A stretch of 64,000 bases of DNA, taken from NCBI GenBank assembly GCA_030427205.1, contig JAUHXC010000011.1, forward strand, positions 44,016 through 108,015, read 5' to 3'. Shown in pieces: positions 1 to 64,000 of this stretch. Position 1 is the stretch's first letter. The number at the start of each line of letters is the position of its first letter. Below the pieces are notes generated by a model. It was not told where the DNA came from. It made no database searches and saw nothing but the letters and a program-made list of their open reading frames with translations. Origin of the DNA: a bacterium. GTDB taxonomy: Bacteria; Myxococcota_A; Bradymonadia; UBA7976; UBA1532. The translations under genes were made by a program, and so were the position numbers.

Positions 1-66
1 CGGCTGAGCATCGCCGAGCGCATCGAGCGCCTCGCCGAGCGCATCGACGACGACCTCGACCTCTGA
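1..66 (+). CDS. 3' end of a truncated upstream gene (C-terminal 21 aa: ...RLSIAERIERLAERIDDDLDL*)
   Basis: Frame 1 reads without stops from the window edge to TGA at 64-66. The GC3-rich codon pattern matches neighbouring genes. The fragment is too short to identify. Confidence 0.35.
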   Translation, partial: RLSIAERIERLAERIDDDLDL

Positions 67-139
67 TCGACGTCTGCTGAGCCCGAGCCGGGCGCCGGGC
101 CCCGGCCACAGACCGGCCGGGCAGCACCGGGGAGGCGCC

Positions 140-1144
140 ATGCGCGAAGAATGGGCCGCGGCGTTCACCCGGACCGCCGAGGCGTTCTGGACCGACGCGC
201 GCACGCGGCAGGTCACCGGCGGCAACCACATGGCGATCCTGCCGCGGGAGGCGCCGGTGCTGCTGCGCTCGATCGGGCTGCTGCACCGCGACGGCTCGAT
301 GCCGCCCAAGCAGGTGCGCAAGTACCGCCAGATCAACCACATGATCGCCGTGCTGGGGCCGTCCCTGCGCGAGCTGCGCGACCGGTTCGAGGTGGTGCAC
401 CTGCTCGACGCGGGGTGTGGCCGCTCCTATCTGACGATGCTGCTGGCGTGGGTGTTCGTGCACACCTACGCCCACCCGGTCAGGATCCTCGGGATCGATC
501 GCAGCGAGGCCCTCATCGATGAGTGCCGGCGGCGCACGGCGCTGACGGGCCTCGACGGCGTGCTCGCATACGCGACGGGCGCGCTGTCCGAGGTGGACGT
601 CGCCGAGGTCTGGCGCCGGGCCTTCGGCGATACCCGGCCGCCCCAGCTGCACGGCGTGATCTCGCTGCACGCGTGCGACACCGCCACCGACGACGCCATC
701 GCGCTGGGCCTGGCCGAGCAGGTCGAGATGCTGGCCGTGGCCCCGTGCTGTCAGGCCGAGCTGGCCGACAAGTGGCTCGGCCTGAACCGGGCGGGCGCCA
801 CCGGCGCCTTCGAGCCGCTGTGGTCCATGCCGCACCTGCGCCGGAAGAGCGCCGCGACGCTGACCGATACCTTCCGCACGCTGCTCATCCGAGCCGCGGG
901 CTACGATACGACCGCGCTGGAGTTCGTGGGCACGGCGCATACGCCCAAGAACACCCTGATCCGAGGTATGCGGCGAGGGCTCGACGGCTCAGCGGCCGCG
1001 CGGCGCTATGTCGCGCTGCGGCGCGCCACCGGCGACGTCGGGATCGCGCTGGAGCAGCGGGTGCCGTCGCCCGCTCGCGACCTGCTGGCGCTGGGCGAGC
1101 AGGGCGCGGCGTCCCGCGCCGAGAAAAAATCGACGCGCCCGTAA
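140..1144 (+). CDS. class I SAM-dependent methyltransferase
   Basis: 334-aa ORF. It contains a Rossmann motif I, 'VVHLLDAGCGRSYLT', then an acidic residue after a beta-strand ('ILGIDRSE'). GGGGAGG lies 5 nt upstream of ATG 140. No overlapping ORF looks comparably protein-like. Confidence 0.7.
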   Translation: MREEWAAAFTRTAEAFWTDARTRQVTGGNHMAILPREAPVLLRSIGLLHRDGSMPPKQVRKYRQINHMIAVLGPSLRELRDRFEVVHLLDAGCGRSYLTMLLAWVFVHTYAHPVRILGIDRSEALIDECRRRTALTGLDGVLAYATGALSEVDVAEVWRRAFGDTRPPQLHGVISLHACDTATDDAIALGLAEQVEMLAVAPCCQAELADKWLGLNRAGATGAFEPLWSMPHLRRKSAATLTDTFRTLLIRAAGYDTTALEFVGTAHTPKNTLIRGMRRGLDGSAAARRYVALRRATGDVGIALEQRVPSPARDLLALGEQGAASRAEKKSTRP

Positions 1145-1220
1145 ACCCGATCCAGGCGACCCGGGTCAGACCCATCGCAACCCCCGAGAGAGACCTCGGG
1201 ACAACCGATGGAGAAGAAAG

Positions 1221-1721
1221 ATGACTTCGCTGACCAAGACCCTCGGCGCCCTCCTGCTCACCCTCGGCCTGGCCGTGCCCGGTATCGCCTTCGCCTGCGG
1301 CGGCGGCCCCGGCGGCAAGATGGGCAAGCGCGGACCCGGACCCGGCAAGATGGTGCGCATGCTCGAGAAGAACGCCGACGCGCTGGGCATCGAGCAGGCC
1401 ACGCTGGACCAGATCAAGGGCGTGCTCGACGCCAACAAGGCCGAGGCAGAGTCGCTGCGGGCAGATGTGAAGGCCGCCCGCCAAGCGCTGCGGGAGGCGA
1501 TGCAGGCCGACAGCCCCGACAAGCAGGCGGTGCTCGCCCTGCAGTCCGAGGTCGGCGCCGCCAAGCAGGCCGCCGCCCAGCACCGGCTCTCGGTGATGCT
1601 CGACGTCAAGGCGCTGCTGACCCCGGAGCAGAAGGCGGCCATCCAGGAGAAGCGGGCCGAGCGCCGCGGTAAGCGCGGCAAGCGCGGCAAGCGCGGCTGG
1701 GGCGGCGGCGAAGAGATCTGA
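1221..1721 (+). CDS. periplasmic Spy/CpxP-family (LTXXQ motif) stress protein
   Basis: In frame with ORF 1008..1721. The internal ATG at 1221 gives a signal peptide, 'MTSLTKTLGALLLTLGLAVPGIAFA'. The protein is helical, Ala/Gln/Lys-rich, and carries 'LTPEQKAAIQEKRAE' (LTXXQ). The C-terminus has the basic repeat GKRGKRGKRG, encoded by a 9-bp x3 tandem repeat. Confidence 0.7.
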   Translation: MTSLTKTLGALLLTLGLAVPGIAFACGGGPGGKMGKRGPGPGKMVRMLEKNADALGIEQATLDQIKGVLDANKAEAESLRADVKAARQALREAMQADSPDKQAVLALQSEVGAAKQAAAQHRLSVMLDVKALLTPEQKAAIQEKRAERRGKRGKRGKRGWGGGEEI

Positions 1722-1793
1722 CCCGCCCGTCCGCATCAACGCCGTCGATGGCCCCGGCCGTCGGCGGCGTTCGTCTTTCGAAGGGGGCCCGGC

Positions 1794-3356
1794 TCAGCGG
1801 CGCGCGGTGGCGCTGGCCTGGGTCTCGCGGATGACCATCACCTTGATCTGCCCCGGATAGATGCACTCGTCTTCGATGCGATAGGCGATGTCGTTGGCCA
1901 GCCGGGCCGCGGCCAGATCGTCCACCCGGCGGGGGTCGACCACCACCCGCACCTCGCGCCCGCCCGAGATCACGTAAGTATTGCGAATGCCCCGCGGCTT
2001 GAAGTCGGCGCAGATGGTCTGCACGTCTTCGACCCGCTGCGAGTACGACTCCACCGTCTCGCGGCGCGCGCCGGGCCGGGCGCCGCTGAGCGCGTCGGCC
2101 GCCGCCACCAGATGGGCCAGCGGCGACGACGGCTTCTCGTCGTTGTGGTGCGCCGCGATGGGGTGCACGATCTCGGGGGCCTCGCCGTGCGCCGTCGCAA
2201 AAGCGGCGCCGCTCACCGCGTGGCTGCCCACCGCCTCGGTCTCGGCCCACAGCACCTTGCCGATGTCGTGCATCAGCGCCGCCCGATGCGCGGTGCGGAT
2301 GTCGAGCCCCATGTCGCTGGCCATCATGCCGCACAGGTGCGCGGTCTCGATGGCGTGCTGCCACTGATTCTGGGTGTAGCTGGTGCGGTAGAGCAGCTTG
2401 CCCACCAGGAACTGGATCTCGCCGTGCACGTTGCGCAGCTTGAGGATCCGGGTGGCCCGCTTGCCGGCGTCGCGGCAGATCTTCTCCAGGTCGACCCGGG
2501 CTTTCTCGACGTACTGCTCGACCAGATCGATCGACGGGTCCTTGCGTCGCGCCAGCCGCTCGTACGCCAGGCGGCCGATCTCCCGGGTGTAGGGGTCGGG
2601 CGCCTGCATGTAGAAGCCGTCCTTGCCCTCCTGGGGCACGAACTCCACCTCGCTGAACTCGGCGATGCCGGCGAGGATCGCCCGACCATCGGCCAGAAAC
2701 CGCTCGCGGGCGGCCTTGTTGCGCGGCAGATCGACCGTCGCGATGAGCCGGTCGGCGGGCTTGGCCACCCCGTAGCGGTACATCGCGAGGTCCATCAGCC
2801 GGCGCGCCTCGACCTCGGCCCGGCTCTGCACCCGCTCCTCGTAGGCCCGGGCGGCCTTCTCGGCGGCGACGCGGGCCTCGCCGGTGAGCGCGTCGCCGAT
2901 GCGCTCGCTCATCGCGTCCCGGCTCTCCCCGGCGACCTCTTCGATGCGCTCGACGATGCGCTGCTCGAGCCCGTCGATCTCGTCGCGCAGCGCGTTGAGG
3001 TGTTGCCGGCGCGTCTTCATCTCGGCGGCCCGCTCGCCCAGCGCCCGATCGCGGGCCTCGGCGCTGTCATTGCGTCGACCGGCCGCGGCCTCCATCTGCT
3101 GAAGGCGGGCCTCGTCTTCGGCGAGCTGCTCGGTCTCGCTCGCGAGCTGGCGCTGCAGCCGATCGCGCAGCCGCTCGGCCCGTTCGAGGGCCGCCTCGCG
3201 GGCCACCTCGGCTTCGCCGCCGATCGCTTCGAGCTCGATCCGACCCTGGCGTCGCGCGCTCGAGACCGCCGCGTCCCGGCGACGGCGCGCGCCGATGGCC
3301 ATGGCCCCGGCGACGGTTCCGGCGGCAGCGACGGCGGTGGCAGCGGCGATGATCAT
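1794..3356 (-). CDS. rny: ribonuclease Y (N-terminal TM, KH domain, HD domain)
   Basis: Start taken at 'MIIAAATAVAAAGTVAGAMAI', an N-terminal membrane anchor. A long coiled-coil region follows, then a KH-like segment and the HD-domain motif 'AALMHDIGK'. The C-terminal region 'IKVMVIRETQ' is typical of RNase Y. The ORF's first 20 codons upstream (to 3416) are probably not translated. Confidence 0.85.
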   Translation of the reverse strand: MIIAAATAVAAAGTVAGAMAIGARRRRDAAVSSARRQGRIELEAIGGEAEVAREAALERAERLRDRLQRQLASETEQLAEDEARLQQMEAAAGRRNDSAEARDRALGERAAEMKTRRQHLNALRDEIDGLEQRIVERIEEVAGESRDAMSERIGDALTGEARVAAEKAARAYEERVQSRAEVEARRLMDLAMYRYGVAKPADRLIATVDLPRNKAARERFLADGRAILAGIAEFSEVEFVPQEGKDGFYMQAPDPYTREIGRLAYERLARRKDPSIDLVEQYVEKARVDLEKICRDAGKRATRILKLRNVHGEIQFLVGKLLYRTSYTQNQWQHAIETAHLCGMMASDMGLDIRTAHRAALMHDIGKVLWAETEAVGSHAVSGAAFATAHGEAPEIVHPIAAHHNDEKPSSPLAHLVAAADALSGARPGARRETVESYSQRVEDVQTICADFKPRGIRNTYVISGGREVRVVVDPRRVDDLAAARLANDIAYRIEDECIYPGQIKVMVIRETQASATARR

Positions 3357-3481
3357 GGATGTCTCCCGGGGCGGGCGCGTATGGCGCGGTTTCGAATGAT
3401 GACCACCTGCTGCCATCGTTTCAAGCGGCGGGCCGATCCCCAGAGCGATCGGGGCCTCTCGCCGCTGACCGGGCAGCCCGC

Positions 3482-4207
3482 TCAGCGGCGACGGCGTCGG
3501 CGTTTGGCCTCGGGCAGCCGGCGCAGGGCCGCCAGATCCTCCAGGCCGGCGAGCGTCGCCCGCAGATAACCCGGCGACAGCGTCTCGACCAGCGCCAGGG
3601 TGCGGGCGGCGAGCGCCTCGGGGTTGTACGGGCCGACGTCGTCGGCGACCCGATCGCTGGCCCGCGCGACGACCAGCGCGCTGCGGGCGTGATCCGCCGC
3701 CTCGCGGAACAGCGCCCGGGCGAGCTGATCGCCCACGGTGCGCAGCTCGGGCAGGTCGGCTGCGGCTTCGGCGGTCGCGGTGGCGGCGTGCACCCGGGCC
3801 CGCAGCGCCGGCTGAAGGGTGAGGCCGCGGCTGCGGGCCTGTCGCGCCAACCGCACCACCCGGGCCCGGGCGGCGTCGGCGTCGTCGGTGCGCGCCCGCC
3901 GCAGCGCCCGCGGGGCCTCGCGGCGCACGAAGCCGTAGTCTCCGCTGGCGAACGCCCGGGCGAAGTCACCGTCGGGATCGGCGTCGGCCGCGTCGAGGGT
4001 GGCCAGGGTCGCCCGCGCCTCCGCCCGGGCCGAGGCGAACGCCGCTTCGAAGCCCGACAGCCGCTCGGCGGCCCGTCGACGCAGGTGGTCGCCGGCCACG
4101 CCGTCGAGCCCCTCGGCCCGCTCGAGCAGCGCCTCGATGAAGCGAAAACCGGGCCCGTCGAAGACCTCCGCTCCACCGGCGCGCAATGTCTCGAGCCTGC
4201 GCTTCAA
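3482..4207 (-). CDS. DUF2894-like Ala/Arg-rich hypothetical protein; third gene of the MotA/MotB-like module
   Basis: In frame with the over-long ORF 3482..4918. There is no ATG. A TTG at 4207-4205 sits 6 nt downstream of AGGAGG and overlaps the TGA stop of the upstream MotB-like gene (TTGA overlap). The 242-aa product 'MKRRLETLRAGGAEVFDGPGFRFIEALLERAEG...' is helical. It resembles DUF2894 proteins found with DUF802 and OmpA genes. Confidence 0.5.
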   Translation of the reverse strand: MKRRLETLRAGGAEVFDGPGFRFIEALLERAEGLDGVAGDHLRRRAAERLSGFEAAFASARAEARATLATLDAADADPDGDFARAFASGDYGFVRREAPRALRRARTDDADAARARVVRLARQARSRGLTLQPALRARVHAATATAEAAADLPELRTVGDQLARALFREAADHARSALVVARASDRVADDVGPYNPEALAARTLALVETLSPGYLRATLAGLEDLAALRRLPEAKRRRRRR

Positions 4208-4893
4208 GGGCTGCCTCCTTGCGTCGGCGGCGGCAGGGTCGGCGCCCGCATGCCGCTCTGGGGCACCGGCACGATCTCCACCCGCCGATTGCGGGCCCGG
4301 CCGGCCTCGTCGGTATTGGGGGCCGCCGGGTGATGCGATCCGAAGCCGGCGGCGAAGAGCCGCTGCGGGGGCACCTCGTGGCTCAACAGCCCGCGGACCA
4401 CCGTCAGCGCCCGCTCGGTGGAGAGCTGCCAGTTGTCGGCGAAGCGTGGCCGATCGCCGTGGATCACCAGATCGTCGGTGAACCCTCCCACCATCACCAT
4501 CTGCTGCTGCTCGGTCAACCACCGGGCCAGCGGCGGGCCGATCTCGGCGAGCAGCGCGGCGCCCTCGGGGCGCAGGTCGGCGGAGTACAGGTCGAAGAGC
4601 ACGCTGCCGGCGATGGCGATGCGGCCGTCTTCCAGAGTGATGCGCCCCGCGGCCAGGGGCGCCGCCAGGGCCGCCTCCAGCGCCGCGAGCCGCTCGTCGG
4701 CCGCCTCGCGGGCCGTCTGCGCCTCGACCCGGGCCTCCTGCTCGGCTTCGAGCGAGGCGGCCAGGTCGACCTGGAACCACACCGCGACGACGAAGAAGAG
4801 CACGAACAGGCCCATCAGCCCGGCCATCAGGTCGCCGAAGACCAGCCAGACATGGCCGGTCTCGCCGGACACCTCGCGCTCGTCGAGCATCAT
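4204..4893 (-). CDS. MotB/ZorB-like stator subunit with OmpA-like peptidoglycan-binding domain
   Basis: 229 aa. A single N-terminal TM carries a conserved Asp, 'HVWLVFGDLMAGLMGLFVLFFVV', compared with MotB 'ADFMTAMMAFFLVMW'. The C-terminal OmpA-like domain ends in 'NRRVEIV'. Its ATG overlaps the upstream gene's TGA (ATGA). Confidence 0.85.
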   Translation of the reverse strand: MMLDEREVSGETGHVWLVFGDLMAGLMGLFVLFFVVAVWFQVDLAASLEAEQEARVEAQTAREAADERLAALEAALAAPLAAGRITLEDGRIAIAGSVLFDLYSADLRPEGAALLAEIGPPLARWLTEQQQMVMVGGFTDDLVIHGDRPRFADNWQLSTERALTVVRGLLSHEVPPQRLFAAGFGSHHPAAPNTDEAGRARNRRVEIVPVPQSGMRAPTLPPPTQGGSP

Positions 4894-7800
4894 CCGGCGA
4901 CCCCCGCCGCGCCCTCACCGCGCAGGGCGCGCAGCTCGGTGAACAGCTCCCGCTGGAAGCGCAGCGCGTCGCCGAAGACCTCGCGGGTCTGGTCGAGGTA
5001 CTCGCCGACGAGGCGCCCCGCCTGCTCCTCGCCGGTATTGCCCAGGCTGCCCTCCAGCTCGGCGAGCGTGGTCATCCAGCGCTCGTTGGCCTCGCGGTAG
5101 CCGTCCACCGCCTCGGCGAGCATCTGGGCCACCGCCGACAGCTCGGCGCCGCCGGCGGTGAGCAGATCGCCGCCCGCGCGCACGCCCAGGCCGACCTCGG
5201 TCAGCCGGGCGGTCAGCGCCTCGACGTGGGTCGACAGCGTGTCGGCCAGGGCGGCGTGGCTCTGGGAGCGGGCCTCGGCCATGCGCCCCTCGAACACCGC
5301 CAGCCGCTCGGTCTGCCGGTCGAGCGCCTCTTCGACCTTGCCCGCCAAGGCCGCGAGCCGGGCGCCGGCGGCCTCCTCGCTGGCCTCGGCGGCGGCGAAG
5401 CGGGCCTCGGTGGCGGCGTCCATGCGCTCGACGGTCTGCGACATGCCGGCGAGCAGCGCGTCGAGGCGCGCGTCGCGGGCCGCGTCAACGGCGGTGCGGG
5501 CCGCGAGCTGCGCCCCGGCCTGCTCGACCAGCTTCGCCGCGGCGGCCGGCGCCTCGGCGGCGGTGCGGGCGACCGCTTCGAGCGGCGCGGTCAGGCGCTC
5601 GCCCATCGCGCCGAGGTGCTCTTCGAGGGCGTGGTCGAGGCGGCCGAGCACCGCGGCGGCTTCGGTGGCCCGGGCGGTCTGCGCGGCGGCGAAGGCCTCG
5701 GCCTGCTCGGCCAGCGCGGCGCCCAGGCGCACGGTGGTCGCCTCGAGCCGCTCGGCGGTCTGCACGTCCAGATCGGCCAGCGCCGCCTGCACCGCCTCGA
5801 AGCGGGCCCCGATGCTCGCCGACTGACGGGCGCCCTCGACCGCCGCCGCCTCCAGGTGCAGGCGGGCGGCGTCGACCGCCTCGCCGAACGCGTGCAGCCG
5901 GGCGGCGTCGGCCTCGGCGGTGCCCAGCAGGCGGGCCTCGACGCGGCCCACCAGATCGTCGAGCCGGGCCGACAGCGCCTCGGCGCGCGCCTGCTCGGCC
6001 TCGGTCAGCCCGGTCACCGCTGTCTGCACGTCAGCCACCAGCGCCGTCAGCGGCGCGCCGATGGCCTGCAGGCCGTCCCGGGTCGCGTCCACGGCCCGAT
6101 CGAGCCGAACCAGCACCCCCTCCAGCCGCGCGTGGGCCGCGGCCTCCAGGCGGCCCGCCAGGGCCTCCAGCGCCGATTCCCGCGCCGCGTCGACCTCGGC
6201 GGCGTGCGCCCGGCGCTGCCCGTCGAGCGCCTCGAACCGCGCCGCGAGCCCTTCGAAGGCCGACCGCTGGCGCTCGGCGAGCGCGTCGGCCTGCGACCGG
6301 CGGGTGCGCTCGCTCTCCGCGAGCTGCTCGGCCAGCGCCGCCAGCGCCGCCCGCTGGGCGTCGACGGCCGCCTGGGTGCGGGACCCGCGCTCGACGTCCA
6401 GCGCTTCGAGCCGCCCGATCAGCGCGTCGAGGGCGTCTCGCTGGGCGCCGTCGGCTTCGGCCGCCGCGGTCGCGATGCGCTCACCCAACGCGGCGAGCGC
6501 AGCGCGATCGTCGGCCGAGAGCTGCGCCTGACGCTCGGCGCGCGCCTGCTCGGCCGCCTCGAGTCGGCTGGCCAGCGCCCCGAGCGCGGCCTGCTGCGCG
6601 TCCACCGCCGCCTCGATGCGCGCCGCCTGCGCCGCGCCGCGGGTATCGGCGGCGGCGCGCCGCTTGTCTTCGGCCTCTATCATGCGCCCGGCGAGCCCCT
6701 CGATCGCCGCCCGCTGGGTCTCGGCGGCCTCGATCAGCGCGTCGGCGCGGCGGGTATCGGCAGCGTCGATGCGCGTCGCCAGCGCTTCGAGCGCCGCGCT
6801 CTGACGGGCGGCCGCGGCCTCGGCCTCGGCCTGACGGCGGGCGTCGGCCTCTTCGACGCGCCGCACGGTCTGCGACCACTCGGCGGCCCGGGACACGGCC
6901 CGCGCCTGCTCGGCGCCTTCGAGCTGTTCGAGCAGCGCCGCGTGGGCCGCCTCGACGTGGGCCCGCAGCGAGGTGTCGGCCTCGGCCTGCCGCCGCACCA
7001 GCCCGTCGAGCCGGTCGAGCAGGTCGGCGTGGCGTCCGTGCGCCGCGGCATCGCGCGCGGTGGCGTGCTCCGCCCGGCGGCTCTCGGCGGCCTCGACGGT
7101 GCTCAGCATCGCCTCGACGTGGGCCACCAGCATGCCGTCGGCTTCGGCCCGCTGGCGGGCGGCGTCGTTGAGCCGGTCGAGCAGGGCGGCGTGGCGCTCG
7201 GCGTCGGCCGCCGCGCGGTCGGCGTCGCGGGCGGCGAGGGCGTCGGTCAGCGCGACGTGGCGTGCGTCCAACGCGGCGATGCGCGACGCCTCGGACGCGG
7301 CCAGCGTATCGGCGAGCCCGCCGATGTGCGCTTCGAGCGCCTCGGCCCGCAGCGCCTCGGCGGCGGCGCGGGTCTCTTCGGATTCGGTCACCGCCGACAG
7401 CACCCGGTCGAAGCCGGCGCCCAGCGCGTCCCGTCGGCGGGCCTCCTCGGCGGTCAGGGCCGCGGTCAGCCGCTGCACCTCCTCGCGGGTCGCCTGCCGG
7501 CCGGCCTCTTCGGCGGCGCGGCGGGCGTCGGCGTCGGCCGACAACATCTCGGTCCACTCGGCGGCGTGGCGCCCCACCGCGGCCTCGGCCCGCTCGGCGG
7601 CCTGCCCGGCCAACGCCGCGACCGCGGTCGACGTCTGCTCGACGCTCGCCGCGAAGCCCGCCGACAGCGCCTCGCGGATGTCGGCCGCAGCCCGGCCGAA
7701 CGCCGCCGCCGCGGCCTCGGCGGCTTTCTCCTGCGCGCCGACGGCCCGCTCGCCGACCGCCGTCTGGGCGTCGACGAGGCTCGACTCGAGCTGCTCGATG

Positions 7801-8504
7801 CGCGCCACGGCCCGGCCGAGCGCCTCGGCGGCGGCAGGCAGCGCCTCGCCCTGGCGCACCAACGCTTCGAGGACCGCCAGCTGACGCCCGGCGGGGGTCG
7901 TGGCCTCCAGGTTCGCGCCGGCCCATGAGGCCAGCCGCCGTCGGGCGCGGCGCTCGGCCCGCCGGACCCAGACCGCCGCCAGCCCCAGGGCCGCCGAGGC
8001 GGCGACGCCGGCGACCGAGGTGCCGAACGCCCGGGTGAGCCCGTCGATGGGGCCGGCCAGCCCCTGGCGCAGCGCGGTGACGTCGGCGGCGCCCAGCATC
8101 GCGCCGCGGGCGCCGGACAGCGTCTCGACCAGCCCGAGGAAGGTGCCGAAGAGCCCCAGCATCACCAACAAGCCCACCAGATAGGGCGTGAAGCCGACCG
8201 GCGCCCCGGGCGGGGTCTGGCCGGCGCGCACGGCGGCCACGAGCGCGCGCACGGCGGGCGAGGCGTCGTCGAGGCGGGTCTCGAAGTCGTCGGCGTCGCG
8301 GGCGGGCAACGTCGGGATCTCGTCGAGCAGCCGGCCGGCGGCGCTGGCCCGACGCCACAGCTCGACCGCGCCGACCCACAGCCCGAGGGTGATGCCGCCG
8401 AGGACCACCAGCGCCAGCGCGTCCTCTCCCCGATAGAACGCCGCGGCTCGGGCGATGAGCGCGGTGCCGAGTACGGTGAGCAGGGCGACGGCCAGACGCG
8501 GCAT
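4890..8504 (-). CDS. MotA/TolQ/ExbB-like proton-channel protein with a ~950-aa cytoplasmic coiled-coil tail (ZorA-like / DUF802-like)
   Basis: Start at ATG 8504, where GGAGGA lies 4-5 nt upstream ('MPRLAVALLTVLG...'). Four predicted TMs. TM3 carries the MotA/TolQ signature 'LVMLGLFGTFLGLVETLSGA'. A roughly 950-aa Ala/Glu/Arg/Asp-rich, internally repetitive alpha-helical region follows. The ORF track extends to 8585, but there is no RBS there. Confidence 0.8.
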   Translation of the reverse strand: MPRLAVALLTVLGTALIARAAAFYRGEDALALVVLGGITLGLWVGAVELWRRASAAGRLLDEIPTLPARDADDFETRLDDASPAVRALVAAVRAGQTPPGAPVGFTPYLVGLLVMLGLFGTFLGLVETLSGARGAMLGAADVTALRQGLAGPIDGLTRAFGTSVAGVAASAALGLAAVWVRRAERRARRRLASWAGANLEATTPAGRQLAVLEALVRQGEALPAAAEALGRAVARIEQLESSLVDAQTAVGERAVGAQEKAAEAAAAAFGRAAADIREALSAGFAASVEQTSTAVAALAGQAAERAEAAVGRHAAEWTEMLSADADARRAAEEAGRQATREEVQRLTAALTAEEARRRDALGAGFDRVLSAVTESEETRAAAEALRAEALEAHIGGLADTLAASEASRIAALDARHVALTDALAARDADRAAADAERHAALLDRLNDAARQRAEADGMLVAHVEAMLSTVEAAESRRAEHATARDAAAHGRHADLLDRLDGLVRRQAEADTSLRAHVEAAHAALLEQLEGAEQARAVSRAAEWSQTVRRVEEADARRQAEAEAAAARQSAALEALATRIDAADTRRADALIEAAETQRAAIEGLAGRMIEAEDKRRAAADTRGAAQAARIEAAVDAQQAALGALASRLEAAEQARAERQAQLSADDRAALAALGERIATAAAEADGAQRDALDALIGRLEALDVERGSRTQAAVDAQRAALAALAEQLAESERTRRSQADALAERQRSAFEGLAARFEALDGQRRAHAAEVDAARESALEALAGRLEAAAHARLEGVLVRLDRAVDATRDGLQAIGAPLTALVADVQTAVTGLTEAEQARAEALSARLDDLVGRVEARLLGTAEADAARLHAFGEAVDAARLHLEAAAVEGARQSASIGARFEAVQAALADLDVQTAERLEATTVRLGAALAEQAEAFAAAQTARATEAAAVLGRLDHALEEHLGAMGERLTAPLEAVARTAAEAPAAAAKLVEQAGAQLAARTAVDAARDARLDALLAGMSQTVERMDAATEARFAAAEASEEAAGARLAALAGKVEEALDRQTERLAVFEGRMAEARSQSHAALADTLSTHVEALTARLTEVGLGVRAGGDLLTAGGAELSAVAQMLAEAVDGYREANERWMTTLAELEGSLGNTGEEQAGRLVGEYLDQTREVFGDALRFQRELFTELRALRGEGAAGVAG

Positions 8505-8630
8505 CCGATCCTCCGGGGGCTGGTGCAGATACGGCAGCCGGTCATCGCCGACCGATCGACCGCTGTCAAGGGTCACGGGGGGCAAAAAACGTCACTGGTC
8601 CGGGCAGATGTATCGGTCGACCATGCGCCG

Positions 8631-10283
8631 ATGCGCTGGAGCCCGATCATCGCTGCGCTGCTGCTGCTCCCGTCGACGGCGGGGGGACACGGCGGTGAGC
8701 CGAGCGTCACCGGCCTGCGGTTTCCGAGCCAGCGCCCGGGCGAGGTCTGGGCGATCACCGACAACCAGGGGCTCTACGCCGCGCGGGGCGATACGACGGC
8801 GTGGCTGTGCGAAGACGCCGTGGCGCCGGCCGCCGGCATCGACGACATCGTGGCGCTGGGCGACGGGCAGCGGTGGCTCATCCTGACCGACGATGGTGTG
8901 TTCACCTCGGACGACGGCGGCTGCACGTTCGGCGGCGCGCCGGTCGCGCTGGCCGATCAACAGGTGGCCGCGCTGTCGGGCCACCCGCTCGACCCGGCCG
9001 AGGCGGTGGCGGTCACCGAGACCTTCGCCGCCGAGAACGACGTCTGGCTCACCGCCGACGGCGGCGGCACATGGCGCGCGGTCGGCCTCGGCCTGCGCGG
9101 GCGATTCACCGGTCTGCTGCGCAGCGAAGCCGACCCCGAGCGGCTGTACGCGCTGCACGATCGCGGCGCCTATACCAGCGGCGACGGCGGCCGCCGCTGG
9201 CAGCCGATCGCGCTCGGGCCGCCCGAGCTCGCGGCCTTGCCCTCGGCGGTGACCCTGCTCGCCGCCCCGCCCGGCGCGCCCGAGCGGATCTATCTGGGCA
9301 TCGAGCGTCCGGCCGGGCTGGTCGTGGTGCGCAGCGACGACGCCGGCCGCACCTGGCGCGAGGCGGTACGGGTCGACGACTTCGAGGCGCAGCTCGTCTT
9401 CGACGGCGACGGCCGCGAGGGTCTGCTGCTGACCGCGTTCGACGGGCTGCGGCGCACCGCGGACGGCGGCGCGACCTGGGGTGATGCCGCGCCGCTGCCG
9501 GTCGAGCGCCTGCAGCGCATCGGCCGGGCGCCCGACGGGCGCTTGTGGGGCAGCACCGGCTTGTTCTTCGGCGGGCCGTTCGCCCTGGGCGTCAGCGATG
9601 ACTTCGGCCGGACGTGGGCCCCGGTTCTGGTGCGGTTCGAAGACGTCGACGCACGCTGGGATTGCCCGCCGCCGAGCCCGGCCCGCACATGCTGCGAGAC
9701 GCTCTGCCCGGGGCAGCCGATCGACGCGATGTGCGTGGGGCAGGTGCCCGACGAGGGCGGCGCGTGCGCGTCGGCGCTGGATCCACCACCCGGGCCGCTG
9801 CCCGGCTTCGAGGTGGATGGCGGGGTGGACGCCGCGCCGCTCGACGGCGGCCCGGCGGACGACGGGGTCGACCGCGGCTCGGATGCCGCAGCCCTGGACG
9901 CTTCAGCGGTGGATGCCACGGCGTCGGACGTCACAGAGCCGGACGCGCTGCCGGACGGGGCGCGTCGCGATCGGGGCCCGTCAGTCGACAGCGAGCCGAC
10001 GGACGCGGGGATGCTCGACGGTCGCGTACCGGACCGCGGATCGCCCGATACGGGCGCCGCGGGTTTGGACTCGACCGTACCGTATCCACCGCCGCCCGAT
10101 GGCGAGCCGCCGATCTACGCGCCCGACGTCACCGTGATCCCGGCGCATCCGGCGAGCGACGGGTGCGCCCAGCGGCCGGGATCGGCGCCGCCGTGGTGGC
10201 TGGCGCTGCTGGTGCTCAGCGCGCGGTGCCGACCTTGGCGTCTTCGACCTCGGCGTCGACCTCGTCGGGGGTCGGCTCGATGA
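8631..10283 (+). CDS. secreted BNR/Asp-box repeat protein with a putative MYXO-CTERM-like sorting tail
   Basis: Signal peptide 'MRWSPIIAALLLLPSTAGG'. At least five S/T-x-D-x-G-x-T-W Asp-box motifs: 'TADGGGTWRAV', 'TSGDGGRRWQPI', 'SDDAGRTWREA', 'TADGGATWGDA', 'SDDFGRTWAPV'. Pro/Asp-rich linker. The C-terminus reads 'GCAQRPG...WWLALLVLSARCR...RRR', which resembles a myxobacterial C-terminal sorting signal. Confidence 0.75.
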   Translation: MRWSPIIAALLLLPSTAGGHGGEPSVTGLRFPSQRPGEVWAITDNQGLYAARGDTTAWLCEDAVAPAAGIDDIVALGDGQRWLILTDDGVFTSDDGGCTFGGAPVALADQQVAALSGHPLDPAEAVAVTETFAAENDVWLTADGGGTWRAVGLGLRGRFTGLLRSEADPERLYALHDRGAYTSGDGGRRWQPIALGPPELAALPSAVTLLAAPPGAPERIYLGIERPAGLVVVRSDDAGRTWREAVRVDDFEAQLVFDGDGREGLLLTAFDGLRRTADGGATWGDAAPLPVERLQRIGRAPDGRLWGSTGLFFGGPFALGVSDDFGRTWAPVLVRFEDVDARWDCPPPSPARTCCETLCPGQPIDAMCVGQVPDEGGACASALDPPPGPLPGFEVDGGVDAAPLDGGPADDGVDRGSDAAALDASAVDATASDVTEPDALPDGARRDRGPSVDSEPTDAGMLDGRVPDRGSPDTGAAGLDSTVPYPPPPDGEPPIYAPDVTVIPAHPASDGCAQRPGSAPPWWLALLVLSARCRPWRLRPRRRPRRGSAR

Positions 10284-10500
10284 GCTGCTGCGGGGCGATC
10301 TCGAGCGCCTCGGCCAGCGCGTTGACCGTGCTCAGCCGCGGATCGCTGGCGCCCTTGTCGTTGACGTCGAGCAGACGCCACATGGTGGTTCGACCGATGC
10401 CGGCATGATCGGCGAGATGAGCCAGGGCCATGCCCTTCTTGCCAGCGAGATGCCGGACCCAGAAGGAGACCCGGCGCGTCAGAGATTCAGGATGCTTCAT
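10216..10500 (-). CDS. XRE-family helix-turn-helix transcriptional regulator
   Basis: 'LAHLADHAGIGRTTMWRLLDVNDKGASDPRLSTVNALAEAL' is a Cro/C1-type HTH. The start is taken at 'MKHPESL' (ATG 10500). The upstream ATG at 10563 is an alternative. The 3' end overlaps the convergent gene by 68 nt. Confidence 0.7.
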   Translation of the reverse strand: MKHPESLTRRVSFWVRHLAGKKGMALAHLADHAGIGRTTMWRLLDVNDKGASDPRLSTVNALAEALEIAPQQLIEPTPDEVDAEVEDAKVGTAR

Positions 10501-10773
10501 GTGAGTGACTCTAACGGCCGACGCAGGGGCCCGAATACCGATTTCGGGATTCGCCCGAAGCACTCCCTGACATCTTCGCAGATTCTGCTTTCGGGTGTCT
10601 GTCCGACGAAACGCCCACTGCGCCTGATGCGGACATCCTGACGGATCTCACCCACAGACGACCCCTGACAAAATGCATCTTGCCTCAAAAAAAGTCGGCT
10701 GCGACCCCGTCAGAGGCAGGGCAGAGACGGTTGGTCCCCCCCGGGTACCCGGAACCGGTGACAATATCGGCGA

Positions 10774-11784
10774 ATGCAGTATCTTCGGATGATGCGGCAT
10801 CTGGCCCTCATCATCGCGACGGCGGCGCTGGCGTCGGGCGGCTGCACGGCCGCGGACAGCGATCGGTCGCCGGACGTGCTCGGCGGTGACGCGCGGCCCG
10901 ACGTCCGGTCGTTGGACGCCACGCCCGATACGCCGCCGGTTGACGCGCGCCCCGATGGCGCGCGCCTGCCGGACGCCGCACCGCGGTCGGATGCCGCCCG
11001 CCCGGACGCCGCCCGCCCGGATGCCGCGGCCCCGCGGGGGCCCGATCACCCGCTGCCAGCGCTCGCCCCGCCGCCGGCCGGCGAGCCCGCGCCGGTGTGG
11101 CAGGTCTCGGTCGTCGAGCGCTTCCCTCACGACCCGCGGGCGTTCACCCAGGGCCTGCTGATGGTCGACGGTACGCTCTACGAGTCGACCGGGCTCAACG
11201 GGCAATCGTCGGTGCGGATCGTCGATCTGGCCACGGGCGCCGTGCAGCGGCGGCGCGATCTGGCGGACCGCTACTTTGGCGAGGGGCTGGTCGCCATCGA
11301 CGATCGGCTCATCCAGCTGACGTGGCGGTCGCAGGTGGCGTTCGTCTACGACCGGGCGACGCTCGAGCCGCGCGGGCAGCACGCCTACGTCGGCGAGGGC
11401 TGGGGCCTGACCGACGACGGCCGGCGGCTGATCCTGTCCGATGGCACCGATCGCCTGCGCTTCTTCGACCGCGAGACGTTCGCCGAGCTGGGCGCGGTCC
11501 GTGTGACCGACGCGGGGCGGGCAATCCGCCAGCTCAACGAGCTGGAGTATATCGACGGCGAGGTGCTGGCCAACGTGTGGCAGACCGATCGCATCGCGCG
11601 CATCGACCCGACGACGGGTCGGGTCATCGGCTGGCTCGATCTGGCGGGCTTGCGGCCACAGGAGGCCAATCGCCAGGGCGACGTGCTCAACGGCATCGCC
11701 TGGGACGCGCCGAATCAGCGGCTGATCGTGACCGGGAAACGCTGGCCGCTGATGTTCGCGATTCGGGCGTTGCACGCGCCCTGA
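10774..11784 (+). CDS. glutaminyl-peptide cyclotransferase (bacterial/plant-type beta-propeller QC), lipoprotein
   Basis: N-terminal 'MMRHLALIIATAALASGGC' is a lipoprotein signal. A Pro/Asp/Ala-rich linker with 15-bp DNA repeats follows. The core contains 'FTQGLLMVDGTLYESTGLNGQSSVR...LTWRSQVAFVYD...GEGWGLTDDG', which is typical of the glutamine cyclotransferase family. Confidence 0.7.
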   Translation: MQYLRMMRHLALIIATAALASGGCTAADSDRSPDVLGGDARPDVRSLDATPDTPPVDARPDGARLPDAAPRSDAARPDAARPDAAAPRGPDHPLPALAPPPAGEPAPVWQVSVVERFPHDPRAFTQGLLMVDGTLYESTGLNGQSSVRIVDLATGAVQRRRDLADRYFGEGLVAIDDRLIQLTWRSQVAFVYDRATLEPRGQHAYVGEGWGLTDDGRRLILSDGTDRLRFFDRETFAELGAVRVTDAGRAIRQLNELEYIDGEVLANVWQTDRIARIDPTTGRVIGWLDLAGLRPQEANRQGDVLNGIAWDAPNQRLIVTGKRWPLMFAIRALHAP

Positions 11785-11810
11785 AAGGCTCGCGAAGAGC
11801 CCCCGGGCCG

Positions 11811-14800
11811 TCAGCCGCGCAGGCCGGCGTCCACCTGCCGCAAGAGCGCCAGCAGCTCGTCGACCTTGGCCCCGATGGCCTGAGCGTCGTTGAGGTTGTC
11901 GGCGCTGGCCCGCACCAGCGGCACCAGCGTGCGCTCGATGAGCTGGACCTGCTGGGCCAGCAGCTCTTCGACCCCCGGCGGCGGCTGGTTGAGCACCTCG
12001 ACCTCGACCTTGGGCTGCTGCATGGTCTGCAGCGCCTTGCTCAGCTCGGTCAGCGCCGTCGACAGCCCCGGATCGGCCGCGCTGGGGATCGGCGGCGGCT
12101 GGCCCGGCTTGCGGCCCAGCGGCGGCAGGTTGCCCAGCGGGCTCGCCGCGAGCTTCTTCGCCGACGCGGCCTGCTCGGCGGCGGCCTCGATGGCCCCCTT
12201 GATGCCGTCGAGTCGCCCGCCGAGCGCGTCGAGCTTCGTGGTGGTCTCCGTGCTCTGCCCCAGCGCGCTGCGCAGCCCGCCCAGGCTCTGGGCGATCGAG
12301 GCCAGCGCCTTCTCGGTGCCCGGCTGCGCGCCGCTCCTGAGCGCCTCGCCGATGGCGTCCAGCCGCCCGCCGAGCCCGGCGATGGCCTGCTCGGTCTGCC
12401 CCGCGCCGGTCAACGCGGCGCGGATGGCCCCCAGCTCTTCGCCCAGCCCGCCCAGCGTGCCGGTGACCCGGGCCACCGGGTCGTCCTCGTCGCCGCCCAT
12501 CGTCTGGATGCGCTTGAAGCTGCGGCAGACCTCGGCGTAGCGCGCCTTCTGCTCGGGGGTCATGCGCCCGCGCAGCTGCGCCAGCTTGAGCAGGTTGTTC
12601 TCCGCGCCGCTCGTCAGCGTCTGCGACTCGCCGGTGTAGTGGTCGTCGATGAGCGACTCCACCTCGTCGGGCGTCATCGCCGCCATGACCTTCTCGGCCA
12701 TCTTGTTCATGTTGCGGTAGCTGCCCTGCAGCTTGAACGACGGCTCGGTGCGAAAAGCGTCGTCGGTCGCGGCGCTGAGGATGTACTGCATGTTGACCCG
12801 CAGCACGACCTCCTGGATCTGGGTCAAACGCTGCAATACGGCGGTGATCTCGCCGATCTCGACCCCCGAGTACCCGTGCTTGAGGTCGGTGGTCGGGATC
12901 TCCTCGCCCCGGCTCATGCGGATGAGCTTGTAGACGTCGTCCTGGCTGCGGGTGGCCAGCGGCGCGAGCACCGGGTTCGAGGTGAGCGCGTTCTCGATGT
13001 ACGACAGCGAGAAGACGTCTTCCTTGCCGTCGAGGATGTCGCCCAGGTTGTAGGTGTCGGCGCGGTTGGCCAGCATGTCGGGGATGACGAACTTGGCCCC
13101 CGTCTCGGTGTACGGGTTGCCGGCCATGATCACGCAGAACTTCTTGCCCCGCATGTCGTAGGTGCGCGTGCGCCCGCGCCAGACGCCCTCGATCTTGCGC
13201 TGCCCGTCACACAGCGAGATGAACTTCTGCAAGAACTCGGGATCGAGGTGCTGCACGTCGTCGAGATAGAGCATGACGTTATTGCCCATCTCGAAGCCCA
13301 GGTTGACCTTCTCGACCTCCTGGCGCGCGGTCGCGTTGGGCGCCTCGCCCGGATCGAGGCTGACGACGCCGTGGCCCAGCGAGGGCCCGTTGACCTTGAC
13401 GAAGACCAGCCCCAGCCGATTGGCGACGTACTCCATCAGGGTCGTCTTGCCGTAACCGGGCGGCGAGATGAGCAGCAACAGGCCCATCAGATCGGTGCGT
13501 TTGTCGTTGCCCGCCGCGCCCATCTGCTTGGCGAGGTTGTCGCCGATGAGGTGCAGGTAGACGTCGTTGATGAGCTTGTTGCGCACGAAGCTGCTCATCA
13601 CCCGCGGCTGGAACTCGTTGAGCCGCAGCCGCCGCTTGCCGTCCTCGATGACCGCGGCCCGCTGCTTGCGATAGGCCCGATAGCCGGGCACCGTCACCTC
13701 GATGAAGCGGGTCAGGCGGTCGAGGAAGGTATCCAGCGCCAGCTGCATGACCTGATCGCTGATGCGCGGGTGCTGCCCCAACAGCCCGCGGACCTCGGTG
13801 CGGGTCACCGCGCTGCTCGTCTCGCGGTCGAGCTTGGGCCCGCCGATGATCACCGCCGCTTCGAGCACCAGCGGGTCTTCGGGGTCGAGGGCGGTGCCCT
13901 CCACCAGCGCCTCGATCCAGGCCCGCGCCACCGCGATGCGCCCGGCCAGGTCGCCGTCGAGCGCGCGCAGGTCGGCCTCGAAGTCGCGCCGGGTATTGGT
14001 CTCGTCGAGGTGCTGCCACAGCCGCTCGGTCAGCTCGACCGCCTCGCGGCTGGTGGTGAAGCGCGGCGGCTCGGCGCCCAGCTCTTCGACCAGATAGCGC
14101 CCCGCGAGCGTCCCGTGCCCCGCCAGCGTCGGCAGGCCGGCCAGCTCGGCGAAGGCGCGGATCTCGCCGGCCAGCTCTTCGGCCAGCGCGCCCATGGCCG
14201 CCGGCGTGCGCCCGAAGCTCTGCCGCAGCCGACCCAGGTTCATGCCTTTACGCTGCCAGCGGCCCTTGGCCTCGCGGTCGCCGTATGACCCCCAGAAGAG
14301 CGCCGCCACCGCCCGCGGGGCCGGCCCGAAGCGCAAGAGCCCGGCCGCGGTGTGCATGTGCAAGAGCTTCTCGAGGATGAGCGCCGCGTCGCTGTCGTGC
14401 AGCCCGCGCTCGTAGCCCTCCTCGTAGCGCTCGCGGGCGATCTCCGAGACCAGCTCGAGCAGCCCGCCGTCCTCCCGCTGAGCGTCGAGCAGGCGTTGAA
14501 TGGACAGCCCGCCGTCGCCGCGCTCGGCGGCGAAGAGCAGCGTCGCAGCCAGATACTCGGCGCGGTAGACCTGCTTGTTCTCCGAGACGACGGTCTGCGA
14601 CCAGTAGGGCTTGCTGGCGAGGAAGCCCTCGTCTTCGACCGGCTCGTAGAAGTCGGTGCCGGTCAGGTGCAGCGCCATGCCCTCGCCGCGGGGCACCATC
14701 GTCAGCTCGAGGGTCTGGGTATTGACGTTGAACAGGTGCCGCCCGAAGCGGATGAGGTCGGCGCCCTCCTCGAAGAGCTCGAGCTTGTCGCGCAGCCCGC

Positions 14801-17339
14801 GCAGGGCGTCCTGGCGGGCCTGCTTGAGCCGCCCGGCCAGCTCGTCGCCGCGCACCCCGTCGCCCAGCTTGGTCAGCTGCTCGGAGAACGCGCGCAGCTT
14901 CTGCACCATGCCGTCGGCGGCGAAGTAGGCGTTGAGCGCGTCTTCGTCCTTGAAGTTGCGGGTGCGCCGGGCGACGCCCTCGAGGATGCGGTCGGCGGCG
15001 CCCATGATGTTCTGCACCCGCCGGTTGCGCTCGTCGAGCAGCGTCTGCTTGCGGGTATTGAACGCCTCGTAGACCTCGTCCCGCTTGGCGGCCAGGTCGC
15101 CGAGGAACTCGTCGAACTCGCTGAAGCGGGCCTCGAGCTCTTCGAGCAGCACCATCAGCCGCGAGAGCTCTTCGTCGCAGCGCTCGGGGCTGTCGCACAT
15201 CGCCAGCGCGCTCTGCACGCTCTGGCCGAAGAGCTTGAACTGCGCCCCGAACTCGGCGCGGCCCTCTCTGCCGAGCAACGACTTGCGCCGCCCTTCGACG
15301 GTGGCCCGCACCCGGTTGAGGTGGCCGAAGACCTCGCCGATGCCCTCCAGGATGGTCGTGCGCTGGGTGGCGTCGTCAATCTGAAGGCCCGCGATGACCT
15401 CGGTCAGCAGATCGAGGCCCTCGCTCAGCTCGACCAGACGGGCGCGCAGCGGCTCGATCTCGGTGACCTTCTCGACCTTGCCCGAGTCGGCGAGCACCTT
15501 CTCCAGGTCGCGCTTGAGCGGCCCGAGCGCCTCGTCGCGCAGCAGGAACTGCACGCAGTCGCGGGTCAGTGAGTCGAACTGCTCGACCGCCTCGGCTTCG
15601 AGGGCGTCGAGCCGGGCCTGGTCGATGAAGCGCACCTCGCGGATCGTGATCAGGTGCCCCCGCTGCTGCCGCAGCGCCGTCATCGCCTTCATGTAGCCGT
15701 CGACCGAGTTGAGCGTATGGCTGCGCACCTCGGTGAGGATCTGCTGCTGGTTGGCCTCGGTCTCGGCCAGCGCGTCGGCCGCCTGCTTGCGCAGGATGAG
15801 CACCTTCTCGAACTCGTCGACGATGAGCTCGGCGGTGCGGGCGAGCGTATCGAGGGCCGCCTTGAAGGCGACCTCGGCGTGGTCGAGCCAGTAGTAGCTG
15901 TCCCGCATGCGGGTGATGGCGGCGATCAGGTCTTCGTAGGTCCGCCGATCGGGCTCGGCGCGGCCGATGAGCCGGTCGATCGAGAAGGCGTCGCTGATGC
16001 CGCGCACCAGCTCGGCGTTGCCCACCTTCGAGAGGAAGGAGCCGTCGGTCGGCGCCGCCGCGGCGAACTCGGCCGAGACGAAGGGCGTGCGCCAGACCTG
16101 CATCGGGTGCACCCGGCTCGGCTCGATGGCGGCCTTGAAGACCACCATGCGCCCGTCTTCGAACAGGCTGTAGCCGTTGCAGGTGATCGGGCTCTGCACC
16201 GCCTTGCGGATGAGGTTGTACGGCAAGAGCACGTACTCCCCCTCCTCGCGGCGGTGGAAGATGTAGAGCACGTCCTCGCCGTTGGGCGACTTGATGACCC
16301 GCTTGAAGCGCAGCCCGTCGAGCGGGGTGTCGAAGACCTTGTAGTCGCCGCTCTCGAGGTAGTAGCCGCCGGGGAAGATGATCCCGTGGTCTTCGGGCAG
16401 CTGCACGCAGGCCCGGCCGATGGCGTCGATGCGCACCACGCTGCGGGTGCGGGTATTGAACACCAGGTAGCGATAGTCGGGCTCGCGATAGGGCTTGATC
16501 CGCAGCAGGATCAGCGGCCCCAGCTCGGCGTAGTGGATCTCGCCGTCGTCGAGGGTCTGGTTGGCGTCCTCGACGGGCTCGCGATAGATGCCCTGCCCGT
16601 CTTCGGTATTGTCTTCGATCTTGACGGTGAGGTCGCCGCCGACGGTCTCGACGAAGACCTTGTCGAGGATGTTGACGTGCGGATGGCGCCCGGCCACCTG
16701 CTGCTCACGGCCGGTCGGGGTCCACTCGAAGTCGTGGCTGGCGGGGAAGGTATGGTCCCGATCGCCGCGGTTGTCGATGTAGGTCAGCCCGCCGCCCGGG
16801 TCGACCCGCCAGCGGCAGACCTTGATGTCGTCGGCGCTCGCGCCGATGCGAAAGACCGACATCAAGCGGGTGTCGGTGCTGCGCAGCAGCATCAGCTCGC
16901 AGTCGCGGTAGTAGCGGAAGAGGTCGCCGAAGTCCTTTCGGAAGTCGGTGTTCTGCAAGAAGCCCACGTCGCCGTCGGGCACCCGGCTGAAGTCGTAGCC
17001 GTCCGCCGCCTCTTCGAAGCGATACAGCCCGAAGACGTCCTCGACCTTGGTCTCCTGCTTGAGCCCCAGCGTCAGCTGATAGCCCACCAGCAGCTGGCCG
17101 CCGACGTTGACCACGTCGCGGGTGACGCAGTTGTGCTCGGTGCGCACCCGGCCGTTGGCCAGCACCGCCAGCTCGGTGCCGCCGAAGGTCTCTTTGCGGC
17201 GCTCGTTGAGGGCCTCGGCCTTCTCGCGCAGGGTCTTGCCCTGCGCCTCGAGCCGGCGGCGGATGACGGCGTAGTTGCCCCCGGCGAGCGCGGCGTCTTC
17301 GCCGGATTCGAGGGCGACGTCCTGTGTCTCTTCGGCCAT
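11811..17339 (-). CDS. giant (1842 aa) AAA+ ATPase-domain protein of unknown function, encoded downstream of nfeD-flotillin
   Basis: ATG 17339 has GGGGGAGAG 7 nt upstream. The N-terminal ~450 aa are beta-rich, followed by long coiled-coil segments. The AAA+ core is near residues 1350-1500: Walker A 'LLLISPPGYGKTTLMEY', Walker B 'VMLYLDDVQHL', sensor-1-like 'FCVIMAGNPYTE' (AAA_5/dynein-like). The C-terminus is coiled-coil/Gly-Leu repeat-rich. It lies 92 nt downstream of the flotillin gene. Confidence 0.85.
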   Translation of the reverse strand: MAEETQDVALESGEDAALAGGNYAVIRRRLEAQGKTLREKAEALNERRKETFGGTELAVLANGRVRTEHNCVTRDVVNVGGQLLVGYQLTLGLKQETKVEDVFGLYRFEEAADGYDFSRVPDGDVGFLQNTDFRKDFGDLFRYYRDCELMLLRSTDTRLMSVFRIGASADDIKVCRWRVDPGGGLTYIDNRGDRDHTFPASHDFEWTPTGREQQVAGRHPHVNILDKVFVETVGGDLTVKIEDNTEDGQGIYREPVEDANQTLDDGEIHYAELGPLILLRIKPYREPDYRYLVFNTRTRSVVRIDAIGRACVQLPEDHGIIFPGGYYLESGDYKVFDTPLDGLRFKRVIKSPNGEDVLYIFHRREEGEYVLLPYNLIRKAVQSPITCNGYSLFEDGRMVVFKAAIEPSRVHPMQVWRTPFVSAEFAAAAPTDGSFLSKVGNAELVRGISDAFSIDRLIGRAEPDRRTYEDLIAAITRMRDSYYWLDHAEVAFKAALDTLARTAELIVDEFEKVLILRKQAADALAETEANQQQILTEVRSHTLNSVDGYMKAMTALRQQRGHLITIREVRFIDQARLDALEAEAVEQFDSLTRDCVQFLLRDEALGPLKRDLEKVLADSGKVEKVTEIEPLRARLVELSEGLDLLTEVIAGLQIDDATQRTTILEGIGEVFGHLNRVRATVEGRRKSLLGREGRAEFGAQFKLFGQSVQSALAMCDSPERCDEELSRLMVLLEELEARFSEFDEFLGDLAAKRDEVYEAFNTRKQTLLDERNRRVQNIMGAADRILEGVARRTRNFKDEDALNAYFAADGMVQKLRAFSEQLTKLGDGVRGDELAGRLKQARQDALRGLRDKLELFEEGADLIRFGRHLFNVNTQTLELTMVPRGEGMALHLTGTDFYEPVEDEGFLASKPYWSQTVVSENKQVYRAEYLAATLLFAAERGDGGLSIQRLLDAQREDGGLLELVSEIARERYEEGYERGLHDSDAALILEKLLHMHTAAGLLRFGPAPRAVAALFWGSYGDREAKGRWQRKGMNLGRLRQSFGRTPAAMGALAEELAGEIRAFAELAGLPTLAGHGTLAGRYLVEELGAEPPRFTTSREAVELTERLWQHLDETNTRRDFEADLRALDGDLAGRIAVARAWIEALVEGTALDPEDPLVLEAAVIIGGPKLDRETSSAVTRTEVRGLLGQHPRISDQVMQLALDTFLDRLTRFIEVTVPGYRAYRKQRAAVIEDGKRRLRLNEFQPRVMSSFVRNKLINDVYLHLIGDNLAKQMGAAGNDKRTDLMGLLLLISPPGYGKTTLMEYVANRLGLVFVKVNGPSLGHGVVSLDPGEAPNATARQEVEKVNLGFEMGNNVMLYLDDVQHLDPEFLQKFISLCDGQRKIEGVWRGRTRTYDMRGKKFCVIMAGNPYTETGAKFVIPDMLANRADTYNLGDILDGKEDVFSLSYIENALTSNPVLAPLATRSQDDVYKLIRMSRGEEIPTTDLKHGYSGVEIGEITAVLQRLTQIQEVVLRVNMQYILSAATDDAFRTEPSFKLQGSYRNMNKMAEKVMAAMTPDEVESLIDDHYTGESQTLTSGAENNLLKLAQLRGRMTPEQKARYAEVCRSFKRIQTMGGDEDDPVARVTGTLGGLGEELGAIRAALTGAGQTEQAIAGLGGRLDAIGEALRSGAQPGTEKALASIAQSLGGLRSALGQSTETTTKLDALGGRLDGIKGAIEAAAEQAASAKKLAASPLGNLPPLGRKPGQPPPIPSAADPGLSTALTELSKALQTMQQPKVEVEVLNQPPPGVEELLAQQVQLIERTLVPLVRASADNLNDAQAIGAKVDELLALLRQVDAGLRG

Positions 17340-17431
17340 CGGGCACTCTCCCCCGGGCGGAGCCGGGCGGGCGGCTGGGGTCGCGGTCGCCCGGGCCCGC
17401 GCGGCGGGTCGGGCCCACTGTCAGGCGGCGA

Positions 17432-19618
17432 TCAGGCCTGCAGCCCCAGCTTGCGGGCCTGAGCGGCGAGCTGCTCGAGCTTCTGCTTCGTCTCGCCGTC
17501 GGCCTCGGTGGCCAGCCGCGCGATGAGGCCGGCGATGCCCAGGTTCTTGACGTTCTCGGCGGTCAGCCGGCCGGCGAGGATGTCCTTGACGTCGTCGGGC
17601 AGGCTGCGCTGACCCGAGAGGTAGGGCTGCATCGTCGTGCTGGCCACGTCCGAGCTCTCCACCAGCCCGTCGAGGCTCTTGCCCAGGCTGACGGCGTTGA
17701 CGAACTTGTCGAAGAACTGCCCGTCGCCGCCGACGATGTTGATGTCGGCCTGCTGGAACGCCGCCGCCAGCACCCGCGCCTGATGCTCGGCGATCTGCAC
17801 CTGCGCGCCCACCTTCTCCAGCGCCACCTGCTTCTGCATCTCAAGCTGCAGGCGGAACTCCTCGTGCTCGCGGCCGACCCCGTCGAGGGCCTTCATCGCC
17901 GCGGCCTTCTCGGCCAGACCCGAGGCCTCGGCGGCCAGCTTCTCCTTGACCGCGGTGGCCTCGGCCAGCCCGCGCTTCTCGATCGCGGCGGCTTCGGCCT
18001 CGCGCACCCGCGCCTGAGCCAGCCCCTTCTCCTCTTCGCCGGCGGCCTCGGCCAGCTTCTTCGACTTGATGACGTCGGCCTCGGCCTGGCCCTCCTGCAG
18101 CGTCGCCTGGGCCATCGCCTGGCGCACCTTGACCTTGGCCAGCCCCTTCTTCTCCTCGCCCTGGGCCTCGGCGGCCATCTTGTCGAGGGTCACCGTCGCG
18201 TGGGCCTTGCCCTGCTTCTCGATCGCGGCGGCCTCGGCCTCCTTGACCCGCACCTGGGCCAGCCCCGAGGCGGCCTCCTCGGCCTGAACGCCCTCGGCCA
18301 TGCGCATCTTGGCCCGGGCCTGCTTGTCGCTGGCCTCCAGGTCGGCCTCGGCGATGGTCAGCTTCTCCCGGGCCTGGAACTTGGCCACCTCTTCCTGGGC
18401 CTCGGCGGCCTTGATGTTCTTGACGAGCGCCTCCTGGGCGTCGGCCTCGGCGGCGACGATCTTGACCTTCTTCTGCCGCTCGGCCTCGGCGTGGGCCCGC
18501 AGATCCTTGATGCGCTCCTCTTCCTCGGCGACCGTCTTCTCCACCGCGATGCGCTGGCGGATGACGTCGGCGATCTCCTTGCGCTGCTTCTCGAGCTCCT
18601 TCTCCTTGTCGATGCGCTGCAGCTCGACCTCACGCTCGCGGCCGATCTCCTCGACGTCGGCGGCCTTCTTGACCCGCACCGACTCGACGGCCACCTCGCG
18701 CTCGCGGGCCTTCATGGCGACCTCGATCGCCCGCAGCTTGCCCTGCTCGCCCTTCGAGACCTCCTCCTCGGCCTTCTGGCGGATGAGCGCGGTCTTCTTC
18801 TCCTCCTCGGCCTGGACCCGCAGAGCCTCGTTGCTCTCGCGGCTCTGGGCCATCGCGATCTCCTTCTCCTTCTTGGCGACCGCGTCGGCCCGCTGCTGGT
18901 CGAAGCGGTAGATCGCCTCGTCGGCCTTGAGGTCCTGCGAGCCCATCTCCATCCGCTCCTTCTGGCGGACTTCGTTGGTCTTGATGTTCTGACCGGCGGT
19001 CAGCTCGGTGATCTTGCGGATACCCTGGGCGTCGAGGATGTTCTGCTTGTCGAGGTGCTCGATGGGCGTCTGCTCGAGGAAGTCGATCGCGGCGTCATCG
19101 AGCACGTAGCCGTTGAGGTCCTTGCCGATGACCTCGATGATCTGATCCTTGAAGTCGTCCCGCTGGGTGTAGAGCTGCTCGAACTCGAGCCGCTTGCCGA
19201 CCGTCTTCAAGGCCTCGGAGAACTTGGCGACGAAGAGCTCTTCGAGCGTCTTCTGGTCGCTGGCGCGGGCGCAGCCGATGCTCTGGGCCACCTTGAGCAC
19301 GTCGTCGGCGGTCTTGTTGACCCGCACGAAGAAGGTCACCTTGATGTCGGCCCGCACGTTGTCTTTGCAGATGAGACCCTCGTGGGCCCGCCGCTCGAGC
19401 TCGATGGTCTTCACCGAGATGTCCATCGTCTCGCAGCGATGGATGATCGGGTAGACGATGCCGCCGGTGAAGGTCACCTCCGGGTCCTGCTTCATCTTGT
19501 TGATGATGAGCGCCTTGCCCTGATCCACCTTGCGGTAGAACTTCGAGATGATGACCAGCACCCCGATGATGAACAGGATGACCAGCGCGGCGACGATGAG
19601 CATCACTTGAAGCGGCAT
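17432..19618 (-). CDS. flotillin-family SPFH/Band-7 protein (FloT/YqiK-like)
   Basis: 728 aa. N-terminal TM 'MPLQVMLIVAALVILFIIGVLVIISKFY' is followed by an SPFH domain. A ~400-aa Ala/Glu/Lys-rich flotillin repeat region ('EAEAAAIEKQGKA...') and a C-terminal domain follow. Confidence 0.9.
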   Translation of the reverse strand: MPLQVMLIVAALVILFIIGVLVIISKFYRKVDQGKALIINKMKQDPEVTFTGGIVYPIIHRCETMDISVKTIELERRAHEGLICKDNVRADIKVTFFVRVNKTADDVLKVAQSIGCARASDQKTLEELFVAKFSEALKTVGKRLEFEQLYTQRDDFKDQIIEVIGKDLNGYVLDDAAIDFLEQTPIEHLDKQNILDAQGIRKITELTAGQNIKTNEVRQKERMEMGSQDLKADEAIYRFDQQRADAVAKKEKEIAMAQSRESNEALRVQAEEEKKTALIRQKAEEEVSKGEQGKLRAIEVAMKAREREVAVESVRVKKAADVEEIGREREVELQRIDKEKELEKQRKEIADVIRQRIAVEKTVAEEEERIKDLRAHAEAERQKKVKIVAAEADAQEALVKNIKAAEAQEEVAKFQAREKLTIAEADLEASDKQARAKMRMAEGVQAEEAASGLAQVRVKEAEAAAIEKQGKAHATVTLDKMAAEAQGEEKKGLAKVKVRQAMAQATLQEGQAEADVIKSKKLAEAAGEEEKGLAQARVREAEAAAIEKRGLAEATAVKEKLAAEASGLAEKAAAMKALDGVGREHEEFRLQLEMQKQVALEKVGAQVQIAEHQARVLAAAFQQADINIVGGDGQFFDKFVNAVSLGKSLDGLVESSDVASTTMQPYLSGQRSLPDDVKDILAGRLTAENVKNLGIAGLIARLATEADGETKQKLEQLAAQARKLGLQA

Positions 19619-19680
19619 CGCGATTTCCCCCTCGGCCGGCGCGCGAGCCGGCCGTCTGCAGTCGGATCTCTACAAACGAA

Positions 19681-20577
19681 TCAAACGTCGAGCGGCTCGA
19701 CCACGTAGGCCTCCCGCTCCCGGTCGAAGTCGATGACCAGCACCGTGTCGCCGCGGCCGATGCCCTTCTCGGGCTTGGCGCGCACCTCGATGCGCAGGAA
19801 GTCGCCGCCCACCTTGCAGTCGGCCAGCCCGAAGCGCTCGGTGACCTTGCCGGTGGTGACCACCGCGGTATTGCCCACCACGTCGGCCCGGGTGCGGCCG
19901 GTGCTGCCCACGAAGACCGGCGCCAGCGGCCGGATGATGATCGAGGTGAACGGCACGGCGACCACGAAGGCGCCCAGGCCCACCAGCGGCACCAGCGCGA
20001 TGTTCGGCAGCGTGCCGCCGAGGTAGTACATGCCCAGCATCGACAGCGCCCAGCCGGTCAGCACGATCGAGCTGATGACCACCGTCATCGGCGCCGAGCG
20101 CAGCTTGAGCGCGCTGAGCAGCTGCGCCAGCCCGCTGCCGCCAGCCAGCTTGCCCGCCAGGCCATCGCCGTCGGCGGCCCCGTCTGCGATGCCATCGGCG
20201 GCCCCATCGGCCAGCCCGTCCGCCGCCCCGTCGGCCAGCCCGTCGGCCGCCCCGTCGAAGGCGCCGTCCAGCGCCTCGGCGGCCCCATCGGCCACGCCGT
20301 CCGCCGCGCCGTCCAGGGCTCCGTCGAGCGCGCCGTCCAGCGCCTCGCCGGCCCCTTCGAAGGCGCCGTCGGCCAACCCCTCGACCGCCCCTTCGGCCAA
20401 GGCCTCGGCGCCGCCCTCGGTGCCGCCCTCCAGCAGCCCGTCGGCGTCGCCGATGTCGAGCATGTCGATGTCGAGGGCGCCGAGCACGACGAACAGCCAG
20501 TACACCACGATCACCACCAGCAGGATGGTGTAGACCACCGTGGGGAAGGCAAGGGCAGCGGCGAGCAGCTCGGGCAT
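19681..20577 (-). CDS. NfeD/YqiJ-like membrane protein with C-terminal OB-fold
   Basis: ATG 20577 ('MPELLAAALAFPTVVYTILLVVIVVYWLF...'). Three or four TMs. An unusual (A/L)DG(A/L) acidic repeat linker is encoded by degenerate 12-bp tandem repeats. The C-terminal beta-barrel 'VVGNTAVVTTGKVTERFGLADCKVGGDFLRIEVRA...GDTVLVIDFD' is an NfeD C-terminal domain. The gene is 62 nt upstream of the flotillin gene on the same strand. Confidence 0.85.
   Translation of the reverse strand: MPELLAAALAFPTVVYTILLVVIVVYWLFVVLGALDIDMLDIGDADGLLEGGTEGGAEALAEGAVEGLADGAFEGAGEALDGALDGALDGAADGVADGAAEALDGAFDGAADGLADGAADGLADGAADGIADGAADGDGLAGKLAGGSGLAQLLSALKLRSAPMTVVISSIVLTGWALSMLGMYYLGGTLPNIALVPLVGLGAFVVAVPFTSIIIRPLAPVFVGSTGRTRADVVGNTAVVTTGKVTERFGLADCKVGGDFLRIEVRAKPEKGIGRGDTVLVIDFDREREAYVVEPLDV
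20150..20420 (-). repeat. degenerate 12-bp tandem repeat encoding the (A/L)DG(A/V) acidic linker of the NfeD-like protein
   Basis: DNA reads 'gccgtcggccagcccgtcggccgccccgtcgaaggcgccgtccag...' with a 12-nt periodicity. The translated repeat is 'DGALDGALDGAADGVADGAAEALDGAFDGAADGLADGAADGLADGAADGIADGAADGDG'. Confidence 0.6.
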
Positions 20578-20703
20578 GGGCTCCGCGGGTATCGTTCGGG
20601 TCGTCGGCGGATCGAGACTGAACCTGTCGGTCACGCACGTCAAGGGGCCGTCTACCCCGCTCGATGTGGTCCCCGCCGAGACGGTGCGCTAGGGTGCGTT
20701 GCG

Positions 20704-21933
20704 GTGGCTGTATCGGCCACGCGGGAGGTCGTGGTGTCCGAGGAAGAGCGCGAAGAGAGCGAGCCGCCGCGGCTCCCGATCTCGCAGATCATGCTGAAGG
20801 ACTTTTTGTCTTATGGGCCGGGCGAGTACACCTTCGACCTGAAGGCGCTCAACGTGCTCATCGGCCCGAATGGGTCGGGCAAGACCAACTTGATCGAGGC
20901 GTTCGAGGTGCTGCGGGCCGTGCCGAAGGACGTGCTGCGGCCGTTTCGGCGCGGCGGGGGGTTCGGCCGATGGGTCTTCAACGGCGCATCCGGTGAGGCT
21001 GTCCCGGCACTCGGTTTGCTCACTGCTGGCGGTACGTCGTCGCTTCGCTATCACATCGAGCTGACCGAGTCCGAGTGGGGGAGCGCGCAGGTTCGCAGCG
21101 AGTCTGTACTGCCCGGCCAGCCCTACTCGACGCCCGACGAGTTCTTCTTGGAGCGCGAGCTGTATGGGCCGGCCAGGATCATGGGCCGGGGGTGGGGCGG
21201 GGACAACGAGCGCGACGTCAAAGTGGACGACGCAACGTCGGTCCTGGCTCAGGTCAAAGACGAAATGGCCTACCCCCAGCTGGCCCGGATCAGCAGACTC
21301 ATGGAGTCGATCCAGATCTTCCGGTCATGGGCGCTGGGTCCCAATGCACCAACCCGCGGCGCTTGCCCGTCCGACGTACGTCAGGACCGGCTGGAGGAAG
21401 ACTTCTCCAACCTGCCGATGCGCCTTCAGGCTCTGCGACGCATGCCTGCCTTGAAACGGCGACTCCAGGCGTTGCTGAGCGATCTGGCACCCGGCTTCGA
21501 CGACTTCGAGGTCTTCCCCGAAGGTGGGACGCTGCACCTCTACCTGACCGAAGGCGACAACAACATCTCGGCCCAGCGGCTCTCCGACGGCACGTTGCGC
21601 TATCTGTGCCTGCTCGCCATCCTGCTCGACCCACCCGAGGGCGGGGTGATCATCATCGAAGAGCCCGAGTTGGGGCTGCATCCCGACATGCTCGGCACCC
21701 TGCGCGATCTGCTCGTCGAGGCCAGCGAGACCGCCCAGATCATCATCACGACCCACTCGACGATGCTGGTCGACGCCTTCACCGAGCACCCCGAGGCCAT
21801 CGTCGTCTGCGAGAAGCCCGAGGGCAGCACCGAGCTGCGGCGTCTGACCCGCGAGGAGGTCGACGCGTGGCGTGAATTCGGCTCGCTGGGTCAGCTCTGG
21901 ATCTCGGGCCAGTTCGGGGGCACGCGCTGGTGA
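20704..21933 (+). CDS. ABC/SMC-like AAA ATPase (AAA_21/OLD-AbiLi-like)
   Basis: Walker A 'LIGPNGSGKTNLIEAF'. Signature/Q-loop-like 'LSDGTLRYLCLLAILL'. Walker B 'GVIIIEEPELGLHPDM'. H-loop 'IIITTHS'. Start uncertain: ATG 20704, or GTG at 20734 after GGGAGG. The stop overlaps the start of the next gene (GTGA). Confidence 0.8.
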   Translation: MAVSATREVVVSEEEREESEPPRLPISQIMLKDFLSYGPGEYTFDLKALNVLIGPNGSGKTNLIEAFEVLRAVPKDVLRPFRRGGGFGRWVFNGASGEAVPALGLLTAGGTSSLRYHIELTESEWGSAQVRSESVLPGQPYSTPDEFFLERELYGPARIMGRGWGGDNERDVKVDDATSVLAQVKDEMAYPQLARISRLMESIQIFRSWALGPNAPTRGACPSDVRQDRLEEDFSNLPMRLQALRRMPALKRRLQALLSDLAPGFDDFEVFPEGGTLHLYLTEGDNNISAQRLSDGTLRYLCLLAILLDPPEGGVIIIEEPELGLHPDMLGTLRDLLVEASETAQIIITTHSTMLVDAFTEHPEAIVVCEKPEGSTELRRLTREEVDAWREFGSLGQLWISGQFGGTRW

Positions 21934-22532
21934 AGCGCCGAAAGAGCAAGCTGTACGTCGAGGGCGGCGGCGACAGGGATCTCGACCGCGCGTGTCGAGA
22001 GGCTTTCGCCAAGCTCTTCCGATCGGCGGGCATCCGCCGTCCACCGGGCGTCGTCCCGTGCGGACCGCGCAGTCTGGCCTTCCGCCGGTTCTGCGTGGCC
22101 CTGACGCGAGGCGACCACGATCCCTGGCTGCTCGTCGACGCGGAGAGCCCGATCGCGGAGGGGGTGACGCCCTGGAGGCACGTCGCCGCCCGCGAGGAAG
22201 ACAAGTGGACCTGCCCCGCGCACGCCACCGATGAGCACCTGCACTTCATGTCGGTCGTCATGGAGACGTGGCTGGTCGCCGATCCCGACGCTCTCGAGAA
22301 GGTATTCGGTGCCGCGCTCGATCGCGGTCGGTTGCCGAAGAACCCGGCGAGCCTCGAAGGGCGCCCCAGAGATCGGGTCGAAGACGATCTGAAGCGAGCC
22401 ACGGCAGGCACGAAGAGCGGCCCTTACGGCAAAGGCACTCACAGCTTCAAGGTGCTGGCCCATGTCGATCCGACCAAGCTCGACGCGCTGCCTTGGGCCC
22501 GCCGATTCCTCGACGCAATGCGCGGCGGCTGA
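21930..22532 (+). CDS. DUF4276/RloB-like TOPRIM-like protein (partner of the ATPase)
   Basis: 200 aa with a GTG start overlapping the ATPase stop. N-terminal 'KLYVEGGGDRDLD' and later 'LLVDAESP' fit the TOPRIM-like Glu plus DxD pattern of DUF4276/RloB proteins that pair with AAA_21 ATPases. Confidence 0.6.
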   Translation: MKRRKSKLYVEGGGDRDLDRACREAFAKLFRSAGIRRPPGVVPCGPRSLAFRRFCVALTRGDHDPWLLVDAESPIAEGVTPWRHVAAREEDKWTCPAHATDEHLHFMSVVMETWLVADPDALEKVFGAALDRGRLPKNPASLEGRPRDRVEDDLKRATAGTKSGPYGKGTHSFKVLAHVDPTKLDALPWARRFLDAMRGG

Positions 22533-22602
22533 CGTCGACCTGCGCCGCATCCTGTCGCCGGCTCGTGTATCCTCTGCCGCCGAGCAACCCCCGGAGCCCG
22601 TG

Positions 22603-23652
22603 ATGTCCCTGCGAAACGCCCTGCAAGCGCGCCTCGACGCCGACGCTGCCGGCCTGTGCCGGCTGGCCGCCGACTTCGTGCTCGACCGCCCCGTGGCCGC
22701 CTTCATCAACCCCGCGCGGGTCGACTTCTGGCTGGACCACGCCTTCGACGAGGGCGCGGCCCACGCCGCCGTCGAGGCCCACGTGCAGGGCTTCGTCGAG
22801 CGGGAGCAGGCCCGAGCCAAAGCCCGCGGCGATACGGTGCGCGACTGGGTCTCCGCCGAAGCCCAGGCCGAGCTGCGGGCGTTCGCCGCGCGGCCGGTGG
22901 TCTTCGAGCGCGAGATGATCAAACGCTGGGTCGATCAGGACGCGGTGCGCTCGATCCTGCAGTCGATCGTGCGCGAGACGCTCGACCGCTTCGTCGACAC
23001 CGTCAAGCCGGGCGGCAGCGGCGGCGGGCTCGTCGGCGCGGTCGGCCGGCGCACGATCGGCTTCGCCAGCCGCGCCGGGCGGGGGCTGCTCGGCGGCCTC
23101 GGCGGGCAGTTCGAAGACCTGCTGCGCGGCGCGGTGAGCAGCTTCGTCGGCGGCTCGATGGGGCTGATGGTCGACCGGATGGTGGACATCCTCATGCAGC
23201 CCGAGACCCAGCGGCAGCTCGGCCGGCTGCGGCTGTCGACCTATGAGCGGGCGATGGCCAGCGAGACGGTGGAGATCTTCGACCGGGCGGCCGACGAGCC
23301 GGCCCTCGAGGATCTGCTCGAGGCGCTGCCCGGGCTCATCGCCCACAACCTCGACCGCCCCGAGGTGCGCGAGATCCTGCGGGCCGAGGTCACCCGCTGG
23401 GTCGCGGCCGAAGGCGAGCGGCCGATCCGCAGCTTCCTGCCCGCCGAGCACGTCGAGGCGCTGCGCGACGAGCTGGCGGCGCTGGTCGAGCCGATGGTGG
23501 TCGCGTTCGTGGCCACCGACAGCTTCGCGCTGTGGGCCGACGGCCTCGAAGGCTGGGCCGAGCAGACGACGTCGTCGTTCGCGGTGCCCGAGGACGACGA
23601 GCCGGACGACGAGCCGGACGAGCCGGACGACGAGCCCGAGCCGGGCGCCTGA
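22603..23652 (+). CDS. hypothetical protein (349 aa), first gene of a coupled three-gene cassette
   Basis: ATG 22603 has GGAG 6 nt upstream ('MSLRNALQARLDADAAG...'). Balanced composition. The acidic C-terminus 'EDDEPDDEPDEPDDEPEPGA' is encoded by short repeats. The gene ends 3 nt before the next gene. The ORF track's 47 upstream codons lack an RBS. Confidence 0.6.
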   Translation: MSLRNALQARLDADAAGLCRLAADFVLDRPVAAFINPARVDFWLDHAFDEGAAHAAVEAHVQGFVEREQARAKARGDTVRDWVSAEAQAELRAFAARPVVFEREMIKRWVDQDAVRSILQSIVRETLDRFVDTVKPGGSGGGLVGAVGRRTIGFASRAGRGLLGGLGGQFEDLLRGAVSSFVGGSMGLMVDRMVDILMQPETQRQLGRLRLSTYERAMASETVEIFDRAADEPALEDLLEALPGLIAHNLDRPEVREILRAEVTRWVAAEGERPIRSFLPAEHVEALRDELAALVEPMVVAFVATDSFALWADGLEGWAEQTTSSFAVPEDDEPDDEPDEPDDEPEPGA

Positions 23653-23655
23653 TCC

Positions 23656-24348
23656 ATGAGCCTGCCCGCCCCCGATCCGACCCCGCTCGCCGGGCGGGGG
23701 CTGTGTCTGGTGCTCGCGCCGGCCGATCGGCAGACGCTCGCGCCGCTGCTCGAGCTGGTGGGCAGCACGCAGGTCGCTCTGCGTATCCTGGCGCCGGGGC
23801 CCGATGACGACTGGCTGGCGCAGGTCTCCGAGCCCATCGACGGGGCCGCGGTGCAGCGGGTGGTGCTGTTCTGGAGCGCCGCCGCCGCCGGCCTGCCGCG
23901 CATCGAGCGCCTGCGGGGCGAGACCGCCTCGCTGACCGGCGATCGGCTGGCGGTGCTGGCCCTCGATCGCACGCCCATCCCGCCGATGCTGGCCGGCGCC
24001 GCTGCGCCGCTGCTCGACCGCTGCCTGCGCGCGCTCTCGGAGCACGTCGCCGCCGAGTCGGTGCCGCACGCGGTGGTCGCCCGGCTGACGTCGCTCGAGC
24101 GCATCCGCCGGATCGGCGCCGTCGCGGCGACGGTCAGCGGGCTGCTGCTGGCGGCGGTCCTGCTGCTGTGGCGGGTGCCGAGCCCGCTGGCCGATCCGAC
24201 CGATCGGCTGGTGATGCGGGTGGTGCTGCTGATCATGATTCCCGGTGTGGCGGGGGTCTTCGCTATGCTGTGGGCCCGGCTCGATCGCCGGTTCCTGGCC
24301 CACCGGGCCGGCAGCTACCTGATCGACCGCGCGTTGGAGGAGCGATGA
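23656..24348 (+). CDS. hypothetical membrane protein (230 aa)
   Basis: Starts 4 nt after the previous stop. Two C-terminal TMs: 'IGAVAATVSGLLLAAVLLLW' and 'VVLLIMIPGVAGVFAMLWA'. The stop overlaps the ATG of the Uma2 gene (ATGA). Confidence 0.6.
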   Translation: MSLPAPDPTPLAGRGLCLVLAPADRQTLAPLLELVGSTQVALRILAPGPDDDWLAQVSEPIDGAAVQRVVLFWSAAAAGLPRIERLRGETASLTGDRLAVLALDRTPIPPMLAGAAAPLLDRCLRALSEHVAAESVPHAVVARLTSLERIRRIGAVAATVSGLLLAAVLLLWRVPSPLADPTDRLVMRVVLLIMIPGVAGVFAMLWARLDRRFLAHRAGSYLIDRALEER

Positions 24349-25016
24349 TCGACGATCGCCAAGGTATTGACACCGAACATTCGAGCAGTCATGGTCCCGG
24401 CATGTTGCACGCCGAATCCCCATCGCAGCCGCCCGCGCCCGTCACCTGGGAAGAGTATATCGCTCTGCCCGAGGACGACCTGCGCGAGCTGATCGACGGG
24501 GTCCTGGTCGAGGTGGAAGTGCCGACGAAGTTGCACGAGTGGATCGTCGCCGAGCTGTTGTTCGCCTTGAAGCTGTGGAGTCGGGACCACGGCGGTATCG
24601 TCTTCGCCTCGGGCTACAAGGTCCGGATCGACCGCAGCCCGGCCCGAGGCAGCGCGTTCATGCCGGACATCCAGCTCTTTCGCTCTCCGGAGACGATCGC
24701 GGGGCCCGAGCACGATCAGGGGCTGTCCGACGGCGCGCCGGATCTGGTGGTGGAGATCATCTCGCCGAGCAGCGGGCGGCACGACCGGGTGACCAAGTTC
24801 AACGGCTACGCCGCGATCGCGTGCCCCGAGTACTGGTTGATCGACCCCGACAGCCGCTTGCTCGAGCAGTTCGTGCTGGAAGACGGGCACTATCGCCTCG
24901 CCGCCCGGCCAGCGGAGGACGCGCTCTTCGAGCCGAAGACATTCCCCGGGCTCTCGATCCCGCTGAAGTCCTTGTGGACCGTTCCGCGGAGCAGCACGCC
25001 GCCTGCCGCGGATTGA
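24345..25016 (+). CDS. Uma2-family (DUF820) PD-(D/E)xK-like endonuclease
   Basis: GGAGG lies 4 nt upstream of ATG 24345. An alternative start at 24402 gives 'MLHAESPSQPPAPVTWEEYIALPED', typical of Uma2 N-termini. Conserved 'PDLVVEIISPSS...D...K' and 'YAAIACPEYWLIDP' motifs are present. Confidence 0.8.
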   Translation: MIDDRQGIDTEHSSSHGPGMLHAESPSQPPAPVTWEEYIALPEDDLRELIDGVLVEVEVPTKLHEWIVAELLFALKLWSRDHGGIVFASGYKVRIDRSPARGSAFMPDIQLFRSPETIAGPEHDQGLSDGAPDLVVEIISPSSGRHDRVTKFNGYAAIACPEYWLIDPDSRLLEQFVLEDGHYRLAARPAEDALFEPKTFPGLSIPLKSLWTVPRSSTPPAAD

Positions 25017-25191
25017 CACCGGGGGCCACTCCGAGCCCCGCCCGGGCCGCCTCGACCGCGGCGGCGCCCACGCCCTCGCCCATTGACGTATCGGCCCGCC
25101 CGCGGCGCTGTAGCGGCCCTGGCGGGCATCCAGACGCCCCTTCGCAGCCCCGATTCGGGTAGATTCCGTCCAGCGCGGCCCCGGAGGTCTC

Positions 25192-33627: not shown

Positions 33628-34947
33628 TCAGGCGGGCGCGACCCGCACCGGCACCGGCTCGGCCGGGCGCAGGGTGATCGAGGGCAGCAGGGCGGGTCGG
33701 CCCGGGCGCAGCAGTTCGAAGCGCGCCCGCTGATACAGCGACGCCAGCACCAGCACCGCCTCCATCAGGGCGAAGTGGTTGCCCACGCAGACCCGCGCGC
33801 CGCCGCCGAACGGCAGGTAGTCCCAGCGGCCGGGTCGGCCGTCGAGCCAGCGCTCGGGCCGGAAGGCCTCGGGCGCGGCGAAGCGCACCGGATCGTGATG
33901 CATCGTGATGATCGGCACCATCACCGTCGTGCCCGCCGGCAGCCGGCAACCGCCCACCTCGACGTCGCGGGTCGGCGACCGCCCGATCAGCCACGCCGGC
34001 GGGAAGACGCGCATGGTCTCCTCGACCACCGCGGTCGTCCAGCGCAGCTCGGGGAAGTCCTCGGCGGTCAGCGGCCGGTCTCCATAAGGCGCCAGCTCCG
34101 CCCGCAGCCGCGCCTCGGCGGCGGGGTGGCGGCCCAGCAGATGCATCGCGAAGGTCAGGGCCAGGGCGGTGGTCTCGTGGCCGGCGAGGAAGAGCGTCAC
34201 CGCCTCGTCGCGCAGCCCGGTCGTATCGAGCCCGGTGCCGTCCTCGTCGCGGGCTTCGAGCAGCCGCCACAGCAGGTCGTCCCCCGCCGGTCGGCTGCGG
34301 CGGATCGCGATCAGCCGGTCGACCTCTTCGGTGACCGTGCGCGCCGCGCGGTCGATGCGCCACTTGGCCGAGTAGGGCACGAACTGCGGCACGAAGCGCT
34401 GCACGCTGCGCTCGACCTGGATATGGGCCGCCATCGCCTCTTCGATCACGTGCCCGATGCGATCGACCCCCTGCACCTCGTCGACGGCGAAGAGCGCCTC
34501 GGCGACGATGCCCAGGGTCAGCTCCATCATCTCGTGGTGCAGATCGTACTCGCCGCCCCGGGCGGCGGCCTGCTCAACCCAGCGGCGGGCGTGGGCCACG
34601 AAGATGTCGGCGTAGTGGCGGATGTGCCCGCGGCGCAGGGTCGGCGCCACCAGCTTGCGCCGCCCGCGCCAGTGGTCGCCTTCGCTGGTCAACAGCCCCT
34701 GCCCCAGCAGGCGCGACAGCTCGGCGGTGAACTCGTCCTTCTGAAAGACCCGCTGCCGGTCGAGCAGCACCTCGGCCACGCCGGCCGCGTCGCGCACCGA
34801 GACCAGCCAGCGGCCGAGCACCTTCAGCGCGAACATGTCGCCGAACTCGGCGTGCCAGCGGGCGAGGCTGCCGATCGGGTCACGGTCGAACGCCATCAGC
34901 CCGCGCAGGCCGCCGCGGGGGCCGGGCAGATCGGCGACCGACGGCAT
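33628..34947 (-). CDS. cytochrome P450
   Basis: Heme-binding loop 'FGGGARVCVGNHFALME'. I-helix 'LFLAGHETTA'. ExxR 'VVEETMRV'. 439 aa. The ATG overlaps the stop of the upstream small membrane protein gene. Confidence 0.9.
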   Translation of the reverse strand: MPSVADLPGPRGGLRGLMAFDRDPIGSLARWHAEFGDMFALKVLGRWLVSVRDAAGVAEVLLDRQRVFQKDEFTAELSRLLGQGLLTSEGDHWRGRRKLVAPTLRRGHIRHYADIFVAHARRWVEQAAARGGEYDLHHEMMELTLGIVAEALFAVDEVQGVDRIGHVIEEAMAAHIQVERSVQRFVPQFVPYSAKWRIDRAARTVTEEVDRLIAIRRSRPAGDDLLWRLLEARDEDGTGLDTTGLRDEAVTLFLAGHETTALALTFAMHLLGRHPAAEARLRAELAPYGDRPLTAEDFPELRWTTAVVEETMRVFPPAWLIGRSPTRDVEVGGCRLPAGTTVMVPIITMHHDPVRFAAPEAFRPERWLDGRPGRWDYLPFGGGARVCVGNHFALMEAVLVLASLYQRARFELLRPGRPALLPSITLRPAEPVPVRVAPA

Positions 34948-35615
34948 CAGATATGGGCCGCGAGGCCGTCGGCGGGGGCGACGAGCAGCGGCACGGCGTG
35001 GTCGACGAGCTTCTCCTGCGGCAGCCGCCGCGGGTCGACCGTCACCCGGGCGATCCAGACGTCGCCGTCGGTCACCGAGGCGGGCAGCTTCACCGGCGGG
35101 CCCTCGTTCTCGAGCCGGTCGACCGCCTCGGCCATGTCGGCCGGCGTCTCGCCCTCGGACGCCGAGCGCACCTTCTTGGCCACGTCGCGCAGATACAGCC
35201 GGTCGAAGCGCTTGTCCTCATCGACGCTGAAGACCACCGTCGCCCACTCCGGCTCGTCGCCCGGCTGATACAGCCGCCCGTGGGCCTTGACCGCGCGCCC
35301 CTCGACCAGGGTCGCCGTCTGCAAGAGCTTCGCGGTGCGCGCCGAGGGCGAGGCCCCGCGGACCATCGCGATGCCGATGCCCATCCAGATCGGCGAGGCC
35401 AGCATCAGCCCCAGCTCGGGGCGCTCTTCGACGGCGATGCACAGCCCGATGGCCGCGCCGAAGACCGCCACCGACATCAAGATCAGCGGGAGGGTGGGAA
35501 ACGGCCGCGCCGGTCCGGATGCCACCCGGGTCAGGGGCAGCAGGCGGGTGTCGATGCGGCGGGGGGTGGAGCCGTACTGCTCACGCAGCTCGTCGAGGGT
35601 CAGCGGGTCGATCAT
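34947..35615 (-). CDS. small membrane protein (222 aa) coupled between the MMPL transporter and P450 genes
   Basis: In frame with the over-long ORF 34947..36254. ATG 35615 overlaps the TGA of the MMPL gene (ATGA). Two TMs: 'LPLILMSVAVFGAAIGLCIAV' and 'LGLMLASPIWMGIGIAMV'. A soluble C-terminal domain follows. Confidence 0.55.
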   Translation of the reverse strand: MIDPLTLDELREQYGSTPRRIDTRLLPLTRVASGPARPFPTLPLILMSVAVFGAAIGLCIAVEERPELGLMLASPIWMGIGIAMVRGASPSARTAKLLQTATLVEGRAVKAHGRLYQPGDEPEWATVVFSVDEDKRFDRLYLRDVAKKVRSASEGETPADMAEAVDRLENEGPPVKLPASVTDGDVWIARVTVDPRRLPQEKLVDHAVPLLVAPADGLAAHI

Positions 35616-37999
35616 CGGGTGGTTTCGCTCTCGGGGTCGGGCGTCCGGCCCGCGTCGCGGCGCAGCAGCAGCGCGGGCAACAGGAACGCGTCGGTGGTCA
35701 GGGCCACGATCAAAATGAAGGCCACCAGCATGCCGAACAGCCGGTTGGGCACGAAGGACGAAAACGCGAAGACGCCGAACGCGATCACCAGGGTCACCGT
35801 GGTGGCCACCAGCGCCGGCATGGTGTGGTCGAAGATGCGGGCCACCGAATCCAGCGGGCTGTGGCCCTGCTTGCGGGACTCGTCGTAGTGCGAGAGGAAG
35901 TGCACCGTATCGTCCACCGCGATGCCCAGACACACGCCGAACGCCACGATGGTGCCGATGTCGAGGTTGTACCCCAGCGCCGCGATGAGCGCCCCGCCGA
36001 ACAGCAGCGGGATCATATTGGGGATCATCGCCATCAGCCCCAGCTTGAGCGAGCGCAGCACGACCATCAGCAGCAGGCTGACGGTGACCATCGCGAGCAG
36101 CACCGAGGTCATGAACGTATCGACCACGTAGGGGTTCATCTGCAGCAGCAGCAGGTTCTTGCCCGTCGAGACCACGTCGAGCCCCAGCCGTTGCCCCTCG
36201 GCTTCGATGCGCTCCAGCTCGGGCAGCACCGACAGCGAGTTGTGCATGCGCCACAGCGACGTCAGCCGGATCGACGACTCGTCGATGCTCACCCGATCGT
36301 TGAGATCCATGCCCTGGGGCAGGTTGAAGGTGTACGTGAGGTAGGTCGCGGCCACCTCCTCGCGGGTATCGGGGATGCGGTACTGCTTGGGATCGTCGGC
36401 GTAGATCGAGCGGTGGGCCGCCTTGATCAGATCAACCACCGAGACCGCGCTCGTGACGTAATCCTGGGTGCGCAGCCAGTCGGCGAAGGTATCGACCCGG
36501 CGCAAGAACTCGGGATCCTTCATCCCGCCCTTCTCGCCGGTCTTGATCACCATCTCCACCGCCAGCCCGCCGCCCACGTCGGTCTCGAGGCGCTGGGTGG
36601 CCACGTTGAGTGGCGCGTCGTCGGCGAAATAGGCGAAGAGGTCGGAGTCGATGCGCAGCTGGGTCGCGATACCGACGGCGCAGACGGTCACCGTCAAGAA
36701 GCCCGCGATGATCCAGCCCTTGCGCCGGGCGATGACCCGGGCCGCGCCGGCGCCCCAGGTCCAGTGGCGGCGGGCGACGCGCCGCGGTTTGAGCGGCAGC
36801 AGCGTCAGCAGGCCGCCGGTGAGCGTATAGGTCAGCGCCCACGAGGCCAGCGTGCCGATGCCCGAGATCACGCCCAGATCGCGCACCGGCACCACCGACG
36901 CGCCCGAGAAGCTGAAGAAGCCGATGGCGGTGGTCACCGCGGTCAGCAGCGTCGGCTGCAGGTTGGCGCGCAGCGAGCGGCGCACCGCGTCGGCCCGCTC
37001 GACGCCCGGCGCGTAGAACTGGTCGAAGCGCTTGAGCACGTGCAGCCCCGTCGCGACGGCGATCGCGATGAGGAACTGCGGGACCGACGCGGTGAGGTTG
37101 TTGATCGGGCGGTCGAGCCAGCCGGCGGCGCCCAGGGTGGCCCCCGCCGTGCCCGCCAGCACCAGCACCGTCATCAACACCCCGCTGACCCGCCGCATGG
37201 CCAGTATCAGGCAGAACAGCACCAGCCCGCCCACGATCGGCAGCAGCGTGCGGGCGTCGCTCTGGGCCGCGGCGCGGAAGCTGTAGGCCACCATCGGCGA
37301 GCCGGTGATGTAGAAGCGGTGGTCGCCGCGCCCGCGGAACTCATCGAGGATCCCGTCGACCCCGTCGATGAGCGCGGTGAAGTCGGCCACCCCGTCCAGC
37401 TTGGGCTGCAGCCGGGCGTAGAGCACCGCCGTCGTCGCCGAGGTGCCCACCAGGTAGCCCGGCACCAGCTCGTGCTCCAGGGCCACCTTCTTGCGGTGGG
37501 CCAGGATCTCCGGGGTCAGCTCGCCCTCGTCGGGGATGAGCGGGTCGACGACGAGCCGTTCGACTTCCTCGTCCTCCTCGTCCTCCTCGTCCTCCTCATC
37601 GTCCTCGTCGTCCTGGACCTTCTCGCTGTGCACCCAGTTGAAGTTGGCCAGGGAGTCGACCCGGATGACGTCCGGCGCGGTCCACATGCGGTCGGTCAGC
37701 TCGCGCAGCAGCGTCGCCGACTCGACGTCGAAGATGCCCGAGGGGCTGTTGACGATCACGATGACCGATTGATCGTTGCCGAAGGTGCGCTCGAAGTCGT
37801 CGAACGCCTGCAGCAGCGGGTCGCCCTCTTCGAACCACACCCGATAGATGAACTCGGCCCGCAGGTGCCCGACCCCCGGACCGAGCGCGGCGACGAGCAG
37901 CAACCCGAACAGGATCGCGATCCACGGCTGGCGGACGATGAACTCGACCCACAGCCGGCCGATCCGGGTGCCGCCTTCGGCCATCTCCACTCCCGTCAC
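35612..37999 (-). CDS. RND-superfamily MMPL-like transporter (12 TM, two periplasmic loops)
   Basis: 795 aa. Two 6-TM bundles, each preceded by a large soluble loop. Typical MMPL/HpnN-like segments: 'GSPMVAYSFRAAAQSD', 'AFGVCLGIAVDDTVHFLSHY'. An acidic insert 'DDEDDEEDEEDEEDEE' is encoded by a (GAGGAGGAC)n repeat. Confidence 0.85.
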   Translation of the reverse strand: MTGVEMAEGGTRIGRLWVEFIVRQPWIAILFGLLLVAALGPGVGHLRAEFIYRVWFEEGDPLLQAFDDFERTFGNDQSVIVIVNSPSGIFDVESATLLRELTDRMWTAPDVIRVDSLANFNWVHSEKVQDDEDDEEDEEDEEDEEVERLVVDPLIPDEGELTPEILAHRKKVALEHELVPGYLVGTSATTAVLYARLQPKLDGVADFTALIDGVDGILDEFRGRGDHRFYITGSPMVAYSFRAAAQSDARTLLPIVGGLVLFCLILAMRRVSGVLMTVLVLAGTAGATLGAAGWLDRPINNLTASVPQFLIAIAVATGLHVLKRFDQFYAPGVERADAVRRSLRANLQPTLLTAVTTAIGFFSFSGASVVPVRDLGVISGIGTLASWALTYTLTGGLLTLLPLKPRRVARRHWTWGAGAARVIARRKGWIIAGFLTVTVCAVGIATQLRIDSDLFAYFADDAPLNVATQRLETDVGGGLAVEMVIKTGEKGGMKDPEFLRRVDTFADWLRTQDYVTSAVSVVDLIKAAHRSIYADDPKQYRIPDTREEVAATYLTYTFNLPQGMDLNDRVSIDESSIRLTSLWRMHNSLSVLPELERIEAEGQRLGLDVVSTGKNLLLLQMNPYVVDTFMTSVLLAMVTVSLLLMVVLRSLKLGLMAMIPNMIPLLFGGALIAALGYNLDIGTIVAFGVCLGIAVDDTVHFLSHYDESRKQGHSPLDSVARIFDHTMPALVATTVTLVIAFGVFAFSSFVPNRLFGMLVAFILIVALTTDAFLLPALLLRRDAGRTPDPESETTR
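37561..37615 (-). repeat. 9-bp tandem repeat (GAGGAGGAC)n encoding a poly-acidic loop in the MMPL transporter
   Basis: The plus strand reads 'ctcgtcctcctcgtcctcctcgtcctcctcatcgtcctcgtcgtcc'. Confidence 0.6.
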
Positions 38000-38087
38000 G
38001 CGTGTGCCGGACCGGTATACCCCGTACCGCCGGGCAAGGAAATACTCGCCGCCCGCGCGCGGCGGAACCGGCCGTCCGGGCGCGGCT

Positions 38088-39407
38088 TCAGAAGAAGCGC
38101 GAGAGCGTCAGGTTGAGCTCGTTGGCGTTGTTCCAGCGCTCGAGGCCCACCGCGATCAGCTCGCCGAGCTCGGGCCCCGCCCCGGCGTCGTCGGGCTCGG
38201 CCATGATCGCCCGCAGGTTGGCCTCCAGCGACCAGACGTCGCCCAGCCGGCGCTCGAAGCGGGCGGCGATCATCCACTCGCTCGGATCTTCGAGGTCGAC
38301 GATGACCCCCGCCTGCAGCCGGGTGCTCGACGTGTCGTTGAAGGCGTGGCGATAGCCCAGCAGCGCGTCGCGCTGATAGGGCCCCAGATCGGGCGTGGCC
38401 AGCTTGGGCTCGTCGTAGGTGATCATCGCCTGACCCTCGAGGATGAGCGTGCCCTCCCCCTGGCCGATGCCCCAGCCGAACTCGAGCCCGGCGGCGATCT
38501 GGGTGTGGTCGAGCATCTCGCGGTGGGTCAGCCGATAGCGCGGGCTGGGGTCGGGATAGCCGAACTCGCGGTGCCCCACCTCGAGCTTGCCCACCACCGG
38601 CCCGAACACCTGCTGCCAGGTGCCGCCGACCTGGGTCACGAAGTGGAACAGCGGCCGGATGTCGCCGGTGAACAGGTCGACCACCTGGGTCGGCTGGCTG
38701 CGGTCGACGTGCTGGAAGACGTGCAGGCTCAGGTCGGCGTCGCCCAGCGTCTGCTCGATGCGCAGCGCCCACTGGTGTTCGAGCCAGTCGTCGCCGATCT
38801 GGCGGTCGCGGCCGCTGAACAGCGGGTCGCCGAGCGGCACGTCGAGCCGCTTGGGGAAGGGTGAGAGCCGCGAGGCGGCCCGGGGCAGGATCGGCGCCCG
38901 GCGCACCGGCATGTAGTACGCCGAGACGTTGCCCTCCCAGAAGCGCACCTGCACCTCGACCATCGGCTCGCCGAGCTTGTCGGGGTTCTCGAGCCGCGAG
39001 TCGTAATTGCGCGCGTTGAGCATGTCGGCGGGGTGGAACGCCTCGGTGGCGCTCCAGTTGAGCAGCTGATAGCCCACCCGCACCCGCACCGGCTTCATCT
39101 TGAAGCCCAGATACAGCTCCTCGATGGCGACCAGGTTGCGGGTATCGTCGAGCGCGTCGACCCGGGAGAACAGCCGCAGCTGCCCGTCGAACGGCTTGTA
39201 GCGAGCGTTGGCCTCGAGCCGGCCGGCAAGCCCCAGGCCGGTATCCTGGGTGCGGTCGATGTCGTCGGGTTGAAAGACCCGCCCTTCGATCGACAGCTGA
39301 CCCTGACTCTTGACCTTGAGCTTCTTGCCCTCGGCGGGCACCGCCAGCAGGCACAGACCCGCCGCAGCCGCCAGCGCCGAACGCCACCCGAGCCACCTGC
39401 CGCTCAT
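38088..39407 (-). CDS. outer-membrane beta-barrel protein (DUF1302-like)
   Basis: Signal peptide 'MSGRWLGWRSALAAAAGLCLLAVPAEG'. Alternating amphipathic beta-strand pattern throughout. C-terminus '...NLTLSRFF' ends in a terminal aromatic residue, as OMPs do. It sits between the LolA-like and MMPL genes on the same strand. Confidence 0.65.
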   Translation of the reverse strand: MSGRWLGWRSALAAAAGLCLLAVPAEGKKLKVKSQGQLSIEGRVFQPDDIDRTQDTGLGLAGRLEANARYKPFDGQLRLFSRVDALDDTRNLVAIEELYLGFKMKPVRVRVGYQLLNWSATEAFHPADMLNARNYDSRLENPDKLGEPMVEVQVRFWEGNVSAYYMPVRRAPILPRAASRLSPFPKRLDVPLGDPLFSGRDRQIGDDWLEHQWALRIEQTLGDADLSLHVFQHVDRSQPTQVVDLFTGDIRPLFHFVTQVGGTWQQVFGPVVGKLEVGHREFGYPDPSPRYRLTHREMLDHTQIAAGLEFGWGIGQGEGTLILEGQAMITYDEPKLATPDLGPYQRDALLGYRHAFNDTSSTRLQAGVIVDLEDPSEWMIAARFERRLGDVWSLEANLRAIMAEPDDAGAGPELGELIAVGLERWNNANELNLTLSRFF

Positions 39408-39459
39408 GCTCCCCCTCGTGTCCGAGTCCCCCCAACCTGCGCGGTCGGGGCCCCGATCG

Positions 39460-40260
39460 TCAATCTTCGAGCGCGTCCTTGTCGAACTCGTCCTCGTCCA
39501 GGTCGGCCTCGAGCTCGCGCTCGGTCCACTCGAGGATCGACTTCTTGTGGGTCTGGTGGTTGACCACCTCGAGGGTCTTGGGGCGCCACCACTTGCCGTG
39601 GCGGGCGAAGCCCTTGGCGGTCAGCGTCTTGAGCAGCGCCTGCTTGCGATCGTAGAAGTCGATGCGCAGCGGCTGCTGATACTCCTTGTCCATCCAGACG
39701 ATCTGCTTGGAGTAGCCCGAGCGGCGGCTGGTCGGCACCCGGGTCAGCTTCCACGCCGCCCGCCCCTCGAGGGTCTCCTCACCGTCGAGGTTCCAGGTGT
39801 ACTTCGACACCTCCTGTCCGCCGAGGTCTTCGAAGGCGAACTCCGAGCCCATGAACGCGCCCGACTGGTTGCGGCTGCTGATGCGCTTCACCCGGCGCAT
39901 GGCCGAGAGGTACAGCCACTGCTTGTCGCTCTTGCCCACCCGCCCGTGGGTGAGCAGCTTGGTGCCCTTGATGTCCGGCGGCCAGAGGAAGGTCAGCATC
40001 GAGCGGTCGCCCTCGTCCTCGACCTCAATGCTCTTCATCGCCAGCTTGCGTTTGACCCGGTCGCCGCTGGCGTTGATCAGCACCATCTCGAGCTCGGCCT
40101 CTTCGCTGCCGAAGCCGCTGTTGGCCGCGTCGCAGCGCTTGGCGATGGCCAGGCCCTCGGCGGCGGAGTCCGCGGCGGCGACGGCGGTGGCGGACAGCAG
40201 GGCGGCGGAGGCGAACAGCAGGATTCGGGGCAGCGACATCATGGACCTCGCGGACGGCAA
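39460..40260 (-). CDS. LolA-like outer-membrane lipoprotein-sorting protein (DUF1329-like)
   Basis: Signal peptide 'MMSLPRILLFASAALLSATAVAAAD'. The body 'LEMVLINASGDRVKRKLAMKSIEV...MLTFLWPPDIKGTKLL...' is characteristic of LolA-fold proteins encoded next to RND/MMPL exporters. Confidence 0.65.
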   Translation of the reverse strand: MPSARSMMSLPRILLFASAALLSATAVAAADSAAEGLAIAKRCDAANSGFGSEEAELEMVLINASGDRVKRKLAMKSIEVEDEGDRSMLTFLWPPDIKGTKLLTHGRVGKSDKQWLYLSAMRRVKRISSRNQSGAFMGSEFAFEDLGGQEVSKYTWNLDGEETLEGRAAWKLTRVPTSRRSGYSKQIVWMDKEYQQPLRIDFYDRKQALLKTLTAKGFARHGKWWRPKTLEVVNHQTHKKSILEWTERELEADLDEDEFDKDALED

Positions 40261-40427
40261 GTGGCGGTATACGCCGAAAGACAGCTTCAGCGTGCTCAGG
40301 GCGGCGATACGCCGTCAAGAGCCGAATGTTCATCACACCGCCGGGCGCTGACACAGTTCGTCACAGGATACCGTCACGGCTGGAAAAGCCCAACCTGATC
40401 GGATTTCCCCGCCTCGGCGGCGGTCGG

Positions 40428-40455
40428 TGTGCCAGATCCTGATCCATCTGGCACA
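40428..40455. promoter_or_regulatory. perfect 10-bp inverted repeat TGTGCCAGAT-N8-ATCTGGCACA in the divergent promoter region between the LolA-like operon and the ACP gene
   Basis: The sequence reads 'tgtgccagatcctgatccatctggcaca'. A third half-site-like copy 'ttggcacaca' lies 12 bp downstream. The surrounding region has lower GC. This is a likely transcription-factor operator. Confidence 0.45.
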
Positions 40456-40637
40456 ACTCGCCCATGTTGGCACACAACGACTCAAACCACCGGCCAGCCT
40501 GCGAAATCGACCCCCGAGTGGGTAGCCAACGATCCCGTGCAGGGGCGGCCCGATCGGCCGGATCGGGCGCCCGTGTCGGGGTTCTGGCACAGGCTTCGCA
40601 TAGCTATCGCAGCGGGAGCAGACTCTGGGGATGACCG

Positions 40638-40913
40638 ATGACCTTCACCGCCGAACGTATCGCCGAGATGCTGGTGACCGAGATCGCCGAGGTCTGCCCG
40701 GAGCTGGGCCGGCCCGACCTCGACGCGTCGATCACCGGTGACCTGGGCCTCGACAGCCTGTGCCTGACCTCGCTCTTCGGCATGGTCAAGACGGAGCTGG
40801 GCCAGGTGGAGCTCTCGGGCTGGTTCATCCGCGCGAGCAATACCGGCACCGATACCATCGGCAGCCTGTCGGCCTACCTCGCCGCTCAGCTCGCGGCCCG
40901 CAAGGCGGCCTGA
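40638..40913 (+). CDS. stand-alone acyl carrier protein (phosphopantetheine attachment site)
   Basis: 91 aa. 'ITGDLGLDSLCLTSLFGMV' contains the DSL phosphopantetheinylation motif of ACP/PCP. GGGGA lies upstream of the ATG. Confidence 0.75.
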   Translation: MTFTAERIAEMLVTEIAEVCPELGRPDLDASITGDLGLDSLCLTSLFGMVKTELGQVELSGWFIRASNTGTDTIGSLSAYLAAQLAARKAA

Positions 40914-41080
40914 GCCCGCCGCGCCGTCCACCCGCGGCCCCTCCGTTCGACCCCCCTTCCAACTTCGTCCGCGCCCGACGACGTCTCGTCGACCAGCGCC
41001 CGCTCGTCGGCGACCCGCACCAAAAATCCTGCAGGCCCCCCGGGTGACCCACTACAGTGCGGTCTCTCGCGGAGGTCGTC

Positions 41081-44000
41081 ATGCCGTCACCCGACCGTCA
41101 TCTCTTGCCCGTGCTGGGGCTGCTGCTGCTCTGCGGCTGTGATCCGGGCGGCGGCGCGTCGCCGGAGACCGACGGCGCCGCGGTCGATCGCGGCGTCGCG
41201 GTGGACGTCGGCGCGGCGGACGCCGGCCCAGCGGACGTCGGCGCAGAGGACATCGGCGCAGAGGACGTCGGCGCAGAGGACGCCGGCACCGAGGACGTGG
41301 GGCCGGAGGACGCTGCGCGCGACATGGCCGGGCCGGACATGACGCCGCTCGACATGGCGCCGCTCGACATGGCGCCGCTCGACATGAGCCCGCCGGACGC
41401 GGCGCCCGCCCCGCGCAGCGCGCCGATCATCTCCGAGTTCATGGCCAGCAACCGCGATACGCTGCTCGACGAGACCGGCGGCAGCCCCGACTGGATCGAG
41501 CTGCACAACCCGGGCAATACGCCCTACGACCTCGACGGCCATCACCTCACCGACGACCTCGACGCGCCCACCCGCTGGCGGTTTCCGGCCGTCGAGCTGC
41601 CGCCGCAGGGTTATCTGATCGTCTTCGCCTCGGGGGACGACCGCCGCGACCCCGACGCCCCGCTGCACACCGACTTCCGCCTGGACGCCGACGGCGAGAC
41701 CGTCGCGCTGACCGGCCCCGCCGGCGATGTGATCCACGCCATCGAGGACTGGCCGGGCCAGGCGACGGGCGTCAGCTATGGCTACCCGATGCGGATCGGC
41801 CGGACGGCGCTGCTCGACACCGGCAGCCCGGCGCGGGCCTGGATCGGGCCCGATCCCGAAGGGGCCGAGCGGCCCGACTTCGACGATGGCGACTGGCTGC
41901 CGGTGACCCAGGGGGCGGGCGTGGTCGCCCGCGGTCCGGGCGAGCCGCGGCCCGCGGGTATCTACGATCTGGGCCCGCAGCTGGGGCTGGCCGACGTCTT
42001 CTGGCTGCGGATTCCGTTCGCGGTGCCCGATGGCGACGACGGCGCCGACCTCGAGCTGGAGCTGACCTACGACGACGGCCTCACCGCGTGGGTCGACGGC
42101 GAGCTGGCCCATCGGGACAACGACGTGCTGGGCGCGACCACCGATCGGCCGGACTCGCGGGCGCTGGGGCGGGTGCGCATCCCGCTGCCCGAGCGGGCGG
42201 CGGGGCCGGGCGCGATCACGCTGCGCGCGGTGGACGCGGCGGCGGCCGACGGGCTGTTCTTCGCCGCGGCCCGGGTGGTGCGGCCGGGCGTCGTCATCGC
42301 CGACGCGGCGCGCCACCTGCCGACGCCGACGCCGGGCGCGCCGAACCTGATCGACGCCCGCGGGCTGGGGCCGATCGTGGTCGACCTCGATCGGCATCAG
42401 CCGCTGCTCGAAGGCCAGCCGCTGCGCATCGGCGCCCGGGTGATCGAGACCGACGCGCCGGTGGCCGCCGTGCGGCTGCATCACCGGGTGATGTTCGGCC
42501 CGGAGCAGACGACCGAGATGCTGCGGGTGGACGACGGGCGCTGGCTGGCCGAGCTGGACACCGCCCGCGTCGCGCCGGGGCAGATGATCCGCTGGCGGGT
42601 CGAGGCGGTCGATCTCGAGGGGCGCACGGCCCGCGAGCCGCCTTTCCTCGATCCGCTCGACAGCGAAGAGTACGTCGGCACGGTGGTGCATCAGCGCATC
42701 GAGACCAACCTGCCGGTCTACCACTGGTTCGTCGAAGATCTGGCGGCGGCGGGCACCGAGGCGGGCACCCGCGGGGTGCTGTGGTACGACGGCGAGCTGT
42801 ACGACAACATCGAGATCGACCTGCACGGGCAGGCGACGACGCGGTTTCCCAAGAAGAGCTACAACTTCGACTTCAATCGCGATCACCGCTTCCGGGTGCG
42901 CGACGACCTCGAGCGGGTCAAGGACTTCGACCTGCTGACCAACTACGCCGACAAGTCGAAGATGCGAAATACCTTGTCGTACGGCATGTTCCGGGACGCG
43001 GGCCACGCGTATCACCTGGTTTTTCCGGTGCGGCTGCACCTCAACGGCGAGTTCTTCGCGGTCTACGAGTTCGTCGAGGATCCCGACGAGCGCTGGCTGC
43101 GGCGCATGGGCTACCCCGAGCCATTGGGCTCGGTCTACAAGTGCTACGATACGCTGGCGAGCGTGAACGGCAGCGAGAAGAAGACCTTCGAGGAGGACGG
43201 CACCGCCGACCTGCAGGCGCTCATCGACGGGCTGGGGCAGCCGGGGGACGCGCGGCGGCGCTTCATCTACGACCACGTCGACCTGGCGGGCATGGCCAAC
43301 TTCGCGGCGATGCTGTTCATCACCTCGGGCCGCGACTGCTGCACCAAGAACTACTACGCCTATCGCGACCACTCGACCGACATGTGGTGGTACCTGCCGT
43401 GGGACATCGACCTGAGCCTGGGGCGCAACTGGACCGGCAGCTACTTCGACGACCGGATGTTCCCCGAGAACCCGCTGTACGAGGGGCAGGAGAACCGGCT
43501 GATCGGGTCGCTCTACGCGCTGCCGGAGTTCCTCGAGATGTACCACCGGCGGGTGCGCACGCTGGCCGACGAGCAGATGCAGAGCAGCGCGACGCCGTAT
43601 GAAGAGCGCTACCTGGAGAACGAGGCCGATCGCTGGCAGGCGATCATCGGCGCCGACGCGGCGCTGGACAACGCGGCGTGGGACACCTGGGGGCAGCCGC
43701 AGACGATGGCCGAGGCGGTCGAGATCATGAAGACCGAGTGGCTGCCCGGCCGGCGGGCCTATATCTACGGGCAGCTCGCGCAGCGGGACGGCGGCGGGCC
43801 GGTGACGACGCTGATCGACGGGGCGACGGGGGCCACCCGCGGGCGCTGGTTCGTGCCGGTGGACGACGGGCTGGGCGAGGCGTGGACCGCGCCGGACTTC
43901 AATGACGGCGGCTGGGACGCGGGGCCCCTGGGCATCGGCTACGAGAACGGCAATGGCTACCAGGCGCTCATCGCCAGCGAGGTGCGGCCGGCGGCGGTGA

Positions 44001-44670
44001 ACCCGGCGGCGACCACCGTGTTGGTGCGGATCGAGTTCGAACTCGACGCGCCGGCCGATCTGCCGGTGCTGCGCATGAAGTACGACGACGGCTACGTGGC
44101 GTACATCGACGGGGTCGAGGTGGCCCGGCGCAACCTGTCCCCGGGGCCGGTGAGCTGGAACGACAGCGCGGCGGTGCACGACGACGGGGCCGCGGTGCGC
44201 TTCGAAGATCTGCCGCTCGACGGGCTGGTGCTCGCGCCGGGCCGGCACGTGCTGGCCATCCGGCTGGTCAACGCGGGCGCCGACTCGAGCGACTTCCTGC
44301 TGCAGCCGGCGCTGGTCGACGGCCTGCCGGCGGTGGGCGACGGGCCGCTGCCGCCAGCGCAACCGGCGGAGGTGGACGTAACGTTCGAAGCGGACGAGGC
44401 GGCCGGCGCCGAGAGCTTCGTGGCGCTGCGCAATAGCGAGGCCTTCGCGGTGGACATCTCGGGCTGGCGGCTCTCGGGGCGCGGCATCGAGCACGTCTTC
44501 CGCGGCGGCACGGTCATCCCGGCGGGCGGGCAGCTGTACGTGGTGGCCGATGTGCCGGCGTTCCGGGCGCGCGCGCAGGGGCCGCGCGGCGGGCAGGGGC
44601 TCTTCCTGCAGGGCAACTGGCGCGGCGAGCTGGTGGAGGGTCCGCTGGACGGGCTCGCGCTGGAGGCGCC

Positions 44671-44674
<4 letters not shown>
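41081..44674 (+). CDS. CotH-family kinase-like protein flanked by two lamin-tail (LTD) domains; lipoprotein
   Basis: GGAGG is 5 nt upstream of ATG 41081. Lipobox 'LLLLCGC'. N-terminal low-complexity region with tandem repeats. LTD 1: 'IISEFMASN...PDWIELHNPGNTPYDLDGHHLTDD...PPQGYLIVFASGD'. CotH core: 'VYHWFVEDLAAAGTEAG...YNFDFNRDHRF...DLLTNYADKSKMRNTLSYGMF...YKCYDTLASVNG...KNYYAYRDHSTDMWWYLPWDID'. LTD 2: 'FVALRNSEAFAVDISGWRLSG...GGQLYVVAD'. Confidence 0.85.
41200..41400 (+). repeat. tandem 18-bp (GAEDxG) and 15-bp (PLDMA) repeats in the 5' end of the CotH gene
   Basis: 'gacgtcggcgcagaggac' units repeat from about 41200 to 41310. 'gacatggcgccgctc' occurs four times from about 41336 to 41395. 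The translations are 'DVGAADAGPADVGAEDIGAEDVGAEDAGTEDVGPED' and 'MTPLDMAPLDMAPLDMSPPD'. Confidence 0.7.
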
Positions 44675-46224
<1,550 letters not shown>

Positions 46225-46243
46225 GCGCGGGTCTCGGCGGACC

Positions 46244-48514
46244 TCACCGCTTCGGCGGCTGGGGCGTGCCCTCGACGACCAGATCGCGGATCCAGGCCGG
46301 TCGCGGCGGGGCGTTGTCCGAGGCCAGCCGCTGCTGCCACTGCTGGTCGGTCAGCCGGTTCGAGACGGGCTCGGTGAAGCTGTAGTAGGTGAAGCTCGGG
46401 CCGACGTGCAGCGCGGTGTCGCCGTCGTTGTCGATGGCGGCGACGACGAAGTGCACGTCGCCGGTGCCCACCTCGAGCGCCCGCCCGGCATCCGGGTCGG
46501 TGTGCACGTCGGCGATGGTCGGCTCCCACTTTGTGGCGTCTTCCACGTCACCGCCGCGGGGGATGTAGATGAGGTCCATGTACCAGCCGTTCCACTGCGG
46601 CGTCGGGTCGTAGCCGCCGACCAGCTTCATCTCGATGGTATTGCGCAAAAAGGCCTCTTCGTCCTTGGAGAACCGCTGGGCCTTCAGCTGCTTGCGGGCC
46701 AGCGTCTCGAGGGTCTGCATGTGCCCGGCGAAGCCGTCGAAGTACTGCGTATGGCGCTGGATCAGCTGCCCGTGCTCGCCGAAGCCGCGCAGCGCGCCGA
46801 GCCGCTGCGAGGCGGCGCGGGCGAAGCGTTCGAGGCGGGCGTAGAACAGCGGGTAGGGCTCGACGTAGCCCGCCGGGTAGAGGCAGCCGACGCTCACCGT
46901 ATAGCTCTGCTTGGCGTAGAGGATGGTGTTGTGCCGCAGCTGCGACCAGCTGGCGAGCTGGGTCTGCAGCATCTTGCGGCCCCAGGCCCCGCGCTTCATG
47001 ACCGCCGGCAGGTGGCCCTCGGGGGTATCGTCGAGGCTGCGCAGCACGTCGAGCCACAGCATGTAGAGGCTGTCGCTCCAGTGGTCGTCGGTGTAGGCCC
47101 CGATGATGTCGCGCAGGGTCGTCATGTTGGCGCCGTACTGCCAGCGGTCGAGCTCGTCCTTCGAGAGCCACAGCGCGAGGTCGTTGCCCAGGGCGGCCAT
47201 CACGTCGAGGCCGGTGGGCATGCGCCGGCGCATCTTCTGCCCCTCGAAGACGATGTCGTCGTAGACCACCTTCGACATCACGAAGCTGTCGATGACGAAG
47301 CGCTGGCCGAAGAGCTGGAACAGCGGCGGCAGCACCGCCTTCTGCGGGCTCTCGGGGTCGGAGACCACCAGCTGGCTGCGGATGCGCTGGGCGCCCATCC
47401 CGCTGGCGGCGAGCTGCTCGGCGAGCGGCGCGAGCGCGGCGTCGGTGGTGAGGTCGGCGGGGGTCAGCTTCATGCGCTGCATGAGCTCGGCGAGCTGGAA
47501 GGGCGTCAGCTCGTCGGAGCGACCGACGAAGAGGTCGATGGCCGACTTGACCTTGCCCAGCGTGGCCAGCGCCCCGCTGGTCCGGGCCGCGTGGCTGATG
47601 AGCGCCGCCGCCCGCAGCTGGCGGGGCCGGGCGGGCTCGAAGCCGGTATCGGCCCGGCCGAGCCACATCATCGCCCGGAAGTAGCGCTGCAGCTCGGGCT
47701 GCCTGGTGTAGTGCCCGCGGGGCTTGAACTGCGACCAGTCGACCGCCCGCGGCGCGCCGTAGATCACCGTGGGGCCCGTGCCGTGCACGCCGGGGTTCTC
47801 CAGCTGCAGCGCGCCGACCTTGCTCAGCAGCTCGAGCACGGTCGCCTCGGCGACCCGCTTCGGCGCGAACCTCAGCCCGGTGGCGCCCGGGTCGGCCTCG
47901 AGCAGGTTGAGGGCCACGGTGAGGTAGAGGTCGACGTCGTCCGCCGCCTCGCCCAGCGCCGGCTCGGTCGCCGCGAGGGCCACCGCGGCGTCGCGGGTCT
48001 GGCTCAAGACCTCGCGGATCATCGGGCTGAAGACCTCGGCCTCGAGCTCGGCGAGCATGCTGTCGAAGCTGCGGTGCATCGCGTCGAGGATGCTGTCGGT
48101 GGTGACGAGCAGCGGCAGGTCGCTGGTGAAGAGCTCCCAGTAGGCGGCGGCCATCGAGTAGCGCCGCGGCGGGTCGACGAGCAGCACCCCGTGCCGGGCG
48201 AGGGTCTTCTGCGCGGCGCGGTCGAGGCTGAGGCCATCGACCACCTCGCGGTAGAACTTCGCCCGCGAGACGTCGAAGGGCAGCCGGCGGGTGGACGGCG
48301 CCTCGACCCCGTGGCGGGCGAAGAGCTGTTGTCGGGTCATGTCGCTGTAGCGGCCGACCCATGACTCGAAGAGCTCGTGCTCGATGGGTTCGGGGCCCGC
48401 GGCGAGGGCCGGCGCGGTGAGCGTGGCCAGGGCGGTGAGCGCGCCGAGGGCGATGGCGCGGGCGGGGGTGAGCAGGCTGCGGATCATCGGTTCCTCCGGC
48501 GGTATCGGACGCAT
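46244..48514 (-). CDS. DUF3160-like secreted protein (756 aa)
   Basis: Signal peptide 'MIRSLLTPARAIALGALTALATLTAPALAAG'; ATG 48487 is an alternative start. Large mixed alpha/beta body with 'RGHYTRQPELQRYFRAMMWLGR', as I recall for DUF3160 proteins. Assigned from memory only. Confidence 0.55.
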   Translation of the reverse strand: MRPIPPEEPMIRSLLTPARAIALGALTALATLTAPALAAGPEPIEHELFESWVGRYSDMTRQQLFARHGVEAPSTRRLPFDVSRAKFYREVVDGLSLDRAAQKTLARHGVLLVDPPRRYSMAAAYWELFTSDLPLLVTTDSILDAMHRSFDSMLAELEAEVFSPMIREVLSQTRDAAVALAATEPALGEAADDVDLYLTVALNLLEADPGATGLRFAPKRVAEATVLELLSKVGALQLENPGVHGTGPTVIYGAPRAVDWSQFKPRGHYTRQPELQRYFRAMMWLGRADTGFEPARPRQLRAAALISHAARTSGALATLGKVKSAIDLFVGRSDELTPFQLAELMQRMKLTPADLTTDAALAPLAEQLAASGMGAQRIRSQLVVSDPESPQKAVLPPLFQLFGQRFVIDSFVMSKVVYDDIVFEGQKMRRRMPTGLDVMAALGNDLALWLSKDELDRWQYGANMTTLRDIIGAYTDDHWSDSLYMLWLDVLRSLDDTPEGHLPAVMKRGAWGRKMLQTQLASWSQLRHNTILYAKQSYTVSVGCLYPAGYVEPYPLFYARLERFARAASQRLGALRGFGEHGQLIQRHTQYFDGFAGHMQTLETLARKQLKAQRFSKDEEAFLRNTIEMKLVGGYDPTPQWNGWYMDLIYIPRGGDVEDATKWEPTIADVHTDPDAGRALEVGTGDVHFVVAAIDNDGDTALHVGPSFTYYSFTEPVSNRLTDQQWQQRLASDNAPPRPAWIRDLVVEGTPQPPKR

Positions 48515-48577
48515 GGTTCGTCCGACCGGCGGTTCCGATCTACGGTTCCCGTTTTTTTGCCCGAGGGCCCGCGGCGT

Positions 48578-49051
48578 TCAGTCCCCGCGGGCGGCCTCGC
48601 CGGCGGCGTCGGCGTCGCCTTCGATCCTGGCGGCCCGGGTGGGCTCGACCCGCTGCACCAGCCGCCACTCCATGCTGTAGTCGCGGCCGCCGCCCGCCGA
48701 GCCGTCCTTGGTCTTGGCCTGGCTGTTGAACCGGACCTGCGCCTTGCCGCCGTCGAGCTCGATGCCCTGCACCAGGTAGCGCACGACGCTGCCGCCCTCG
48801 CTGCGTGACCACTCAGTCTCGAGGGTGGTGCTGCCCTCGCCGGTATCGCGCACCTGATAGCCCGCCTCGAAGAGCAGCGCGCGCGCCTCGGGCCAGATCT
48901 GGTCCAGCGACTTCTCGTAGGTGTAGTTCTGCATCTGCTCGTTGATGTGCGCCTGGCGGGCGCTGGCGGCGCGCAGGGCGCCGCAGCCGAGCATGGTGAG
49001 CGCGCCGAGCGCGAAGAGCAGCAGAGCGGCGGTACGGTATACGGGCTTCAT
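48578..49051 (-). CDS. small lipoprotein of unknown function (157 aa)
   Basis: An internal ATG about 49051 has GGGAGA 5 nt upstream. Signal peptide and lipobox 'MKPVYRTAALLLFALGALTMLGCG'. The ORF's 27 upstream codons lack an RBS. Confidence 0.55.
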   Translation of the reverse strand: MKPVYRTAALLLFALGALTMLGCGALRAASARQAHINEQMQNYTYEKSLDQIWPEARALLFEAGYQVRDTGEGSTTLETEWSRSEGGSVVRYLVQGIELDGGKAQVRFNSQAKTKDGSAGGGRDYSMEWRLVQRVEPTRAARIEGDADAAGEAARGD

Positions 49052-49161
49052 GGGGATCTCCCGGGGTGAATCATGGGTCAGCCGGTCGGCGAGCGACCTA
49101 CCATGCACCCCACGCGCGGACAAGCCACGCATTCACCCGTCGCCCCCGATCGGGCGCGGCC

Positions 49162-50403
49162 TCAGCGCGCCCGCAGCAGCACGTTGGGGCTGCCGGCGTC
49201 GGCCGGGCTGAGGTCGAGGCGGAAGGCGACGCCCTCGTCGACGAGCCGGCCGGCCACCTCACCGGCGGACAACCCCGGCTCGGCGCCGAGCAGCAGCGCC
49301 GCGGCGCCGGCCACGTGAGGCGAGGCCATCGAGGTGCCGCTGAGCGTGGTGACCCCGTCGACGTCGCTGTGATCGGCCGAGACGATGGCGGTGCCGGGCG
49401 CGAAGATGTCGACGCAGACCCCGTGATTGCTGAACGAGGACTCGCGGTCGGCGATGTCGCTCGAGCCCACCGTCAGCGCGGCGGGCGCGCGGGCGGGCGA
49501 GGTGCCGCAGGCGTCGGCGTCGTCGTTGCCCGCGGCGACGACCGGCAGGATGTCGCGGTCGAAGAGGGCCTGGATCGCCGCGTCTTCGGCGTCGCTCGCC
49601 CCGCCGCCGAGGCTCATGTTCACCACGGCCGGATATTGTGCGTTCTCCGCGACCCACTCCATGCCGGCGATGACCCCCGAGGCCGAGCCCGAGCCGCCGC
49701 AGTTGAGCACCCGGATGGCGTGCAGGGTCGCGTTGCGGGCGACGCCGTACTCGGTGCCGGCGGCGGTGCCCGCCACATGGGTGCCGTGGCCGTTGCAGTC
49801 CTGCCAGGCCTCCGGATCGACCTCGCCGTAGCCCAGGATGCCGAAGACATCGAGCGGCAGCATGCCGCCGAGCCCCAGCGGGCCGTCGATCACGAAGTTC
49901 TGCCCGCCGGCGACCCGTCCGCCGAAGTCGACGTGGTCCGGGTTGATGCCGGTGTCGATGATGTAGACGTTGACCCCTTCACCGCCGTGATCGGGCGCGG
50001 TGTAGAACCCGTCGAGCGGCAGGTCATCCTGGTCGATCCGATCGAGGCCCCAGCTGGCCGCCTTCTGCGTGGCGCCGGTGGATACCGGTCGATCGCGCTC
50101 GACGGCGCGCACCCCGGGAAGCCGGGCCAGCGCGGCGGCCTCTGCGGCGGTCAGCGGGGCGGCGAAGCCGGTCAGCACCGTGTCGTACTCGAAGACCGCC
50201 GCCGGCGCACCGACGGCGCCGAGCAGACCGGCGGTGGCCGCCGAGATGCCGCCGCCGGCGAGCAGCGCGGGCTCGACCTGCACGATGTGCATCGCGCGCT
50301 CGGGGGCGTCGAACAGCCCGGCGACGGCCGGCGCGGCGAGGCCGGCGACGACGGAGGTGGTGGTGATCAGGCGCAGGGCGAGACGGATCGGGGTCCGAAG
50401 CAT
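49162..50403 (-). CDS. subtilisin-family S8 serine peptidase with I9 propeptide
   Basis: Catalytic triad motifs 'VYIIDTGI' (Asp), '[11 protein letters not shown]' (His), '[16 protein letters not shown]' (Ser). Propeptide '[34 protein letters not shown]'. Start at '[29 protein letters not shown]' (ATG 50403). Confidence 0.9.
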
Positions 50404-50795
50404 ACGAAGAGCGTCCTCGCGGCGTTGGCCGCAGCTCGGCGCCACGCGGGCGCCGTCGATGGGAGATGTGGGCGATGGTGGCGGGCCCCTGCCGGGCCAG
50501 CCGTGTATCCGGCGCATGTGCCGGGCCCCCGATGAGATTGCGAGCGGCGTGCCAGAGGCCCACATAAGCCGACAAGCTCTCATTCACCCGCATACATGCC
50601 TCGAATACCTCCAGCAGAGATTCTGTTGTTTTTGGATTTCTGCACTCCCCTCGCGGCCGGCTACGCAAAAAGCCCTGCCCAAACGGCGTCCTGCGACGCT
50701 GGCGCGGGTCGATCCCCACGGCCCCGTGGGGTCCATCCCACGGCCCCCGCCGGCGCGGTTGCTTCGGGCCCCGGGCTGGCATATCGTCGGCCGTC

Positions 50796-53300
50796 ATGCC
50801 CGGCTCCTCCCTCGACCTCGGCGCGCTGCCCTCACTCGATGACGTGGAGTTCGTCGAGAAGTTGGGCGAAGGCCTGGGTGCGGGGCGCTTCAAGGCCCGG
50901 CTGGGCGGCGGCGAGACCGTGGCGCTGCTGCTCGAAGACACCTCGCTCATCGATCACGATCGCTTCGCCGCCTGGGGCCGCACCCTGGCCGCGCTCGACC
51001 ATCAGGGCGTGCCGCGGGTGCTGCGGGTCGAAGACGCCCTGCAGCCGGCGTTCGTGGCGTTCACCTACATCGACGGGCCCAACCTCGAGGCGCGGCTGGC
51101 GCTGCGCGGCGAGGGGCTGCCCGAGCTCGACGCGCTGTCGGTGGTGCTGCAGGCCGCCGCGGCGGTCCGCGCGGCCCATCGGGTCGGCGTGGCCCACGGC
51201 GAGATCGACCCCCGCTCGATCGTGCTCGTCGATCGCCCCGGCGGGCTGGACGGCGTCGCGGTGGTCGGCTGGACGCCGCCGCGGGTGGCCCATACGTTCG
51301 AGGAGCTGGCCCGGGCCGACCTCAAGGCCCTCGGCAGCCTGCTCTACGTGGCGCTGACCGGCGTCGCGCCGCCGTCGAGCCAGCGGCTGGAGGTCGACGG
51401 CCTCGAGGGCGGCGGCGGCGCGTTCGACGACATCTTGATGGACTGGGTCGACGTCGAGCGCGACCTCGGCGGGCTGGGGCGGCCGGCGCTGGATGCCCTG
51501 GCCGACAGCGGGCGCTACGCCGACGTGCCCGCGTTCATCGACGCGCTGCTGCCCCATTTCAGAAGCAAGGTCGAGGCCGACCTCGAGCACGCCGCCCGCG
51601 ATCTGGACGCCGATCGGGCCTTCATGTCGGAGGTCGAGCGGCAGCGGGCGCGGCTGCGTGAGCTGGAGGCCCGGCAACGGGCGGTGCGCGAGTGGCTGCA
51701 CGACCACGCGCGGCGCATCGAGCGCTGCGACGCCGAGCTGGACCAGCTGCGGCAGCGGGTGACGGCGCTGCAGAGCCTCGAGACCGAGATGGGCCTGCTC
51801 GCCGGTCAGGCGGCGCGGCCGGCGGCGCGGCTGCCCGACCGCTTCCTCGACTTCGATCCGCGGCGCGGCTGGTCGGCGCCGCCGGCCGGGCTCGACGCCG
51901 ACCCGGCGCCGGTCTTCGAACCGGGCTACGATCGCCGAGGGCTCGACCGGGTCAGTCGCATCGAGCGGGTGGAGCGGCCGTCGGAGCGCATGCCGGCGCT
52001 CGATCGCGACAGCGGCAGCCGCCCGGCCATCGACCCGGAGCCCATCGCGCCGGCGGATACCGCGTCGGCCCCGACGCTCGACGAGCGGGAGCGGGAGGCA
52101 CAGGCGGAGCCGGCGCTCGACGAGCCGCCGATCCGGGCGCCGCTGGACGACGACGCGCCGAGCGGCAGCAGCTCGTTGGTGGGCCCCCTCGCGGTGGCGG
52201 TGATCCTGGGCGTCCTGGGGGCCGCGTGGCTGCTGGCGGGCACCGACGGCCAGACCCCGACCCCCGCCGAGGCGCCGACCGTACAGACGGGCAACGTCGC
52301 GCCCGTGCCCGATACGCCGGTCATCGAGAAGCCCGTCGAGAAGCCCGCAGCCGCCGTCCCCGCGCGGTCGGCGGTCGAGAAGAGCGCGGCGCCGGTCACC
52401 CCGACGCCGCCCGCCGAGGCCAACCCCGCGCCCGCCGGGAGCGAGCCCGCGCCGAACGCAGGGGCCGACGACGGCTGGGATCCGGTCGAGACCTTCGAAC
52501 CGGTGGACGTGCGCGACGGCGCCGAGCCGGGGCCAGCACCCGATGGCATGCTCGCGATCCCCGCCGGCCTGGTGCACCCCGGGCTGTCGGACGCCGCCCG
52601 GTCGACGGCGCGGGCGCAGTGCCTGATCGACCTCGAGGACTATCCCCGCGCGTGGTGCGCCGAGCGGCTGGCCGACGCGGTCGAACCCGCCGGCCCGCCC
52701 CGTCCGGTGGGGCCGCTCTTCGCCGATCGGCTCGAGGTCTCGCAGGCCGAGTATCGCCGCTGCGTCGACGCCGGCGCCTGCGAGGCGCTCAAGCTGCATT
52801 GGGATCTGCCCGAGCAGCCGGCCACGGGGGCCACCCGCGACATGGCCGCCGCCTTCTGCACCTGGCGCGGCGCCCGGCTGCCCACCGCCGACGAGTGGCT
52901 CTACGTGGCCCGCGGCGGCGATGGCCGGCTGTATCCGTGGGGCGACGCGCCCCCGGGGGGCGGGCGCGAGGCGCGGGCCAACTACGGGCGTTTCACGCAC
53001 AAGGGCGGCCTGCCCGATCGGGCCGATCGCAACAAGTACGCCGCGCCGGTCGACGGGATCGAGGGCGGCGAGAGCCCGTTCGGGGCCCGCAACATGGCGG
53101 GCAACGTGCGGGAGTGGACCACCACCGAGGTCGACGGCGAGGGGGTGACCATGGGCGGCGGGTGGCGCGAAGCCCCCTTCGAACTCAGGGTCACCCGCCG
53201 CGAACCGACCGCCCTCGACACCGCGCGCAACGACCTCGGCTTCCGTTGCGTCGCCGATCCGGCCGGGCCGGAGGGCTCCACGGGCGCCGAGCGAAAGTAG
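50796..53300 (+). CDS. Ser/Thr protein kinase-like domain (probable pseudokinase), TM, FGE-sulfatase (SUMF1-like) domain fusion
   Basis: Gly-loop 'LGEGLGAGRFKARL'. The VAIK-like motif is degraded. Catalytic loop reads 'VAHGEIDPRSIVL' where 'HRDLKPxN' is expected. A Pro/Ala-rich linker with one TM ('LVGPLAVAVILGVLGAAWLLAG') follows. C-terminal FGE domain: 'AAAFCTWRGARLPTADEWLYVARGGDGRLYPWGD...GARNMAGNVREWT...GGGW'. Confidence 0.8.
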   Translation: MPGSSLDLGALPSLDDVEFVEKLGEGLGAGRFKARLGGGETVALLLEDTSLIDHDRFAAWGRTLAALDHQGVPRVLRVEDALQPAFVAFTYIDGPNLEARLALRGEGLPELDALSVVLQAAAAVRAAHRVGVAHGEIDPRSIVLVDRPGGLDGVAVVGWTPPRVAHTFEELARADLKALGSLLYVALTGVAPPSSQRLEVDGLEGGGGAFDDILMDWVDVERDLGGLGRPALDALADSGRYADVPAFIDALLPHFRSKVEADLEHAARDLDADRAFMSEVERQRARLRELEARQRAVREWLHDHARRIERCDAELDQLRQRVTALQSLETEMGLLAGQAARPAARLPDRFLDFDPRRGWSAPPAGLDADPAPVFEPGYDRRGLDRVSRIERVERPSERMPALDRDSGSRPAIDPEPIAPADTASAPTLDEREREAQAEPALDEPPIRAPLDDDAPSGSSSLVGPLAVAVILGVLGAAWLLAGTDGQTPTPAEAPTVQTGNVAPVPDTPVIEKPVEKPAAAVPARSAVEKSAAPVTPTPPAEANPAPAGSEPAPNAGADDGWDPVETFEPVDVRDGAEPGPAPDGMLAIPAGLVHPGLSDAARSTARAQCLIDLEDYPRAWCAERLADAVEPAGPPRPVGPLFADRLEVSQAEYRRCVDAGACEALKLHWDLPEQPATGATRDMAAAFCTWRGARLPTADEWLYVARGGDGRLYPWGDAPPGGGREARANYGRFTHKGGLPDRADRNKYAAPVDGIEGGESPFGARNMAGNVREWTTTEVDGEGVTMGGGWREAPFELRVTRREPTALDTARNDLGFRCVADPAGPEGSTGAERK

Positions 53301-53306
53301 AGATCG

Positions 53307-56300
53307 ATGCAGCAGGACAGCCAGATCGACCGCCTGCGCCGGGCGTGGCAGGCGGCCCGTGGGGGCGCGGGCGGCGTGGTGCACCTCGAAGCGCCGGTGG
53401 GCCGGGGCAAGTCGACGATCCTCGGGCACTTCCTCGACGAGGTGGGCGGGCCGAGCGAGCGGGTGGCGGTGGTCTCGGCCCGCTGCGGCGAGCGCGATCG
53501 CCTGCGCCCGGGCGGGCGCGGCGTCGTCGAAGACCTCGTGCTGCGCGTCGCCGAGGGGGTCCGGGCCATCGAGGGGGCGCCGGAGGACGACGACGAGCCG
53601 CAAGAGGAGGTGCCCTGGCTGCTGCCGGGGGCCGACTTCGTCACCGCGGCCACCGAGATCGCGTCGCTGCCGCGGGCCGAAGACGGACCGGCGCCGCCGT
53701 CCCGGGCGGCGATCCACGCCGGGCTGTTGATCGACGTCTCGCGGCTGCGGCCGGTGATGCTGGTGCTCGACGACGTGCACCGCGCCGACGACGAGTCCCG
53801 GGCGCTGGTCGAAGCGCTGACTGACGCCCTGGTGGCCGCGCCCGACGCCCGGCTGCTGCTGGTGATGGCCTCGTCCACGCCGCTGGCCGGCTCGCCGCGC
53901 GGTCCGTGGCGCCCGGCGCCGCAGGCCGTCGTCGAGGTCGAGCGGTTGACGGCCGATGTGCTCGCCGATCTCGTGCGCGGGCGCCTCGCCCGCTACGGCG
54001 AGGTCGACCCGGCCTATCTCGAGCAGGTGCTGGCCGCGGGCGGCGGCAACCCCCTGGTGGTCGACGCGCTGGTGCAGCTCTCCGAGCGAGCCGGCGCGTT
54101 CGCCAAGGGGCGGGCCGCCGACCCCGCGCTGGCCAAACGCCCGGGCTTCGAGGGCCTGCGCAATCTGGCGGCCGGTGAGCTGCCGCCGCTGGCGGCCAAC
54201 GTGCGCGCCGACATGCAGGCCGCAGCCGTCGTCGGCCCGCGGTTCGACACCGCCCTGCTCGCCCGGCTGTGGTCGGTGCCCGAAGACGCCGCCGGGCTGC
54301 GCATCGACGCGCTGTGCCATACCGGGCTGGTGGCCGCCGAAGGCGACCGCTTCAGCTTCGTCTCCGCCGAGCTGGCGGCGCACTTCGCCGATACGCTGCC
54401 GCCGGAGCAGCGGGCGACGATGCACGTGCGGGTCGCGACGCTGCTGCGGGCGATGGCCCGCTCGATGGCCGGCGGACCGGCGGACGGACCGCGGCCCTAC
54501 CTCGACGTCACCGAGACGTGGTCCGAGACCCGCCGCCGAGACCGGCGGGTGCGCGAAGAGTTGGAGTTCCTCGCCGCGGCGGCGGCCCACTTCGGCGCCG
54601 CCGGGCGACACATCGCCGCCGCCGAGGCCGGGGTGACCCTCGTCGAGCGGCTCTTCGAGACCAGCGGCGGCCACCCCTATCTGGCCGGCCGCTTCGGCCG
54701 CCGCGCCGACCGCGAACGGCGCCATCGGATCTACGCCGCGCTGACCGAGGCCTCCGCCCGCCTCGAGCGGGTGCGGCCCGAGCCGGACGGGGCCACCCCC
54801 GATCTGGAGCGGCTGTCGATCCACGTGCGGCTGTCGACGGTGCGGGCCCGCTTCAAGGAGGTGCTCGGCGACTTCGCCGAGGCCCGGCACCACGCCGACG
54901 CCGCGGTCGAGCTGGCCCGGCACCTGCCCGACCCGCGGGTGCGGCTCGAGGCGATGCGGGTGCGGCTCGAGGTGTGCTACGCCGCCGGCGACGCCAACGC
55001 CGCCCGCGAGGTGATGGTGCAGCTGATGGGCGCGCTGTCCCGCGCGCCCAAGGCCGGCGCGGTGCGCATCTACACCTGGCTGGTCGAGGCCCTCGGCCGC
55101 TGGGAGTGGAGCGGGCTGCACGGGCGGCTCTTCCCCTACATCATCGAGCGCCTGCGCGCGCTGGGCGCCCACCGCGAGGCCCTGCGCGCGCGGCTGGAGT
55201 GGATGTCGGCCAACGTCGAAGGCGACGACCCCGAAGGCCCCGAGCGGCTGGCCGAAGAGCTGGTGGCCGAGGCGACGGCGGTCGGCGAGACCCCCTATGT
55301 CGCCGAGCAGCTCGCCCGCTACGCCGCCGAGCTGATCCAGAGCCGGGTCGACGCGCACTTCGACCTGCTCAGCGGCGAGTTCTACCCGCCCGACCTCTTC
55401 GGCGAGGGCCTCGGCCCGGCGGCGCTGACCCTCGGCGAGCGGCTGCAGCGGCCCATCGCGCTGATGCAGGGCGCCGCCGATCTGGTCGGCGAGACCGACA
55501 GCCGCATCAGCCTGCTGCGGGTGATGACGACGACCCTCGGCGTGGTCTACGAGACCCGCGAGCGCTTCGCGCAGCTGCTCGACCGCTGGATGCCGCTGCA
55601 CGGCGAAGACCGCCCGGTGCGCCTGCTGGAGCTGGTCGATGCCCTCGAGCGCGGCTTCTTCTCGGTCGAGCGGGTCGAGGGCCTGACCCGGCGCACCGTC
55701 GAGCTGGCCACCGACCTCGAGCTGCAGCAGGTGGTGGCCGATACGCTCTACGAGGCGCTCGACCGCGACCTGCCGATGGCCCTGCGCCAGAGCGACCGGC
55801 TCTTCCCGCAGGCGCGGGCGGCCTACTCGACGGTGGGCGACGTCTACGGCCTCATCACCCTGGCCCTGGTGCGGGTGCGCCACCTCGAGCGCCGCGGGCT
55901 CGACCCCAGCGAGGCCCTCGACGAAGGGCTGAGCGCCTTCGAGGCCCACGAGGAGCAGCTCAACCCGGAGCAGCGGGCCTTCGTGCACCTGCGCTATGGC
56001 GAGCTCTTCCTCGACCGCACCGGCGAGAGCGACACCGCCATCGGCCACCTCGAGCGGGCCATCCGGCTCTACGACCGGGTCGGCGACGTCGAGCACGTGC
56101 AGGCGGTGGGCGAGATCCTGCGCGAGCTGTACCGCAAGCAGGGCGACTTCGGCCGCTATCGGGCGCTGCGCGAGCGCTTCCGCCCGCTGGAGTTCCGCTC
56201 GCCGGGCGTCGACCCGCTGGGCCTCGAGCTGCGCATCGAGCACCTGCTCAACCTCGCCCGGCAGGAGTCGGACGACGAGCGGGCGATCCACATGGTCGAG

Positions 56301-56852
56301 CGCTGCGTGCAGCTCTTCGGGCGCATGCCCGACGGCACCACCCGCATCGACGAGTGCTTCGTCGAGATCAGCAAGATCTGCCGCCGACGGGCCGACGAAG
56401 CCCAGACCGAGGCCGGCTTCTCCGACTGGCTGCGCCGCTCGCTCGAGGCGGTGCGCATCGCGGCCTCGATCAACCGCGGGCTGGGCAACTTCCACCGGGT
56501 CTTCGAGGAGTATCACGAGCTCTTCGACGACCTGCTGGGCCTCGGCGCGCTCGACGACTACCTGCGCACCCGCGCCGAGAGCCGCGAGCTGGCCTTCGCG
56601 GTGGGGCACGTCGGCGAGCTGCTCTACCTCTTCGAAGAGCACCTGCAATACGACACCGACGGCGGCGGGCGGGTGATCCGGCTGCCCGAGGTGCGCGGCT
56701 TCTACGAGGCGCTGACCCGCTACCTGCTCGGGCTCGGCGCGGTGGAGCACGCGCTGGCGATCCAGAACAGCTTCGTGAACTTCCTCACCGACCTCGACGA
56801 AGGCGAGCTGGCCGAGCACTACCGCGCCCGGCAGCTCGCGCCGTCGGTGTGA
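53307..56852 (+). CDS. STAND/AAA_16-type NTPase with a long helical (TPR-like) C-terminal region
   Basis: Walker A 'LEAPVGRGKSTILGHF'. Walker B 'VMLVLDDVHRADDES'. An ~850-aa helical repeat region follows. It lies immediately downstream of the kinase-FGE gene. Confidence 0.75.
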   Translation: MQQDSQIDRLRRAWQAARGGAGGVVHLEAPVGRGKSTILGHFLDEVGGPSERVAVVSARCGERDRLRPGGRGVVEDLVLRVAEGVRAIEGAPEDDDEPQEEVPWLLPGADFVTAATEIASLPRAEDGPAPPSRAAIHAGLLIDVSRLRPVMLVLDDVHRADDESRALVEALTDALVAAPDARLLLVMASSTPLAGSPRGPWRPAPQAVVEVERLTADVLADLVRGRLARYGEVDPAYLEQVLAAGGGNPLVVDALVQLSERAGAFAKGRAADPALAKRPGFEGLRNLAAGELPPLAANVRADMQAAAVVGPRFDTALLARLWSVPEDAAGLRIDALCHTGLVAAEGDRFSFVSAELAAHFADTLPPEQRATMHVRVATLLRAMARSMAGGPADGPRPYLDVTETWSETRRRDRRVREELEFLAAAAAHFGAAGRHIAAAEAGVTLVERLFETSGGHPYLAGRFGRRADRERRHRIYAALTEASARLERVRPEPDGATPDLERLSIHVRLSTVRARFKEVLGDFAEARHHADAAVELARHLPDPRVRLEAMRVRLEVCYAAGDANAAREVMVQLMGALSRAPKAGAVRIYTWLVEALGRWEWSGLHGRLFPYIIERLRALGAHREALRARLEWMSANVEGDDPEGPERLAEELVAEATAVGETPYVAEQLARYAAELIQSRVDAHFDLLSGEFYPPDLFGEGLGPAALTLGERLQRPIALMQGAADLVGETDSRISLLRVMTTTLGVVYETRERFAQLLDRWMPLHGEDRPVRLLELVDALERGFFSVERVEGLTRRTVELATDLELQQVVADTLYEALDRDLPMALRQSDRLFPQARAAYSTVGDVYGLITLALVRVRHLERRGLDPSEALDEGLSAFEAHEEQLNPEQRAFVHLRYGELFLDRTGESDTAIGHLERAIRLYDRVGDVEHVQAVGEILRELYRKQGDFGRYRALRERFRPLEFRSPGVDPLGLELRIEHLLNLARQESDDERAIHMVERCVQLFGRMPDGTTRIDECFVEISKICRRRADEAQTEAGFSDWLRRSLEAVRIAASINRGLGNFHRVFEEYHELFDDLLGLGALDDYLRTRAESRELAFAVGHVGELLYLFEEHLQYDTDGGGRVIRLPEVRGFYEALTRYLLGLGAVEHALAIQNSFVNFLTDLDEGELAEHYRARQLAPSV

Positions 56853-57940
56853 GGGCGCCGCTGGCGCTGGCGCTGGCCGCGACGCTCGCGCTGAGCGCCT
56901 GCCGCGCCGAGAGACCCGGCCCCGCCGAGCGGCCCACCGAGGCCGCCCGCCCCGCCGAGTCCGCGCCGTCCGAAGCCCCCGCGGCGACCCGCCCCCCGCC
57001 GCACACCTTCCGCGCCGAGCTGATGGGCACCCCCTTCGGCCTGAGCATCGCCGGCGACATCCCGCCGGCGGAGGCCCGGGCCGCGGCCGACGCCGCATTC
57101 GCCGAGGTCGCCCGGGTCGAGGCCTTGCTGAGCGAGTGGCGCCCCGACTCGGAGATCAGCCGCATCAACGCTGCGGCCCCCGCGCCGGTGAAGGTCTCCG
57201 CCGAGACCCGCGCCGTGCTGGGCCACGCGCTGGACCTCGCCCGATCGAGCCAGGGCGCCTTCGACCCCACCTGGGCCGCGCTGCGCGGCATCTGGCGCTT
57301 CGACTGGCGCGACGACGAGCGCCCGCGGCTGCCGCAGAAGAGCGCGCTGATGGCCGCGCTCTCCCGGGTCGACCACCAGAAGGTGCACATCGAAGGCGAG
57401 GCCGTGCGCCTCGGGCAGGCCGATATGGCGCTGGGGCTCGGCGGCATCGCCAAGGGCTACGGCATCGATCGCGCGGCGCAGGTCCTGCGCGCGCGGGGCC
57501 TTCGGCGGTTCATCGTCGACGGCGGCGGCGACCTCTTCGTCGCGGGGCTCAAGGCGCCCGGCACCCCGTGGACGATCGGCATCCGCCACCCGCGGGACGC
57601 CGGCCGGCTGCTGGCCGAGCTGCCGGTGACCGACGCGGCGGTGGTCAGCAGCGGCGACTACGAGCGCTTCTTCGAACTGGGCGGCCGGCGCTACCACCAC
57701 ATCATCGACCTGCGCACCGGCCAGCCCGCCGAGCGCAGCGTCGCGGTGACGGTGCGCGCGCCCGACGCGACCACGGCCGATGCGCTGGCGACGGCGATCT
57801 TCGTGCTCGGCAGCCGGGACGGCCTCGCGCTCGCCGCGCGCCACCCGAAGGTCGAAGCGGCGGTGCTCACCCCCGACGGCGCGGTGCATGCCACCGCCGG
57901 CCTGCGGGCGGCCCTGCCGACGCGCTGGCAACCCAGGTGA
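56849..57940 (+). CDS. apbE: FAD:protein FMN transferase (ApbE family) lipoprotein
   Basis: GTG 56849 overlaps the previous stop (GTGTGA). Lipobox 'LAATLALSAC'. Conserved 'GLGGIAKGYGID' and 'RRYHHIIDLRTGQPA'. In frame with the C-terminal part of spurious ORF 54269..57940. Confidence 0.85.
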   Translation: MRAPLALALAATLALSACRAERPGPAERPTEAARPAESAPSEAPAATRPPPHTFRAELMGTPFGLSIAGDIPPAEARAAADAAFAEVARVEALLSEWRPDSEISRINAAAPAPVKVSAETRAVLGHALDLARSSQGAFDPTWAALRGIWRFDWRDDERPRLPQKSALMAALSRVDHQKVHIEGEAVRLGQADMALGLGGIAKGYGIDRAAQVLRARGLRRFIVDGGGDLFVAGLKAPGTPWTIGIRHPRDAGRLLAELPVTDAAVVSSGDYERFFELGGRRYHHIIDLRTGQPAERSVAVTVRAPDATTADALATAIFVLGSRDGLALAARHPKVEAAVLTPDGAVHATAGLRAALPTRWQPR

Positions 57941-57971
57941 CAGCCCGTCATCGGGATGTTACAGCACACCG

Positions 57972-59987
57972 ATGGAGATCAAGCCGTCCTACCCGGCGCT
58001 CGTCATCGGCTTGCTGCTGATCATCGGGGCCAGCGTCCTGCCCATCGATCGCGGCGCCGTCTTCGACCACCAGGTGGACGGGCTCTTCCCCGAGGTCATC
58101 GCCGAGCTCGAGCCCGCCGACGGCCCCATCGGCCCGGTTCGGCTCTCGTGGTTCGAAACGAATGCGGACACCGCCGCCCGGCTCAACGGCGTCTTGCGCG
58201 CGGCGACCGTCGACACCGCCGCCGGGTCGGTCCCCCGCTTCCAGATCACCGAGAAGGCCGACGCGCCCGTGCTGCACCTGCAGGCGCGGCATACGAGCGG
58301 CAGCCGGCTGGAGGTCTCGGCGAGGTTCACCGACGGCCAGAGCGCGAAACGCACGGCGTACTGGGCCGATTGGACCTCGCTGCTGCCGCCGCTGGTGGCG
58401 CTGGTGCTCGCCGTGGGGCTCAGGCGGGTCGTGCCGGCGCTCTACATCGCCGTCTTCGTCGGGGCGACGCTGCTGCACGGCGGCAACCCGCTGTGGGCCG
58501 CATGGGTCGAGATCCGCGGGCTGTTCGGCGCGCTGGCCGGCGCCTTCGGCATCGGCTCGGCGCCCACCGAGGGCTATCTGGCCGGGGTCGTCGCCGACAG
58601 CTTCAACCTGCAGATCCTCGGCTTCACCTTCGCCCTGGTGGGGCTGGTGGCGGTGGTCAGCCGCATGGGCGGCACCCGGGGGCTGGTCGACGCGCTCGCC
58701 CCGCTCGCCCGCGGCCCGCGCAGCGCGCAGGCGGTGACCGCCAGCATGGGCACCGCGGTCTTCTTCGACGACTACGCCAACACCGTCGTCATCGGCACCA
58801 CCGCCCGCACGCTGACCGACAAGCACCGCCTCAGCCGCGAGAAGCTGGCCTATATCGTCGACTCCACCAGCGCGCCGGTGGCCGGCATCGCCATCGTCTC
58901 GACCTGGATCGGCTACGAGGTCGGCCTCTTCGACGACCTGCTCTCGACCCTCAGCGCCGTGCCCGACATGCCCGGCAGCGGCTACGAGATGTTCTTCGCG
59001 GTGCTGCCGCTGCGCTTCTACTGCCTCTTCGCGCTCGCGCTGGTCTTCATCGGCGCGTTCACCGGCCGCGACCTGGGCCCGATGCTCGCCGCCGAGCGCC
59101 GCGCCCGCAGCGGCGGCCCGCTCGCGCCGGACGGCTCGGTCGAGAAGGAGCCCGTCTCGGTGACCAAGGCCGGAGTGCCCGCCCGAGCGGGCAACGCCAT
59201 CCTGCCCATCGGCGCGGTGCTGCTGGTGACCGTCGGCTTCATCCTCGGCGCCGGCACCGGCCCGATGGCCAGCTTCTCGCCGCTGTCGCTCGGCGACTGG
59301 AAGGTGGTCTTCGACAACGCCGGCGGCGACATCGCGCTGATCCTGCTCGCCGCGGCGCTGGTGGGCTCGGCGGTGGCCTTCACCCTGGCCCTCGGCCAGC
59401 GGCTGCTCTCGGGGCGCGAGGCGGTCTCGGCCTATACCGACGGCATGAAGACGCTCGCCGAGGCCGCTGCCGTGCTCATCGCGGCGTGGGCGATCAAGTC
59501 GGTCTGCGACGGCCTGAGCACCGGCCTGACCATCGTCGCGCTCATCGGCGACGGCCTGCCGCCGCTCTGGATCCCGCTGACGGTCTTCTTGATGTCGGGG
59601 GTCATCGCGTTCAGCACCGGCACCTCGTGGGGCACCATGGCCCTGGTGCTGCCCATCGCCGCCCCGCTGTCGGCGACGTTGTCCGGCGAGCCGCTGATCG
59701 TGCTCGCCAGCCTCGGGGCCGTGCTCGACGGCGCGATCTGGGGTGACCACTGCTCGCCGATCTCCGACACCACCGTGCTCTCGTCGACCGCGTCGGGCTG
59801 TCCGCACCTGGCCCACGTGCGCACCCAGCTGCCCTACGCGACCCTGGCCATGCTCGCAGCCGGGGCCTGGGGCTATCTCGGCGTCGCCGGCGGCCTGCCG
59901 CTGCTCGCCGCCTACGGCCTGGGGCTGGTCACGATGGTCGCGGTGATGCTCATCTTCGGTCGTTCGGCGACTGCCCGGTCCGTCTGA
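57972..59987 (+). CDS. NhaC-family Na+/H+ antiporter-like membrane protein with an N-terminal extracytoplasmic extension
   Basis: ATG 57972 ('MEIKPSYPALVIGLLLIIGASVL'). An ~140-aa soluble segment is followed by about 12 TMs, including 'MGTAVFFDDYANTVVIGTTART' and 'IAFSTGTSWGTMALVLPIA'. The 64 upstream codons in the ORF track are Arg/Cys/Pro junk. Confidence 0.6.
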   Translation: MEIKPSYPALVIGLLLIIGASVLPIDRGAVFDHQVDGLFPEVIAELEPADGPIGPVRLSWFETNADTAARLNGVLRAATVDTAAGSVPRFQITEKADAPVLHLQARHTSGSRLEVSARFTDGQSAKRTAYWADWTSLLPPLVALVLAVGLRRVVPALYIAVFVGATLLHGGNPLWAAWVEIRGLFGALAGAFGIGSAPTEGYLAGVVADSFNLQILGFTFALVGLVAVVSRMGGTRGLVDALAPLARGPRSAQAVTASMGTAVFFDDYANTVVIGTTARTLTDKHRLSREKLAYIVDSTSAPVAGIAIVSTWIGYEVGLFDDLLSTLSAVPDMPGSGYEMFFAVLPLRFYCLFALALVFIGAFTGRDLGPMLAAERRARSGGPLAPDGSVEKEPVSVTKAGVPARAGNAILPIGAVLLVTVGFILGAGTGPMASFSPLSLGDWKVVFDNAGGDIALILLAAALVGSAVAFTLALGQRLLSGREAVSAYTDGMKTLAEAAAVLIAAWAIKSVCDGLSTGLTIVALIGDGLPPLWIPLTVFLMSGVIAFSTGTSWGTMALVLPIAAPLSATLSGEPLIVLASLGAVLDGAIWGDHCSPISDTTVLSSTASGCPHLAHVRTQLPYATLAMLAAGAWGYLGVAGGLPLLAAYGLGLVTMVAVMLIFGRSATARSV

Positions 59988-60048
59988 GAACAGGCCGCTC
60001 GTGCGCCCGTCGGCGCCGCCCCGCTGCAACCGGTTTCGAAAAGAGAAA

Positions 60049-60075
60049 CGCCCGAGCGCAGGCTCGGGCGTCTGG
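60049..60075 (+). terminator. intrinsic terminator-like hairpin downstream of the NhaC-like gene
   Basis: 'CGCCCGAGC-gcag-GCTCGGGCG' is a 9-bp perfect stem with a 4-nt loop. It lies 60 nt after the stop and is followed by 'tctggtggg'. Confidence 0.45.
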
Positions 60076-60094
60076 TGGGCGATTGCGCCCCAAA

Positions 60095-60207
60095 GTCCCC
60101 TGGAGCGGCGTGGATGCTCCAGCTCCGGGGGTGGTCGGAGCATCCGACTCCATCGAAGAACGATGCGGGCGGCATCGTGGGGAGACCTCGTTGGAGCTTC
60201 CAGGGGA
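60095..60207. other. nested hairpin element (candidate small structured RNA or REP-like element)
   Basis: Outer pairing 'cccctggagc' (60096-60106) with 'gcttccagggg' (60196-60207). It encloses hairpin A, 'ggatgctcc-N17-ggagcatcc', and hairpin B, 'cgatgc-gggcg-gcatcg'. Confidence 0.25.
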
Positions 60208-60471
60208 CATTGCGACCCAATCGTCACTCACCCCGCGGTACCTCTCGGCACCGACGTTCACCAATATAGCGGCTGAATTCGAAAACGCAAAATGACGAAA
60301 CCGTCATCCGCAAGATTTACCTTTTGATTTCGAATACTTGAGCGCGAAAAAAAAGTTTGAATAATCCAGATCCGGCCGTCCGGGTCATGGCAGCAGATCG
60401 AACCATCTGTGATCGAACCAGTCGGAGAGCGCAGGTGAAACGCGACGCGACGGGGACGCTTCGGGCGGCGC

Positions 60472-63400
60472 TCAGTCGGCGAGCGGCGCCGGCTCGCGGC
60501 GCTCGTCGAGGCGGCCGAGGCGGGCCAGCGGCTCTTCGAGGCGCTTGACCAGCGCGATGCGCGCCAGCCGCAATTCGGTGGCGGTGTCTTCGACGAATTC
60601 GGCCATGCCGTCGAAGAGCGGGCGCCCCAGGCCGGTGAACTGCGGGCTGCGCGCGTGGTCGAGCCGCAGCCCGTGGCGCCGCAGGTCGGTGACCAGCGCG
60701 TCCGGGTCGAAGAGCCCACCGCGCCCGGCGACCGCCAGCGCCCGGCCGGGCTCGAAGAGCGCCGTCAAGGGCGCCTGGTCGACCCAGCCTTCGAGATAGG
60801 CCCGATGGCGGCCGCACGTCTCTTCGAGCATCAGCAGGCGATAGCCGTCGAGGATGCCCTGCAAGCCCGCGACCCGCGCCGCCTCGGCGCTCTGCTCGAT
60901 GGCGGGGAAGACCCGGTCGAACGCGTCGAAATAGCCCCTGATCAAGCCGTCGAGCCGGGTATCGATCGTGCCCCGAACCCGCTCGACCGCCTCGCCGAGC
61001 GCGGTGCGCAGCTGGTCGCGCAGGGTCGCGACGAGCTGCTCACGGGTGAACGCGCCGCCATGATCCCGATGCAGCGCGGCCACCTCGGCCGCCGCGTGGC
61101 GCATGGCTGCGCCGATGGCCGCCTCGAGGGCCCGGGCGGCGCGCACCTCCTCGGCGCCGCTGAAGGTCTCGCGGTCGTGCTCCACCCGCTCGGCGAGGTC
61201 GGCGATGGCGCGGGCCTGCTCGTCCATGCCGATGAGCCGCTCGGCGACCCGGATCTCGGCCCGGTCGACGATCTCGGCCAGCCGGTGCAGCGTATTGGCC
61301 CGCCGGATCTGACTCGCCTGGGAGAAGAAGGCGTCCTGCATCATGCGGTGCAGGCGGGCGAAGCCGCTGGCCCGCAGCGCCGCCACGTCGCGCTTGCGCA
61401 GGGCCTCGAGGCCGGTCTGCGCGCTCACCGGCACCAGCCCCAGGACCCGCTCGCCGAGGATGTCGCCGGCGGCCTTCAGCCGGGCCTCGACGGTGGACGG
61501 GTCAGCGAGGTCGCAGCGGGTCAGCACGCCCATCGCCGCCATCGGCTGCTCGGCGAGCCAGCGGGCCGCCTCGTGCCAGCGGACCTCGTCTTGATCGGCG
61601 CCCACCAGCCACAGGACGGCGTCGGCCCGGCGGGTCAACCCTTCGTCGGCCGAGGCGTCGAGCGGGTCGGGCGCGTCGAGGATGCTGGCCCGCACCAGCT
61701 CTTCGACCGGCAGCAGGATCTCGACCCAGCGCACGTCGGGCGGGCCGATGCGCCCCTCTTCGAGGCCGGTCCGCAGGGCGGTGAGGCCGCACGCCTCGAC
61801 CCGGCCGTCGCGGTGCACCACCCGCCCCGCGGGGCGGCGGCCGTAGCGCACCAGGTGGGGCAGCGCGGTGTCTTCGGGGATCACCGCCTCGCCGATGAGC
61901 GCGTTGACGAACGCGGTCTTGCCCGCGCCGCGCGGACCGAAGACCGCCAGCAGCAGCGGGCTGTCGTGCCCCTCGATGAGCTCGGTGACCTGACCGAGCA
62001 GGTCGCCCAGGCTCGACTCGGCCCGCAGCAGGTGGCGCAGCCGATGCAGGCGGGTGAGCACCCCGTCGGGGCTCTCGCCGGGCGGGCGGGCGGTATTGGG
62101 GTGGGTATCGGGCGGCTCGTCGAGGTCGACCGGCGGCTCGGCGCTGTGCGGGGCCGTGGTCACCTCATTGCGCCGCGCGGCCTGGGGGTGCGGCTCGAGC
62201 GAGCGCGGCTCGGGCGCGGGCGGCCCGGCGAGCAGCCGATTGACCTCGGCCTGCACCAGCGGCGCGATGGGCCCGGTGAGCGACGGGCGCCGCGAGGGCA
62301 TGCGCTCGTGCGCGTCACCGCTCTCGTCGGGCGGCTCCGGCCGGGCGTCGATCAGCGCCCGCATCGCCGCGGCGCCGTCCATGTCGGGCTCGGCGACCGC
62401 CTCCCACGCCAGCTCGAGCAGCGCCTGCGCCAGGTCGTCGTCGCCGCGCATGCGCAGCGCTTCGGTGAAGTGCCCGGCCGCGGCCTGGGCCCGCCCGGCG
62501 GCCAGCTCGATGCAGCCCAGCGCCCGCTGGGCAGAGGGCGAACTCGCCGGCTCCGCCGCCCGGGCCATCAGCGTGCGGGCGTCGTCGAGCCCGCCGTCGA
62601 GCACCCGCGAGATCGCCGTGGTGGCCAACGCCTCGGCGTCGGTCGGGCGCAGCCGGCGCAGCGCCTCGGCGTGACCCGCAGCCCGCCGCACATGGCCCGC
62701 CCCATGGGCGGCGCGCAGCGCGATGCGCAGGGCGTCTACGCTGTGCGGATCGAGCGTCGACGCGGTGCCCGCGGCGGCCTCGGCCTCGTCGAAGCGGCCC
62801 GCGCGCAGGCCGAGGCGGGCGAGCAGCAGATGCAGCGCCGGGCGGTCGGGCGCGACGGCGACGGCCCGCAGCACATAGCCCTGCGCGTCGGCGAGGCGCC
62901 CCTCCATCTCGAGCGCTTCGGCCATGCCCGCCAGCGCGCCGACCTCGTCGGTGTGGCGGCGCAGCACGGCCTCGAAGTGCGGCCGGGCCTCCGCCGGCCG
63001 GTTGAGCGCCAGCAGCGAGCGCCCCAGCGAGACCCGAATACGGCCGTCGTCCGCCCGCAGCGCGAGCGCCTGCAGCAAGACCGGCGCGGCGTCGGCGTGG
63101 CGCCCCTGCCGCCGCAGGCTGCTGCCGAGCGCCGTCAGCAGCGCCGGGTCGTCGGGGGCGAAGACCAGCCCCCGGCGGGCGACGTTCTCCGCCTCGGTCG
63201 CCGCGCCGCGGGCGTTGTGGCAGTCGGCGAGGGCCGCGATCGCTTCGCTGTTATCCGGCTGCAGGGCCAGGGCCGCCTGCAGGTGCTCGGCCGCCCGATC
63301 GTGCTCCTCGCGCAGCGCTTCGATGCGGCCCAGGCGATACAGCGGGTCGAAGAGCCCCGGATCGGCGTCGGTCACCACGGCGAAGGTATCGGCGGCGCGG

Positions 63401-63591
63401 TAGAGATCGCCGCGCAGCAGGTGGGCGAGCCCCTTGAGGTGCAGGCTGACCGGCGGCAGCGCGCCGACCGCGTCGAGCAGCGTCAGCGCGCCGGCCGGGT
63501 CGCCCTCGAGCAGCGCGTCGCGTGCCGGGCCCGCCTCGGCCGGGATCGGCAGCGCGGCGAGGGTGCGGGCCAGCTCATCGTCGGGGACCAT
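60472..63591 (-). CDS. TPR-repeat protein fused to a dynamin-family GTPase
   Basis: ATG 63591 has GAGG 6 nt upstream. The N-terminal ~400 aa hold multiple TPR-like helical pairs ('AEHLQAALALQPDNSEAIAALADCHNARG'). GTPase G1 'LLLAVFGPRGAGKTAFVNALIG'. G3 region 'ILDAPDP'. G4-like 'VLTRCDLAD'. The C-terminal helical stalk resembles bacterial dynamin-like proteins. Confidence 0.75.
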   Translation of the reverse strand: MVPDDELARTLAALPIPAEAGPARDALLEGDPAGALTLLDAVGALPPVSLHLKGLAHLLRGDLYRAADTFAVVTDADPGLFDPLYRLGRIEALREEHDRAAEHLQAALALQPDNSEAIAALADCHNARGAATEAENVARRGLVFAPDDPALLTALGSSLRRQGRHADAAPVLLQALALRADDGRIRVSLGRSLLALNRPAEARPHFEAVLRRHTDEVGALAGMAEALEMEGRLADAQGYVLRAVAVAPDRPALHLLLARLGLRAGRFDEAEAAAGTASTLDPHSVDALRIALRAAHGAGHVRRAAGHAEALRRLRPTDAEALATTAISRVLDGGLDDARTLMARAAEPASSPSAQRALGCIELAAGRAQAAAGHFTEALRMRGDDDLAQALLELAWEAVAEPDMDGAAAMRALIDARPEPPDESGDAHERMPSRRPSLTGPIAPLVQAEVNRLLAGPPAPEPRSLEPHPQAARRNEVTTAPHSAEPPVDLDEPPDTHPNTARPPGESPDGVLTRLHRLRHLLRAESSLGDLLGQVTELIEGHDSPLLLAVFGPRGAGKTAFVNALIGEAVIPEDTALPHLVRYGRRPAGRVVHRDGRVEACGLTALRTGLEEGRIGPPDVRWVEILLPVEELVRASILDAPDPLDASADEGLTRRADAVLWLVGADQDEVRWHEAARWLAEQPMAAMGVLTRCDLADPSTVEARLKAAGDILGERVLGLVPVSAQTGLEALRKRDVAALRASGFARLHRMMQDAFFSQASQIRRANTLHRLAEIVDRAEIRVAERLIGMDEQARAIADLAERVEHDRETFSGAEEVRAARALEAAIGAAMRHAAAEVAALHRDHGGAFTREQLVATLRDQLRTALGEAVERVRGTIDTRLDGLIRGYFDAFDRVFPAIEQSAEAARVAGLQGILDGYRLLMLEETCGRHRAYLEGWVDQAPLTALFEPGRALAVAGRGGLFDPDALVTDLRRHGLRLDHARSPQFTGLGRPLFDGMAEFVEDTATELRLARIALVKRLEEPLARLGRLDERREPAPLAD

Positions 63592-63830
63592 GCACGACCT
63601 CGGCCGTCGGGGGCTCGGGCCGACGATTCCCCCTGCCGCCGGCTCGGCGCGAGAATCATAGCAGTCCGCGGCGAAAGTACAATCGCCCGTCGGCGGCCGT
63701 CGTGTTCGGCGTCAGCAGCGGGGCGGCTGCGGGGCATCCCGGGGTTGTCGTCGTCGGGCGGTCATGAAAGAATGTTGCCCTGGGCGGTCCCTGTGGCCGC
63801 CTTTTCTCCGTTTCGAATATGGAGGGCTAC

Positions 63831-64000
63831 ATGGCTCATTTCGCGGTCGGCGACATCGCGGTGTACCAGGGACAGGGCATCGGTCGGATCACCGAGATCA
63901 GCACCATGGAGGTCGCCGGATCTTCCCTCGAGTTCTACACCGTGCACATGGACAGCGGCACCATCGTCCGGGTGCCGACCCACAAGGCCGACGACGTCGG
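63831..64000 (+). CDS. cdnL: CarD/CdnL/TRCF-family RNA-polymerase-interacting domain protein, 5' partial
   Basis: GGAGGG lies 4 nt upstream of ATG 63831. 'MAHFAVGDIAVYQGQGIGRITEISTMEVAGSSLEFYTVHMDSGTIVRVP' matches the CarD_CdnL N-terminal fold pattern. The gene runs off the window edge. Confidence 0.65.
   Translation, partial: MAHFAVGDIAVYQGQGIGRITEISTMEVAGSSLEFYTVHMDSGTIVRVPTHKADDV

Follow-up and report, generated by a model that had tools for sequence, protein, structure and literature searches.

Between two convergent genes in the 64-kb window (the whole stretch of DNA analysed here, 64,000 nucleotides), one coding for a Na+/H+ antiporter-family protein and the other for a 1039-aa TPR protein, there is very probably a gene for a structured RNA. 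The more complete reading, which we favour with a confidence that is only slightly on the positive side, is that this gap amounts to one stand-alone gene on the minus strand, specifying a non-coding RNA of ~218 nt, whose proposed action in trans through C-rich loops is its most speculative step. From 5' to 3', the RNA would consist of a hairpin (P1), a three-way-junction core and an intrinsic terminator; its predicted 5' end is 7 nt (+/-2 nt) past the -10 box and its 3' end is placed, likewise by prediction, at the end of the terminator U-tract (Table 1).

An important aspect of this reading is how it reorders what was already visible in the sequence. A first-pass annotation of the same DNA had listed four elements between the convergent genes, all of which are present with refined coordinates, and had taken them for either an unannotated small RNA gene or a mobile or integrative remnant. 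The small RNA gene has strong backing from eight conserved loci, compensatory changes, promoter-like boxes, a terminator of its own and its non-coding status. Three of the elements, which had been listed separately, would together form a single transcription unit on the minus strand. The terminator-like hairpin given as 60049-60075 is real (60046-60073, with a minus-strand T-run) and is the terminator of the RNA; the nested three-hairpin element placed at ~60095-60207 is present as well, with a true extent of 60082-60221, and is the RNA core; and the AT-rich block that includes ATGACG-aaac-CGTCAT, which indeed holds the lowest-GC bin and a palindrome unique in the window, belongs to the same unit as its probable promoter region. 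The direct repeat at 60396-60420 consists of exact copies as described, and it is its significance that did not hold up (see below).

Table 1. Features of the convergent intergenic region and of its flanking genes, with positions in the window.
Feature	Position	Strand	Basis or remark
Convergent intergenic region	59988-60471		Between antiporter gene (+) and TPR gene (-)
Gene, Na+/H+ antiporter-family protein	57780..59987	+	Pfam Na_H_antiporter; convergent with the RNA gene
Gene, 1039-aa TPR protein	60472..63591	-	Pfam TPR families; constant upstream partner of the RNA gene
Direct repeat GATCGAACCA-tctgt-GATCGAACCA	60396..60420	.	Copies 60396-60405 and 60411-60420, exact; window-specific
Conserved AT-rich upstream block TTATTCAAAC-T8-CG..CTCAA..GAAATCA	60321..60367	-	Conserved columns in alignments A1 and A2
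Palindrome TGACG-N4-CGTCA	60293..60306	-	Centre ~43 bp upstream of the predicted start
-35-like hexamer TTGCGT	60285..60290	-	Constant 16-nt spacer to the -10 box
-10-like hexamer TATATT	60263..60268	-	Homolog alignment
Predicted sRNA transcript, ~218 nt	60039..60256	-	Alignments A3 and A6 of 8 homologs, covariation counts, fold z
P1, 5' hairpin, 7 bp, CGGUGCC-GAGA-GGUACCG	60236..60253	-	Structure kept, sequence varies
Three-way-junction core, ~140-150 nt	60078..60227	-	Covariance model R1 and covarying helices 2-6
P2, closing stem of the core	60199-60221 with 60082-60104	-	Invariant U.U and G.G mismatches
P3	60147-60197	-	Internal loop UCUCCCC 60179-60185; apical loop CCGCCC 60167-60172
P4	60112-60145	-	Loop 60121-60136, includes CCACCCCCGGAG
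J4/2 junction ACGCCGC	60105-60111	-	Invariant
Intrinsic terminator hairpin, 12 pairs, 4-nt loop	60046..60073	-	Terminator scan; followed by U-tract ~60039-60048

The RNA has eight distinct homologs, hosted by related uncultured Myxococcota-type genomes and MAGs, and each sits directly 3' of a TPR gene ortholog, whichever gene is the other neighbour. In all eight loci a TPR ortholog of 52-84% identity is followed by a gap of 340-465 nt that holds the element. The covariance model R1, which scores the window core at 165.5 bits on the minus strand (E = 8e-35) and at 31 bits on the plus strand, gives 155-175 bits in each of the eight loci, and 90 other loci yielded no convincing match to it. The antiporter gene is a frequent, non-obligatory neighbour, and L083 and L089 have other genes in its place; across the loci, the genes found around the RNA include those for TPR, antiporter, ApbE, CdnL, SLT and similar proteins. 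In the locus of the closest antiporter relative (L001, 83% aa identity), no comparable intergenic region accompanies the antiporter ortholog, and the RNA element therefore does not travel with the antiporter; the MAG to which L001 belongs carries the RNA elsewhere, adjoining its TPR gene (L083).

The distribution of the family appears to be bounded. Near distant TPR orthologs (37-46% identity), the RNA was not found within +/-3-6 kb. In more distant relatives, a three-gene operon including a CHAT-domain protein stands at the position of the RNA. The comparison with Rfam that the first-pass annotation had suggested returned no family: none of the 4227 covariance models of Rfam 15 matched the whole window at the gathering score, and at E <= 10, in the 2.5-kb region and in the RNA alone with lax filters, the only hits were chance matches of 13-18 bits to the terminator hairpin. 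A metagenome search for the pattern CCACCCCCGGAG-N12-25-CTCCAGGGGAC was discarded, its three matches all being due to chance and all falling in one unrelated coding gene; the covariance model found no match at these loci (L091, L092 and L093). A literature search found no description of this RNA. The RNA is a new family of narrow distribution, in a small group of uncultured Myxococcota.

Evidence for the fold comes from the way in which the eight homologs vary. Covariation was tested over 68 pairs on a MAFFT alignment (A6) that is independent of, and not fitted to, the structure. Paired cells make up 93.7% in this alignment, versus 35-47% after sliding the partners by 1-3 columns. Hairpin covariation in related genomes, which had been named beforehand as something to look for, was found among the eight homologs: double (compensatory) changes occur at 23 of the 68 pairs, versus 12.2 +/- 2.1 after shuffling, with none of 500 shuffles reaching the observed value, although these shuffle statistics are inflated because the eight sequences are kin from one narrow clade, a problem of which the slid-partner control is free. 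Both-side changes are seen at six of the seven pairs of P1, and P3 and P4 both covary; in P2, 15 of the 21 pairs are without any variation. The outer arms of the nested hairpins (60080-60104 and 60199-60223) are 25 nt long and 84% complementary, and the junction strands of the consensus fold measure 1, 1 and 7 nt. Identity to the window copy is 78-93% in the core, 26-79% over P1 and the linker and 39-67% in the terminator; the TPR coding DNA beside the RNA is 65-88% identical. Three C-rich segments, UCUCCCC, CCGCCC and CCACCCCC, are invariant in all eight homologs and unpaired in the consensus structure.

We assign the RNA to the minus strand because of its G-U pairs and the side on which the U-tract lies. 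The 39 G-U cells against 12 A-C cells favour this strand, and the RNA fold of 60030-60300 has a z of -6.9 on the minus strand versus -3.2 on the plus strand. Within the terminator, a perfect 10-bp stem (60048-60057/60062-60071) extends to the full 12 pairs. Its T-run (tail CTCTTTTCGA) belongs to the minus strand, and the hairpin therefore ends a leftward transcript and not the antiporter gene. A terminator occurs at the same place in 8/8 homologs, with stems that differ and a conserved tail, UUCGUUUCGAA.

The RNA gene probably has its own promoter, to judge from conserved boxes in the homologs. Transcription would begin near 60256 from a sigma-70-type promoter composed of TTGCGT, 16 nt and TATATT. 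The -35-like box is invariant in seven of the eight homologs and reads TTGTAT in L089, with TTG common to all and the stretch free of gaps; the -10-like box is TATATT, TACAAT, TATGAT or TATGGT, in which T1, A2 and T6 never change and the middle positions do (TAnnnT). The -35 box agrees with the consensus at only 3 of 6 positions, which is why the promoter scan did not flag these boxes, and such a weak box may be assisted or gated by a dimeric regulator at the palindrome TGACG-N4-CGTCA, at about -43. The half-sites of this palindrome are invariant in 7/8 homologs, with a variable 4-nt spacer, and degenerate in L089 (TGACC-AAGA-AGTCT); no further TGACG-N4-CGTCA was found in the window, nor in the ~1 Mb of fetched loci outside homologous sites. 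The palindrome may serve a dimeric regulator as an operator, act as a weak terminator hairpin of the TPR gene, or both; the terminator scan also flagged it as a terminator-like hairpin. One candidate for the protein that would bind it is the product of an XRE-family HTH gene which several loci keep close to cdnL. A divergent plus-strand promoter proposed by the scan (TTGAGC-16-AATAAT) was rejected, its -10 box not being conserved in L083, L087 and L088 (alignment by inspection).

Base composition in this part of the gap is unusual for the window: GC content is 43-46% over 60250-60399, and the bin 60201-60400 (50.5% GC) is the lowest of all 200-nt bins, the remainder having ~65-83% GC. The AT-rich DNA would represent the promoter region of the RNA together with a T-tract ending the TPR transcript. 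The conserved upstream block within it may serve as the U-tract of a TPR terminator, as an upstream site for the promoter or a nucleoid protein, or as both; hairpins stand ahead of the T-run in several homologs.

As for function, the RNA would act in trans via C-rich single strands, namely UCUCCCC and CCGCCC in P3 and CCACCCCC in P4, which could pair with G-rich Shine-Dalgarno-like sequences of mRNAs and thereby lower translation, as in 6C and RoxS/RsaE. This pairing mechanism is tentative, and we would put its chances somewhat below even. Both 6C (RF01066, from Actinobacteria) and RoxS/RsaE (from Firmicutes) are stand-alone sRNAs in which loop C-runs pair with G-rich ribosome-binding regions; they end in an intrinsic terminator, and the hosts of 6C are high-GC. 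The present RNA resembles them in its conserved loop C-runs and its intrinsic terminator, and 6C also in its high-GC host, but it is about three times longer, has a three-way junction and a 21-bp invariant closing stem, and occurs in Myxococcota-type MAGs; the 6C and C-rich-loop families RF01066 and RF01820 were absent among the Rfam matches at E <= 10. Counting against the pairing mechanism, the Shine-Dalgarno sequence at the TPR gene is GAGGU, and the loops of the RNA do not contain the complementary CCUC. Pairing with the TPR ribosome-binding site in particular was dismissed, as neither the GAGGUC resemblance nor the CGACC complementarity is conserved.

Other known RNAs offer partial likenesses. 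Like 6S RNA (SsrS, RF00013), the present RNA has a size of ~180-220 nt, a long terminal closing stem and high sequence conservation, and GUCGCAAUGUCCCCUGGA briefly resembles what we take to be the 5' segment of E. coli 6S RNA (UCGCAA...GUCCCCUGAGC), a similarity noted by inspection which serves as a lead only. The 6S model gave no match at E <= 10. 6S RNA is a rod with a large central bubble in which both strands are unpaired, and the covariation-supported fold of the present RNA is a three-way junction that has only 1 nt on its 5' side. A riboswitch or cis-regulatory leader was rejected, given that the RNA is followed by a terminator and then by a convergent gene, and that the downstream neighbour varies; a retron or an omega-RNA/reRNA guide was likewise rejected, with no reverse transcriptase, IscB or TnpB among the neighbouring genes of any locus. 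Closer to the host, the Myxococcus sRNA Pxr has stem-loops SL1-SL3 and lies immediately downstream of pxrR, a gene for an NtrC-like response regulator (PMC5684412). The present RNA shares with Pxr the several stem-loops, an occurrence in Myxococcota and a position directly downstream of a same-strand protein gene, and, like Pxr, it would be a stand-alone regulatory sRNA. Judged by the description of Pxr, it is set apart by the TPR gene upstream, a length of ~218 nt and a ~150-nt junction core with two hairpins; a further difference lies in the promoter, since the sigma-54 pattern had no match in 59988-60471 with up to three mismatches allowed.

This leads us to the rival explanations, of which the most serious is that the RNA binds proteins or adopts a complex fold and works mainly by shape: it could serve as a scaffold or sponge, regulate a protein, catalyse a reaction or bind a ligand. 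We regard this as fairly unlikely on the whole, even though the core is more constrained than a seed-pairing sRNA needs to be, a hint of a protein partner or a tertiary fold. Conservation is near base-by-base over ~150 nt, helices included, with invariant mismatches and an invariant J4/2, while in these genomes P1 and the terminator are free to drift. The three-way junction has an asymmetric internal loop, and GGAG of the P4 loop could, by inspection, pair with CUCC of the P3 internal loop in a possible tertiary contact, both segments being invariant. On the other hand, the TPR gene is the sole candidate partner that travels with the RNA, there is no likeness to the protein-binding or catalytic families of Rfam, and housekeeping ribonucleoproteins are rarely so narrow in phylogenetic range. 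That the RNA founds a new class of complex-folded non-coding RNAs, its core being the binding platform or active centre of a lineage-specific ribonucleoprotein, maybe tied to the TPR protein, seems improbable to us; one possibility is that such a ribonucleoprotein could regulate the transcription or translation machinery. It is also distinctly unlikely that the element belongs to the 3' UTR of the TPR mRNA, either as a stabiliser or regulator in cis or as the source of an excised sRNA, with promoter boxes that are fortuitous or secondary. Enterobacterial sRNAs of this origin, such as CpxQ and SroC, come from the same-strand 3' end of a protein gene, and the present RNA similarly lies at such an end and possibly shares a terminator with that gene: in 8/8 loci it follows the TPR gene immediately and has the same orientation, the homologs show weak or inconsistent terminators from the TPR stop to the RNA, and the sole strong terminator comes after the RNA. 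Unlike CpxQ and SroC, however, it has conserved promoter-like boxes of its own and starts 215 nt from the stop codon, a distance that includes a spacer, between stop codon and AT-rich block, which is unconserved and variable in length in the homolog alignments. Without promoter function, it would be hard to account for the fixed spacing of the conserved -35 and -10 boxes and for the upstream block, and a good hairpin with a T-run follows right after the TPR stop in several homologs (L087, L085).

The remaining alternatives carry far less weight. The mobile or integrative remnant is already largely refuted, and only a very slim chance is left to it. It would turn the 25-nt arms into MITE-like TIRs, the AT-rich DNA into foreign DNA and the direct repeat into a target duplication or attachment site, and the region does combine an imperfect 25-nt inverted repeat and the lowest-GC DNA of the window with a 10-nt direct repeat close by. 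However, self-BLAST finds a single copy in the 64-kb window, a search for further copies of the nested-hairpin element having been suggested beforehand, and in ~1 Mb of related loci it occurs nowhere but at the orthologous site, whose place 3' of the TPR gene is fixed by synteny; plasmids, phages and viral contigs are without a match; neither an integrase nor a tRNA was found near the element, and the tRNA/tmRNA scan found nothing in the intergenic region. Moreover, the arms covary with a G-U bias, like an RNA helix, and the AT-rich block is conserved between species. The direct repeat is not conserved, the second GATCGAACCA copy being absent in homologs and the region of the first only partly conserved, and the window has 74 places with close 10-nt direct repeats; not being statistically unusual either, and lying outside the conserved unit, it was also rejected as a binding site. 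Slimmer still, to the point of being negligible, is the chance of a small protein-coding gene or of a plain terminator region with hairpins formed by chance. Both strands have mechanical ORFs (64-104 aa) that run across the region, and an AUG or GUG inside P3 is preceded by a purine-rich stretch; yet these ORFs continue through the terminator into the antiporter gene, and the change from AUG to GUG affects one half of a base pair (columns 88/102) in which the other half compensates. In the homolog alignment, 1-base indels (CCTGG-A/CCTGGAA and GATG-CC/GATGCCC) fall within otherwise invariant sequence; they shift every frame while the nucleotides stay invariant, and the RNA region is therefore not translated. 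Chance hairpins are excluded because of the minus-strand fold z of -6.9 together with the covariation.

To our knowledge, almost nothing has been learned about regulatory RNAs of Myxococcota beyond Pxr, and we know of none for these uncultured lineages. The narrow distribution of the family limits its wider importance; the candidate RNA nonetheless comes with a covariance model, a structure backed by covariation, predicted ends and a candidate operator. The region also suggests that AT-rich islands of high-GC genomes need not be foreign DNA and can mark a conserved promoter. Finally, the unusually strong base-by-base conservation of this RNA suggests that it has a specific molecular partner.

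The 484-bp intergenic region at 59988-60471, which separates two convergent genes, appears to hold a minus-strand RNA gene of about 218 nt, with ends predicted from sequence and transcription starting near 60256. A first-pass annotation had reported four elements here and read them as a small RNA gene or a mobile remnant. Its terminator-like hairpin is real, with a perfect 10-bp stem (60048-60057/60062-60071) extendable to 12 pairs across 60046-60073, and a terminator scan assigns it to the minus strand from the T-run (tail CTCTTTTCGA) that comes after it in that direction. Its nested hairpins were found at 60080-60223, where 25-nt outer arms, 84% complementary, enclose two inner hairpins, and its AT-rich block at 60250-60399, where GC drops to 43-46%; the 200-nt bin 60201-60400 (50.5% GC) is the lowest of the whole window. 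The direct repeat likewise exists as two exact copies of GATCGAACCA (60396-60405 and 60411-60420), but we leave it out of the conserved unit, since it sits in a variable spacer, its second copy is absent from homologs and the window has 74 places with similar 10-nt repeats in close succession. The minus-strand RNA fold of 60030-60300 has an energy of -135.5 kcal/mol (z = -6.9), against z = -3.2 for the plus strand.

Features of the RNA gene, its neighbours and the compared loci (window positions unless a locus is named)
Feature	Position	Strand	Description
Na+/H+ antiporter-family gene	57780..59987	+	convergent neighbour
TPR protein gene	60472..63591	-	1039 aa; convergent neighbour
CarD/CdnL-family gene	63832-64000	+	RNA-polymerase-binding protein; starts MAHFAVGDIAVYQGQG...; divergent from TPR gene
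Block TTATTCAAAC-T8-CG..CTCAA..GAAATCA	60321-60367	-	conserved; 3' of hairpin in several homologs
Putative -35 box	60285-60290	-	TTGCGT; invariant in 7/8 homologs; role predicted from alignments
Putative -10 box	60263-60268	-	TATATT, TACAAT, TATGAT or TATGGT; role predicted from alignments
P1	60236-60253		7-bp 5' hairpin
P2	60199-60221 with 60082-60104		closing stem, 21-bp; U.U and G.G mismatches invariant
P3	60147-60197		12 bp and 7 bp on either side of internal loop UCUCCCC; apical loop CCGCCC
P4	60112-60145		9 bp; CCACCCCCGGAG within loop
J4/2	60105-60111		junction, ACGCCGC
Terminator	60046-60073		intrinsic terminator hairpin
Three-gene operon	L090:5885-8249		204 + 336 aa; third gene cut by contig end
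Three-gene operon	L094:9276-13597, L095:9150-13491, L096:8934-13175		207-220 + 342-363 aa + CHAT-domain 809-848 aa
Pattern matches	L091:2303-2347, L092:1098-1142, L093:1179-1223		chance matches

The source is an uncultured Myxococcota-type genome, whose closest database entries are MAGs under the labels Myxococcales, Bradymonadia or just "bacterium". The antiporter was dropped as a guide to RNA homologs, since L001, the genome locus with the closest antiporter (83% aa identity), has no such gap, a different convergent gene starting ~20 nt after the antiporter. TPR orthologs were found on contigs at 84, 79, 75, 68, 66, 64 and 52% identity, and a 340-465-nt gap lies 3' of every ortholog in this 52-84% range. 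Past the gap stands the antiporter in most loci, an SLT/TPR protein gene in L083 (from the same MAG as L001) and another TPR protein gene in L089. In alignments of these gaps (A1, A2, A5), the stretch directly after the TPR stop is variable, and a strongly conserved unit begins at the AT-rich block and ends with the terminator. R1, a covariance model built on the 151-nt core, scores 155-175 bits on the strand of the TPR gene in 8/8 distinct loci, against just 31-45 bits on the opposite strand, with no convincing match over the other 90 loci. Identity to the window copy is 78-93% in the core, 65-88% in the neighbouring TPR coding DNA, 26-79% in the 5' hairpin and linker and 39-67% in the terminator region.

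In more distant orthologs of the TPR gene, at 37-46% identity, the gap is missing, and the TPR gene overlaps the beginning of a three-gene operon for proteins of 204-220 aa and 336-363 aa and a CHAT-domain protein of 809-848 aa; the 207-220-aa and 342-363-aa products of L094-L096 are without Pfam match. This operon, overlapping the TPR stop codon, occupies the site of the sRNA gene in the closer clade, so that the TPR gene is paired with a CHAT gene where its closer relatives carry the RNA gene. In L097 (3816-3857), a called antiporter ORF on the minus strand runs to 3816 and takes in the sRNA terminator (3831-3857) at its 3' end, which means either a 3' overlap of the two convergent genes or an overlong ORF call.

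The layout in the table comes from RNAalifold on a MAFFT alignment not fitted to structure (A6, 8 full-length sequences). Standard pairs fill 93.7% of 541 cells, as opposed to 35-47% in a control with 3' partners slid by 1-3 columns, and two-sided changes occur in 23/68 pairs, a number reached by 0/500 shuffles (12.2 +/- 2.1); the comparative evidence comes from 8 related sequences, so the shuffle figures overstate significance, a weakness of which the slid-partner control is free. Covarying pairs fall in P1 (6/7), basal P3 (5/12), P4 (3/9) and the terminator (5/10), with a wholly different terminator stem in L097. The excess of G-U over A-C cells (39 vs 12), together with the U-tract, identifies the minus strand of the window as the RNA strand.

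Upstream, the alignments point to a promoter with a constant 16-nt spacer between its boxes. The -10 hexamer keeps T1, A2 and T6 constant and varies in between, as -10 hexamers do in evolution. Since its -35 box agrees with the consensus at just 3/6 positions, this putative promoter went unflagged in a consensus scan, and no sigma-54-type match was found within the intergenic region. The palindrome TGACG-N4-CGTCA (60293-60306), which the first-pass annotation had reported within the AT-rich block, also stands: its centre lies ~43 bp upstream of the predicted start, 7/8 homologs keep both half-sites unchanged around a variable 4-nt spacer, and no other copy was found in the window or the fetched loci. 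Its position and geometry would fit a dimeric activator offsetting the weak -35 box, or a repressor overlapping that box. The palindrome with TTTTGCGTTTT after it is also picked up as a weak terminator hairpin and therefore may help end TPR transcripts, and the block at 60321-60367 may be the TPR-terminator T-tract, an upstream promoter element, or both.

Several alternative readings can be set aside. Pair counting on A6 effectively excludes chance hairpins, and the mobile remnant is effectively excluded by the lack of a second copy in the window and of any plasmid, phage or viral-contig match. Mechanical ORFs do cross the region, but a coding reading is effectively excluded by single-base indels within otherwise invariant sequence (CCTGG-A vs CCTGGAA, GATG-CC vs GATGCCC); the sole AUG with a purine-rich stretch upstream turns into GUG through a change that its pairing partner compensates (columns 88/102). 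A leader or riboswitch is ruled out because this is a stand-alone transcription unit whose terminator is followed by a convergent gene.

As for function, three single-stranded C-rich segments (UCUCCCC, CCGCCC and CCACCCCC) are invariant. Such segments typify sRNAs whose pairing targets are G-rich ribosome-binding regions, for example 6C and RoxS/RsaE, and on this ground the leading mechanism is that the RNA would repress translation in trans through the three motifs. We hold this tentatively, because conservation of the core far exceeds what seed pairing needs, including helical positions and non-canonical pairs, because the one local Shine-Dalgarno sequence examined (GAGGU) has no complement in the loops, and because 64 kb is too little for target prediction. 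The main rival, a protein-binding or tertiary-folded RNA, we consider rather unlikely, though not far behind the leading mechanism; next comes an element of the TPR 3'-UTR, or an sRNA derived from it, which seems improbable to us.

The neighbouring TPR protein has family matches confined to about the first 340 of its 1039 residues (TPR repeats and a weak, sub-threshold likeness to PEP-CTERM PrsT); its C-terminal ~700 residues match no family, yet are conserved across orthologs. Its divergent pairing with CarD/CdnL is kept in most loci with sequence upstream of the TPR gene, other genes preceding it in L095, L087 and L088, and an XRE-type HTH gene follows CarD/CdnL in L081, L085 and L089. Any link between these genes and the sRNA is speculative. 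Elsewhere, ARAGORN called a 91-nt tRNA-Val(cac) at 42187-42277 (+) inside a 1205-aa high-GC3 ORF (41057..44674), probably a false positive; an Rfam scan of the whole window at gathering threshold gave no tRNA.

The Rfam scan proposed in the first-pass annotation matched no family in Rfam 15, even when the RNA by itself was scanned at E <= 10. 6S RNA was rejected for lack of a covariance-model match and for its architecture, a central bubble rather than a three-way junction with strands of 1, 1 and 7 nt, and 6C and RoxS share only the C-rich-loop principle. Pxr, a myxobacterial sRNA with three stem-loops encoded downstream of a gene for an NtrC-like regulator (PMC5684412), is unlike the locus here. 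The literature searched held no description of the RNA. Scanning 241 million metagenome records for a 23-base two-block pattern from the RNA gave no further true copy: the pattern matched three JGI contigs (L091-L093), by chance, as all three carry one unrelated coding sequence (GATCCACCCCCGGAGTCCTCGGGCGTAGCCAGCAGCGCTCCAGGGGACCC) and have no covariance-model match. With no counterpart in Rfam, among 6S, 6C/RoxS and Pxr or in the literature, we therefore file the RNA as a candidate new sRNA family, which, as far as sampled, is limited to a small clade of uncultured Myxococcota.
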